Source of the DNA: an uncultured Candidatus Saccharibacteria bacterium
GTDB lineage: Bacteria; Patescibacteriota; Saccharimonadia; Saccharimonadales; UBA10212
Assembly (NCBI GenBank): GCA_964624785.1
Contig: CAZUXR010000004.1
Span: 1 to 50,592, forward strand
Reading direction: 5' to 3'
DNA: 50,592 nucleotides
Shown here piece by piece: positions 1 through 50,592 of this stretch (position 1 is its first letter; each line of letters begins with the position of its first letter). Position numbers and translations under genes: made by a program. A model generated the notes under the pieces. The model worked only from the letters and a program-made list of their open reading frames with translations, was not told the DNA's origin and made no database searches.

Positions 1-343
1 TGACCATGCCGGATTTAACTCCGCCGTTGAAGGAACCGTAGGAGCCGGAGGCTAGTTGAACGGTATCGCCGGCTTGAGCACTATTAAAGACACTGGAAAA
101 GTTGGAGGGAGTGGCAGTTAGTGTAGAAGCCGCGAAAGAACGGAAAATAAATAAAGCGCTTATTGCTACAAAAGCCGCAGCAAAGGTTATTAGGGCTGGT
201 CGAGACAGACGTGCATTACCTAGAAGCGTGGACTTGCCGCTAGTTGTCGAACTGTCCGCCGCTGAATATTTTTTATTTTTGCCTAGAACATGGAAAGGAT
301 CTTTGTTTACTTCTGGATGCTTTTGCTTACGTAGTTTTTTCAT
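1..343 (-). CDS. Partial (runs off window) secreted/membrane-anchored protein, probable start of a right-handed beta-helix domain
   Basis: Not in ORF track. My translation from ATG at 343: MKKLRKQKHPEV...LITFAAAFVAISALFIFRSFAASTLTATPSNFSSVFNSAQAGDTVQLASGSYG. Basic N-terminus, one TM helix, then an AxxGDTVxLxxGxY motif typical of the start of pectin-lyase-like folds. Confidence 0.6.
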   Translation of the reverse strand, partial: MKKLRKQKHPEVNKDPFHVLGKNKKYSAADSSTTSGKSTLLGNARLSRPALITFAAAFVAISALFIFRSFAASTLTATPSNFSSVFNSAQAGDTVQLASGSYGSFNGGVKSGMV

Positions 344-374
344 ATTATCTTCTTATTCTCTATTTATGCTTCTA

Positions 375-830
375 TTACTTAACTTCAAGTGTGCCGTTAA
401 CTGTAGGATTTATGTGATCGTGGTAGCCAAAGCTGCCAGATGTGTTAGCGGTATATTGGTAAGACTGGTTAGTATTTAGGATGGCGGAGCTTAGACCAGG
501 CAGGCTAGTGCCGGTTGGGTGGGGGTTGGCTTGGATTTGGTGAATGGCAGAATCGGTGTTAACCCATTCAATTTTAGTTCCCTTTTTAACTACCAGGTTG
601 GCTGGTACGAAGCCGTCCTTAGTGATAGTTATGTGAGCCATGTTTTGGGTGGCTGCTATGTCCTTTTTGGCTTGGTCGTTGTTAGAAGATGATTTAACAA
701 CTAGGAATAGACCCAAGGCTACGACGATTAGCAGCAGGACCATTACTTTTGGTGTTTTTAGAGCCGATACTAGGCCGCCTTTTTTGTTAGGACCCAAATT
801 TGATGATTCATTGTTACTTTGTTCTTGCAT
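375..830 (-). CDS. Membrane-anchored cupredoxin (plastocyanin-like) domain protein
   Basis: TM helix followed by FVPANLVVKKGTKIEWVN-x4-HQI ... FGYHDHINPTVNGTLEV. Cupredoxin pattern, but the canonical Cys/Met ligands are missing. Confidence 0.8.
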   Translation of the reverse strand: MQEQSNNESSNLGPNKKGGLVSALKTPKVMVLLLIVVALGLFLVVKSSSNNDQAKKDIAATQNMAHITITKDGFVPANLVVKKGTKIEWVNTDSAIHQIQANPHPTGTSLPGLSSAILNTNQSYQYTANTSGSFGYHDHINPTVNGTLEVK

Positions 831-939
831 GGCTAACTTGTTCTCCCCACTTAATTTGTTTAGAGCCTTTGCCCTAGATTAGTACTTATGCTTTAGAGTT
901 TAGGGAGATTTTTTTTAAATGCAAGAAAAACATTACCGC

Positions 940-2256
940 TTATGGCGCTAGCCTGTTCATATCTCTTGGAAATAGCGTTGCTTCTTTGATGTTATTTAGA
1001 CCGATTAGCTTTTCGGTGGTACGTTCTAGCCCCCAGCCAAAACCGCCATGCGGAGGCAAACCATATTTGAATGCCGCCAGGTAATGTTTAAACCCGGGAT
1101 GATCCGGATCGCCGTTAGCTAAAGTTTTTAGTTGATCTACTAGAACTTCGTAGCGGTGTTCGCGCATCGGCACTGTAGCAATTTCTACTCCGCGGAACAG
1201 TAGGTCTGCGCGGTCGGCCAGTTCAGGGTTATTGGCATTTTTGCGGTGGTAAAATTTGAAAGTCTTGTCGGTACTTGGCCACTCGGTAACAAAAACAGCC
1301 TCACTGCCCAAATTCTTTTTGGCGTATTCGCAAATCCATCTTTCTTCGTCAGGGGACAAGTCGCCTTCGTCGCTTACTGCTGTTTTGTTTGCCTTAGCGT
1401 AAAGTCCATGAACTTCGCGCATTGGAATCTGTGGCAAATCGGCACTCAGCACGGGCTTACTAGCATTCCAGCGCTTAAGCCGGTCGCCATATTCGCTATA
1501 AACATCGTCCACAATACGGTTCAGTAAGCCACTAGCCAGTTTTAAAAGATCTTCGAATTCTATGAATCCAAGCTCTACGTCAATAGTTATGTATTCGGTC
1601 ATGTGGCGAGTTGTGGCGCTGGGTTCGGCACGATAAGTTGGGTTTGTTTCGAAAACCCGCTCAAAAACCCCTACCATAATCTGCTTGTAAAACTGAGCGC
1701 TTTGGGCCAGTGTTGCTTCCTTACCAAAATAATCCAACTTAAAGACTTCTGCTCCTCCCTCGGTGGCCTCTGCTAACAGCTTGGGCGTGTTCATTTCTGT
1801 AAAGTCGTTTTCTTTTAAGTAACTACGTGTGGCTTCCAGCACCTTGCCCTGGACTTTAAAAATAGTCTGTTCGTCCAGGTTACGCAGACCAACCACTCGG
1901 TTGTCGAACAACGTATCTAGGTTGTCTGGCTTGTGGCTTAGAGGTTTGTCAATTTCTATCGGTGATTCATCTGTTACTGGCACCAGCACAGTCAGTTTTG
2001 GATCGTGAATTTCGGCTCCGCCCGGGGCACGTTCGTCTTCGATAACTTTTCCGGTAACTTCCAGAACTGTACCGATCTGCAATCCGCGCAGCTTCTCTAC
2101 CTCGTCTTTATCCTGGACTAATATCTGGACCAAGCCACGGCGATCGCGGACATTAATAAAGTTTAGCCCGCCTAGCAAGCGCTTTTTATGCAGCCAGCCT
2201 TTGATTAAAATTTCTTCGCCAATGTGTCCGGCAATTTCTGAACTTAAGATTCTCAT
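940..2256 (-). CDS. aspS: Aspartate--tRNA(Asp/Asn) ligase, short non-discriminating type
   Basis: N-terminal OB fold (GWLHKKR, RDRRG), motif 2 YRAE, TEGGAEVF, LAQSAQFYKQ, motif 3 PPHGGFGWGLER. 438 aa with no GAD insertion. Confidence 0.93.
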   Translation of the reverse strand: MRILSSEIAGHIGEEILIKGWLHKKRLLGGLNFINVRDRRGLVQILVQDKDEVEKLRGLQIGTVLEVTGKVIEDERAPGGAEIHDPKLTVLVPVTDESPIEIDKPLSHKPDNLDTLFDNRVVGLRNLDEQTIFKVQGKVLEATRSYLKENDFTEMNTPKLLAEATEGGAEVFKLDYFGKEATLAQSAQFYKQIMVGVFERVFETNPTYRAEPSATTRHMTEYITIDVELGFIEFEDLLKLASGLLNRIVDDVYSEYGDRLKRWNASKPVLSADLPQIPMREVHGLYAKANKTAVSDEGDLSPDEERWICEYAKKNLGSEAVFVTEWPSTDKTFKFYHRKNANNPELADRADLLFRGVEIATVPMREHRYEVLVDQLKTLANGDPDHPGFKHYLAAFKYGLPPHGGFGWGLERTTEKLIGLNNIKEATLFPRDMNRLAP

Positions 2257-2397
2257 TTTTAGTTATTCCTGATTAATTTAGTTGTAAGCCTAGGGTTATG
2301 GGCCAAAACTCTTCAATAACTGCCAGCTTTAAAAAGCAGCCAGAGCGGCCCGTGGATTCATATTATTTATGCAACTTACAAACAACTTCATTACTGG

Positions 2398-3444
2398 TCA
2401 TTCTACCTCAGTCGATGCTCTTTGGCTATAGCGATGATGTTCTTTTTGAGCTTCATGCGCGGCGACGGCGCGAAGATCGTCGTATTGGTCGAATTCGTCC
2501 ACAATTTTAGCGCCCAAAATTTGCTCAATAACGTCTTCGGTACTTATTACTCCAGATATTTCCTCAAAGTTATTCACTACCACCAACAAGTGGTGTTGTG
2601 TTTTTAGGAATACGGCTAGCGCTTCACGTAAATTCTGGGCTTCGTTTATAAAGTAGACCTTGGAATTCATAACATCGCTCACCTTGCCTTTGCCCTCGTG
2701 GCCAACCAGATCTTTTAAGTACAAAGTTCCGACGATTGTTGGATTAGCTGCTTTTAGGGAATCTTTAACCACTGGAAACCTGCTAAACCCACTGGCGTGC
2801 AGTTCGTCCATTAATAGAGGACCTACGGCGTCACTAGCGGATACGAACTTTACTATTCTGCGCGGTGTCATTATGCTACCAACCGTTTTATCGCCAAATG
2901 TCAGCGCGCCAGCCACAACATTTAAATCTTCTTCCGGGATGCGATTGTCCGGCTGCTCTATCTGCGCCTTAACTAAATCCAGTAGGTCTTCTTTTTCATA
3001 AACTCCAGTATGAATGTGTAATTGTCGCAAACTTTTTAGCCGGTCGGGAATTCTAACTACAACAGGGCGCACAAAGCTTAAAATACTGGTAATTGCCGGT
3101 GCTACTACTGTGACAACGCGCCAAGCTATATGATCGGTGCTAGTAAATTTTTTGTCCGTTAATACAATGCTGCTAATTAGCAGAACTGCGGCAACGCCCA
3201 ACCAAGAGTTATAATTCGCCGCCATCAAAAAAAGCGCGGCTGCGGCAGTGGCGGCAACTAGCCATAAAAACAAATCCAGACTTCTGCCATAAGCAACCAT
3301 CTTATAAACTGCGGCGGCATTTGCGTCGTGTCCACTGCGAGCGCGGCGGCGAAGTTCTTTGACCGTTAAAGAACCACTGACTTTAACCGTTAAAACACTC
3401 AGAGCAAAAAGCACAGACCATATTATTATGATTGCGGTTTTCAT
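2398..3444 (-). CDS. CNNM/hemolysin-C (CorC/TlyC-like) membrane protein with CBS domains
   Basis: N-terminal TM helices; GALTFGDKTVGSIMTPR, GFSRFPV, GTLYLKDL, EDVIEQILGAKIVDEFD. Confidence 0.85.
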   Translation of the reverse strand: MKTAIIIIWSVLFALSVLTVKVSGSLTVKELRRRARSGHDANAAAVYKMVAYGRSLDLFLWLVAATAAAALFLMAANYNSWLGVAAVLLISSIVLTDKKFTSTDHIAWRVVTVVAPAITSILSFVRPVVVRIPDRLKSLRQLHIHTGVYEKEDLLDLVKAQIEQPDNRIPEEDLNVVAGALTFGDKTVGSIMTPRRIVKFVSASDAVGPLLMDELHASGFSRFPVVKDSLKAANPTIVGTLYLKDLVGHEGKGKVSDVMNSKVYFINEAQNLREALAVFLKTQHHLLVVVNNFEEISGVISTEDVIEQILGAKIVDEFDQYDDLRAVAAHEAQKEHHRYSQRASTEVE

Positions 3445-3485
3445 AGTTATATCTTACATCAAAAGAATATGGCATTGATGGTATT

Positions 3486-4193
3486 ATGGAAAGTAGAAAA
3501 AAGGAGGTTCGATTAACGAAACTTATGGATAAGAGATTTTTAGCTATATTGTCCGTGCTTATTATTGTGTTTGGTGGGATTTTTGTAGCGAGTCAGAATT
3601 CAAACAGTAAAGCGCCTGGCGGCGGTTCGGCAACCCCGGATAAAGCCACCAACCATGTGATTGGCGAGGGCAAAAAGAATGTAACATTGCTAGAGTACGG
3701 CGACTACCAATGCCCTGTCTGCGAATCATACTTCCCGGTGGTTAAACAGGTGCTTGATACCTACAAGCAAGATATTAAACTTCAATTCCGAAACCTTCCG
3801 CTTACGCAGCTTCACCCTAACGCTTTTGCGGCGGCGCGCGCAGCCGAAGCAGCTGCCTTGCAGGGCAAATTCTGGGAAATGCACGACATGCTTTACGACC
3901 AGACCAATTGGCAAAACTGGACCGAAGCCAAGAACTCGCAGACCTTCTTTAATACTTACGCCCAGCAACTTGGGCTTGATGTAGCTAAGTTTAAAACAGA
4001 CTATGCTGGCGGGCAGGTAAATACGTCTATCAATGCAGACCTTGCGGCGTTTCTTAAAACCGGCCAAGAGCAAGCAACTCCAAGCTTTTTCATAAACGGT
4101 AAACCAATACAAACCAGCCAGGTGTCTGATACCAACGGCCCTAGTTTTGCCAAATTCAAAAAGCTTATCGACGCAGCAATCGCCAAGTCATAG
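3486..4193 (+). CDS. DsbA-family thiol:disulfide oxidoreductase (true start possibly 3525)
   Basis: TM anchor, EYGDYQCPVC, AAEAAALQGKFWEMHDMLY, cis-Pro ATPSFFING. Confidence 0.9.
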   Translation: MESRKKEVRLTKLMDKRFLAILSVLIIVFGGIFVASQNSNSKAPGGGSATPDKATNHVIGEGKKNVTLLEYGDYQCPVCESYFPVVKQVLDTYKQDIKLQFRNLPLTQLHPNAFAAARAAEAAALQGKFWEMHDMLYDQTNWQNWTEAKNSQTFFNTYAQQLGLDVAKFKTDYAGGQVNTSINADLAAFLKTGQEQATPSFFINGKPIQTSQVSDTNGPSFAKFKKLIDAAIAKS

Positions 4194-4279
4194 CTTCAAT
4201 CTGTAGTGGTCGACGATTGCGGTTGTGTTAAATCTTCTTAGCGTATACCATATGCTCTAGACTCTATATAAACGCAACT

Positions 4280-5647
4280 ATGGCTAAAAAAAATATACTA
4301 GAAAGAATAGCCGAGGCGCCCGCGTCGGCGCTTGATGCTACAATAACCGAGACCGAACACTTGGCAAATGCTATACCAAATAGCAAAACAGTTAAAAAGA
4401 CTAGGGAATACTGGAACGTGCTGGGGCCCGGGCTAACCACCGGCGCTTCCGACGACGATCCTTCCGGTATTGCAACTTATTCACAAACTGGCGCGCAATA
4501 CGGTTTTCAGCTTCTTTGGCTAAGTGTATTCACCTTCCCCCTTATGGCAGTCGTGCAAGAAATGTGCGCCAGAATAGGAATTGTTACCGGCCGCGGGCTA
4601 GCAGGTAACATTCGTGCTCATTTTTCTAAAAGGACTCTTTATGTTTGCACGGTGATGCTATTCGCTGCCAATGCCTTCAACATCGGCGCCGACCTTGGGG
4701 CGATGGCCAAAGCCGTCCAGCTACTTAGGCCTAGCGTTAATTTTGGCGCGGCAGTTATTGGCTTTGCGTTTTTATGTGTGGTGCTGCAAATATTCCTACC
4801 CTATGCTCGGTATGCGCATTACCTAAAATGGATGGCGCTAGTGCTGCTAGCCTACGTGGCTTCGGCTATTTTGGCACATTTGCAATGGGGCGATGTTATT
4901 CACCATGCCATTCAGCCATCTATCCATTGGGACAAAACCCAGCTGCTTTTGATATGTGCGATTTTGGGAACCACAATTTCCCCTTACTTATTTTTTTGGC
5001 AAACTTCGCAGGAAGTAGAAAATCAAATCTTAGACGGTAAGACTACTATGGCTTCACGCAAAGGCGCCCATCCAGACGAAATTCGCGCCATGCGAGTTGA
5101 TGTGTGGAGCGGAATGCTGCTTTCTAACGTGGTTATGTTTTTTATTATTGCGGCCTGTGGAGCGATCCTTTTCCCTGCCGGCATCACCGAGATTAAAAGC
5201 GCCGCTCAGGCGGCAGAGGCCTTGCGACCATTTGCCGGCAATGCTACATACTTCCTGTTTGCGATTGGAATTATAGGAACTGGGCTTTTGGCCATCCCGG
5301 TTTTAGCTGGATCAAGCAGCTACGCCGCCGCCGAAAGTTTTAAATGGCGCGAAGGACTTTACCGCAAGCTCAAGCAGGCTCACGCTTTTTACGGAGTTCT
5401 GCTAATTTCCGTCCTGGTTGGACTTGGGATGAACTTTCTTGGTATAGATCCAATTAAAGCGCTAATCTATTCGGCCATAGCCAACGGTATCGTCGCCCCT
5501 GTAGTTCTGACACTTATCGTTTTAATTAGTAGCAATAAACACATTATGGGCGAATGGGTAAATAAGCGTTCGACTACAAATATCGGCTGGGTGGTCACCG
5601 GCGTAATGATTGTGGCCGGCTTGGCCGCCATCTTATCCTTCTTTTAG
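4280..5647 (+). CDS. NRAMP-family divalent metal cation transporter
   Basis: LGPGLTTGASDDDPSGIATYSQ and LGTTISPYLFFWQ motifs; about 11 TM helices. Confidence 0.9.
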   Translation: MAKKNILERIAEAPASALDATITETEHLANAIPNSKTVKKTREYWNVLGPGLTTGASDDDPSGIATYSQTGAQYGFQLLWLSVFTFPLMAVVQEMCARIGIVTGRGLAGNIRAHFSKRTLYVCTVMLFAANAFNIGADLGAMAKAVQLLRPSVNFGAAVIGFAFLCVVLQIFLPYARYAHYLKWMALVLLAYVASAILAHLQWGDVIHHAIQPSIHWDKTQLLLICAILGTTISPYLFFWQTSQEVENQILDGKTTMASRKGAHPDEIRAMRVDVWSGMLLSNVVMFFIIAACGAILFPAGITEIKSAAQAAEALRPFAGNATYFLFAIGIIGTGLLAIPVLAGSSSYAAAESFKWREGLYRKLKQAHAFYGVLLISVLVGLGMNFLGIDPIKALIYSAIANGIVAPVVLTLIVLISSNKHIMGEWVNKRSTTNIGWVVTGVMIVAGLAAILSFF

Positions 5648-5678
5648 CATAAGGGTTTCTAAGTTAAAATAGGTCTTA

Positions 5679-7439
5679 ATGGATAATCTCTTCTATGGTT
5701 TGAGTGTAATAATCGCAATTGGCGCAGCGGTGGCTATTGTTATGCGTGCTATCGGCCAACCACTGATGATTGGGCATATTTTGACCGGTGTTATTATCGG
5801 ACCGGCCGCGCTGCATGTGCTTGATTCGCCGGATACTCTAAAGGTTTTTGGAACGCTCGGTATCGCCTTGCTACTGTTTATTATCGGCCTAGGGATGAAG
5901 CCGAAAGTAGTTAAAGAGGTTGGCAAACCATCCATGATAGTTACCGCCACACAGATGATTATTACCGGAACGCTTGCATGGTTTGTGACCAGAGCGCTTG
6001 GACTGTCCCACGCTGAAGCATTTTTTGTATCTATTGGCCTTACTATTAACAGCACGATTGTGGCGCTAAAACTTCTGAGCGATAAGCGGGAAGTCGAGCG
6101 TTTGCACGGCAAACTGACAATCGGCGCATCGCTGGTAGAAGACGTTATTGCCGGCATATTTTTACTTTTTATTGCATCTGCGCACGACGGTCAATGGCTA
6201 AGTGTTAGCCTGCTGGGCGACCTTGTTATAAAAGGTTTAATTATCGGCATTATTATGTACCTGGTCAGTACAGAAGTTTTGCCTCATGCTAAAAAATTAA
6301 TCGCTAACGACCAAGAAGTCTTGTTTTTGTTCGCCATAGCTTGGGGATTGGGAAGCGCCGCATTATTAGCCAAATCTGGATTCTCGCTAGAGGTTGGTGC
6401 TTTGGCGGCTGGTATTAGTCTGGCCGGGTTGCCTTATGCGCAGGAGATTGCCTCACGGCTGCGCCCTTTGCGCGACTTTTTTGTAATCGTGTTTTTTATA
6501 GCGCTCGGCACAGAGCTGTCTTTGCGCGGATTTACAGAACTAATCCCCGTTATTCTGGCTGCGGTATTAATAGTTGTGGTTTTAAAGCCGCTAATCATTA
6601 TGGCAACTTTAGGTTTTTTGGGCTACACAAAACGTACAAGTTTTAAAACTGCCCTGGCCCTAACCCAAGTTAGTGAATTCTCTATAATTCTAGTTATTCT
6701 TGGCCAGCAGCAGGGCTTAATCAGTCAAAAAATTGTTAGCATGTTGACGTTTATCGCCCTGATTACCATCGCTATTTCTACTTACCTGGTTACTTATAGC
6801 GACAAGGTTTACGCCAATTTTGAAAAGTATTTAGGAATGTTTGAACGCCGCCACACAAATCACGAACAAAAAGGTGTTATGAATTACGACTTTATTCTTT
6901 TTGGCTACCGCAAGGGCGGGCATGAATTCGTGCGAGTGTTCAAACAGCTCAAAAAAAGTTTTGTGGTTGTAGATTACGACCCGGAAGTTATAGAGACAAT
7001 GGAACACCGTGGCATAAATTACTTGTATGGCGATGCTACGGATATAGAACTACTGGAAGAAGCTGGCATATCTACTGCGAAGCTGGTTGTTTCTACAATT
7101 ACCGACTACGAGGCGACTTCTATATTACTAAGGTTTGTCGAAGATAAAAATCCTAGCTGCGTGGTAATTTGCGAGGCCGAAAGCGCCGAACAAGCTGCAA
7201 CGCTTTACCGCCAAGGCGCAAGCTATGTAATTTTGCCACACTTTATCGGTAGCGAAAAAATCGGCGACTTTATTAGAACTTCTGGTGTTAGCAAAAGCGC
7301 ATTCCACACCTTCCGAAACAAACATCTTAAGTATTTAGAAGAACAATTTGGAGTGCTTGACGCCGCCGCCGAGCATGAACGCCACCTGGGTCACGCCATA
7401 GTACAAAGCATGGCCGCCCTCACAAAACCCAAGAACTAA
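5679..7439 (+). CDS. CPA2 cation:proton antiporter (KefB/KefC-like) with C-terminal TrkA-N/RCK domain
   Basis: GIALLLFIIGL, PLRDFF, QVSEFSII; C-terminal VVVDYDPE...YGDATD RCK domain with a degenerate GYRKGG motif. Confidence 0.88.
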   Translation: MDNLFYGLSVIIAIGAAVAIVMRAIGQPLMIGHILTGVIIGPAALHVLDSPDTLKVFGTLGIALLLFIIGLGMKPKVVKEVGKPSMIVTATQMIITGTLAWFVTRALGLSHAEAFFVSIGLTINSTIVALKLLSDKREVERLHGKLTIGASLVEDVIAGIFLLFIASAHDGQWLSVSLLGDLVIKGLIIGIIMYLVSTEVLPHAKKLIANDQEVLFLFAIAWGLGSAALLAKSGFSLEVGALAAGISLAGLPYAQEIASRLRPLRDFFVIVFFIALGTELSLRGFTELIPVILAAVLIVVVLKPLIIMATLGFLGYTKRTSFKTALALTQVSEFSIILVILGQQQGLISQKIVSMLTFIALITIAISTYLVTYSDKVYANFEKYLGMFERRHTNHEQKGVMNYDFILFGYRKGGHEFVRVFKQLKKSFVVVDYDPEVIETMEHRGINYLYGDATDIELLEEAGISTAKLVVSTITDYEATSILLRFVEDKNPSCVVICEAESAEQAATLYRQGASYVILPHFIGSEKIGDFIRTSGVSKSAFHTFRNKHLKYLEEQFGVLDAAAEHERHLGHAIVQSMAALTKPKN

Positions 7440-9766
7440 ATTCTTAGTTTATTAGGGGCCACTTGGCTTAGATAAAGTTGAAGAGCAGATTTTCCGATTG
7501 CGTATGCATGAGCAATGCCATTTTTAGCGTTGTCTATACCCACAACTGGCGTCGCAATAAGTTCGTGAGTACCAGTGCCTTGACGTGCTTTATTTATCTC
7601 TTCCTCATTCTTCAGCTTCTCAATTTCATCAGCTAGGTGTAGCTTAAGTGTCAGCCGTGCCAAAGACTCAACTAGTTCCGGCGTGTGCTCAATTTCCAGC
7701 TCAATCAAAAGCTCGGCGAATAATTCCCTTAACTCCCCCTGGATTTCAAGCTCGCTAACCATACCCTCGCCCTCGTCAGTGTTTAGCTCGGCTGATACTT
7801 CCAATATCTTATCGAGGATTTCGTTTGCCTTCTTGGTTGTCTCCGGTTCGCTAGTTTCGATCTGTTTGGTTAGCTGAACAAGAGTATCTTCAATCCCCTC
7901 AATCGGCGCGCTGGTTCTAATTAGTCCTTCTGGGATGGTAATTTCCGCTTGTTGCAATGAATCCGGTTCATCCCTGGCCTGCATAGTTAAGGCGACTTCT
8001 TCGGTTTCTGAACCGGACCCGCCCAAAACCTCATTTTCTTCAAGATCTTCTGTAGCTACTTCAAGGGAATAAAAATTGGTTGATCCCTCATCTGACGATT
8101 CTGGGGGTACAGGGATTTTGGGCAGGTCCAGTAAATCAGATTCTGCGATCACATGAGTAAGGGACTCTTGCATCGCAGCAGCTTCTAAGTCTGGTTCAGT
8201 CAGACAGCCTAACACAACTTTCCCGGTTTCGACTAAATCTACAGATCCCTCAATATTCAGTTGGTCTACAGGAATGCCAAGTTTCGGCTCGACTGCACCG
8301 GACTCATCCAGCTCTATGGTACTACGCGGTGTAGGCACAGCCTCATCATTTGCTTCATCTACTACAGGTAGTTCGAGAGAATCAGCTCCTCGTTCTGTGT
8401 CGAGTTGAGAGGGGCCCCCAGCCACAGCTTCCATAGCGGCATTCACTGCAACATCCACAACCAACAACCCAGGATCAGGCGCTTGCTGGTCTGCGCTAGC
8501 TTCTTGTCCGCTGGTGGGTTCTACACTATTGGGTTTAGCAGCCTCGGCTGAAGCTGTTGCGGGTGGTGTGGGTGCTTCATCCGCGCCACCACTACCAATT
8601 TCTGTAACTAAATTGTCTGACTCCAGAGAACCTTCCGGCGCGGACACAGCTGTGTCCGTAATAGCCTCCGCCGACACACTATCTGTGCCGCTAGCAAATT
8701 CAGATGTGGGAATTACAGGTTCGACACCTACTTCTACATGTGGTTCCAAAGTCACCACAGTTTCGTTACTGGCTGAGGATTGTTGCCCTGGTTCAACAGT
8801 AAATTGTTCTGTGTCTTCAGCAGCAGGAGCTACTTCTTTTTCTGGAATCTGTACCTCCGCCGTTTTTACTGAGGCCTGCGCTTTGGGAACCTCGGCGGCA
8901 GTCACATGTGCAATAGTAATTTCTTCGGCTTCGGCTTTAGCTTTGGCGGGTTCTACTTTGTCCGTATTTTTTTTGACTACAGGTTCCACGGGTTTAGATT
9001 CTTCGCCAGTCCCAATTCTAGCCCCAGTTCTAGAAAATTCTTGGCTTGAAGTCCTGGATATTTTGCTCGTTACCACCGGTGCTTTTGGCGCTACGATACT
9101 ATCTGCTGCGATGGTTCTTGTAGGACCGTCCGAAATTTTAACAGCTGCTTCAGCCTTACCGGGGACTTGACTAGAATTGACAGGCGCTAGATTTTCTACG
9201 GTAACCCTGCCGGTGGCTTCAGGTACATAAGCTTCTGCCGCACTAACTAGTTGCTCCGGGGATTTAGTACCTTCAGCCGCAGCCGTCTCCGCTTCAATTT
9301 TCTGCGACCCGACAGGAGTCTGCGCCTCCGGGATTGCTTCGGTCGCCTCACTCTTCCTGTCAATTTCTTCGGCTTTAGCGATTTCGCCAACTTCAGGCTC
9401 GGCCTCTTCGGCCGGAACCCCAACTTCTACCACCTGATTGGCCAGCATCCCCTGAACCTCGGATATTACCGAAGCCGGACCTTCTATTATCATCGCCCCT
9501 TTAGCGGACGGCGGCCAAATAGTATTTATGGCATTGCCCAGCGTCATTTCGGCTCCGCCCAATCGATCGCAACGTATAACCGTGGTAGCGTGGGCAGCTA
9601 GAATTGGCGCTAAAAAGTTATCTAAATCCTCGGCCGCGGCCAGAACCTCCTCGTACGAAAACCCTTCCAAAGGACTGACAAAATTGTTAGGATTCGGTCC
9701 CACATCAAAATCATCAGACGTAGATACGCCTCCGATTTCCATGGTAGCTCCGTAAGTTTCGCTCAA
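7436..9766 (-). CDS. Hypothetical, very acidic, largely low-complexity protein (TTG start)
   Basis: 776-aa ORF rich in E/A/S/T/P/V; TAGGGG RBS-like sequence at 9775-9780; probable helical C-terminus. No family recognised. Confidence 0.7.
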   Translation of the reverse strand: MSETYGATMEIGGVSTSDDFDVGPNPNNFVSPLEGFSYEEVLAAAEDLDNFLAPILAAHATTVIRCDRLGGAEMTLGNAINTIWPPSAKGAMIIEGPASVISEVQGMLANQVVEVGVPAEEAEPEVGEIAKAEEIDRKSEATEAIPEAQTPVGSQKIEAETAAAEGTKSPEQLVSAAEAYVPEATGRVTVENLAPVNSSQVPGKAEAAVKISDGPTRTIAADSIVAPKAPVVTSKISRTSSQEFSRTGARIGTGEESKPVEPVVKKNTDKVEPAKAKAEAEEITIAHVTAAEVPKAQASVKTAEVQIPEKEVAPAAEDTEQFTVEPGQQSSASNETVVTLEPHVEVGVEPVIPTSEFASGTDSVSAEAITDTAVSAPEGSLESDNLVTEIGSGGADEAPTPPATASAEAAKPNSVEPTSGQEASADQQAPDPGLLVVDVAVNAAMEAVAGGPSQLDTERGADSLELPVVDEANDEAVPTPRSTIELDESGAVEPKLGIPVDQLNIEGSVDLVETGKVVLGCLTEPDLEAAAMQESLTHVIAESDLLDLPKIPVPPESSDEGSTNFYSLEVATEDLEENEVLGGSGSETEEVALTMQARDEPDSLQQAEITIPEGLIRTSAPIEGIEDTLVQLTKQIETSEPETTKKANEILDKILEVSAELNTDEGEGMVSELEIQGELRELFAELLIELEIEHTPELVESLARLTLKLHLADEIEKLKNEEEINKARQGTGTHELIATPVVGIDNAKNGIAHAYAIGKSALQLYLSQVAPNKLRI

Positions 9767-9811
9767 TCTAAAAACCCCTATCCCGAGCGGATGGGGGGTC
9801 TATAAAAAACC

Positions 9812-9915
9812 CTTGGCTCCTGCTCGGGAGACTTTATAATCCGTGTCGGGCTTTAACCGTTGCGGCACAGCGTAGGAATCTAACCTACTTCCGGATATTA
9901 TTTGTTAACTTTTGA
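9812..9915 (-). ncRNA. Cobalamin riboswitch, short class II (AdoCbl-variant-like)
   Basis: Minus strand reads AUCC-GGAA-GUAGG-UUAGAUU-CCUAC-GCUGUGCCGC-AA-CGG-UUAAAGC-CCG-ACA-CGGAU ... CUCC-CGAGCA-GGAG. This gives the GGAA junction, P4 with T-loop, P5, P6 and a P13-like hairpin. Boundaries approximate. Confidence 0.72.
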
Positions 9916-9925
9916 CCTTAAATTT

Positions 9926-9934
9926 AGCATATCA
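9926..9934 (-). promoter_or_regulatory. Extended -10 promoter element upstream of the riboswitch
   Basis: TGATATGCT on the minus strand, just upstream of the riboswitch 5' end. Confidence 0.45.
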
Positions 9935-9975
9935 CGCACGGCTAAAATTACGCTGTAGTATTTTTTGCTCCTAAA

Positions 9976-10686
9976 TTACTTGGCTTTAAAACTCGATAAG
10001 ACGCTAGAAAACAGAGAGTAATCGGGGTGGTAGTTGTCATCCTTGAACATAAAAAAATACTTGTGCGAGCCTCGGGTTGGGCCGGTGACCGTTACAACAT
10101 TACCGCCTTCTGTACTGCCAGTTCCCACAACCTGGTGACTTGTATGAGTGTTGTCGCAAGGGAATGTAACTTGCTGCCAACGTGCAGTTAAGGATTCACT
10201 AGCAATAGGAGTTGATGCGTCGCGATTTGCGGGGTTAGCGCCTTGAGTAAAATTAACGCAGTTGTCAGAAATTTGCCCGGGGCTCAACCCTCCGCCCTCA
10301 GAAGGCACAACCGGTAGTAAATAATTAAACGCCATCGTCGTCGGAATTGTATCCATATAAATTCGCACCCACTTATCCGAACTTTTGCCGCCGGTATAGT
10401 TCCACTGGATGCTATGAAAACTAGGATCGTTATCACGCGCAGACTCCTTCCATTGCCCAGGCAGCTGCATACTAAACAGCGGCTCGCTAACTGTCAAAGA
10501 AACGCCCGCAGTAGCTTCATGTTTTGTAACCAGCGGCGTCTGATTGCTTGTAGCGTTGCTGGTTTTTGACTTGCTAATAAAGAAAAAATATATACCTCCG
10601 GATAGCGCCAAAACAGAAGCGGTTATTGTTATCCCTGCAAGGTAGTTTATGCGCCGAACGGCCCTGCCGTGCTTATACATAAGCAT
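9976..10686 (-). CDS. Hypothetical single-pass membrane/exported protein
   Basis: N-terminal TM helix, S/T/G-rich extracellular domain, one Cys pair; PsbP-like ending (LFSSVLSSFKAK). Confidence 0.7.
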   Translation of the reverse strand: MLMYKHGRAVRRINYLAGITITASVLALSGGIYFFFISKSKTSNATSNQTPLVTKHEATAGVSLTVSEPLFSMQLPGQWKESARDNDPSFHSIQWNYTGGKSSDKWVRIYMDTIPTTMAFNYLLPVVPSEGGGLSPGQISDNCVNFTQGANPANRDASTPIASESLTARWQQVTFPCDNTHTSHQVVGTGSTEGGNVVTVTGPTRGSHKYFFMFKDDNYHPDYSLFSSVLSSFKAK

Positions 10687-10742
10687 TATTATAGTCTACC
10701 TGCGAAAAAAACTAGGAATTGTCAGATACGAAGATTTGTTAG

Positions 10743-12086
10743 CTACTGCGATTTTAGCAAGGTAATAATAACCGACCAAGAAAAGTTTTTTATTCGCTGG
10801 CCTTTGCCAGTACGAGGATTATAAAATTCGTAGAACCCTTGGCTTATCAGGTCGTGTGAATATCCTACGATTAGCGAACTCAGCTGGGCGCTCAAGTTTT
10901 GCATTAGTTTTGTTTCTTCATTATCTAACAGGTCCTGGCGCTCGGCCTGCATAGCTAGCCCTTCGGCAATAAAATAGTTGGTGTTTATCCAGGTTCCACC
11001 ACGCCATATCCGACCTTTTTCGCTGTAGTGCGGATCGTAGTTGGGGCTGTTGGTTGCCACGCTAGGCAGCGGATAGTTAGCGTTAAACGAAGTTAAAATC
11101 ATTCTAAGGCAAGAAGATAATTGTTCCGACTTAAGGTTCGTTAAAGTCAGCGGAAACAAATTACTAACAGACACTTCTTCAATCGGTTCACTATTATTTA
11201 GCGCATAAAAAGCTCCCTGCCCACCGCGGGCTTCCGGAAACCACATTTTACTCAAAATTTGATCCTTAACCCCCTCGCCGACATAGCTAAATTCTTCCGC
11301 ATCCTCAAATTCTCCGACAATTTTGGCAAGTTCACTCATCTTTTGCAAATTATTAGCATAAAGACAATTAAACATAACGTCATTCACCTTAAAATGCTTT
11401 GTAGTTTTGTCTGTATCCCACTTTTTAATCCTAAAAAGACCGTTCAACGCTAGCACGCTCCCGTAGTCCAGCCCAGCATTAACTTTGTCTATTATTCGTG
11501 GGGTTTTTTCGCCACGCCGTGGAATCCGCACCTTAAAAAAGTCAAAGGTTGGATCGGAATCACGGCCTGTTTCGTGAGGGTGTGTGTTAAAAATCAGTCT
11601 GTCGTAGGGTCCGTTCTGCCGATTATCAGAAAAGAATTTATAGGCTTGTTTAAGTTTGGGGTAATTTTTAGTCAAAAAATCTTGTGCAGCTTGCTCGTTA
11701 CCTGAACGCAAATACGACTCATATGTCGCTAGTGCCGCGTCCGCCATAATCGGCGGTTGAGTGTAGTCGCTGCTTCTGCGCGGATGCAAGTACGTAAAGC
11801 GTTCTGGGTCAAACTTTCTGCCTCCGGGGGCAAATTGAGTGTTAGGTATGAAACCATTCGATTGCATTCCATCAAGTAGTACCTCTACCTCCTCTGCCCC
11901 TTTATCGGGCAGATCTTTTTCGGCAAGAAATGTTGCCGAAAGCATTGAATCCCACAAGAATAGATGCGGATAATGATCCGGCGAGGGCGGGGTGTAGGGT
12001 GGATTTTCTATGCCAAACCGGTTAGTTAGCGACTGGCGATTATGCAAAATCAGCTCCAGCGGATCAAGAATCAACCTCTCAGACAT
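10743..12086 (-). CDS. GH63-like (mannosylglycerate hydrolase/trehalase-like) glycoside hydrolase
   Basis: YPHLFLWDS, TQPP, HPHETGRDSDP, IWRGGTWINTNY, FYEFYNPRTGKG..FSWS motifs of this (alpha/alpha)6 clan. Confidence 0.82.
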   Translation of the reverse strand: MSERLILDPLELILHNRQSLTNRFGIENPPYTPPSPDHYPHLFLWDSMLSATFLAEKDLPDKGAEEVEVLLDGMQSNGFIPNTQFAPGGRKFDPERFTYLHPRRSSDYTQPPIMADAALATYESYLRSGNEQAAQDFLTKNYPKLKQAYKFFSDNRQNGPYDRLIFNTHPHETGRDSDPTFDFFKVRIPRRGEKTPRIIDKVNAGLDYGSVLALNGLFRIKKWDTDKTTKHFKVNDVMFNCLYANNLQKMSELAKIVGEFEDAEEFSYVGEGVKDQILSKMWFPEARGGQGAFYALNNSEPIEEVSVSNLFPLTLTNLKSEQLSSCLRMILTSFNANYPLPSVATNSPNYDPHYSEKGRIWRGGTWINTNYFIAEGLAMQAERQDLLDNEETKLMQNLSAQLSSLIVGYSHDLISQGFYEFYNPRTGKGQRIKNFSWSVIITLLKSQ

Positions 12087-12207
12087 GGCTCAATCATACA
12101 CGCATTTAAAGACACTTTGTCCAAAATATGTTTTTTGTACAACCGCTTCCTTAACATGGTCATGGTTTTTTGTTATTATTAATGCTTAGAGACATCACTT
12201 GTGAACC

Positions 12208-15200
12208 GTGAGGGAAATTATGGTAGATATTCGGCCGCTGCGGCGACACTTAAAGCAGTTTTTGCGAACAGGCCGAAAGAGTACCCTGACCGCTACTGTA
12301 AGAAGCTCTAAATTTTTACTCGCTCGGACCAAATTTGGCTTGATCTGCGCTAAGCGTTTAGCAAAGCTCACACATCATCATACAGCTCATCGGCCACACG
12401 TACATCTGCGAAAAAAGTGGAGCTGGTACGACAATTGGCATAGCAACGATTATCATCACCGCGTACATTACGCGGTTTTAGCATTTTATGTGATGGTCGT
12501 CGGCGGTTTTGTGCTAGCCGCGTACAAACAAACTCACGCTCTATCAGACCTGACAGATAGCTGGAACTTTTCTAGCTCCGCCCCATATACAATCGATAGC
12601 GGCCTAGAGACAAGTGGCAGCAGCGTGCGACTTAAACCACAAAACTACTCTTCAGATTCCAACACGAAAGCCCTTTATCACATGGACGAATCCAGTGGGA
12701 CTACGGCTACAGACAGTTCCGCTAATTCTAATAATTCTACGGTGGCCAACGGTACTTTCACGACCGGAAATTTAGGTAACGGCCTATCCGTAAATGGCAC
12801 AACCACTAACGCCAGCGCCCCGGACACCCCTTCACTTTCTCTATCCCAAAGCAACACCGTAGAAGCGTGGACTAAGTTATCTTCCACACTTGGTGCTGGC
12901 ACCGCAGACCGCAAACAGGGAATTATAGACAAAGGGTCATACAAACTTTATTACGACCAAGAAACCGGCAAAGTCACCTACGAATTAGCTAATTCAACCG
13001 CGACCACATGGTCACAGCAAGCCGGCAACGATGTTAAAGGCAGTTGGGATTTGAATGGTAAATTTTCCGTTACCTCACAGGTCGCGATCGGTTCCAATGT
13101 ATATGCTGGGTTAGGTAACGCTGTGGGCGATGCCGAGATTTGGAAGTGGAATGGGACGATTTGGTCGCAAGTGGGGGGCGACGGCAATAATGGTAGTTGG
13201 GCGGATCAGACGTACGAAAATGTTACATCAATGGCCGCAAGCGGGAATACATTGTATGCCGGACTGGGAACTACCGCCGGAGATGGTGAAGTTTGGAGCT
13301 GCGACACATCTACAGGCTGCGGCTCCTGGACAAAGATTGGTGGGGATGGTATCAATTCTGGCTGGGCGGTCAACACAATAGAGGAAGTAGACAGCATGAC
13401 CGTAATGAGTGGAAACCTATATGTAGGGCTAGGTACAACGGCAAATGATGCTCGTATTTATAAATGGAACGGCAGCAGCTGGACATGGGTTGGTGGGTTT
13501 GGGATTGGCGCTCCGTACAATGCTTTCCCAACTGGCTATGAAGCAGTTTATAGTTTATCCAACGATGGAACGAATATTTATGCCGGTTTTGGCAACACTG
13601 CTGGAGATGCTGACGTATGGAAATTAAACGGAAATACTTGGACACAAATTGGTGGTGATGGGTTAAATAGCGGTTGGGTGGCCGCAACAGTAGAACAGGT
13701 ATTCAGCCTTTTTTACCAAGGCGGCAATCTGTACGCCGGTACTGGCAATACGGCTGGCGATGGCGATTTATGGATGTGGAACGGAACCTTATGGCTACAA
13801 ATTGGCGGTGACTCATTGCTGAGTAGTTGGGCGACATCAACTTACGAAGGGGTTTACAGTATCGCGGGCGATGGAACGAATATTTATGCCGGACTAGGTA
13901 ATACTGCTGGTGATAACGAAGTCTGGAAGTGGAGTGGGACTACTTGGTCACAAATTGGTGGTGATGGGTTAAATAGCGGTTTTACAAACACTCACACCAT
14001 CGTCCAGTCCCTTTTATACGCTAACTCTACTCTATATGCGGGGTTAACTGCGACGTCGGCAAACGCGGAAGAATGGACATACAATGGCACCGCCTGGACA
14101 AGGATTGGCGGCGGCTACGTAAATAAAAGCTGGGGATTCTTTAATATGCAAAACGTGGAGTCTATGAATGTCTCTGGCAATTATTTATATGCTGGCACGG
14201 GTAATACTGTGGCAGGCAATGCGCAAGTCTGGCGATTTGACGGAAATACTTGGGATATTGTTGGCGGACAAGGTATTAATGGCAGCTGGGCGGCCGGTAC
14301 TTACGAAGACTTAATGAGCATGATTAGTTATGGCGGAAATTTATATGTCGGATTAGGTACAACCGCGAACGATGCCGAAGTTTGGAAGTATAACGGGACA
14401 TCGTGGACGCAGGTGGGTGGAGACAGTCTGAATAGTAGTTGGGGTGCGGGCTACGAAGAAGTCAGCTCGCTAGCTAGTTATGGTGGGAATTTATATGCCG
14501 GGCTAGGCAACTCTGCCAACGACGCGGAAGTTTGGCGATACAACGGAACATCGTGGACTAAAATTGGGGGCGACAGCATTAACAGCGGATGGACAGCTAA
14601 TTACGAACGAGTTTCATCTATGGCTGTTTATGGCGGGAATTTATATGCCGGGCTAGGTGCGTCGGTTGGAGATGCCGAAGTTTGGAAGTGGTCGGGATCT
14701 GCCTGGAGCAAAGTTGGTGGTGATGGATTAAATAGCAGTTTTAATACCAACTACGAACAGGTCGAAAGTTTGCTGCCATACAATGGCAAGCTTTATGCTG
14801 GGTTGGGCAATACGACTGGCGACGCCGAAGTCTGGGAATATAACGGAACAACCTGGTCACAAATTGGTGGTGATGGGTTAAGTGGTAGTTGGATTGACGG
14901 GCAATACGAACAGGCGAAAAGCCTGGTTGTCTATAACGGCAAGCTCTATGCCGGGTTGGGCAACTCTGCCGGTGATGGCGAGGTTTGGGAGTACAGCAAC
15001 GGCACCTGGAGTAAATCTGGTGGAGGCGGCACAAACGGCAGCTGGGCCGCCAACAACATCGAAACTCTAAGAAGTTTTAGCGTCTACAAAGGTAAGCTTT
15101 ATGCTGGGCTGGGTGATACCGCTAATGTCGATGCTCAAATATGGTCGCTAGGCAATAATGGCTTTTTGCAGTCCGCTACGGTTGGGCAAAACACCAACTG

Positions 15201-18200
15201 GCATCACATCGCAGGCACCTACGACGGCACCACCATGAAAATATATATCGATGGAAATGTTGACGCCCAAACTAATGTATCGCTCACCATGCCTGATTCC
15301 ACCCAGCCACTCCTCGTCGGATCCACGTTTGGAACTTCCGAAGCCGGTTTAGCTCAAGGCTACTTAAGCGGTTCTATTGACGAAGTACGAGTTAGCGATA
15401 CCGCTCGGACTAACTTAACCTCTAAGCCCTACAGCAGCGCCGCGCAAACCGTAACGCTATCCAACGCGGTGCGCAAAAATGGCGTTTGGCACTGGGATAA
15501 TTTTACGGATAACGAAACAAGCGGCGGCGGCACGGTGAATTATCGATTATCGTCCGACGATGGAACTACCTGGCAGTATTGGGATGGTAGCGGCTGGGTG
15601 CTTTCTACTAGTACCACGCAAGCCAATAATATCGCTATTGCTGACGCGCATATTGGAAGTTTCCCTGTTAATTTTAATGGAATAAAGTGGCAGGCGATTC
15701 TGCAAGGAGATGGCACGCAGCAAGTTACACTAAATACTGTCGGGCTGGCTTCTACATCCGATGTCGTAACACCTTCTGCCAACGCTAGCAATATTACTGC
15801 CCAAAAAACCAATGGCGGGGCGGCACTCGCATCAAACGCCTGGACAAATGGTAGTTCCCCCTACTTTAACTGGACAGCTGGCACGGACGCCGAATCGGGC
15901 ATCAAGGGCTACTGCTTATATCTTGGAACCGACAATACTGCAGATCCCCTAACCTCTAAGGGTTTACTCGGGACCAGCCCCGTATCAACCGGCAACCATT
16001 GTCAGTTTATTGTAAGTAACACTAACTTTGATGGTGGCACAGCGGGCTATATTGGAACAGCACTCACTACAAGCAATAACCCTTACTATCTAACTATCAA
16101 AGCTATAGATAACGCTGGTAATATATCCGATACCTCCACCCAATTTCACTTCCGATTCGACAACACTCCACCAACTAACCCTGGTTATATAACCGCGCCT
16201 TCCGGATTCATAAATACTAAAGCTGTTAGTTTAACCTGGCCAACTTCTGGAAGCGGAACTCCAGCCGACTCGAACTCAGGAGTTGCGGGCTTGCAATATA
16301 AAATTAATAGTTCGACTTGGTATGGTGATAGTCACAGCGGTACAGGTAATGCCAGCGACTTGCTTGCCAATGATGGCAGCTACACAACCACCGATCCGCC
16401 TGATTATGGCAATATTGACGAAGGTGTTAACACCGTTTATTTCCGCACCTGGGACCAGGCAGGCAATGTAACTAGTGGTTATGTTACCGCCGCGCTAAAG
16501 GTGAACACCGCAGGAGCACCAAGCGAGCCCCAAGGACTTACCGCCACTCCAACAACCAGTGTAAACAACAGCTTCTCTTTTGGCTGGTCGACTCCATTAA
16601 CTTTTGTGGGGGATGCCGACCATCTTAATTATTGCTACACCGTTAATACCCTGCCTTCGGCTGGCACCTGCACGTTTACCGGCCAGGGAATTACTAGCCT
16701 AGCTTCTGGCCCATTTGCTACTCAGCCAGGAGCTAACACTCTCTATGTTGTCGCCAAAGACGAATCCAATAACATTAATTACGCCAGTTACGCTTCTGTG
16801 GCCTTCACCGCCAATACGCCAGCTCCAGGTATCCCGCTCAACGTAGATATCGTAGATGTTTCCATAAAAGCCACCAGTAGCTGGCGCCTAGCTCTAACTT
16901 GGGATATACCGTCTTATGCCGGAGCGGGAATATCCAGCTACAAAATATACCGCTCCACAAACAACAGCACGTTTACACCAATCGGCAGCAGTACCAGCAC
17001 CACATACATCGACGCCGGACTAAGCCAACAAATTTACTACTACAGAGTTACTTCTTGCGATAGCACCAATAATTGCGGAGCCAACAGTACGACGGTTAAT
17101 GCTCTGCCAACCGGTAAATTCACAACTCCTGCCAAGATAGTATCCGAACCAACTACTAGCAACATCACCACCAGAAAAGCTCGCGTATCCTGGAGTACCG
17201 ACCGAGCCAGCGACTCTAAAATTGCAATTGGTACGACAAGCGGCAAATACAGTCCAAGCGAAGTTGGCAATTCCGACCAAGTTAGCTCTCACCAAATCGA
17301 CCTAGACAATCTTGCGGCCGGCACTACATACTACTACGTCACCAAGTGGACAGACGAGGACGGCAATACCGGCACGAGCCAAGAATATACATTTACTACT
17401 TCCCCCGCGCCTTCGTTAAAAGAAGTATCGGTTGTTCGAGTTGGACTTAGTTCCGCTACTATACAATTCACGTCCAAGAGTGCTAACAAAGTAGCGGTAT
17501 ACTTTGGCAAGTCAGAATCATACGGTGGCTTGCAAACGATCAACACTTCTGTTGCAGAATCTACGTACAATGTGGAGCTGGACGGCTTAGACGACGGGGC
17601 CAAATACTTCTACAAACTTGTAAGTTACGATAGCGAAGGCAATAGTTACGACGGCAGCGTTGCGTCATTTAATACCCCGCAGCGCCCGCACATAGCCAAC
17701 CTGCGCTTCCAGCCAGTCGCTGGCGAACCAACCAGCACACAAATGATAAGCTGGGACACCAACGTAACATCTACTAGCACTATTACTTACGGAAAGGCCG
17801 GTGGTGGTACCACTGACTCCCAGACATCAGATCTGGTTACCAGCCACGAAATTATTATCCGCGGTCTAGAAGACGACAGCGAGTATTCTCTTATAGCCCA
17901 GTCGCGAGACAAAGACGGTAACCTAGCAGTGTCCGACCGCCACTCGTTCCATACCTCCCTAGATACTCGCCCACCAAAAATTAGTAACATATCAGTCGAG
18001 CCATCAGTCCGTGGAGTTGGAGCCGAAGCCCGCGGACAGGTAGTTGTATCCTGGCATACCGACGAACCAGCAACCAGCCAAGTGGCCTATGCCGAAGGTT
18101 CGGGTGCTACCGTGTTTAACAGTAAAACGGCTGAAGACACCGGCTTAAGCACAGAGCACGTCGTGATCGTATCCGACCTGCCGACATCAAAAGTCTATAG

Positions 18201-18333
18201 CCTCCAACCTGTTTCGCACGACCGTGCCGGCAACGCCGGAACAGGTGCCGTACAATCCGCAATTATTGGGCGAGCATCCGACAGCGTACTAACCATAATT
18301 CTTAATACTCTCAAGAAAGTTTTTGGGTTCTAA
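12208..18333 (+). CDS. Giant surface protein: N-terminal TM, split LamG-like domain with 14 propeller-like repeats, Ig/FN3-like stalk
   Basis: LamG halves LYHMDESSG...TVEAW and WHHIAGTYDG...GSIDEVRVS; 14 x ~50-aa repeats WxxIGGDGxNxxW...LYAGLGNxxGDAEVW; FN3-like segments (LDNLAAGTTYYY, LDGLDDGAKYFY, IRGLEDDSEYS). Start may be ATG at 12220. Confidence 0.85.
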   Translation: MREIMVDIRPLRRHLKQFLRTGRKSTLTATVRSSKFLLARTKFGLICAKRLAKLTHHHTAHRPHVHLRKKWSWYDNWHSNDYHHRVHYAVLAFYVMVVGGFVLAAYKQTHALSDLTDSWNFSSSAPYTIDSGLETSGSSVRLKPQNYSSDSNTKALYHMDESSGTTATDSSANSNNSTVANGTFTTGNLGNGLSVNGTTTNASAPDTPSLSLSQSNTVEAWTKLSSTLGAGTADRKQGIIDKGSYKLYYDQETGKVTYELANSTATTWSQQAGNDVKGSWDLNGKFSVTSQVAIGSNVYAGLGNAVGDAEIWKWNGTIWSQVGGDGNNGSWADQTYENVTSMAASGNTLYAGLGTTAGDGEVWSCDTSTGCGSWTKIGGDGINSGWAVNTIEEVDSMTVMSGNLYVGLGTTANDARIYKWNGSSWTWVGGFGIGAPYNAFPTGYEAVYSLSNDGTNIYAGFGNTAGDADVWKLNGNTWTQIGGDGLNSGWVAATVEQVFSLFYQGGNLYAGTGNTAGDGDLWMWNGTLWLQIGGDSLLSSWATSTYEGVYSIAGDGTNIYAGLGNTAGDNEVWKWSGTTWSQIGGDGLNSGFTNTHTIVQSLLYANSTLYAGLTATSANAEEWTYNGTAWTRIGGGYVNKSWGFFNMQNVESMNVSGNYLYAGTGNTVAGNAQVWRFDGNTWDIVGGQGINGSWAAGTYEDLMSMISYGGNLYVGLGTTANDAEVWKYNGTSWTQVGGDSLNSSWGAGYEEVSSLASYGGNLYAGLGNSANDAEVWRYNGTSWTKIGGDSINSGWTANYERVSSMAVYGGNLYAGLGASVGDAEVWKWSGSAWSKVGGDGLNSSFNTNYEQVESLLPYNGKLYAGLGNTTGDAEVWEYNGTTWSQIGGDGLSGSWIDGQYEQAKSLVVYNGKLYAGLGNSAGDGEVWEYSNGTWSKSGGGGTNGSWAANNIETLRSFSVYKGKLYAGLGDTANVDAQIWSLGNNGFLQSATVGQNTNWHHIAGTYDGTTMKIYIDGNVDAQTNVSLTMPDSTQPLLVGSTFGTSEAGLAQGYLSGSIDEVRVSDTARTNLTSKPYSSAAQTVTLSNAVRKNGVWHWDNFTDNETSGGGTVNYRLSSDDGTTWQYWDGSGWVLSTSTTQANNIAIADAHIGSFPVNFNGIKWQAILQGDGTQQVTLNTVGLASTSDVVTPSANASNITAQKTNGGAALASNAWTNGSSPYFNWTAGTDAESGIKGYCLYLGTDNTADPLTSKGLLGTSPVSTGNHCQFIVSNTNFDGGTAGYIGTALTTSNNPYYLTIKAIDNAGNISDTSTQFHFRFDNTPPTNPGYITAPSGFINTKAVSLTWPTSGSGTPADSNSGVAGLQYKINSSTWYGDSHSGTGNASDLLANDGSYTTTDPPDYGNIDEGVNTVYFRTWDQAGNVTSGYVTAALKVNTAGAPSEPQGLTATPTTSVNNSFSFGWSTPLTFVGDADHLNYCYTVNTLPSAGTCTFTGQGITSLASGPFATQPGANTLYVVAKDESNNINYASYASVAFTANTPAPGIPLNVDIVDVSIKATSSWRLALTWDIPSYAGAGISSYKIYRSTNNSTFTPIGSSTSTTYIDAGLSQQIYYYRVTSCDSTNNCGANSTTVNALPTGKFTTPAKIVSEPTTSNITTRKARVSWSTDRASDSKIAIGTTSGKYSPSEVGNSDQVSSHQIDLDNLAAGTTYYYVTKWTDEDGNTGTSQEYTFTTSPAPSLKEVSVVRVGLSSATIQFTSKSANKVAVYFGKSESYGGLQTINTSVAESTYNVELDGLDDGAKYFYKLVSYDSEGNSYDGSVASFNTPQRPHIANLRFQPVAGEPTSTQMISWDTNVTSTSTITYGKAGGGTTDSQTSDLVTSHEIIIRGLEDDSEYSLIAQSRDKDGNLAVSDRHSFHTSLDTRPPKISNISVEPSVRGVGAEARGQVVVSWHTDEPATSQVAYAEGSGATVFNSKTAEDTGLSTEHVVIVSDLPTSKVYSLQPVSHDRAGNAGTGAVQSAIIGRASDSVLTIILNTLKKVFGF
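13003..15156 (+). repeat. 14 intragenic tandem ~150-bp repeats encoding propeller-like blades
   Basis: Counted in the translation; includes an identical 33-bp stretch at 13643-13675 and 13949-13981. Confidence 0.85.
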
Positions 18334-18336
18334 ATA

Positions 18337-19125
18337 ATGAGTGTCGCTTTAATCAAAGCAACTAACATTCGTCAGGAATTCAAGGTTGGCGACGAAGTAA
18401 TTACGCCCCTCAAAGGAGCAACGTTCGAAATAGGGGAGAATAGTTTTAACATTGTTTACGGACCATCAGGTAGCGGAAAGTCCACGCTCCTAAACGTGCT
18501 AACTGGTTTACAAAATCCAACAAGCGGCAAAGTTCTGTTCGAAGGCCGTGATGTTTATGCTCTAAAGCCAGATGAGCTTGCCCACTTCCGCGCTAACCAA
18601 ATTGGGATTGTCTACCAAACAAACTATTGGGTAAAGAGCCTGAATGTCATAGAGAACGTATCTATGCCGCTATATTTTTTGGGATACACTAGGCCTAAAG
18701 CGGCAAAGATTGCTATGACAGCTCTGGAGCGGATTAACATGGGTGGTTATGCAAAAAAATTCCCTGTTTTACTATCCGGCGGCGAACAGCAGAGGATAGC
18801 GATGGCTCGCGCACTAGTTAATAATCCCCTGTTTATAATCGCCGACGAACCAACCGGCAGCCTAGATAGCAAGAACGGAGACATGATTATGAACTTGCTC
18901 CAAAACTGCCAAACAGAATTTAAACGCACTGTTATATTGGTCACCCACAACATGGAATACCTGCCACTCGCCGACCACCTATTACACATCCAAGACGGCG
19001 AAGTGCAAGAAATGAGCAACGCTTCTATCCAAACAGCGACCAACGATATGATAGACGAAATGCGCGAGCGCATTAACAAACTAGCTCGATCCAAGCAGTC
19101 TCAAAACAAAAAGGCAGCAAAATAA
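18337..19125 (+). CDS. ABC transporter ATP-binding protein (MacB/LolD/FtsE family)
   Basis: Walker A GPSGSGKST, signature LSGGEQQR, Walker B IIADEPTG, VTH H-loop. Confidence 0.93.
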   Translation: MSVALIKATNIRQEFKVGDEVITPLKGATFEIGENSFNIVYGPSGSGKSTLLNVLTGLQNPTSGKVLFEGRDVYALKPDELAHFRANQIGIVYQTNYWVKSLNVIENVSMPLYFLGYTRPKAAKIAMTALERINMGGYAKKFPVLLSGGEQQRIAMARALVNNPLFIIADEPTGSLDSKNGDMIMNLLQNCQTEFKRTVILVTHNMEYLPLADHLLHIQDGEVQEMSNASIQTATNDMIDEMRERINKLARSKQSQNKKAAK

Positions 19126-20366
19126 TGGACCATCTAAACGCCAAACCACCAGCACGCAAAAAACCCCGCTATACAGCTATTCCTCTCCGAACAATCGTCT
19201 ATATAGCTTGGCGTAACCTGGTAAGCAAAAAACTCCGCACATTCTTAACGATTTTTGGAGTTGTTATTGGTATTGGCGCAATCTTCTTCCTGTTGTCGTT
19301 TGGCCTTGGCGTACAGAATTTGGTAGTCAAAGAAATAATCGGCAATCAATCCATTAAATCTATAGACATATCCACGCCTAACTCTAAAATCATAAAACTT
19401 AATAACGAAAACGTCACTAAAATAAAAGATTTACCGCATGTAGAAAAAGCCGGTTTGCAATTTTCGTTCCCGGGAAGCTTAAAGCAAAAAGGCAGCGAAA
19501 TCGACACTGTAGTTTATGGTATTAACGGCGATTACCAGTCACTAAGCGACCTGGCCGTAAGCAAAGGGCGGCTACTCAACAAAGACGACAACAAATCTAT
19601 CATGATTAATGATTCGGCTCGGGCGGCTATGGGATTCAAGGATTCTACTGGCGCAGTCGGCAAAAAGATCACCCTTTTGGTTCCACTTAACGGAGCCAGT
19701 GCAAAGCAGCAAACTATAGAAGACCAGTTCACGGTTGTTGGGATTATAAATTCTGGATCTGGCAGCGAAGTGTTCGTGCCAAGCTTTTTATTCGAAGTTG
19801 CCGGTGTGCCAATCTACACGCAAATGAAAGTAATCGCCGACGATTCCAAAAATGTCACCGAACTACGCAAGCAAATACAAACTTACGGTTTTGAAACGTC
19901 CTCACCGGGCGATACCATCGACCAAATTAACCAAATATTTAAATTTTTTAACTTTATGCTTGTAGGATTCGGAGCGATTGGAATGATTGTAGCCGTGCTT
20001 GGCATGTTCAACACCTTGACTATTTCCCTACTGGAAAGAACTCGCGAAATTGGGCTAATGATTGCTTTGGGTGGACGCAATAACGATATGAGCAGACTAT
20101 TTGTATTCGAGGCTGTACTATTATCCGTTGTCGGAGCGAGTGTAGGAATCCTGCTGGCAACGGCCACCGCCCAAATCGTAAATATACTAATGAACAACTT
20201 CGCGCACCATCGGGGTGTAAACGAGAATTTTACCCTGTTCGCTACTCCACTATGGCTAATAGCTTCTCTTATTGGTTTTATGGTAATCGTCGGACTATTG
20301 GTCGCTTTCTTCCCCGCCAAAAGAGCCCAAAAAATAGACCCAATTGATGCCCTGCGCAGAGAATAA
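19125..20366 (+). CDS. ABC transporter permease (MacB-PCD + FtsX domain)
   Basis: RTFLTIFGVVIG, large extracytoplasmic loop, ERTREIGLMIALG, PAKRAQKIDPIDALRRE; TAATG coupling to the ATPase gene. Confidence 0.92.
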   Translation: MDHLNAKPPARKKPRYTAIPLRTIVYIAWRNLVSKKLRTFLTIFGVVIGIGAIFFLLSFGLGVQNLVVKEIIGNQSIKSIDISTPNSKIIKLNNENVTKIKDLPHVEKAGLQFSFPGSLKQKGSEIDTVVYGINGDYQSLSDLAVSKGRLLNKDDNKSIMINDSARAAMGFKDSTGAVGKKITLLVPLNGASAKQQTIEDQFTVVGIINSGSGSEVFVPSFLFEVAGVPIYTQMKVIADDSKNVTELRKQIQTYGFETSSPGDTIDQINQIFKFFNFMLVGFGAIGMIVAVLGMFNTLTISLLERTREIGLMIALGGRNNDMSRLFVFEAVLLSVVGASVGILLATATAQIVNILMNNFAHHRGVNENFTLFATPLWLIASLIGFMVIVGLLVAFFPAKRAQKIDPIDALRRE

Positions 20367-20368
20367 TT

Positions 20369-21079
20369 TTACCCCTTTGCGAATTCCAGCCAGTTTCGGT
20401 ATGGTTGTCCGCTTGGTATATAGCCAGCAGTCTTTCGTTGGCCGTTTATAAAAGGCGGGTTGTAGTTAACGCGCAGTATTGCACCGGCTAATTTATTTGC
20501 CCTATCTTCCATATTTTTGGGCAAAATCTTGTTATCTAGTTTTACGAAGTCCATATCCGAAAATTGTTGCCGGTTCATCGCCGCGCCGCGTAATGTTTCG
20601 TCTCTCATAGTCTGCTCATGTTTTTTCTTGTTTACCATGTACTCGGACAAGGACGTAGCATGTATTATTCCAGCTAAAGCTTCTATTCGTCTGCGCCCAT
20701 CTTTGCCAAGAGCATCTATAACGCACCCGCCAGGCACGGCTAGATTTACGGGATCTTCTTCTCCAAAGTCCGTATTAGTGGGCAAGGCCTCTGGTACTCG
20801 TGCAGCAGATGTCTCTTGCTGACCCAGCGCCATATTTACTACAGTGATTTTTCCTTCATTTATAAGTCCGTGAGCAGTCTTGGCTAGTTTTACCAAATCG
20901 GTCTGGCCGTGCTGGCCTTCAAAAAATTCGGTTACAAAAACTAATCCGCTAATAGCTATGAGTTCGGGAAGTTCAGCGCTTCGTTCTCCTTCCGATACGC
21001 AAAACCACTCTTTTACCGCTTCGTCCGCGGCAATCCCATCAAATGCTTCATCTATTTTAGGCCTTTTATTTGCTGTCAT
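20369..21079 (-). CDS. Hypothetical protein
   Basis: 236-aa ORF filling the gap between the permease and the tRNA; no motif recognised. Confidence 0.55.
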   Translation of the reverse strand: MTANKRPKIDEAFDGIAADEAVKEWFCVSEGERSAELPELIAISGLVFVTEFFEGQHGQTDLVKLAKTAHGLINEGKITVVNMALGQQETSAARVPEALPTNTDFGEEDPVNLAVPGGCVIDALGKDGRRRIEALAGIIHATSLSEYMVNKKKHEQTMRDETLRGAAMNRQQFSDMDFVKLDNKILPKNMEDRANKLAGAILRVNYNPPFINGQRKTAGYIPSGQPYRNWLEFAKG

Positions 21080-21124
21080 AAGAACAGACTACTCCGAAAA
21101 AAGCTATTTTAGCAACTTTGTTCC

Positions 21125-21199
21125 TGGCTCCGGGGACTGGATTCGAACCAGCGACCTAGTGGTTAACAGCCACCCGCTCTACCGCTGAGCTACCCCGGA
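21125..21199 (-). tRNA. tRNA-Asn(GTT), CCA encoded
   Basis: TCCGGGG TA GCTC AGCGGTA GAGC G GGTGG CTGTTAA CCACT AGGTC GCTGG TTCGAAT CCAGT CCCCGGA G CCA; full cloverleaf with a U1-A72 pair. Confidence 0.97.
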
Positions 21200-21438
21200 A
21201 TATATTGCTTCAAAAACTCTCGTCCGTTGCCTGATTTAAGTTGTTTTTCTCTTTTCAACGCCTCGGTGCGAGTAGCTATTGATTCTTGGTAAATCGATAC
21301 CCATTCGCCTTGGTACCGAGAGGTAAAATCTTTAAACGTATGGGCATTATGTTGCTGAAGTCTTCTTGTTATATCTTCAGTTTGTCCAGTATACGTTTTG
21401 CCCGCTGTCTTATTGTAGATTACATAGACTGTAAACAT
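21190..21438 (-). CDS. Small GIY-YIG nuclease (UPF0213/SLX1-like)
   Basis: VYVIY...TYTGQT...RRLQQHN...EALKREKQLKSG. Last codons and TAG stop overlap tRNA nt 1-10. Confidence 0.9.
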   Translation of the reverse strand: MFTVYVIYNKTAGKTYTGQTEDITRRLQQHNAHTFKDFTSRYQGEWVSIYQESIATRTEALKREKQLKSGNGREFLKQYIPG

Positions 21439-21455
21439 TAGTACTGATTATGCAT

Positions 21456-21494
21456 CCGCTCTACCTTCGCTGTCCAGCGAAGAGCTACCCCGGA
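21456..21494 (-). pseudogene. Duplicated 5' fragment of tRNA-Asn with a palindrome in the D-loop
   Basis: TCCGGGGTAGCTC-ttcgctggacAGCgaa-GGTAGAGCGG versus the tRNA's TCCGGGGTAGCTC-AGC-GGTAGAGCGG. Confidence 0.88.
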
Positions 21495-21575
21495 ACGAAC
21501 CAGGAACAAAACTGCCAAAAATTTAAAATTACTAAAAACGACTGCAACAAACTTACCGCCATCAATATCCACACT

Positions 21576-21584
21576 ATAATAACA
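21576..21584 (-). promoter_or_regulatory. Probable promoter for the tRNA-Asn/GIY-YIG unit
   Basis: Minus strand TTGGTA-18 nt-TATTAT with extended -10 TG (TGTTATTAT). Confidence 0.45.
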
Positions 21585-21644
21585 GATTGGCAACCGTTCT
21601 ACCAAGCGCGCCAAAAAATACCCCTTTGTTTTGGCGTGACTATC

Positions 21645-22631
21645 TTAAGACGCGTCCGAAACAACCAGCGAGGCAAAAATTACGGTGTTGTCACTATAAT
21701 GCCTGGTCAAAAGGTTGAACGAACCGCCGCAAGTAATCAGCCTTAGGCCAGCGTAATTGATGTTGCCATAGACTTCGGATGTTGGAAAGTTCCCTTGCGG
21801 AAATTGCTGGATCTTTGTTATAACAAATTGCGCCACAGAGCCGTCCGCTCGATTGACCGTAATCTTTTGGCCCGGCGTAAGTTCGTGCAATCGCCAAAAG
21901 ACCGCTATACCGTGTACGTTGTCCAAATGGCCTACGATTATGGACGGACCGATTTCACCAGGCGTAGGACTTTGTTTGTACCACCCAGCCATAGTGTATT
22001 GTTCTGGCACTTCGATCGAACCATCTGGCCGCAAGCCGATAGTTGTCAGATCGGTATCTAGCTGAATAGATGGAATGCTCAGGCGGGTAGGCGTTGAGTG
22101 GGGCAAGGATTGTTTTACCGGAGTGGGCGGAGCAGCAATTGCTCGCGTTACCGCACTAGCCGCCAAGGGCGGAGAGGGTAAGGCTACGGCTCGCAGACTA
22201 AAAAAGATTATCCCTAGAGCCCCTAGCAGTAGCAGACCGCCAGATAGTACTAGCTCTTGCTTTTTTGATCTTTTAGATTTACTGGCGGTCTTGCGGTCTT
22301 GCTTGCCTTTAGCTGTTGCCGGCTGAGTATTATTAACCGCTAACACAAGCTTTCGGCCGCGGCCCAGCGGCATGCTTATAAGTTGTTTTTGACGAGTTTT
22401 GGGCCTTGCCGTGGAGCGCAGCTTCCGGGCATCGCTAGCGGGCTTGCGAGAAGTATTGGACTTTGCCGGTTTTTTGGCAGCGGGCTTTTTAGGCACCGAT
22501 TTCGCTAATCGCGGCTTTTTAGTAACCCCTACTTTTGGCAATGTCGAGGCCAAATCTGTCCCACGCGAAAGCGGCGACCGCTTTTTTACCGGACGCCGCT
22601 TAGCAGATTTTGATTTTAGATCTTTTGCCAC
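21645..22631 (-). CDS. Class F sortase with long Lys/Arg-rich cytoplasmic N-terminus
   Basis: PTRLSIPSI, GWY..SPTPGEIG, IVGHLD (catalytic His), LRLITCGG (catalytic Cys), YSDN (Asn in place of Arg, typical of class F). Confidence 0.9.
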   Translation of the reverse strand: MAKDLKSKSAKRRPVKKRSPLSRGTDLASTLPKVGVTKKPRLAKSVPKKPAAKKPAKSNTSRKPASDARKLRSTARPKTRQKQLISMPLGRGRKLVLAVNNTQPATAKGKQDRKTASKSKRSKKQELVLSGGLLLLGALGIIFFSLRAVALPSPPLAASAVTRAIAAPPTPVKQSLPHSTPTRLSIPSIQLDTDLTTIGLRPDGSIEVPEQYTMAGWYKQSPTPGEIGPSIIVGHLDNVHGIAVFWRLHELTPGQKITVNRADGSVAQFVITKIQQFPQGNFPTSEVYGNINYAGLRLITCGGSFNLLTRHYSDNTVIFASLVVSDAS

Positions 22632-22650
22632 TTTATAGGCCTAGCTGTTT

Positions 22651-23259
22651 TTAAACGTTGAACTTACGCAGACGGAACAAGCCGTAACCAAAGCTAGCAG
22701 TAGAACCAACTAGGGCAGCCGCTGAAGGTAGCGAGAAGCTCGCAGCACCGCCGGCGCCAGCACTAACTCCCTGAGCTGGGGTAGCTGTAACTTGTGCGCC
22801 AAGCACTGTTCCTGCAGGGTTCGTAGTGGTAGTGGTTGGGGGAGTAGGAGGAGTTGGCGGGACAACAGGAGGAGTTACATACTCACAGTTATTATTATAG
22901 ATGGCCTGACCTTCGGTAGTCCAGTTTAAACCAGCGTAATTATCGTGCTGAGGAATGATGTCGCCCCATTTAGTCTTAGAGTCTTTTAGAGCCTGAGCTA
23001 CCACTTCAGAAGTAGCCACTGGGCCAGTGTGCGTAGAGTGATCTTTTTTGCCCTTATCATTTCCAGTGTTACCATCCGCTGCATCGGCATCAACCGATTC
23101 GCGAATATATGGATTAGTTACTGAGTTAGTTCTATGACAGATCGTTACCTTGTGATCAGTGTTTACTTGATCAACTTCTGGTTTCTTTGCAAGCGCAGTC
23201 GAACTCGCTCCAGCCACCATAACAACCGTTGCTAATGCAATTAATACTTTTTTATTCAT
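22651..23259 (-). CDS. Secreted surface protein, likely sortase F substrate
   Basis: Signal peptide ending ALA, KVTICH..NPY domain, Pro/Thr linker, PAQGVSAGAGG, hydrophobic segment, basic tail RLRK. Confidence 0.75.
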   Translation of the reverse strand: MNKKVLIALATVVMVAGASSTALAKKPEVDQVNTDHKVTICHRTNSVTNPYIRESVDADAADGNTGNDKGKKDHSTHTGPVATSEVVAQALKDSKTKWGDIIPQHDNYAGLNWTTEGQAIYNNNCEYVTPPVVPPTPPTPPTTTTTNPAGTVLGAQVTATPAQGVSAGAGGAASFSLPSAAALVGSTASFGYGLFRLRKFNV

Positions 23260-23451
23260 ATTGAACCTCCTACTTAACCTTAATACTTTCGCACTCCACC
23301 GTTTAATTTAACGTAGCATTAGTTAGTATTAGTGTCAATCTTATTTTATAATGCATATGCTTTATTTTCTAGTTGTAACCAGTTAATAGGGGCCAGCAAT
23401 TAGGGCTGGGGACTGTTCGGTGTGAGACAATGTGTGTGGAGGAACACTAAT

Positions 23452-23703
23452 ATGACAAAAGTTGTAATTTATTCGACCACTACCTGCCCTTATTGTGTTT
23501 TAGAAAAAGACTATTTAAAAAGCCGCGGGGTTGAGTTTGAAGACATTTTGCTAGACAAGCAGCCCCAGGCCGCACAAGCTTCTTTTGACACTTGCGGATC
23601 CATGGGCGTCCCCTGCACTCACATTGTTAAAGACGATGGAACAGAAGAAAAAATCCTGGGTTTTGACAAAGCCCGTATAGACATGGCACTCGGCTTAGGC
23701 TAG
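23452..23703 (+). CDS. Glutaredoxin (NrdH/YruB-like)
   Basis: YSTTTCPYC, GVP, LGFD. ATG at 23452 follows GGAGG and is preferred over the ORF-track start at 23422. Confidence 0.88.
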   Translation: MTKVVIYSTTTCPYCVLEKDYLKSRGVEFEDILLDKQPQAAQASFDTCGSMGVPCTHIVKDDGTEEKILGFDKARIDMALGLG

Positions 23704-23716
23704 AATTTAGCCAACC

Positions 23717-24922
23717 ATGCTAGAAAACGCAAAAAACCTGATCATTAACACTGGTAGAAGTTTGGGGATTGACCAAACAATAATCGAACAGCTTCTAAAC
23801 AACGATGCTGAACATATTTTTGAGATCAAACTATCTACCGGCAAAAGCTTTCCGGCATACCGCGTGCAACACAACAACTCTGCCGGGCCGTACAAGGGCG
23901 GAATCCGCTTTCATCCAAATGTTAATTTAGACGAAGTCCGTGCCCTGGCCATGCTTATGAGCTTAAAAACCGCAGCCGTTGGACTGCCGCTAGGCGGCGG
24001 CAAAGGCGGAGTATCGGTTAATCCTAAAGATTTAACCAAGCAAGAGTTGGAAGAGCTCAGCCGCAAGTATGTAGCCCATTTACACCCGCATATCGGTCCG
24101 GACAAAGATGTACCTGCCCCAGATGTAAATACAAACTCAACTATTATCGACTGGATGGTAGACGAGTTCGAAAAGTTAAGTGGTGATGCTAGCCGGGCGA
24201 GTTTTACTGGTAAAAGCATACCTGGCGGTGGTAGCTTAGGGCGCGAAGCCGCAACCGGTCGTGGCGGAGTAATCTCCTTAGACGAACTACTTAAACTAGA
24301 AGGCGAATCGCATAAAAAATTAACCTACGCCGTACAAGGCTTTGGGAATGTGGGCGCTTCGTTTGCTACGGTCGCAAAAATCGACCAGCCAAACTGGCAA
24401 CTGGTAGCCGCATCAGACTCCAGTGCTACGGTATTTGATGCTGACGGACTTAATGCTAACGAATTAGCCAGTTATAAAAAGTCCGACAGACGCTTTGCTG
24501 ACCATACAAAAGCCACCAATAAAGACATTGCTGCGCTCGACATAGACGTCTTAGTCTTGGCCGCTCTAGAAGACGCTGTTAATAAAGATAACGTGGCGCG
24601 AGTTAAAGCAAGGTACGTCGTAGAGCTAGCTAACGGCCCCGTAACTAGCGATGCTTACGATTATTTAACTAAAAAAGGCGTGGTTGTGTTGCCGGATATT
24701 ATCGCCAATTCCGGTGGCGTAATAGTTAGCTATCTGGAATGGCAACAAAACAAAAGCGGACAGCGCTGGAGCGAGTATAAAGTTAATAAAAAGCTGCATG
24801 ACTATCTTTCCCCAGCAGTGAGTGCTATGTACAAAACCGCCACGCAAAAGAATGTTCCTCTAAAAGAAGCCGCTTTTATGGTCGCGCTAAAAAACCTTAC
24901 AAGAGCTAAACGCCCGGAATAG
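23717..24922 (+). CDS. gdhA: Glu/Leu/Phe/Val dehydrogenase (glutamate dehydrogenase)
   Basis: GPYKGGIRFHP, LPLGGGKGG, DVPAPDVNT, ATGRG, VQGFGNVG, ELANGP, PDIIANSGGVIVSYLEW. Confidence 0.92.
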   Translation: MLENAKNLIINTGRSLGIDQTIIEQLLNNDAEHIFEIKLSTGKSFPAYRVQHNNSAGPYKGGIRFHPNVNLDEVRALAMLMSLKTAAVGLPLGGGKGGVSVNPKDLTKQELEELSRKYVAHLHPHIGPDKDVPAPDVNTNSTIIDWMVDEFEKLSGDASRASFTGKSIPGGGSLGREAATGRGGVISLDELLKLEGESHKKLTYAVQGFGNVGASFATVAKIDQPNWQLVAASDSSATVFDADGLNANELASYKKSDRRFADHTKATNKDIAALDIDVLVLAALEDAVNKDNVARVKARYVVELANGPVTSDAYDYLTKKGVVVLPDIIANSGGVIVSYLEWQQNKSGQRWSEYKVNKKLHDYLSPAVSAMYKTATQKNVPLKEAAFMVALKNLTRAKRPE

Positions 24923-24954
24923 AATTTAGAACAGAAAAAGCGCACATCTTAGAT

Positions 24955-25158
24955 TTATTGTTTGCTGATTTTTATGCAAGCCTTAATAAAAATAGTTAGC
25001 ATAATAATCGTGAGCAAAATAATGTACCAGGCAGGCGGACTGCCACCACCAGGTCCCACGTTGGGCAAAGCTCCGATGACATAAAATATCCAATAGATTA
25101 TTAGTACGCTTAAAAATAGGATAGGGTATTTTATATATTTTGGAATGTGATTAATCAT
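24955..25158 (-). CDS. Small two-TM hypothetical protein
   Basis: 67 aa; two hydrophobic helices joined by a G/P loop. Confidence 0.5.
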   Translation of the reverse strand: MINHIPKYIKYPILFLSVLIIYWIFYVIGALPNVGPGGGSPPAWYIILLTIIMLTIFIKACIKISKQ

Positions 25159-25219
25159 AAGGTAATAACTAAAGAGGCGTCGGTTTTAATGCCCCTTTAG
25201 GGTCTAGGTGTGATAACTC

Positions 25220-25402
25220 TTAGTATCCGCCAGTGCTGGCGCCGCCGGACTTTTTGATAAACAAGAAGTAAATTAATGCATAAACAATAACCGCTGCGAC
25301 CACGTAAATGACGATCCACTGCTTTTTAGAAAACTTACCGTATGATTTTTTTGGAACTGGGTTGGTTGGTGCTTGCTGCGGAGCGTTTTGATCCTGGTCC
25401 AT
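25220..25402 (-). CDS. Small single-TM hypothetical protein
   Basis: 60 aa; GAGAGG RBS; one TM helix (WIVIYVVAAVIVYALIYFLF). Confidence 0.65.
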   Translation of the reverse strand: MDQDQNAPQQAPTNPVPKKSYGKFSKKQWIVIYVVAAVIVYALIYFLFIKKSGGASTGGY

Positions 25403-25488
25403 TTTAAAAACCTCTCAATTAATTACCCCCGAATTATATCACGCTTACGGCTAATTTTTAGAAGCGAGCTTTGGTGTAGAATAGAGCA

Positions 25489-25962
25489 ATGAGTTCGATA
25501 GATTCATTAATAGTCTTCGGCGCAAAAGATTTATTTATAGTTATATTTGTTCTGGCTGCATTGGCATGGGTGCGATTGTCGGACAAGAAAAAGCTGCAAT
25601 TTGCCGCCACATTTATAATTGCGGGAGTCGCGGCTATGGCTCTGATTAACATATTTGGATTTTTGTATTACCACCCGCGACCGTTTGTTCTGTCGCATAC
25701 AACTCCGCTTGTGTCAGCCGGGCTAGACAATGCTTTTCCATCCGAGCACACGGTTTTATCGGCCACAATGGCGGCGATCATCTACTTTTTTAGCAAACGC
25801 TTGGGGGTTTTAGCTTTTGGGTTGGCGATTTTAGTTGGCGCAAGCAGGGTGGCTGCCCATGTTCATTATGCGGTCGATATAATCGCTGGTTTAATGATTG
25901 GCATTGCCGCAGCTTGCGCAGGATATTTTTTGGCAAAAAAGTTCCAAATAAAAAGCAGTTAG
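25489..25962 (+). CDS. PAP2-family phosphatase (BcrC-like undecaprenyl-diphosphatase)
   Basis: PRP, FPSEH and SRVAAHVHYAVD motifs. Confidence 0.88.
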   Translation: MSSIDSLIVFGAKDLFIVIFVLAALAWVRLSDKKKLQFAATFIIAGVAAMALINIFGFLYYHPRPFVLSHTTPLVSAGLDNAFPSEHTVLSATMAAIIYFFSKRLGVLAFGLAILVGASRVAAHVHYAVDIIAGLMIGIAAACAGYFLAKKFQIKSS

Positions 25963-26079
25963 CAAAAAGCACGAAATAGAATATAGGATTTAGAATAAAA
26001 CCAAATTTACAGCGTTCAGGGGCGTTTGTGGTCTATATTCCATATTCACACTTCTGAATTCCTAACCATCCTAGTCTAG

Positions 26080-26164
26080 GTGAAAGGACGGACCTTTCAC
26101 TATTTTAACTTTTTTTCAGGGGTGGGATAGTTCTTTTTTATTTTTTGCTAGGTCCGTCCTTTCA
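26080..26164. repeat. REP-like palindrome plus 15-bp inverted partner
   Basis: GTGAAAGG-acgga-CCTTTCAC (26080-26100); TGAAAGGACGGACCT (26081-26095) is inverted at 26150-26164. Confidence 0.7.
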
Positions 26165-26182
26165 TTTGCTCCATTCCCTATC

Positions 26183-26203
26183 CTCGGCTCTCGGCTCTCG
26201 GCT
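26183..26203. repeat. Heptamer tandem repeat (CTCGGCT)x3
   Basis: Read directly. Confidence 0.8.
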
Positions 26204-26210
26204 AATTATC

Positions 26211-26717
26211 CTAAACAGAGTATTCGTTGTCTTTTTGCCCCTTTTTAAGGGCCGACAATCTGGGAATAAAACTTTGACTGGCACCTTCTAAGCCCAGCAC
26301 TTTTAGTGCGCCAATCAGCACGTAAAGCTGATCAAGCTCGCGTTCTATAATTTTTGGAGCACCCTCCGCGCTTTTAAAAAACTGTTCGACTTTTTCTACC
26401 AGCCATTTTTCTTCGCTGGTTTTAAGTTGTTTTGGCACGACTTTTGTTGGAGCGGCAATGTTTGGGGCGACTACTTCCAGCGACCTGGCAGAATGGTCAC
26501 GCTTTTGCAAATGTCCGCGGCTAATTAGACTGTTTACGTGCAGTGCTACGGTGGCAACAGAAGTGTAGTTAAGCCCTTTCATAATCTCTCGGTAGCTGGG
26601 GCTGTAGCCATGCTCACCAATAAATTTCTCAATAAAACCTAGCAGCTCGCTCTGCTTTTTAGTTGGGCGAATCACTGTCGTAGTTTTTTGATTTTTGGTC
26701 TTTTCTAAATTCTCCAT
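26211..26717 (-). CDS. LexA-type DNA-binding domain protein lacking the S24 peptidase domain
   Basis: TKKQSELLGFI...GYSPSYREIMKGLNYTSVATVALHVNSLISRGHL...ARSL; the C-terminus is helical with no AG cleavage site or Ser-Lys dyad. Confidence 0.8.
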   Translation of the reverse strand: MENLEKTKNQKTTTVIRPTKKQSELLGFIEKFIGEHGYSPSYREIMKGLNYTSVATVALHVNSLISRGHLQKRDHSARSLEVVAPNIAAPTKVVPKQLKTSEEKWLVEKVEQFFKSAEGAPKIIERELDQLYVLIGALKVLGLEGASQSFIPRLSALKKGQKDNEYSV

Positions 26718-26740
26718 CCCTAATTCCTAGTTCCTAATTA

Positions 26741-27241
26741 CTAATTGCTCTTTATGTACGCACTGTGCCCGTGAGCGCGGTGCGCCACCACTCGGGCAAC
26801 GCTTGTTGAGTGTTTTTTGCGGGCGAAAGTTTCTGGGAACACCCAAAAGCGATACCAAAAATAGTTCCAAACAGTAAAGAATCCCGACGAAACAAACTGC
26901 CCGACGTAAGGTGTTATACCAGCTAGACGCAAGCCATACACAATAAAGTAATCCATTACAAAATCAACCAAAGTTATGAATATGTAGCGCCCAGTTACCT
27001 TGCTAGAGTTTTTGCGCAAAGCCGGGTTGCGGAACACCCAGAACCTTTGCAGCAAGTAGTTTATAGTCCAGCCAAATATATTGGAGGACAACTTTGCCCA
27101 CCAAAGGCTCCAGCCAAGGCCAGACCACAGCAGCGCAAACAACACATAGCCGCTCCAAAAGTACGCGCCGCCACTGATCATATATTCTGCGAACTGGATT
27201 ACTAACTTGCGATTTTTCTTGTTCGGCCTTTTGCCACTCAT
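26741..27241 (-). CDS. GtrA-family protein
   Basis: QFAEYMISG, NYLLQRFWVF, WNYFWYRFWVF. Confidence 0.85.
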   Translation of the reverse strand: MSGKRPNKKNRKLVIQFAEYMISGGAYFWSGYVLFALLWSGLGWSLWWAKLSSNIFGWTINYLLQRFWVFRNPALRKNSSKVTGRYIFITLVDFVMDYFIVYGLRLAGITPYVGQFVSSGFFTVWNYFWYRFWVFPETFARKKHSTSVARVVAHRAHGHSAYIKSN

Positions 27242-28569
27242 GTTTTTGTTTTAGCTTTCTTATTTTTTAGTATAGCAGGTGCGGCGACGGGCAGATGCGG
27301 TGCAGCTGCTATAGCTATGCCGGCCAAGCCCCACCAAAGATAGCTAACAGTGTCATCCGTCCAAGCATGCGACACCATATTAACAAATGTCAGCCCGGCC
27401 AGGCTGGCTAATAAAATTCGCGGCAATGCCTCGCCTCGGCGGCGCCACAATTCTAGCGCGACCAGTAGGTTAATGGCTACAAATATCGCTAGTCCTTCTA
27501 TTCCGGTTTCTTGGGCAATTTGCACGAAGTAATTTTCGGCAATGCGCGGCGGGTGGTTATTGCGGTAAGATGCCGGACCAGCCGTCCCAGGCCCTCCGCC
27601 AAGCGGCTGGCGTAAAACATCTTCAATTCCCTGTTCCATCGACCCCAGGTGCGCATTGTTAGAACTTTTGGCAACCGAGCTCGAGTTGGTATGAAACAGG
27701 GTGTTATTCGCCGCCTGGTTAGCCCGCAAGGAATATATTCCGGCAACGCAAGCAATAATCACCGCGCCAACCATCAACAAATGAGTCTTCTTATTTTTAC
27801 TAGCCCACCAAAACATCAGCCCAAGCGCCAAACCCACCCCAATCCAAGCGCTGCGTGAATAACTATAAAAAAGCACTACAAACGATGCGGCCGCAGCAAT
27901 TAGCTTAAATGTTCGTGAGCGCAAAACGGCCGTGAACCCCGGAACAACCAAGACCAAATACGCGCCCAGCGGATTCGCGCCGCGCAAAGTAGATTGAATC
28001 CGCCGGTAGTCAATATTGCTGTCGACAGTTTGGTAGGCGGGTATGGTTTGCGGACCATACCCAAAGTGCCGCAAAAAGTCGTATGGCAAAATAAATCGCT
28101 GAATCAGCCCAAACAAGATCACCACGGCTGCCGGGCCCAGAACAATTCGCGCCCAGTAATTCTTTAAAAAATCGTGACTAGCGGCAACAATATAGCAAAT
28201 TATAAAAAAACCAATAAAGCGCAGGTTAATAATATAAGAATAAACCAGCGCCACGTGGTTAACGTTGTGGTCAGCGTATGCGAATCCGCCTAGAACCAAA
28301 TGCAGCAACACATACAGCCCAAACAGGCGGGTGATCCAAGATTTAAGCAGCCAGCTTTTGAGTTCTGGTTTGCTCGACACCAACCACAGCGCCGGGCAGA
28401 TCAATAGTGCCAAGATTATCTCTTTCCAAATTCTAATCAAATCAAGGTGTCCAAAATTACTGCCTGCCCAAGTGGTTAAAAAAGCATGAAACGGAAGCAG
28501 TATAAATATCCCGGCAATAATCCAGGACAGGTATTTAGCAATTTTAACGGTGAGTAATTCGGTGCTCAT
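27238..28569 (-). CDS. O-antigen ligase/Wzy_C-family membrane protein
   Basis: RIQSTLRGANPLGAY, SYSRSAWIG, PLGGGPG, AENYFVQIAQETG; multi-pass membrane protein. Confidence 0.82.
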   Translation of the reverse strand: MSTELLTVKIAKYLSWIIAGIFILLPFHAFLTTWAGSNFGHLDLIRIWKEIILALLICPALWLVSSKPELKSWLLKSWITRLFGLYVLLHLVLGGFAYADHNVNHVALVYSYIINLRFIGFFIICYIVAASHDFLKNYWARIVLGPAAVVILFGLIQRFILPYDFLRHFGYGPQTIPAYQTVDSNIDYRRIQSTLRGANPLGAYLVLVVPGFTAVLRSRTFKLIAAAASFVVLFYSYSRSAWIGVGLALGLMFWWASKNKKTHLLMVGAVIIACVAGIYSLRANQAANNTLFHTNSSSVAKSSNNAHLGSMEQGIEDVLRQPLGGGPGTAGPASYRNNHPPRIAENYFVQIAQETGIEGLAIFVAINLLVALELWRRRGEALPRILLASLAGLTFVNMVSHAWTDDTVSYLWWGLAGIAIAAAPHLPVAAPAILKNKKAKTKT

Positions 28570-28590
28570 AGGTGATACAATCTAGTATAG

Positions 28591-30027
28591 ATGAAAAGCA
28601 ATTCTTCGCTAATATACTCTTTCGCTTTAGTGGTGGGGGATTTTTTGGCGCTTGTGGCGGCTTTTGGTGGTGCTTACATTTTGCGCGTATCCATCAGTCA
28701 TCGGCCAATTAGCGAATCCGTCTCGGCCGTCACCTACTTAGAAATTTTCCTGCTGCTGCTGCCGTTTTGGATTTTAATCTTCGCCCTTATGGGGTTGTAC
28801 AACAGTTCGATTTACGAAAAGCGCTTTGTCGAAGCCGGCCGCTTGCTGGTTGGTTCGTTCCTTGGGTTGCTATTTATAACTGGCGTGGCCTACTTTCACT
28901 CGCAGCCGATATTCCCCGCCCGCTTAGTGCCAATTTACGGGTTCGTCTTAGCATTCCTGTTTTTGCTCATTTTTAGGAACTTGGCGCGGGCGATTCGCAG
29001 CCTGTTATTTTCGTACGATATTGGCATTACCAATATTTTAGTGGTTGGCAGCAACAAACTTTCGGCCGAATTAATCGAACTATTAAACCAGCCCAAAAGC
29101 GGTTACCGGGTAATTGGCATTGTTGCCGAGCGCGCTCATCCGCACGAACGCCCCAAGCATGTTCCGGTACTCGTGGACTTTGAAGCGGCGGCCGCAAGTT
29201 TGGGCACCAGCAAAATCCACAGTATCGTACAGACGCAGCTTTATGCGGATAACGACAAAAATGACGCAATCCTGAACTTTGCTCAGCACAATCATATCGC
29301 TTTTAGGTTCATTCCAGCCAACGCCGAACTGTTTGTGGGCAATATAAAAGTAGAGTTGTTCCGCTCGTCCTTGCCAGTCGTGGCTGTTCACCAAACCGCG
29401 CTAATCGGCTGGGGGCGGGTCGTCAAACGAATCTTTGACGTGATTATTTCTAGTATTCTGCTAGTGGTCTTTAGTCCGCTTATTTTACTGATTATTTTGC
29501 TAGAGATTGTTAGCGGCGGCGATGTATTCTTCCGCCAAACCCGCCTAACTCGTTTTAATAATCCATTTAAAGTCTATAAATTCCGGACGGTAAAAACCAA
29601 ATATAACGAGTTGTCGCCAGAACAAGCTTTTGCCAAAATGGCCCGGCCGGAACTTAGCAGGGCTTACCGCGACAACGGCGACTACTTGCCAGACGATCCG
29701 CGCTACGGCCGGATGGGCAATTTTTTGCGCGGCAGCAGCTTGGACGAACTACCTCAACTACTTAACGTGCTAAAAGGCGATATTAGCTTAGTGGGCCCCC
29801 GAGCGCTGGTGCCACAGGAACTTAGCGTTTACGAAAAGCGCCACACGATTTTGAGCGTAAAGTCTGGTTTGACCGGCCTGGCGCAAGTGTCCGGCCGGCG
29901 CAACATTAGTTTTGAAGAGCGCCGCAAGTTAGACATGTTCTACGTGCAAAACTGGAGTTTTTGGATGGACCTGGTAATTCTAATCAAAACCATCCGCGCC
30001 GTCCTGGGCGGCTTCGGAGCTAAGTAA
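28591..30027 (+). CDS. Polyprenyl glycosylphosphotransferase (priming sugar transferase, WcaJ/WbaP-like)
   Basis: KRIFD, FKVYKFRT, DDPR, SLDELPQLLNVLKGDISLVGPR, GLTGLAQVSGR, YVQNWSFWMD. Confidence 0.92.
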   Translation: MKSNSSLIYSFALVVGDFLALVAAFGGAYILRVSISHRPISESVSAVTYLEIFLLLLPFWILIFALMGLYNSSIYEKRFVEAGRLLVGSFLGLLFITGVAYFHSQPIFPARLVPIYGFVLAFLFLLIFRNLARAIRSLLFSYDIGITNILVVGSNKLSAELIELLNQPKSGYRVIGIVAERAHPHERPKHVPVLVDFEAAAASLGTSKIHSIVQTQLYADNDKNDAILNFAQHNHIAFRFIPANAELFVGNIKVELFRSSLPVVAVHQTALIGWGRVVKRIFDVIISSILLVVFSPLILLIILLEIVSGGDVFFRQTRLTRFNNPFKVYKFRTVKTKYNELSPEQAFAKMARPELSRAYRDNGDYLPDDPRYGRMGNFLRGSSLDELPQLLNVLKGDISLVGPRALVPQELSVYEKRHTILSVKSGLTGLAQVSGRRNISFEERRKLDMFYVQNWSFWMDLVILIKTIRAVLGGFGAK

Positions 30028-30065
30028 TACCTTGACTTTAGGTATTACTTTTGATAAGGTAATAC
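30022..30065 (+). promoter_or_regulatory. Promoter/operator of the AbrB-PIN operon
   Basis: Perfect 11-bp inverted repeat AAGTAATACCT (30022-30032) / AGGTATTACTT (30040-30050) around TTGACT; third half-site GTAATAC at 30059-30065. Confidence 0.65.
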
Positions 30066-30066
30066 T

Positions 30067-30360
30067 ATGACGTATCACACCACCATGACAAGCAAGGGCC
30101 AGGTTACTATCCCTGCCGATATTCGTCGTCGGCTAAAATTAAAACCAGGGCAAAGTATTCAATTTGAATTTCGGAATAATGAAGCCGTGGTAAAAGCTCA
30201 AACTTGGCAAGAAGAATTAGCAAGAGTGCAAAATAAGGTGCAGGCACATCTAAAAAAACACAATATTAAACCATTAACCGACGAAGAGCTTGATGATGCC
30301 ATTAACGAAGCAGCTCAACAGGCCGCGATAGAACGATACCAACGCAGCCTAGAAAAATGA
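30067..30360 (+). CDS. AbrB/MazE/SpoVT-family antitoxin
   Basis: MTSKGQVTIPADIRRRLKLKPG. Confidence 0.9.
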   Translation: MTYHTTMTSKGQVTIPADIRRRLKLKPGQSIQFEFRNNEAVVKAQTWQEELARVQNKVQAHLKKHNIKPLTDEELDDAINEAAQQAAIERYQRSLEK

Positions 30361-30767
30361 TAAGCCTCGACACAAATTTAATCTTAAGACTGATACTCAA
30401 AGACGTGCCCGAGCAGCTTGATTCCATACGACTACTAATTGATACCGCTAAGCCCAATAACTTGCATGTCGCGGATGTAGTTTTTTTTGAAGCGGCCTGG
30501 ATACTGGGCGGCTCCGCTTATCGTTTGGACAGACCATTAATTGGCGAGCTAGTTTTGCAAATTGCTCGCATGCCTCAAATTAATTGCAACCGTGCGATGT
30601 TAGAAAAAGTTATACCGCTTTACATCGAGCACACCAAAATTTCTCTCGTAGATGCAAGTTTAGCCGTTTACGCAGAGCTGAACCACAGTTTGCCTTTGCT
30701 GACGCTTGATAAAAAATTAGCCAAAGCGCTGCCCAGCCACACGGAGTTAATGGGTGTTAGTGGGTAG
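30357..30767 (+). CDS. PIN-domain (VapC-like) toxin
   Basis: SLDTNLILR, FFE, SLVDA, LLTLDKKL; ATGA overlap with the antitoxin gene. Confidence 0.88.
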   Translation: MISLDTNLILRLILKDVPEQLDSIRLLIDTAKPNNLHVADVVFFEAAWILGGSAYRLDRPLIGELVLQIARMPQINCNRAMLEKVIPLYIEHTKISLVDASLAVYAELNHSLPLLTLDKKLAKALPSHTELMGVSG

Positions 30768-30811
30768 TGGATAGGATAGGGTAAGTATGGAAAAGATACA
30801 GAAAAACTAGC

Positions 30812-31951
30812 ATGAGTAATCCAAATTCTAAATTCCAAATTCCAAATTCTCCCAATAACGACCCTAAAATCGCTATTGTGCATGATTGGCTGGTCGGTGG
30901 CGGAGCAGAAAAAGTAGTCCTAGAACTACACAGGTTATATCCGGACGCGCCAATTTATACGTCGTACTGCACAAATGAATGGCGCGATAAACTGGACGGC
31001 AAAGTTGTTACCGGTCTGTTGCAGCATTGGCCGTTTTCTACCTTACGCAAGTATATTCCAGTGCTTAGGATCTGGTGGTTTTCTCACCTAAATTTGAAGG
31101 ATTTTGATTTGGTTATTAGCAGCTGCGGGAACGGAGAAGCCAAAGGCGTACGGGTTCGCGAAGGTGCCAAACACATCTGGTACTGCCATTCCCCAGTGCA
31201 TTTTTATTGGCGGCATTATAAACAATATCTAGCCAATCCTGGCTTTGGAGCGTTCAATCCGCTTGCCCGCGTGGGGCTCCGCTTACTTATTGGCTCCCTG
31301 CGCAAATGGGATTACCAAGTATCGCAAAAACCAGATGTAATTATCGCTAACTCCGCTCACATCCAAAACGACATAAAAAAATACTATGGCCGCGACAGCG
31401 TAATCATTCATCCCCCGGTCGATATCGCTCGCTTCCAACCAACCACCAAAAACCATCAACTACCAACCGCCAACTACTTCGTAACAGCCGGACGATTAGT
31501 CCCTCATAAACACACAGAAGTTATTGTCAAAGCTTGCACCCAGCTCAACCTGCCGCTAAAAGTTATCGGCAAAGGACCAGAAATGGATAATCTTAAAAAG
31601 GTATCTGGTCCTACAATAGAGTTTTTGGGCTTTGTTCCAGATAGTGATCTTCCGGATTTATTTGCTGGTGCCAAGGCATTTTTGTTTGCCAGTTTCGAGG
31701 ATTTTGGAGTAGTACCGGTAGAGGCTCTGGCAGCTGGCACACCGGTGATTGCCTATGCGGCTGGCGGGGCGCTAGACTATGTAGTGCCTGGTAAAAATGG
31801 CGAGTTCTTTACCAAACAAACCGCCGATTCCCTAACCACTGTCCTAAAAAACTTCAACGCAAGCAAATACCCCACAAAAGAAATCATGCAGTCCGCCCAA
31901 AAATTCTCCCCTGCTAGGTTCCGTTCCAAAATTAAAGAATTAGTCTGCTAG
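30812..31951 (+). CDS. GT4 glycosyltransferase (WbaZ-like, probably mannosyltransferase)
   Basis: AIVHDWLVGGGAEKV, YCHSP, GRLVPHK, EDFGVVPVEALAAGTPVIA. Confidence 0.9.
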   Translation: MSNPNSKFQIPNSPNNDPKIAIVHDWLVGGGAEKVVLELHRLYPDAPIYTSYCTNEWRDKLDGKVVTGLLQHWPFSTLRKYIPVLRIWWFSHLNLKDFDLVISSCGNGEAKGVRVREGAKHIWYCHSPVHFYWRHYKQYLANPGFGAFNPLARVGLRLLIGSLRKWDYQVSQKPDVIIANSAHIQNDIKKYYGRDSVIIHPPVDIARFQPTTKNHQLPTANYFVTAGRLVPHKHTEVIVKACTQLNLPLKVIGKGPEMDNLKKVSGPTIEFLGFVPDSDLPDLFAGAKAFLFASFEDFGVVPVEALAAGTPVIAYAAGGALDYVVPGKNGEFFTKQTADSLTTVLKNFNASKYPTKEIMQSAQKFSPARFRSKIKELVC

Positions 31952-31970
31952 CTAGCACGCGTGAGTCCAG

Positions 31971-33113
31971 CTAGGCATTAGGCCTTATCGGCAAAAGGTC
32001 GTGCGCGTCAAGTTGCTGCATAACTCCGCGCAGTAAATAGTTATTCGAAAAACGCAGCACATACCGTTGCTTGTAGTCTGGGTGAACCATTATAAAGTTC
32101 TGCTCCCGTAGCTTTTTAATTAGGCGAGAAGCAGCCACTCGGTCTGACGGAGTCTGGCCGAACAAGTATTGTATATCGCGCGCCTGAAAAGGTGACTTTC
32201 TGGTGGCGTAGCGTAATACCTCGTACTCAACATTATTAATCTGTTTTTTCTCGAGAGCTATTTTTATTGATGGAAGGATGATGTTATCGATCGCAAAGTC
32301 CGCGTCAAGCAATTTATCTATCTTTTCGATCTCTACCTTCATCCCGTCCAGCACATACTCGCACCACTTTAGGCTGTTATCCTCTCCCCCCGCGTCGGCA
32401 ATCGATAGACTGTCATAGTATTTCTGTCGATCCATACAAAAGATCGCGGAAGGATTAAGTAGCCTGAAGCCTTTGTCGTCAATGAACCGCTGCTTCGACA
32501 GCATTGCATATGTTACTAGGCGAACCGTTCGGCCATTGCCATTATCAAAGGGGTGAATAGCAGTGAATCGGTGGTGCGCCATAGCCGTTTTAAGTAAATC
32601 GTATTGGGGCTCGTTTTCGGCATTAATAAACTCTATTAGCTCGTGCATTAACTCCGGAACTCGTAAGTGGCTTGGGGGCACATGGTTACTTTTTGTGATT
32701 GTCACGTCGGCTGGGCGATACTGGCCAGCAAATTTACTACCATCTCGCTCTAAATCTTTTACGACAATTTTTTGGAGTTCGCAGACAAAAGCGCGGTCAA
32801 TTGGCAGGGTCGCAATATTTTCCTCGATGAACCCAATAGCCTGCCCAATATTACGCAGTTCAAGCAAAGATTCATCCGTAGTAGGTTTTGATCCCTCGAT
32901 TATATTTTCGACCACACTCATAATCGTCGTCCGATTGCCCTCAATCCTGGCCGAGGTTAGGCTCTCTAGCTGATGCATGATGTCTTTAAGATCAAAAAAC
33001 AGCCAAGCCGGGGTCGTGCCCTTTAGGTCTCGATCTCTTAAATGCTCCAGGTCAAAGATGAGCTGCGTTAACCGAGACTTAAACTTGGGCTGCGGAATTA
33101 CAATCTTATCCAT
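31971..33113 (-). CDS. Fic-family protein, class II-like, with probable C-terminal HTH
   Basis: HPFDNGNGRTVR active motif; N-terminal SARIEGN inhibitory motif. Confidence 0.9.
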   Translation of the reverse strand: MDKIVIPQPKFKSRLTQLIFDLEHLRDRDLKGTTPAWLFFDLKDIMHQLESLTSARIEGNRTTIMSVVENIIEGSKPTTDESLLELRNIGQAIGFIEENIATLPIDRAFVCELQKIVVKDLERDGSKFAGQYRPADVTITKSNHVPPSHLRVPELMHELIEFINAENEPQYDLLKTAMAHHRFTAIHPFDNGNGRTVRLVTYAMLSKQRFIDDKGFRLLNPSAIFCMDRQKYYDSLSIADAGGEDNSLKWCEYVLDGMKVEIEKIDKLLDADFAIDNIILPSIKIALEKKQINNVEYEVLRYATRKSPFQARDIQYLFGQTPSDRVAASRLIKKLREQNFIMVHPDYKQRYVLRFSNNYLLRGVMQQLDAHDLLPIRPNA

Positions 33114-33119
33114 ACACTA

Positions 33120-33216
33120 AAGTGTAACACACATTAAAGAAAAGTGTAACAATAATTTATTATCTCATCTGTTATCATAATGTTTATGCAATAAATAAGT
33201 GTAACAAACTGTAACA
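33120..33216. promoter_or_regulatory. Direct-repeat array upstream of the Fic gene (putative operator)
   Basis: AAGTGTAACA at 33120, 33142 and 33197; AACTGTAACA at 33207. Confidence 0.55.
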
Positions 33217-33317
33217 CTTACCCCCGCGCCCGCGAACTATACTTACTGAGCCCGATAAACCAAGTGTAATGCTGGGGCTTCCTGGCCGTTTGGCTGTGGT
33301 TTTGATATAATATACTC

Positions 33318-33494
33318 ATGGATTTGTCTATAAAAAAACGAGAGAAAACAGTAAAGCAAGCAGTTGCAAACGAAAAACTCGAGGGCTTAAAAGTGTCTCG
33401 TGAAGCACGTAAAATTGCCGACAGTTATATTACTGGCAAAGCATCAGCTAAGTCAGCAGCCACCAAGATTCGAGCTCGCTACGGCACTTTGTAA
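33318..33494 (+). CDS. VbhA-family (FicA) antitoxin, absent from ORF track
   Basis: MDLSIKKREKTVKQAVANEKLEGLKVSREARKIADSYITGKASAKSAATKIRARYGTL; xxxxEG inhibitory motif; TGATATAAT at 33303-33311; TAATG overlap with the Fic toxin. Confidence 0.85.
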   Translation: MDLSIKKREKTVKQAVANEKLEGLKVSREARKIADSYITGKASAKSAATKIRARYGTL

Positions 33495-34093
33495 TGAGTT
33501 TTGTAGATCCATATTTTGATGAGAATATTGGCGATCTACGAAATCTACTAGGGGCAAAATCGTCCGAAGAGCTAAAAGCACTCGAACCACAAATTGTTTT
33601 CGCTAATGAACTTGAACTCAAGTCTGTTGGTATTCCAAGAACCAATAACCTTACTGAGTTACTGCTCATTCATAAACAATTATTTAAAGGTGTTTACGGC
33701 TGGGCTGGGCGAATCAGAACCGTTGATATTAAGAAAAATACCGATAGTGCAGAATTCTTTTTGATTATTAGTAAAATTAGTGACGCCGCCAACTATGTTT
33801 TTGCCGAGCTTGCAAGAGAAAACCATCTGCAAGACCTAAGCAAAAACGATTTCATGCAACGATTGGCTTATTTCTATGATCAGCTTAACTATATACATCC
33901 CTTTCGTGAGGGTAACGGTCGAGCGCAAAGAGTTTTTTGGAGCAGGGTCGCCAAAGATGCTGGCTATGAAATAGGTTGGGATCTTATTACTGCAAAGGAA
34001 AACGACGAAGCCTCGAGGGTCGCCGCCGAGGACTCGGATATATCAAAATTAGAAACTATGTTTGTAAAAATTGTCAAAAAACTAAACAAATAA
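33494..34093 (+). CDS. Fic toxin (class I, FicT-like)
   Basis: DPY...LRNLLG, IHKQLFKGVYGWAGRIRTVDI, HPFREGNGRAQR. Confidence 0.92.
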   Translation: MSFVDPYFDENIGDLRNLLGAKSSEELKALEPQIVFANELELKSVGIPRTNNLTELLLIHKQLFKGVYGWAGRIRTVDIKKNTDSAEFFLIISKISDAANYVFAELARENHLQDLSKNDFMQRLAYFYDQLNYIHPFREGNGRAQRVFWSRVAKDAGYEIGWDLITAKENDEASRVAAEDSDISKLETMFVKIVKKLNK

Positions 34094-34132
34094 TAAGGTT
34101 CCAGTCTGATACATAACACCCCCGCTCATGCG

Positions 34133-34255
34133 GTCCTAAAAAACTTCGACCCAACCAAATACCCCGCACCGCAAGGGGGGGTTCAATTTGTACCCCCCTT
34201 CTCCCCCACAAACTTCCAAAAATCCATAAAAACCCTTACTCAAAAAAATGATTAA
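34133..34255 (+). pseudogene. Displaced duplicate 3' end of the GT4 gene
   Basis: 34133-34165 matches 31841-31873 at 30/33 nt; translates VLKNFDPTKYP...FSPTNFQKSIK versus GT4 VLKNFNASKYP...FSPARFRSKIK. Confidence 0.8.
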
Positions 34256-34256
34256 A

Positions 34257-34355
34257 CGGTGGGGCGAAGATTCTGATGGCTGGTATGCCACGAATCTCCG
34301 CCCCTACCGCGAGTGGCCAGACTAAAACTACTAGGACGTAGCTCTGGCCATACTC
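34257..34355. terminator. Two adjacent long hairpins between convergent genes
   Basis: CGGT-GGGGCG-a-AGATTC...GAATCT-c-CGCCCC-t-ACCG and GAGT-GGCCAGA...TCTGGCC-at-ACTC; no U-tract. Confidence 0.4.
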
Positions 34356-34357
34356 AT

Positions 34358-35701
34358 CTACTGCTTGTTGTCGACCAGGAACCAGCCGTTATCGGCATCG
34401 CCTGGCGAGAACAACGTAACGTTCGAACTGGTCAACTGCTGGTAGCTACGCGAGCCATCAGCAATATGCAGCTCAACTCGCCCAGAGCCGGTGTTCTTGG
34501 TCTTGATGAACACCAGGTCGGGGTTACCATCCTTGTTCACATCTTCGCTAGAGAACCAGCCGTTGTTCTGATCGGCCGGACTGAACACCGTTTCCAACGC
34601 AACGGTCATCTGCGTATAGCCAGGAGGTGAACGGAAGTATTCCACCCGACCCGTCCCTGTATTCCGTGTCTTGATGAACACGAGTTCCGGCCCCCAGGCC
34701 TGGAACCAGCCGTTGCTGGCATCAGCCGGCGAAAAAGGCGTCGTATTGGCACTCGTAACCTGCCCGTACGAACGACTGCCATCGGCGACAAAGAACTCAA
34801 CTCGCCCAGAGCCGGTGTTCTTGGTCTTGATGAACACCAGATCCTGTTGGCCGTCCCTGTTTACGTCGTCCATCTGGAACCAGCCGTTACCGGCATCCCA
34901 TGTCGAGAAGCCACTCGCGAAGTGAACCCCATCCTGATAACCCGAACTGGCCGTAGCAGAATGAACCTCCACCCTGCCAGAACCGGTGTTCTTGGTCTTG
35001 ATGAAGTAGAGATTCCCGTTAACTACCTGGAACCAGCCGTTGTTCTGATCCCCCGTAGAGAACCAGGTCGCATTGTGCTGACCGTTCTGATACCCAGTCG
35101 ATGGCGTAGCCGAGTGAACTTCGACCTTCCCGGACCCGGTATTCCGCGTCTTGACGAAGTAGAGAGTCCCCGCACCCCCGCTCGACTGCCCAACCGTACC
35201 CATACGAAAAGCTCTTGTAGTAGAGCTTAGCGAGAAGGTACGGTCGTAGTTCATCACCATTTCGTTTTTATCGATGTGGTTAGAATCAACCACATTGAAA
35301 GTACTGCCACTCACCCTACGAACGATGATGAATGTGTGCGTCCCCTGGCCAACCTGGACGATATCGCCCTTGACCAAGGAATTGATATCTGCGATCTCTG
35401 TACCGCCGGCGCTCAGGAAAGGCTGAAAGTAATCACTACCCCCCAGATTCTGCGTATGCCCAGAGACCATCCAGACGACGCAGTTAACGAATGCACGGCA
35501 CTCACCACCGGAATCATTCGGCTTCTGAGCGTCCTTGCAGGCGTTGCCGCCCCATTGCCCAACGTAGGACAAGGCTTTGTCTGCGATCACGCCGTTGTCG
35601 TATGCCTGCGCGGCGGATGCTGCGATAGCCGGAACAATCACGGTCATCAGAACGACGGCAGCTACCAAAGTGGCAGCTCTCGATTTCACTCTAGCAAACA
35701 A
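34358..35701 (-). CDS. Secreted CHAP/NlpC-like cysteine hydrolase with C-terminal FG-GAP-like repeats
   Basis: Signal peptide; GECRAFV, GDIVQ, GTHTFII, VVDSN catalytic pattern; 5 repeats of FIKT(K/R)NTGSGRVE...NGWF; DVNxDGxxDL motifs; GAGG RBS before TTG start. Confidence 0.75.
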   Translation of the reverse strand: MFARVKSRAATLVAAVVLMTVIVPAIAASAAQAYDNGVIADKALSYVGQWGGNACKDAQKPNDSGGECRAFVNCVVWMVSGHTQNLGGSDYFQPFLSAGGTEIADINSLVKGDIVQVGQGTHTFIIVRRVSGSTFNVVDSNHIDKNEMVMNYDRTFSLSSTTRAFRMGTVGQSSGGAGTLYFVKTRNTGSGKVEVHSATPSTGYQNGQHNATWFSTGDQNNGWFQVVNGNLYFIKTKNTGSGRVEVHSATASSGYQDGVHFASGFSTWDAGNGWFQMDDVNRDGQQDLVFIKTKNTGSGRVEFFVADGSRSYGQVTSANTTPFSPADASNGWFQAWGPELVFIKTRNTGTGRVEYFRSPPGYTQMTVALETVFSPADQNNGWFSSEDVNKDGNPDLVFIKTKNTGSGRVELHIADGSRSYQQLTSSNVTLFSPGDADNGWFLVDNKQ

Positions 35702-35878
35702 CTTGTTCCTCTCGTTTGTGGTACAGGATGATTGACTGCAATTTGTAGATGAGTAGGTTCTAGCGGCACATCAAAAGCCGCCAGATTACCAGCGACGAGT
35801 GTCTTTTACCCTCCTTCCAAAAAGAGAATACGCTATATAAATATTAAATCTAACAATGGCTCCGAATGCAAATTTATT

Positions 35879-36403
35879 TTAAAGCACAAGGGTTTTAAAC
35901 TCTTTGAAACTATCTATAGCTTTAGAGATGAAACTAATTTGCGATTTAATTAAGCTGTTTGGCAATTTATCTGCCGAGTAAAATTTGCCCTCATTTGGTT
36001 CGCCCAAAATTTCAACCCAAAACACTTGCGCCTGTTCTGTGCCTCTTTTGCTTTTATGCAGTATGCTGCCTACATAATATGGATCGCCTGTCTCGGTCCC
36101 ACCAAGTTCGTCCTTCAAAATTCGATCAAATGCCATGTATATTTTACCCTCGTTATCGGTCGCTCTAATTACGGTACCAGGTACGTGCCAAGCGTCGGGC
36201 CAAATAGGATCGTCTTTGCCGCGATGGAGCAGGAGTATTTCTACTTTCCCGGTACCATTAATACGTAGCGGGACAAATTCAATAATCGGCAAGGCTACAA
36301 GTCTAGCAATCTGAACAAAAACATCGTATGGCAAAAAGCCCGGCTTAAGACCAGCAAGTAATTCTACTAATAGTTTTTCTTTAGTTTTATCCATACTTAA
36401 CAA
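35879..36403 (-). CDS. Nudix-like protein (possibly GDP-mannose hydrolase-related)
   Basis: ILLLHR...WPDAWHVPGTVIR...RILKDELG, a degenerate Nudix box; operonic with manB/manC. Confidence 0.55.
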   Translation of the reverse strand: MLSMDKTKEKLLVELLAGLKPGFLPYDVFVQIARLVALPIIEFVPLRINGTGKVEILLLHRGKDDPIWPDAWHVPGTVIRATDNEGKIYMAFDRILKDELGGTETGDPYYVGSILHKSKRGTEQAQVFWVEILGEPNEGKFYSADKLPNSLIKSQISFISKAIDSFKEFKTLVL

Positions 36404-36412
36404 TCCGCAAAG

Positions 36413-37939
36413 CTACAGGAAGGCCAAGAGCTTCTCTATATAGCCGTCTGTTTTAATGGCCTCTTCCGAAAGCTCATCCGCCCGTTCCTGCGAATCCGCA
36501 TTTGTATATACTCTAAATTGCGGGGCGTTGCCGGACGGACGCAAATGTATAACCTCCCCAGACTCAAATATTAGCCGCAAACCATCTGTTAAATCTACTC
36601 GTTCCGCCACCCCCAGGGGCGTACCATTAAACGTCTGTTTTATCACTTTAATAATTTGTTCGTTCCCGCAAAGTTCTTTAAAATGAGCTATTTTATCCAA
36701 CGGAATATCATCAATCAGCCCACCGCCCGTATAACGTTTTGGCAATTTGCCAAAGAGCCCTGACAAGCTTTGCCCGCTTTTCGCTGCTGCAACAAGAACC
36801 ACAAATATAGGCAGGAACGCATCACGCGTAGGCAATTTATTAAGCGTCACCCCCGCAAAATCTATGCTAGAACTTGTCAAAAACCCGCCGTTAACCTCCC
36901 AGCCCGTAACCCTACTGTATTGCTTTTCTGCTTCCTGCATAGCGCTTATAACGTAAGGGGATCCTATTTTTGTGTGAGCTAGCTCAATGTTTTTGTCTTT
37001 GCAGAAAGTATCTGCGGCATCATTCGCACTTATTGGCAGTGCTGCAAAATCAGCGCCAAGCTCCTCTGCCACAACACACCCTAGCACATCGCCTCTATAA
37101 AACTCGCCTTTTTCGTCAACAACAAATGGTCGATCGCTGTCACCGTCGGTAGATACAATCGCAAAATTACCAGGATATTGGTTAGCCAATGCTCTAAAAT
37201 ATGCTCTGTTTTCTTTTGTTACATTCTCCGTATCTATAGGTATAAATACGTCAGACCGTCCTACGGCAGTAACTTTAGCGCCAAGCTCCTCTAAAGCACC
37301 ACACAACAAATCCCTGCCCACGGCAGAATGCTGGTAAGCGATAATATGCTTGCCGCTAAGCGGCTGCCCCAAGAATTTACTATACCGCTCAAAAAAAGCT
37401 GTGCGCGCATCTGGCTCCACTGCTGGTAGAATCGGCATATCAACCAACATCCCTTCGCTTGTAAATTTGCTGCCTTGCGAATCCGACTCGTAAATATCCC
37501 TACGTTTTTGCGTCACATTACGCTTTATAGACTTTTCGTCCGCTTTTAATACTTCCCCGCCAGTTTTATAGAATTTAATCCCATTACGATCAGCCGGTAT
37601 ATGGCTGCCGGTAACCATAATGCATGGTGCGCTGTTCTCTAAAGCGTAATATGCTAACGCCGGAGTAGGGATCAAGCCTAAATAAACTGGCTTGAACCCA
37701 CTGTCAGAAATTGCTGCCATCATTGTAGTAAGTATCCGCGGGGTACTGTCCCGCAAATCACCGGCTATGTAAATCTCGGCTCCGGGGACAACACCAGTTT
37801 CTACTAGAAATTCTAAGAATCCGGCCGCGTTGATATAACACTCCAAATCAGTCATATGACTCACTAGACCCCTAAGACCAGAGGTGCCAAATGATAGTTC
37901 GGCAGGGTTATAACTCAAGAATTCCCTTAAGGTTGGCAC
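36413..37939 (-). CDS. manB: Phosphomannomutase
   Basis: FGTSGLRG, TGSHIPADRNGIKF, TDGDSDR, WEVNGG, HLRPSGNAP. Confidence 0.9.
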   Translation of the reverse strand: MPTLREFLSYNPAELSFGTSGLRGLVSHMTDLECYINAAGFLEFLVETGVVPGAEIYIAGDLRDSTPRILTTMMAAISDSGFKPVYLGLIPTPALAYYALENSAPCIMVTGSHIPADRNGIKFYKTGGEVLKADEKSIKRNVTQKRRDIYESDSQGSKFTSEGMLVDMPILPAVEPDARTAFFERYSKFLGQPLSGKHIIAYQHSAVGRDLLCGALEELGAKVTAVGRSDVFIPIDTENVTKENRAYFRALANQYPGNFAIVSTDGDSDRPFVVDEKGEFYRGDVLGCVVAEELGADFAALPISANDAADTFCKDKNIELAHTKIGSPYVISAMQEAEKQYSRVTGWEVNGGFLTSSSIDFAGVTLNKLPTRDAFLPIFVVLVAAAKSGQSLSGLFGKLPKRYTGGGLIDDIPLDKIAHFKELCGNEQIIKVIKQTFNGTPLGVAERVDLTDGLRLIFESGEVIHLRPSGNAPQFRVYTNADSQERADELSEEAIKTDGYIEKLLAFL

Positions 37940-37943
37940 AAGA

Positions 37944-38978
37944 TTAATTATTCCTTTTTAAGCGCTTACTTATTTCTCCAACTTTTTGAGCGTAGTTTTT
38001 ATTAGTTACGAGTATCCCGTCATTAGTGGCAACAATGGCCACATTATCCAGACCAATCACTGCTATAGGAAGGGCCTGTTCATTACGCACATAGCTGTTG
38101 GTTATATTCTCTACCTCTATGTTGTCGCCTTTCAGATGATTTCCTCCGTCATCTTGATAGCTAATTTCGTGCAGATCTTTAAATGATCCCACGTCAGCCC
38201 AATCAAAACTACCTGGTACGACAAGCCCGTCTGGCACATGCTCGGATAATGCGGTGTCGATCGGCTCACTTTCAAAGTCTAAATAGGTTTTTTTAGGATC
38301 TTTAACTTTCAACAATTCCTGGTAGTCATTCCATAGTCTTGGCGAATGCGTCTGCAAGTTTCTTTCAAAAGTTTGGACTGTTCCGGTTAAATAACCCGTG
38401 TTCCACAAATAATCACCACTATGGAAGTACTCTTCGGCTGTAGATTTATTTGGCTTCTCTACAAATTGCACTAGTTCATAAACATTTTTCGATCCGTTTT
38501 TTAAGCGCTCGCCCTTTTGTATGTAGCCCAAACCTGTAGATGGGTAGCTTGGCTCTATGCCCAGGAATACAAGTTTTTGATGATCTTCGGCCAACTGCGC
38601 CGCTTGTTTAGCGGAAGATATAAAGCCGCGGCGATCACGAATTATATGGTCAGCCCATAAAAATAATACTGGCTGGTCCTTAATTTTTCTTTTTTTGATC
38701 TCACTTAAAGCGAGGATCACACAAGATGCTGTGCCTCTCCGTGCCGGTTCAACCAATACATTATCCTTAGATATTTCTGGTAGCTGCTTATAAACATGGT
38801 CAGAGTGCGAAGCCTCTGACACCACAAAAATATCGTCAGACAGCGCTTTTACTCTATCGTAGGTATTTTGCACAAGGCTATTATCGCCCACCAAACTAAG
38901 CAAGTGTTTAGGATAATTGGGCGTAGATAAAGGCCAAAGTCTAGTACCCGAGCCCCCGGCGATAATCACTACAATCAT
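37944..38978 (-). CDS. manC: Mannose-1-phosphate guanylyltransferase (no cupin domain)
   Basis: AGGSGTRLWPLS...PK, EPARRGTA, ADH, FVEKP, WADVGS. Confidence 0.9.
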   Translation of the reverse strand: MIVVIIAGGSGTRLWPLSTPNYPKHLLSLVGDNSLVQNTYDRVKALSDDIFVVSEASHSDHVYKQLPEISKDNVLVEPARRGTASCVILALSEIKKRKIKDQPVLFLWADHIIRDRRGFISSAKQAAQLAEDHQKLVFLGIEPSYPSTGLGYIQKGERLKNGSKNVYELVQFVEKPNKSTAEEYFHSGDYLWNTGYLTGTVQTFERNLQTHSPRLWNDYQELLKVKDPKKTYLDFESEPIDTALSEHVPDGLVVPGSFDWADVGSFKDLHEISYQDDGGNHLKGDNIEVENITNSYVRNEQALPIAVIGLDNVAIVATNDGILVTNKNYAQKVGEISKRLKRNN

Positions 38979-39047
38979 TACTTTACATCATACCAAATAT
39001 GGCCCTTTGTCTCATTGTAAAAACCACACCTCGCGAACAAATTTTTG

Positions 39048-39988
39048 TTAATTTGCGAGTGAGCGAAAATAATCAATAGTCTTAACTAGGCCGGTATCTA
39101 GTTGGATACTTGGCTCCCAGTTTAGTTTTTCTTTTGCTAGGCTTATGTCTGGCTGGCGTTGCTTTGGATCGTCTTGCGGTAAATCCTTGTAAACAATTTT
39201 GCTTTTTGTGTCTGGGATTATTGATATAACTTTTTCGGCAAGTTGCTTGATTGTAAACTCGTTTGGGTTGCCAATATTTACCGGCCCAACAAAATCACTC
39301 TTATTATTCATCATTCGCACCATGCCTTCTACTAGATCGTCCACGTACTGAAAGCTCCGAGTTTGCGATCCATCGCCGTAAATAGTTATGTCCTCATTGT
39401 TGAGCGCCTGAACTATGAAGTTTGAAACAACTCTTCCGTCCTGTGGGTGCATGTTTGGGCCATACGTATTAAAGATGCGGATTACTCTTATAGGCAATTT
39501 GGCCTGTCGGTAATAGTCAAAAAAAGCGTTTCGGCGCAACGTTTGCCTTCATCGTAACAAGACCTTATCCCTACTGGGTTAACTTTGCCCCAGTAACTTT
39601 CAGGTTGCGGGTGCACGTCAGGGTCGCCATACACTTCACTTGTAGATGCTTGCAGAATCGGGACCTTTAAACGCTTGGCCAAGCCTAACATATTAATTGC
39701 GCCATGCACGCTAGTCTTGGTGGTTTGAATCGGGTCAAATTGGTAATGAATCGGTGATGCCGGGCAAGCCAGGTTATAAATCTGGTCGACTTCCACATAA
39801 AACGGAACCGTCACATCGTGACGCATTAGTTCAAAATTTTTATTGTCCAACAGCCCATGAATATTACTTCGCCTACCGGTAAAGAAATTATCGATGCAAA
39901 GTACCTCATTGCCCTCGTCTAATAATCGTTTACATAAATGAGACCCAATAAAACCAGCCCCTCCAGTTACTAAAATTCTTTTACCCAA
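39048..39988 (-). pseudogene. uxs: UDP-glucuronate decarboxylase (UDP-xylose synthase), frameshifted in a homopolymer
   Basis: TTG at 39988 after AGGAG; [34 protein letters not shown] in one frame and [27 protein letters not shown] in another. The break falls in a 7-nt run at 39519-39525; 8 nt would restore ETLFFDY. Confidence 0.88.
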
Positions 39989-40007
39989 AGACTGTTCTCC
40001 TTTTTGA

Positions 40008-40457
40008 TTACCCAACGATCTTATCGATATCGGTCTTACTAACATCCTTCCAGACCACAAACTTAGACCAGAAAAAGTTCCAAAACAACGCGATAATGGA
40101 ACTAACCGCCAACGCTAAAAGATTGGTAAGACTAAGCACACGCACAAAAAAAGTAACCATTAGTGCGCTACCCAACACTGCAGCCCAGGACGTAGCATGG
40201 AACTGTATAACCAAGCTCAGTATCGTTTTATTTACTTTATTGCGCTTATAAGTCCAGTGATGGTGCAGTAAAAAATTAGAAAATAGTGCAATTTCCGCCC
40301 CTATCAGCTGAGCAAAGAAAATATACAGGCCTAAATATTTGTGTAGCAATGTAAGAAGGGAAAAATTTATTACAAAGCCGGTGCCGCCAACAATGCAAAA
40401 TCTTATAAAATCAATTTCCAGAAGACGAATTATCTTCTGCTTTGTGTAGTCAACCAT
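40008..40457 (-). CDS. GtrA-family protein
   Basis: [34 protein letters not shown]. Confidence 0.88.
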
Positions 40458-40490
40458 ACTCCAGATATGGTAGCATAACCTCTAGGTATC

Positions 40491-41210
40491 ATGAGTAAAA
40501 CTAAGAAATTGTCTGTAATAATGCCTTGCTATAACGAGAAGGCGACCATTAATAAAATCCTGGACGAAGTCCAGCATGTCAACCTGGGGTCAACCCAAAA
40601 AGAAATTGTAGTCGTGGATGATGGTTCTAAAGACGGAACAAGAGACATCCTTACCGCTCGAGCAAAAAAAGACAAAACCATTAAATTAATATTCCAGCCT
40701 CACAACCAAGGCAAAGGCGCAGCCTTAAAGCGCGGAATACTCGAGTCTACCGGCGATGTGATTGTAGTCCAGGATGCCGATCTAGAATACGATCCCCAAG
40801 AATACAAACGTCTTCTTTACCCCATAGAGCGCGGTCAAGCCGACGTTGTATATGGTTCCCGGTTTATCGGCGGCGAACCGCATCGCATAATTTACTACCG
40901 CAACCAGGTCGCCAATAAATTTTTAACCACTCTTTCTAATATATTTACTGGCTTAAATTTAACCGACATGGAAACTTGCTATAAAATGATGCGCGGCGAC
41001 TTAGCGAGGAGCTTGGCGCAAGATCTTAAAGCTCAGCGCTTTGGTTTTGAGCCAGAAATTACCGCTCGCATTGCAAAAAGTAAAGCCCGCGTTTACGAAA
41101 TCGGCATTAGTTATTACGGCCGCAGCAAAGAAGAAGGCAAAAAAATTGGCTTAAAAGACGGCATAAAAGCCATCTGGGAAATAATCAGGTTTAATGTCTT
41201 CACTAGATAA
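40491..41210 (+). CDS. GT2 polyprenol-phosphate glycosyltransferase (DPM1-like)
   Basis: [53 protein letters not shown]. Confidence 0.9.
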
Positions 41211-42993
41211 CTTTCTAGGAAAACTCAAAAAACAAGCAAAAACCGCTGGTAATAATATGAGGGTTTTTGGGCGAAAAAATTGGATTGGCTTTGTACTAAT
41301 CACATTGGCAACAGCAATCTACTTCGGACCGCTCATTACAAGAGTCGCGACGTATAGTGACGGTGGCGATGTAATGTTCAATGCTTGGACACTTGCTCGT
41401 GATCAAAACTGCATTCTTCATCAAAACTGTCCTAATTATTCGGATGGCAACATTTATTTCCCGAATAAAGACAGCATGCTTTTCTCCGAAACTCAGCTAT
41501 CCGCTGGTTTACTTACCCTCCCCTTAAGAGTAGTTACGGATAACCCAATTCTCTATAACAATGTTTGGACGATAGTCAGCTTCTTCTTTAGTGGTATTTT
41601 TATGTATCTGCTTGCTAAACGCCTAAGCAAGGGTAATGAATTGTTTTCTCTGGGCTCAGCATTAATTTTTGAATTCGCGCCTATAAAAATAGTCGCCATT
41701 AGTCACCTACAAAGTCAAAGCATATTCTATTTACCTCTTATTATTTTGCTGTTGTTAGAATTTATCGATAACAAACAAATCAAAAAACGTTACCTAATAG
41801 CTTCATTTATTGCTATGGTCTTTCTGTTCTACGCATCATGGTATCAAATGGTATTCGGTCTGATTGTTATCTTCCCGCTGCTACTTGGGCTTTTTTTCAT
41901 TAAGAGTTTTGATCGTCGCAAAATATTATTATTAATGGCAACCACAATACTAGCCGTCGCAACCACCTTTCCGCTGGCTAAAGAATATATACGATTTTCA
42001 AAAATCAACAAGGCCACTTTTTCTATAAATGATCAGTCTATGTATTCCGCTAGTCTAAAGGATTACGTATTACCATTTAATGACACTCTTGGCGGTCGCT
42101 TATATTATCAACACGCTCCGACAGCTAAAATAAACGGCTACAATCCCGATAGCTCATCGTACCATGGGCTAACACTATACATTATGATTATTGCTATTAC
42201 CGTGCTCTGTCTCACGGCCTACGGTCGTAAACGCGTTGGTCGACAAGAAGTAAAACTACTATACATTTTCTTAGTAATAGCTTTGGTTGGTTTTATCGTT
42301 TCACTCGGGCCGTTGCTTAAACTGGGAGCCTCGTCATTACATAACATCCCAGGGTCTCAAACCAAGTTTGGAATAGCACTGCCATACATACTGATCGATA
42401 AATTCTTGCCTCAGCTCTCATTCATAAGAGCTATAGGTCGAGCAAGCATCATAGTTCTGTTTGCACTATGTAGCATTTTGGCGATAGGAGCGCCACTATT
42501 TCAATACCGCCGTAAACATGTACGTTATATTTTTATATCTATGCTGTACTTCTTGATATTTTTTGAGTTAATGCCTATTCATCAGTTTAGTATTAACTCG
42601 GCGGCATACACAGAACATAGAGGCGTTCCAAGTGTCTACCGATACATTCACAATAGTTCTCAAGTTGACAACATTATTATCCTTCGTTCCAATAGTGACT
42701 ACCCAGGGGCACCGTTCCCTGTTGCGAGAAGCGAAGATGTATTGTGGGCCGGCTATCACAACAAGAACATCTTCAACGGGTACAGCGGATACGAGCCTCC
42801 AAACTACAAGCAAACCTATGCAGATTTTACTGATTTCGAATCTAATGACGTTGCAAAACTAAAAAAACTAAACATATCTTATATATTAGTAGATAAGCAG
42901 CTCTCTTCGAATTCACCACTATTACAACAAATATCCCATAATACAACGCGAAAACTATACGACGATAAAAGATATAGCCTATTCCGACTTTAA
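41194..42993 (+). CDS. Multi-pass GT-C-like (YfhO-like) membrane protein
   Basis: GD motif after TM1, NIYFP, many TM helices, C-terminal NGYSGYEP domain. Confidence 0.65.
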
Positions 42994-42998
42994 GCCAA

Positions 42999-43760
42999 CT
43001 ATCTTATTTTGTAGATGCCACGAACTCTATTATAGAAAATATGAGCTAGCTCTTTAAGAGATTTTATAGAGTTGCTTATCATTCCTTCTACGAACGTGCC
43101 TTCGGGCACGGCGACCCAGTCATTTACCCTATAGCTCTTCATCTTTAGCTTATTAGCTTTAGCGATTGCTAGGACCTCCATATCAAAGCCCCAACCTAAG
43201 ATCGTTAGCCTAGAGAAGCATGTTTGAGCCGCTTCGTGAGAAAACATCTTAAAGCCACACTGCGAATCTTCAACCCAAACTCCGCCAGCCAGCCTAAACA
43301 GAAGGTTACCGCCGTTAGAAACCAGACGTCTTACGTAATGAGGGTGGTGTTTGAGCAAATTTCTAGTAGCTATTACTACGTCAGAGCCCTTTTCGTAGGC
43401 ATTATAAAACTTGGGCAAGTGTTTTAGGGGTGTGGCTAAATCGGCGTCCATAAAAATAATTACCTTGCCTTTGGCGCGAAGCATACCGTACTGAACGTCA
43501 CGCCCCTTGCCAGCTTTGGCGCCAGGTTTAAGGAGGGTTAGATTAGTAAACTTTTTCTTTTTATCCTGCACTATTTTGTGTGTTTTGTCTGGACTATCAG
43601 CCGACACAACTATGACCTCTACTGGCATCTTCTTAAATAGTTTTTCATTTTTTAGGAAAAAAGCCAGTTCATCTAGAGTTTTACCAATACGCCTTTCTTC
43701 GTTGTAAGCAGGTATTAGTATTGTTAGCTCAGGCTGTGAGGGTGACTTCTTCGCTAGCAT
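42999..43760 (-). CDS. GT2, dolichyl-phosphate beta-glucosyltransferase (ALG5)-like
   Basis: IPAYNEE, GKG, FMDADLATP, DSQCGFKMF, WGFDMEVL. Start at 43760 preferred over 43799. Confidence 0.88.
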   Translation of the reverse strand: MLAKKSPSQPELTILIPAYNEERRIGKTLDELAFFLKNEKLFKKMPVEVIVVSADSPDKTHKIVQDKKKKFTNLTLLKPGAKAGKGRDVQYGMLRAKGKVIIFMDADLATPLKHLPKFYNAYEKGSDVVIATRNLLKHHPHYVRRLVSNGGNLLFRLAGGVWVEDSQCGFKMFSHEAAQTCFSRLTILGWGFDMEVLAIAKANKLKMKSYRVNDWVAVPEGTFVEGMISNSIKSLKELAHIFYNRVRGIYKIR

Positions 43761-44226
43761 CTTTTTTACTTCCTTTAAAAACAAACCATTTATAGCCATT
43801 ATAGTTCCAAAATAGTGCTACAACAGCCCCCGCCACTGTACTAACATTAATTTCAATAAAACTTTTACTCAAAACAACACTTGTTAACACCTTAACCGGC
43901 TCAATAAACAGTCCTTCGTGACCATTCAGAATTTTTAGTGAAAGAATATAGACAAGATTGAGTATTATAAAGCTGCCGCTGATTGTTACCAGTATGAAAG
44001 CCGGTGCTTGCTGGTGAGCTTTTTTTGACTTGTCGGCAAACACAAAGTTGCGGTTCATAATAAAGCTAAATATTAAGGCGCAAGTCGTTGAAATAATACT
44101 AGCCATAATTTTTGACCGATGAAAGCTGTAGTAAGCCAAATTAAGCAAACCAAAACTAATAGCAGCGTTGCAGGTACCTACAATTATAAATCGAGTTATT
44201 CGATTAGACCTGAGCTTTTTAAGCAT
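43729..44226 (-). CDS. GtrA-family protein
   Basis: RFIIVG, SFIMNRNFVF, WNYNGYKWFVF. Confidence 0.88.
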   Translation of the reverse strand: MLKKLRSNRITRFIIVGTCNAAISFGLLNLAYYSFHRSKIMASIISTTCALIFSFIMNRNFVFADKSKKAHQQAPAFILVTISGSFIILNLVYILSLKILNGHEGLFIEPVKVLTSVVLSKSFIEINVSTVAGAVVALFWNYNGYKWFVFKGSKKDASEEVTLTA

Positions 44227-44963
44227 TAGTCGGCTTTCCGAAAAACGCCAACAACAGAAGTGCCAGCAGGGAATCGAACTACTCCGTGCATTTTAGCTTC
44301 AAGGTAAAGCAAATTTGTAAAAATCGCGTTAACCCAATTAGGCACGTCCACGTATGACGTTTCTGAGTCGGTTTTACGACCCAGAGCTTTATTAAGAAAG
44401 CGAAATCCCACTACCAGCGGTAGAGAGAAGACAATCGCGTAAGACTTCTTAACAGGAGTCAGACCGGCTTCTTTAGCAGCCTCAGCGAGAAGCTTAGTAG
44501 TGTAGCGACGCTTGTGGTGTAGGGAGACATCATGGTCTGTCCACAGCCATTGATAAGCTGGTACGGTAATTACGACTCGGCCGTCGTCTTTAATAACGCG
44601 GTTCCATTCCTTAAGGGCTTCTACCTGATCTTCAATGTGCTCGAGCACGTCAAAGGCACCTACCATATCGTAAGACTTAGCCTTGAACGGCAGTATGTTA
44701 CCGCTAACTTTTGTAAGACGAGTGTAGCCATTTTGCTTCATGAGCTTAATGGCTTCGGCAGATATATCGACATTGTCGGTAACCCCAAAAGACTCCAACA
44801 TGTCAATAGTGCCACCGGTGCCACAACCAATGTTTAGGATTTTAAATTTTTTCTTGTTACCTTTAGCTCTCTTTATGTAGCTTCGGATAATCCTTAAGCG
44901 TCCAAGGTGCCACCAGTAACTTCGCTCACGCTCTTCCATAGTGAGATATTCAACTTTATTCAC
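44226..44963 (-). CDS. Class I SAM-dependent methyltransferase
   Basis: YWW, ILNIGCGTG, FDVLEHI, ITVPAYQWLW..HD...HKRRY. Confidence 0.9.
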   Translation of the reverse strand: MNKVEYLTMEERERSYWWHLGRLRIIRSYIKRAKGNKKKFKILNIGCGTGGTIDMLESFGVTDNVDISAEAIKLMKQNGYTRLTKVSGNILPFKAKSYDMVGAFDVLEHIEDQVEALKEWNRVIKDDGRVVITVPAYQWLWTDHDVSLHHKRRYTTKLLAEAAKEAGLTPVKKSYAIVFSLPLVVGFRFLNKALGRKTDSETSYVDVPNWVNAIFTNLLYLEAKMHGVVRFPAGTSVVGVFRKAD

Positions 44964-45051
44964 TACTACCCTTTCTCGATTATTAATTAATACTATACCA
45001 ATTTTCTAGCAATTTAGATGCGCTGGCGCCGATTTCATCGTAAGTCTACGC

Positions 45052-46287
45052 CTATTCATTCGCCAAATCCTCAAGCGCAACGCTTTTATGCCGCCGCCCG
45101 AGATTAGGGCTGGATTGCTGTTTTATATAGCCATACAGATAGTCAAAGAAGGCCACTGCGCAAAGTATAAGTCCCGGCCAAAACATTTTAAAGTAATGGA
45201 ATACGCCATATTTGATTGAGTACGGTGTGCTAGCGCGAAAAGAGAGGTAAAATATAAAGGCAATAATTGTTGCTATTAGAAAAGTTGTGAAAAACACTCG
45301 GTGCTTTCGTTTTATCAATAATAATACCCCTGGTATCGCTGCAAGGATCCAGAACATATCATTAAGCAGTCCCCTGTCCGTATCTGGATAACCCGCTACA
45401 CGAGGACCAACAAACATACCAAGTGCGGCATTAGGAGCACGGTTTAACTTGTAGGCGCTGGCTTGTTGATCGCTCCCGCCACCAACACCTCCAATATGGT
45501 TTACGTAAGGAGTTCTTAGCGGAGATCCGAAAATTCTATAATGCGAATATAGGACGGGCGCCAGCCACAGAATAAGGCCAATAGCCATATATAAAACCAA
45601 TTTCATAAGTTGCTTAAGGCTACCCCTATACAAGCTAGCAAGAGCTATTAACCCAACCCAAATAACATCGATGTAGCGTGCAGCAAAAACCCACCCGACC
45701 ATAAAACCAACAGCCAAGGCGTGCCACCTTGTCACTTTGCGACTGCTGGCAATGAGCAACATTATTGACATTGCCAATAAGCAGATCGTACTATTCCACG
45801 GCTGATCAACATAATGCAATAGTGGACTCGCAAAAACAAGACCAAAGCCCGCTAGAAAACCTCCCAATGGCGATATAAAGCGTCGCCCCGATTTATAAAT
45901 AGCATATGTCGCAAAGAGAAAGACGGCTATGTTGAAAAATACAAAAGGATCTTTATCGAAACCGAGCCAAATGAAGGGTACTGCGACCAAGGGATACCCT
46001 ACCCCATACGTATAAGTTTGGTGTAGTTGGCTAAAGTTAAAATCTGCCAACGTATGCGCTAGGCGTAGATACTGACCCTGGTCGTAGTAACCAAACCAAC
46101 CCTTTGGGTACATGGCAGCATCATTGAACCCGAGCCATGAGAACATATCCGCTGGACGGGCAGGATCAGTGATGTAGTAAAGAAAGAAGTAGGCGCCAGA
46201 CAGTAACAGCAAGGTTGCTAATAGAGGGTCTTTGCTCACAATATTCTTAACCTGCAAGTTACGTATGCTTCTAAACATGTTACTCAC
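45052..46287 (-). CDS. GT-C-fold membrane glycosyltransferase-like protein
   Basis: YDQGQY after TM1, GYP, GWVFAARY, FGSP; about 10 TM helices. Confidence 0.65.
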   Translation of the reverse strand: MSNMFRSIRNLQVKNIVSKDPLLATLLLLSGAYFFLYYITDPARPADMFSWLGFNDAAMYPKGWFGYYDQGQYLRLAHTLADFNFSQLHQTYTYGVGYPLVAVPFIWLGFDKDPFVFFNIAVFLFATYAIYKSGRRFISPLGGFLAGFGLVFASPLLHYVDQPWNSTICLLAMSIMLLIASSRKVTRWHALAVGFMVGWVFAARYIDVIWVGLIALASLYRGSLKQLMKLVLYMAIGLILWLAPVLYSHYRIFGSPLRTPYVNHIGGVGGGSDQQASAYKLNRAPNAALGMFVGPRVAGYPDTDRGLLNDMFWILAAIPGVLLLIKRKHRVFFTTFLIATIIAFIFYLSFRASTPYSIKYGVFHYFKMFWPGLILCAVAFFDYLYGYIKQQSSPNLGRRHKSVALEDLANE

Positions 46288-46369
46288 AAGAGTAGCCGAC
46301 TAGACGTACTTGCACAAGTAACTATGCGTGACAAAGTTATTATGTTTTGATAATATTAAAGTACATGTT

Positions 46370-46918
46370 ATGCGTAAAATAAATAAACAATTCTCAAACA
46401 AAAAAAAATTACTGGTCGCTCCGTTATGCGTATTGATTTTACTCGGCACAGGCTACGTTTTTTATCAACATAAAAATAATAATACAGCAAATAGTAATAC
46501 GGCTGGGGAGGATAAGATCAACTATGAGCCACCGACAAAAGAGGATGCGCAGCGGGCTAGCGATAACAAGCAGCGCATTGTTGAAGAAGAGACCAAGCCC
46601 GCACAAAATAACGGCAGTAAAAAATTAATTACGCCAACAATAACATACGCAAGCGAACAGGGCGAGAAAATTGAAGCTGGTGGTTTCGTGAGTAATATCT
46701 TTGAAGATGGCGGTGTATGCACCTTTACATTCACCAAGGGTACTGCTTCGTTTTCGAAACATTCTACTGGGATTTCTAATGCCCAATCGGTAGCCTGCCC
46801 TGCCATTACTGTGGGTAATGGCGAGTTCTCCGAGAAGGGCCAGTGGAGCGTAACACTTAGTTACTCTTCTGCTACAGCTTCCGGCACGTCAGCTCCAAAA
46901 ACACTGGCGGTAAATTAA
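46370..46918 (+). CDS. Single-pass membrane protein with Cys-paired Ig-like C-terminal domain
   Basis: Basic N-terminus, TM helix, linker, EDGGVCTFT...CPAI...GQWSVTLSY. ATG at 46370 preferred; TAATG coupling to the next gene. Confidence 0.7.
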   Translation: MRKINKQFSNKKKLLVAPLCVLILLGTGYVFYQHKNNNTANSNTAGEDKINYEPPTKEDAQRASDNKQRIVEEETKPAQNNGSKKLITPTITYASEQGEKIEAGGFVSNIFEDGGVCTFTFTKGTASFSKHSTGISNAQSVACPAITVGNGEFSEKGQWSVTLSYSSATASGTSAPKTLAVN

Positions 46919-48642
46919 TGTATAAAAAATATATATTTTTATCACTAACTATATCGATAATTGCAAGTCTGTTTGGCTCGACGGCGTCAGCCATATCAGG
47001 GTCAGAATTTCAAGCTGGACGCATTATGGACGATGGCGTTTTCTTTAATGCGAACACTCTCGATACGGCAGGCATACAAGCCTTCCTTAATAGCAAAGTC
47101 CCGGTCTGCGACACCAACGGTACTCAGCCTTATAATGGAACAACCCGCGCCGCATACAGTGCTAGTAAAGGTCACCCAGCTCCATTTACTTGTCTGAAGG
47201 ATTATCGTCAGGATACACAAAGCCTAGCGTCCGAGAATGGTTTATGCAATACCTACAATGGGGGCAATAAATCAAGTGCTGAAATCATTTACGATGTTGC
47301 CCAAAGTTGTGGGATCAGTCCTAAAGTTCTAGTTGTTTTGCTCGAAAAAGAACAATCTCTAGTTACGGATGACTGGCCTTGGGATACACAGTACAAAAGC
47401 GCTACTGGTTATGGTTGTCCCGATACTGCACCTTGCGATGCTGAATACTATGGCTTCTTTAACCAGGTATATAATGCTGCTAGACAATTTAAACTTTACG
47501 CACTTAAGCCCACTTTGTTCAGCTACAGAGCAGGAAGAAACAATTATGTTCAATATAGCCCTATAGACTCATGTGGAGGATCTGACATATATATTCAGAA
47601 TCAAACAACGGCTGGGTTATATAACTATACTCCCTATCAGCCGAACGCATCCGCTTTGAGTAACTTAAACGGCTCAGGCGATAACTGTTCTGCCTACGGT
47701 AATCGTAACTTTTGGTATTTGTATTATAAATGGTTTGGATGGCCTTTCGGCCCAGTTAGGCTAGTTGACAGCCCGGCAACAATAAGTTGGGGGGGTGGCA
47801 GAATCGATACCTTTGGTAGAGGTGCTGATGGAGCATTGTGGCAAAAATGGTACGATCCCTCATCAGGCCAGTGGCAACCATGGGCTAAACTCGGCGGCAC
47901 ATTATCTTCTGCGCCTGCCGTTACTACATGGGGTGTTGGGCGTTTAGATATCTTTGCCACAACAGCTGCTGGTGACCTGCAACACTACTGGTATGGTAGT
48001 GGTTCCTGGCAAGCCTGGGAGTCACTTGGTCAACCCTCAGCCAGCGTAAAACTAGTTTCGGCTCCGGGCGCGGTCAGTTGGGGTGACGGGCGCATAGATA
48101 TCTTTGGACGGGGTAGCGATGGTGAATTGTGGCAAAAATGGTACGACGTGCGAGTAGGTGGTTGGCAACCATGGGTTCATTACGCTGGAGTACTAAACTC
48201 TGCGCCTACAATTGCCTCGTGGGCTCCCGATCGACTCGATCTCTTCTCAATTGGCCCCGCTGGCGACCTGCAACACTACTGGTATTCCAGTGTAGCAGGT
48301 GGTTGGAAGTCGTGGGAGTCTTTAGGTAAACCTGCGGGAAATGTTAGCCTTACGTATGCTCCGGGCGCGGTCAGTTGGGGTGACGGGCGCATAGATGTAT
48401 TAGGACGCGGTAGCGATGGGGTGCTATGGCACAAGTGGTATGACGTGCGTGCGGGTGGTTGGCATGACTGGGCACGCTTTACTGGCGTACTAGATTCTGC
48501 CCCTTCCGTTAGCACATGGGGGCCGGGGCGACTCGATATCGCATCCAAGGGCCCCGCTGGTGACCTGCAACACTACTGGTACGCAGGCAATGGTGGCGGT
48601 TGGAGTACCTACTGGGAGTCACTAGGCATACCTGCCCCTTAA
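46918..48642 (+). CDS. Secreted protein: lysozyme-like N-terminal domain plus PLL/fucose-lectin-like propeller repeats
   Basis: Signal peptide; ISPKVLVVLLEKEQSLV, GYGCPD, LYNYTPYQPN, YGNRNFW; six repeats of SAP..(S/T)WG.GR(I/L)D.F..G..G.L...W(Y)...W..W..LG. Confidence 0.75.
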   Translation: MYKKYIFLSLTISIIASLFGSTASAISGSEFQAGRIMDDGVFFNANTLDTAGIQAFLNSKVPVCDTNGTQPYNGTTRAAYSASKGHPAPFTCLKDYRQDTQSLASENGLCNTYNGGNKSSAEIIYDVAQSCGISPKVLVVLLEKEQSLVTDDWPWDTQYKSATGYGCPDTAPCDAEYYGFFNQVYNAARQFKLYALKPTLFSYRAGRNNYVQYSPIDSCGGSDIYIQNQTTAGLYNYTPYQPNASALSNLNGSGDNCSAYGNRNFWYLYYKWFGWPFGPVRLVDSPATISWGGGRIDTFGRGADGALWQKWYDPSSGQWQPWAKLGGTLSSAPAVTTWGVGRLDIFATTAAGDLQHYWYGSGSWQAWESLGQPSASVKLVSAPGAVSWGDGRIDIFGRGSDGELWQKWYDVRVGGWQPWVHYAGVLNSAPTIASWAPDRLDLFSIGPAGDLQHYWYSSVAGGWKSWESLGKPAGNVSLTYAPGAVSWGDGRIDVLGRGSDGVLWHKWYDVRAGGWHDWARFTGVLDSAPSVSTWGPGRLDIASKGPAGDLQHYWYAGNGGGWSTYWESLGIPAP

Positions 48643-50178
48643 TTAAGTAGGCTTATTGTTGGGTGGGATAAATTCGTACAGAGAGTAATACGTATTCTTT
48701 TCTAGGCGTTCGATTTGAAATAGTTGTTTAAGATATGGTCGCCATTGGGTGGGCGCAAGACCGGCAGGCAGGCATGTTGGGCAAGGCGCATAAAATACAA
48801 AGTAAGTTGGCATGATCTTTGCGCGCTCCAAAAGTTGAACCGGGGGCGTTTCTTCTAATGGGTAGTAGCCATCAATGATAATATTGGTATTACCATTAAA
48901 ATAATCTTTTAGTGCGTATGGCATAAGTCCGAAGGTCCCCTGCGTACCCACATAAATTTGTTGGTTTAGGGATTTAGCACGCAAGAAATCAACAGTGCGG
49001 CTAACCCCAACACCCGACGCATATCCAGCGATAAATTGACTACGATCTACTTGGGGTAGTCTGGCCTCACCAAAGTTAGTAAGTATTGTGTAGTCCTTGT
49101 GTGCCATAAGCAGTAATGCAGTGGCACAGACGGCTACGGTAATGTAGGTCTTCTTAAAGTGTCCCGCAATATACATAGCACCATAGGCCGCCAGCACGAG
49201 CAGCGGCATAGTCATAAATAAAATATACCGCGGAAAAATAACTTTACCAAATAATGCAAGCGCCGAAAATGGCATCAAAAACCACAAGGCCAGCAGGAGT
49301 TTTTGTTTTAGATATTGTCGCTCAACAACAAAACTAAACAGAACAAGAGTCAATATTGGCAGGGTGAGGTAGGAGACCAAAAAGCCAATCATCATACGTA
49401 AATTACTAAATAAGTACATAAATGGATGGTGGATCCATTCACTAAAAGGGTAGACGAATATGTGATTTTTGTCGGCTATGAAATGAAAGTTAGGCGAAAG
49501 CCTAAGAATAGAGTAGCTAGCAAAAGAAATAATTGTAACCGTACTAGCAAGTAGCCCCCAACGCATTAAACGCTGATGACGCCCTCGCTTTTTAAAGTTA
49601 AACAGAAGTAGTGATCCTGGGAATAAGTACAGGAAGAAGAACGCGCTTGATTTAGTCAGCAAACCAGCACTTATAAATATAGCAGCGCCGAGCGCTGCAC
49701 GAGCGTTCAAACGACGCACCAGTCTTACTTCAAAATACAGTGCCCAAACGGCGAGCGCCGTCAGAAGAGAATCATAAAGCGCTAGTTTGTCATAAAGCAT
49801 AGTAAATGGGCAAAGCACGTACAGCGCTGTGGCGAATATAGCGATCCTTTTTGCTTCAAACAGCTCCCGAGCGACAAAATAAATACCTACTGCAGTGAAC
49901 ATCCCAGCTACTACTGAAAGAGAACGCGCACCAAGTAGTGGGTCGCCAAATACATTCAGGAACGGTGCAGCAAGCCACACAAATAAAGGCTGCTTACCAT
50001 CCGTCAGCGAGATAAACATCTGGTGGGTATCATTACTAAATATCTGTGCCCAGCGAATATATATCGATTCATCTGTAAATATAGGTATGTCTAGCAAATG
50101 ATACAATCGTGTAAATAAATATAGTGCCGCCAATGCGAACATCAATATATAGGTACGGTGTTGCCCGCTAAGCTTCAT
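48643..50178 (-). CDS. GT-C (GT39/ArnT-like) glycosyltransferase
   Basis: IFTDESIY, GKQPLF, LGARSLS, GLLTK, PRY; multi-pass membrane protein. Confidence 0.85.
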   Translation of the reverse strand: MKLSGQHRTYILMFALAALYLFTRLYHLLDIPIFTDESIYIRWAQIFSNDTHQMFISLTDGKQPLFVWLAAPFLNVFGDPLLGARSLSVVAGMFTAVGIYFVARELFEAKRIAIFATALYVLCPFTMLYDKLALYDSLLTALAVWALYFEVRLVRRLNARAALGAAIFISAGLLTKSSAFFFLYLFPGSLLLFNFKKRGRHQRLMRWGLLASTVTIISFASYSILRLSPNFHFIADKNHIFVYPFSEWIHHPFMYLFSNLRMMIGFLVSYLTLPILTLVLFSFVVERQYLKQKLLLALWFLMPFSALALFGKVIFPRYILFMTMPLLVLAAYGAMYIAGHFKKTYITVAVCATALLLMAHKDYTILTNFGEARLPQVDRSQFIAGYASGVGVSRTVDFLRAKSLNQQIYVGTQGTFGLMPYALKDYFNGNTNIIIDGYYPLEETPPVQLLERAKIMPTYFVFYAPCPTCLPAGLAPTQWRPYLKQLFQIERLEKNTYYSLYEFIPPNNKPT

Positions 50179-50280
50179 ATCGTTCAGTGTAACTGGCAGA
50201 GTATGTTGATGGCAATCCTGAATATGGTGACGGCTTTATGCTACCTATAATGTAGAATACTTAAGTAATATTATCAATAT

Positions 50281-50592
50281 ATGAAAACAGTAATCACGCC
50301 CAGTCTTAACCGCGCTACATTCCGTAAGATAGCAATTATCATATCTTTGAGTTTGCCTGTCGTGATCTATGTCTTTAAGTTTAGTCTACTGCAACGTCAT
50401 GGCATATTTCAGGGGGAAGATTGGGACTATTTTGCACAAAATTACGAAGCAGCACGCATTAGTATAGTGCACTACCACCAGTTCCCATGGTGGAATTCAT
50501 GGTCAGTTGGAGGCCAACCACTATTCGCAAATCCACATAGCTCCCCCACAATTCCCACCGAAGGATATGCAAATTCCAGCGTCTGGTTCAAT
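50281..50592 (+). CDS. Partial (runs off window) YfhO-like/GT-C membrane protein
   Basis: Not in ORF track: MKTVITP...TM...GEDWDYF...HQFPWWNSWSVGGQPLFANP, matching the PxWNP-GGxPxxAxP-type pattern. Confidence 0.7.
   Translation, partial: MKTVITPSLNRATFRKIAIIISLSLPVVIYVFKFSLLQRHGIFQGEDWDYFAQNYEAARISIVHYHQFPWWNSWSVGGQPLFANPHSSPTIPTEGYANSSVWFN

Follow-up and report, generated by a model that had tools for sequence, protein, structure and literature searches.

Organization of the tRNA-Asn locus

The question that this locus raises is how an essential tRNA gene comes to have a nuclease gene in front of it, enclosed between a disabled 5' piece of that tRNA and the complete tRNA. It lies in the window, by which we mean the whole stretch of 50,592 nucleotides that was analyzed, from an uncultured Candidatus Saccharibacteria bacterium. 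On the minus strand a copy of tRNA-Asn nt 1-13 is followed by an 18-nt palindrome, tRNA nt 17-26, a 17-nt spacer, the ORF and an intact tRNA-Asn (Table 1), and the cassette between the two tRNA-Asn sequences measures about 300 bp. This layout, first described in the initial annotation, could be confirmed base for base. The intact tRNA downstream of the cassette, claimed there as well, is supported by both ARAGORN and Rfam and is the sole tRNA-Asn among the 36 tRNAs that ARAGORN predicts in the 844-kb genome; four relatives have a tRNA-Asn of 100% identical sequence. The ORF overlaps it by 10 nt and does end, as annotated, with ATT CCG GGG TAG, tRNA nt 1-10 lying inside the ORF and nt 8-10 supplying the stop codon TAG. 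The last four codons, TAT ATT CCG GGG, are together with this stop leader and tRNA sequence. The further claim that the element rebuilds the tRNA 5' end from its own codons was not borne out, because the ORF reads out into duplicated host leader and tRNA.

Table 1. Features of the tRNA-Asn cassette, with positions in the window.
Feature	Position	Strand	Basis or remark
Promoter-like TTGGTA-18-TATTAT	21576..21605	-	Consensus scan, 9/12 positions; putative
tRNA-Asn 5'-end copy TTCCGGGGTAGCTC, -1 to nt 13	21482..21495	-	Exact 14-mer common to 21200..21187
Perfect palindrome CTTCGCTG-GA-CAGCGAAG	21465..21482	-	Replaces three D-loop bases of the tRNA copy
tRNA copy resumed, nt 17-26, GGTAGAGCGG	21456..21465	-	Exact 10-mer, collinear with the tRNA
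17-nt AT-rich spacer preceding ATG	21439..21455	-	Sequence
Second promoter-like match TGGACA-18-CATAAT	21476..21447	-	Consensus scan, 10/12 positions; putative
82-aa single-domain GIY-YIG nuclease ORF	21190..21438	-	Pfam PF01541
Intact tRNA-Asn(GTT)	21125..21199	-	ARAGORN; Rfam tRNA, 70.5 bits

The first promoter-like site, TTGGTA-18-TATTAT, lies about 80 nt 5' of the tRNA fragment; the promoter claimed for the locus exists as this consensus match and its function is putative. The second match overlaps the palindrome and the 17-nt spacer. We also observed that AATCTGTTAT, within 21576..21605, is similar to the TATAAT..ATCTGTT motif preceding the tRNA genes of relatives. No terminator was called after the tRNA-Asn. 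The seven neighboring genes code for an ABC ATPase, an FtsX permease, a sortase, a glutaredoxin, a glutamate dehydrogenase and two products without Pfam match, and no integrase or transposase is among them. With E allowed to reach 10, the Intron_gpI model still gave no match within 20900-21800; it scores 66-83 bits on genuine introns in tRNA and rRNA genes of the family. Matches of other Rfam families in the cassette, IMES-1 (24 bits, cut-off 81) and two sRNA models, are far under their cut-offs and were taken as chance. Rfam and the neighboring genes therefore agree with the description of a compact cassette lacking integrase, transposase and intron. No second copy of the whole region was found in the genome, where only tRNA-Thr and tRNA-Asn cross-match, and many further partial tRNA copies without an ORF are present.

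Simple arithmetic puts at about 4e-4 the number of exact tRNA 13-mers expected by chance in the 450 nt upstream, and chance origin is untenable because of the collinear 10-mer and the recurrence in relatives. Soil-metagenome contigs from two runs of one study span positions 21176-21487 (X1, which may be the source sample) and 21322-21623 (X2) with zero differences, and this rules out a binning or assembly artefact. No empty allele was seen on the contigs of four soil runs of one study; one contig joins 21295 to 21458, is of low likeness (12 differences in 77 nt) and comes from a related organism. In RNA runs only about 5% of the sequence words are present, probably from the tRNA itself.

The GIY-YIG protein

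Domain match, motif residues and fold all place the product of the ORF in the GIY-YIG superfamily. It matches Pfam PF01541 with an E-value of 2.3e-15 and 57.1 bits (cut-off 22.6), over residues 2-72 of the protein and positions 2-73 of the 78 in the model. In an alignment of 10 tRNA-type ORFs Y5, Y16, G18, R26, H30 and E64 are invariant, and among them we place the GIY/YIG tyrosine pair, the catalytic arginine and the metal-binding glutamate. The AlphaFold2 model (pLDDT 87.4) has its elements in the order E-E-H-E-H-H, and its best Foldseek match is 1ZG2 (UPF0213, E 1.5e-4), followed by HIGLE, Slx1, 1YWL and I-TevI. The nearest solved sequences are UPF0213 proteins as well, with 1YWL found by phmmer at E 9e-4, and the match to an NCBIfam group I intron endonuclease is weak and below threshold (23.6 bits, cut-off 56). 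By Pfam and AlphaFold2 the protein is a bare catalytic domain of 82 aa, whereas free-standing homing endonucleases possess a separate DNA-binding domain for long-site specificity. Identity of the window ORF to its nearest relatives is only 52-62%.

Recurrence in the family and across species

Small GIY-YIG genes are present in 32 of the 49 genomes of the bacterial family, with up to seven per genome, and absent from the other 17. A tRNA of the same strand follows immediately at 14 of the 77 family loci (Leu three times, Asn, Glu, Ser and Met twice each, Gln, Ala and Arg once each), and 13 of these 14 carry an upstream piece of the adjoining tRNA or of a sister tRNA, which is exact at 8 nt or more in ten and diverged, as seen by eye, in three. 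A scan across species found a downstream tRNA at 16 of 79 loci, all 16 with an exact upstream fragment of at least 9 nt; these 79 loci are biased towards relatives of the window ORF because the single window protein was the query. The four best matches of that scan (52-54% identity) and locus L166 are all at tRNA-Asn and their fragments match the local tRNA. The fragment of the copy in genome G020, which is frameshifted and 62% identical to the window ORF, likewise matches its local tRNA. Homologues between a tRNA 5' fragment and a full tRNA, which the initial annotation proposed to look for, occur at tRNA-Asn and at genes of about 13 further tRNA types, but roughly four fifths of the relatives (63 of the 77 loci in the family, 63 of the 79 from the scan across species) lie elsewhere than at tRNAs. 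Of the 63 non-tRNA loci in the family, 42 have an inverted repeat around them, and some of these 42 are situated inside 16S or 23S rRNA genes or directly 5' of the RNase P RNA gene. The ORF is intact at 73 of the 77 family loci despite deep divergence, and four copies are decayed. Several diverged copies can be present in one genome, each with its own hairpin type. In a quick tree with SH-aLRT support, the deep forks of which are without resolution, the ORFs group by tRNA type.

The hairpin as partner of the nuclease gene

The palindrome in the tRNA copy was taken to be the putative partner hairpin of the nuclease. With up to three mismatches allowed, only two palindromic copies are present in the 844-kb genome, the second one after GTAGCTC in an ORF-less fragment that precedes tRNA-Thr. 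The folding energy of the window hairpin is by itself unexceptional (DNA z-score -1.4). A perfect GC-rich hairpin at most 130 nt 5' of the ORF was found at 23 of 30 tRNA-type loci as against one of 29 control windows. The five closest relatives found are all at tRNA-Asn and all have, at the same place in the cassette, a homologous hairpin with compensatory substitutions; in the alignment T1, C3, G14 and A16 are invariant and five of the seven pairs have changed on both sides. The figure of 96% paired positions is circular, because the alignment rows were chosen for being palindromes. The sister ORFs that genome G035 carries at tRNA-Arg and tRNA-Met have one two-hairpin module in common, again with compensatory changes. 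The hairpin is a conserved partner that travels with the nuclease gene. The D-loop is interrupted, as the initial annotation stated, but by this partner and not by mere damage.

At most loci the hairpin or the left inverted repeat lies 17-45 nt ahead of the start codon, and some hairpins sit in 3' tRNA fragments downstream of the tRNA. The palindromes are compatible with a function as DNA or as RNA. The possibility that the palindrome is the junction of the break was also considered and rejected, because tRNA sequence runs on at both sides of the palindromes.

Empty sites and duplication of the target

Filled tRNA-Asn sites are those of G000, G020, L112-L115 and L166, while the same or nearly the same tRNA-Asn is empty in G035, G032, G017, G019, G011, G022, G031 and G001. 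In the first three of these empty genomes the identical tRNA-Asn is preceded by a promoter and a short leader only. A 120-nt leader RNA is common to G020, G011 and G019 and adjoins the tRNA in the latter two, and G020 shares its upstream gene with G001. Relatives accordingly differ in the presence of the cassette at one conserved site, and the empty tRNA-Asn allele suggested as a check does exist in genomes such as G035, G032 and G017, but not as a syntenic counterpart: none of the 30 family tRNA-Asn loci shares the flanking genes of the window locus, and there is therefore no direct empty counterpart of it among them.

The duplicated stretches are of different extent. L166 has a 59-nt exact direct repeat, from 38 nt before the tRNA to tRNA nt 21, and in L033 the duplication includes the -10 box of the promoter. 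A target-site duplication of fixed length was rejected because the repeats span about 11 to 59 nt. The sequence would be compatible with insertion inside the tRNA or in the leader. No recent movement was seen, the copies within one genome being diverged.

Proposed explanation and alternatives

The locus is probably a member of a family of minimal selfish cassettes in which a single-domain GIY-YIG gene of about 80 residues goes with a short GC-rich hairpin of its own, seemingly a very small and undescribed class of selfish elements in front of essential RNA genes. Chenal et al. 2025 (PMC11893778) report the Ssn proteins, also of the GIY-YIG type, to be site-specific and hairpin-specific nucleases of ssDNA, and by analogy the protein of the cassette may recognize its own hairpin in ssDNA and cut beside it. 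From such cuts the hairpin could be copied, alone or together with the gene, into the D-arm region of tRNA genes, which itself forms a hairpin. A hit would kill an essential single-copy tRNA, therefore only those events would survive in which the leader and the 5' part of the tRNA were also duplicated, and they would leave the pattern of fragment, hairpin, ORF and intact tRNA. The cassette would then be part of the transcription unit of the single tRNA-Asn gene, and the ORF, with no terminator or stop of its own, would be read from the upstream region of the tRNA as far as the TAG in it. Because the ORF ends inside the tRNA, translation and RNase P 5' maturation of one transcript should exclude each other.

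If this explanation is true, a nuclease domain of about 80 residues and a hairpin of 16-20 nt suffice for a persistent genomic parasite, which colonizes the genes that are most essential to the cell and most transcribed in it, those for tRNA, rRNA and RNase P RNA, without killing it. A mobile lifestyle would be added to the host-level roles of the newly described Ssn nucleases, and it would be explained why ultra-small bacteria have so many broken tRNA copies and rRNA insertions. For annotators, palindrome-bearing half-tRNAs would then be arms of cassettes and not noise, and the family would offer natural hairpin-specific nucleases with known partner sequences, usable as ssDNA tools.

Only tentatively do we propose that the mobile unit is the hairpin and not the gene. 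The nuclease of about 80 residues, reading its own hairpin in ssDNA, would swap this hairpin into the natural ones of stable-RNA genes, namely the D, anticodon and T arms in the case of tRNA and the helix tips in that of rRNA, and a coupled duplication, needed because these targets are essential single-copy genes, would regenerate the 5' end of the target. The gene would be found inside the loop of the hairpin in the inverted-repeat form and beside the hairpin in the tRNA form. Were this so, the cassette, at about 300 bp, would rank with the smallest autonomous mobile elements known; its catalytic family would have no precedent in prokaryotic transposition, and it would contain its own switch between nuclease translation and tRNA maturation.

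It is rather unlikely that the protein is a domesticated Ssn-like host nuclease, for example one policing incoming or replicating ssDNA and expressed from the strong promoters of stable RNAs. The tRNA fragments and palindromes would then be collateral damage, left by the nuclease at work or by tRNA-linked repeat formation of the ordinary kind, and would owe nothing to a transposition cycle. The 73 intact ORFs of 77, kept over deep divergence, fit a function maintained by the host as well as a selfish one, and the invariant catalytic residues, the old tie to each tRNA type by which the ORFs cluster and the genome's richness in partial tRNA copies without an ORF are in accordance with such a nuclease. 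So is the host-level role in transformation which PMC11893778 gives for the Ssn of Neisseria. The marks of a selfish element are nevertheless present, because the distribution is patchy (17 of 49 family genomes without the gene, close relatives with empty sites), multiple diverged copies occur per genome with a hairpin type for each, some copies lie inside rRNA genes, four have decayed and sister copies are found at two different tRNAs of one genome.

An RNA-level device, in which the tRNA piece and the hairpin are kept for a function in the transcript and the DNA history is secondary, appears improbable. It could be a 5' stem-loop that stabilizes the nuclease mRNA, in accordance with the usual distance of the hairpin or left inverted repeat from the start codon, or a decoy 5' acceptor strand which competes for the tRNA 3' strand and sets the balance of translation and maturation. 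The stop codon inside the tRNA would suit such a device, and so would the predicted fold of the whole unit (MFE -109 kcal/mol, z-score -2.4), in which the 3' strand of the tRNA is paired with the upstream fragment and not with the 5' end of the tRNA itself. However, this fold is a prediction from one sequence, and the few words present in the RNA runs are probably those of the tRNA. Moreover, ORF-less fragments bearing hairpins exist, and hairpins in 3' fragments downstream of the tRNA cannot serve the 5' end of an mRNA.

A remnant of a conventional element is extremely improbable: tRNA genes are classic integration sites, three relatives have a group I intron in tRNA-Asn at nt 34-37 and the sub-threshold NCBIfam match points the same way, but an integrase-type island is contradicted by the seven neighboring genes without recombinase, the duplication of the 5' and not the 3' end and the mere 300 bp or so between the copies, and a degenerate group I intron with its homing endonuclease by the absent ribozyme match around the ORF and a break at nt 26 and not in the anticodon loop.

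Comparison with known systems

The selfish cassette proposed here shares single traits with several systems. Integrase-type islands also land in a tRNA gene and leave it functional by duplicating part of it; they differ in duplicating the 3' end, in their tyrosine or serine recombinase and in a length of kilobases. In REP/BIME sequences with their RAYT transposases, and in IS200/IS605 with its hairpin-guided transposition of single strands, the gene of a small nuclease goes together with a palindromic hairpin that this nuclease recognizes in ssDNA, and ORF-less hairpin copies are spread in trans. Their nucleases are, however, HUH tyrosine nucleases, with no tie to tRNA and no regeneration of the target. 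These systems are cited in the discussion of PMC11893778 as well. Seg proteins of phages have extra DNA-binding parts, and their genes are intergenic and without tRNA fragment, hairpin or duplicated 5' end, whereas the window cassette is chromosomal. SegB of T-even phages, a free-standing GIY-YIG homing endonuclease in a tRNA gene cluster, resembles the window ORF as an intron-less GIY-YIG gene among tRNA genes, and the accessible text of PMC2330249 ascribes its preferential inheritance to cleavage of DNA without its gene.

Tsurumaki et al. 2024 (PMC11270868) found small GIY-YIG ORFs in rRNA insertions of CPR bacteria that are neither group I nor group II introns. The hosts are ultra-small bacteria of the same kind, and members of the present family are also inside 16S and 23S rRNA genes. 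In its accessible text that paper deals with rRNA genes only and judges the GIY-YIG ORFs to be outside homing; "tRNA" and "inverted repeat" have 0 occurrences each there, and no hairpin partner, tRNA fragments or target duplication are described.

The initial annotation knew of no named system with this layout. For the tRNA layout this stands: no description was found in the freely readable main texts searched, and the word "tRNA" is absent from the main text of PMC11893778. A named relative exists, though, the closest described ones being the Ssn hairpin-binding single-strand GIY-YIG nucleases (CDD cd10448) of that paper, whose authors themselves remark on a likeness to insertion sequences (PMC11893778). 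Both Ssn and the window ORF are stand-alone GIY-YIG domains of about 80-95 aa, with a gene tied to a short GC-rich hairpin. They differ in the motif, since the core ATTCC(C)GC..GCG(G)GAAT of the Ssn NTS/SRM, a hairpin motif that often flanks the gene at both ends, has no match at the window locus, which has a different palindrome and on the 5' side only. They also differ in copy number (hundreds of motif copies are typical according to the main text, against two palindromes in the genome of the window) and in the hairpin of the window being embedded in a tRNA fragment beside an intact tRNA. One relative within the family, L105, which is 29% identical to the window ORF (E 3e-9), has the canonical NTS-gene-NTS arrangement of the Ssn nucleases.

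Structure of the cassette

Re-reading of the minus strand bore out the order described in the initial annotation, that is, tRNA fragment, palindrome, spacer, GIY-YIG ORF and intact tRNA, as well as its claim that the stop of the ORF lies in the tRNA: the ORF ends ATT CCG GGG TAG, its final codons and stop being tRNA sequence. Since tRNA positions -1 to 13 precede the palindrome and positions 17 to 26 follow it, what lies upstream is the 5' part of tRNA-Asn, in which 16 palindromic bases stand for three bases of the D-loop. The genome (G000; 844 kb, 38 contigs, 36 tRNAs) possesses a single tRNA-Asn, and the copy in the window must therefore be functional. Two soil runs of a single study yielded contigs that reproduced the cassette junctions with zero differences; one of these runs may be the source sample.

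Features of the tRNA-Asn locus in the window and other places noted on further contigs (C) of the same genome
Feature	Sequence or length	Position	Strand	Remark
Promoter-like match	TTGGTA-18-TATTAT	21605..21576	minus	9/12 consensus positions
Leader	80 nt	between promoter-like match and tRNA fragment	minus	
tRNA-Asn positions -1 to 13	TTCCGGGGTAGCTC	21495..21482	minus	
Palindrome	CTTCGCTG-GA-CAGCGAAG	21482..21465	minus	
Second promoter-like match	TGGACA-18-CATAAT	21476..21447	minus	10/12 positions; first hexamer within palindrome loop
tRNA-Asn positions 17 to 26	GGTAGAGCGG	21465..21456	minus	
Spacer	17 nt	between fragment and ORF	minus	
ORF	82 aa	21438..21190	minus	
tRNA-Asn(GTT)		21199..21125	minus	Rfam 70.5 bits
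Second full cassette		C27:9860-10336		L004 1440-1919
ORF-less twin		C9:30656-30760	minus	L006
ORF-less pseudo-tRNA-Gln		C6:11760-12024		L067 360-625
Perfect palindrome	42 nt; TGGTG, G run, C run, CACCA	C18:18622-18663		
tRNA-Met-like gene with group I intron		C19:9551-10219		L066; RF00028, 66 bits

The ORF is a bare GIY-YIG domain (Pfam PF01541, E 2.3e-15), and residues Y5, Y16, G18, R26, H30 and E64 do not vary among the ten tRNA-type relatives that were aligned. The best structural matches to its AlphaFold2 model (pLDDT 87.4) were the UPF0213 proteins 1ZG2 and 1YWL, HIGLE, Slx1 and the I-TevI catalytic domain. Intron models gave no match in the cassette region and no integrase or transposase was found among the seven neighbouring genes, in agreement with the earlier statement that none of the three is present. 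With 8 nt between its second hexamer and the ATG, the second promoter-like match would yield a nearly leaderless nuclease mRNA.

Recurrence at other tRNA genes

Small GIY-YIG genes of this kind are present in 32 of 49 genomes of the family, with a maximum of seven per genome and four in G000. The 77 family loci comprise all places from the family scan and the C27 copy, the two pieces of a frameshifted copy in genome G020 being counted as one. A tRNA lies directly downstream on the same strand in 14 (Leu 3, Asn, Glu, Ser and Met 2 each, Gln, Ala and Arg 1 each), nine of which have the ORF stop inside the tRNA. The initial annotation had proposed testing whether homologues sit between a tRNA fragment and a full tRNA; this holds for 13 of these 14, which have an upstream piece of their own or a sister tRNA (10 exact over at least 8 nt, 3 diverged and judged by eye), L095 being the sole one with no such piece, but 63 of the 77 family loci, like 63 of 79 species-wide, lie away from tRNAs, which speaks against a general tie to them.

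The species-wide loci were obtained with the window protein as query and one genome per species, and come from Patescibacteria-type, Bacteroidota, Ignavibacteria and other assemblies. All 16 with a tRNA directly downstream have an exact upstream fragment of at least 9 nt. The four best hits (52-54% identity), the locus L166 and the frameshifted G020 copy (62%) are sited at tRNA-Asn, and at each of them the fragment matches the local tRNA-Asn, despite tRNA differences between lineages. The layout of the tRNA form is real and recurrent.

The cassette of C27 follows the same plan at tRNA-Glu: tRNA bases 1-11, an 85-aa ORF with its TAG stop in the tRNA, and the intact tRNA, 17 nt past which the tRNA remainder follows from base 12, its anticodon arm being a palindrome. 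A matching 3' piece beyond the intact tRNA was found at several loci (L009, L011, L012, L098, L100, L004), where a disabled second tRNA appears to be split by the ORF and the intact tRNA. On C27 the unit of tRNA bases 12-75 plus 17 nt also repeats past the intact tRNA and the contig stops within the next repeat, which could reflect either a tandem array or a break in the assembly; the intact tRNA-Glu is also bracketed by a 14-nt inverted repeat.

Duplicated segment and empty sites

The duplicated segment varies in length, a finding that speaks against a staggered cut of fixed size: the exact direct repeat of L166 (59 nt) comprises 38 nt of leader and tRNA bases 1-21, in L033 the repeat takes in the promoter -10 box, and in the window it covers -1 to 26. 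The repeats also show that the C-terminal codons of the ORF are host-derived. This contradicts the first interpretation, in which the tRNA 5' end is regenerated from the last codons of the element: codons of the cassette do not rebuild the tRNA, and its ORF instead continues into a duplicated host segment. The two hairpin-bearing fragments of L112, one on either side of the ORF and ahead of the intact tRNA, suggest repeated rounds of hitting and duplication.

Empty tRNA-Asn sites, for which the initial annotation had advised a search, were found in relatives. The window's own locus has no syntenic counterpart among 30 tRNA-Asn loci of the family. Genomes G035, G032 and G017 contain a 75-nt tRNA-Asn identical to that of the window, with nothing upstream but a short leader and the usual promoter (TTGAC..TATAATCAATCTGTT); the family genome scan gave zero GIY-YIG matches in G017 and G032, and those in G035 are elsewhere than at tRNA-Asn. 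A structured leader of ~120 nt is common to G020 (filled), G011 and G019, reaching the tRNA in the latter two and stopping ~290 nt before it, at the start of the fragment, in G020. An upstream protein gene is common to G020 and G001, the site of which is empty.

A copy of the last 12-21 tRNA bases was observed 125-170 nt downstream of many tRNAs, for example in L098 (G035), L051 (G021), L037, L038 and L046, and at tRNA-Arg(TCG), Ser(TGA), Ser(GCT) and Lys(CTT) of G000. The intervening segment is GC-rich, structured and ~100-150 nt long in the two that were read (L098, L051), and in L098 the terminator is also duplicated. These copies may represent either the cassette's counterpart on the 3' side or an independent kind of tRNA-linked repeat.

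A leader of ~120-130 nt lies between promoter and tRNA-Asn in L038 (G020), L041 (G019), L042 (G022), L047 (G011) and L050 (G031); it starts GGGAAAAGAGCAG, ends in a GAGGAAAACCGTAGGTTGTCCTC hairpin and matched no Rfam family at gathering score. In L052 (G034), L053 (G014) and L057/L065 (G013) tRNA-Asn is split at bases 34-37 by a ~220-240-nt insert. The scan covered those of G034 and G014, which score as group I intron (72-74 bits), and the G013 contig ends inside the 3' half of tRNA-Asn. Introns in bacterial tRNA genes are not usually hosted by tRNA-Asn. The tRNA-Met-like gene on C19, with its intron at the anticodon loop, was not called by ARAGORN.

The hairpin and the inverted-repeat form

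A GC-rich perfect hairpin (arm ≥6, GC ≥60%, loop ≤4) was present in the 130 nt preceding the ORF in 23 of 30 tRNA-type loci, as opposed to 1 of 29 control windows, which were taken 300-430 nt upstream. Its core in the clade closest to the window ORF is TCCGCC..GGCGGA, irrespective of the tRNA (Asn, Gln, Pro, Met, Ser, Phe). Among the aligned tRNA-Asn hairpins four outer positions are invariant and both sides have changed in 5 of 7 pairs; the 96% pairing in this alignment is circular, its rows having been selected for being palindromes, and the informative point is the double changes between alignable hairpins. In G035, sister ORFs (SH-aLRT 96) at tRNA-Arg and tRNA-Met have a two-hairpin module in common, at the same D-loop position and with compensatory changes.

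The window palindrome has only two copies in G000, the second in an ORF-less twin of the cassette on C9 with the order TATAAT promoter, GCCAATGTAGCTC, palindrome TTCGCTGTACAGCGAA, 34 nt, intact tRNA-Thr(CGT) and directly tRNA-Gly(CCC). The pseudo-tRNA-Gln on C6 stands immediately after a promoter and consists of bases 1-14, a 43-nt structured D-loop insert and a palindrome of its own, TCCCGATCAGGTCGGGA, replacing the anticodon arm; another promoter-like box comes next, and then the intact tRNA-Gln(CTG). Recurrent linked hairpins and ORF-less copies together indicate that the hairpin is a partner of the nuclease gene, able to occur without it. The palindrome on C18 may be an assembly artefact near the contig end or a homopolymer hairpin.

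In 42 of the 63 non-tRNA family loci, an inverted repeat with exactly matching arms of 9-21 nt tightly encloses the ORF; its left arm precedes the start by 10-75 nt, and its right arm covers the stop (a chance 9-mer match is by arithmetic expected ~0.02 times per locus). Repeat types track ORF clades, with paired changes between loci. In one clade the repeat starts TCCGCC and ends GGCGGA, the core of the closed hairpins of the tRNA form, and from this shared core the two forms look like a gene inside the hairpin loop and a gene beside the hairpin. Members with inverted repeats of 18-20 nt sit within a 23S rRNA gene (L026, G045 C7; this locus also has two group I introns further downstream), within a 16S rRNA gene (L081, G045 C3) and 33 nt before an RNase P RNA gene (L077, G046 C3). 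The clade of L013, L014, L015, L019, L068, L071, L076 and L103 is bounded by ATCCCGTTAGAGCCAG and its complement, and in the first four, which were read closely, its position coincides exactly with the start codons of unrelated host genes. With GGGATGA at the end of the right arm, the cassette stop overlaps an ATG newly provided for the host gene; on the left the old (A/G)TGA is retained. L015 and L019 also have an ORF-less remnant hairpin alongside the cassette.

Relation to known nucleases and proposed mechanism

Among proteins already described, the Ssn nucleases come closest. They are stand-alone GIY-YIG domains of ~94 aa with typically repeat-flanked genes; the repeat, NTS/SRM, is a hairpin which they bind and next to which they cut, exclusively in single-stranded DNA (PMC11893778). 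The family member L105, 29% identical to the window ORF, has near-canonical Ssn NTS copies on both sides. In the rRNA genes of these bacteria, insertions that are not introns have already been reported to contain GIY-YIG ORFs (PMC11270868), and PMC2330249 describes SegB, a GIY-YIG homing enzyme that is free-standing and lies among the tRNA genes of a phage. The word tRNA has no mention in the main text of PMC11270868 or PMC11893778, and no account of the tRNA layout was found in full-text searches of openly accessible main texts; the layout is apparently unpublished.

From these comparisons we infer the following mechanism, by which the cassette may be mobile. Given the likeness to Ssn and the NTS flanks of L105, the window protein would recognise its own palindrome in single-stranded DNA. 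tRNA genes would be hit since their arms form hairpins in single strands, and the only survivors would be hits coupled to duplication of the tRNA 5' part. The ORF would be transcribed from the region upstream of the tRNA and would take its stop from the tRNA, and cleavage by RNase P would produce a non-stop mRNA. It is equally possible that the hairpin works in RNA instead of DNA. The stability of the hairpin alone is not unusual (z-score -1.4), and in the predicted fold of the whole unit the upstream fragment pairs with the 3' strand of the tRNA (z-score -2.4).
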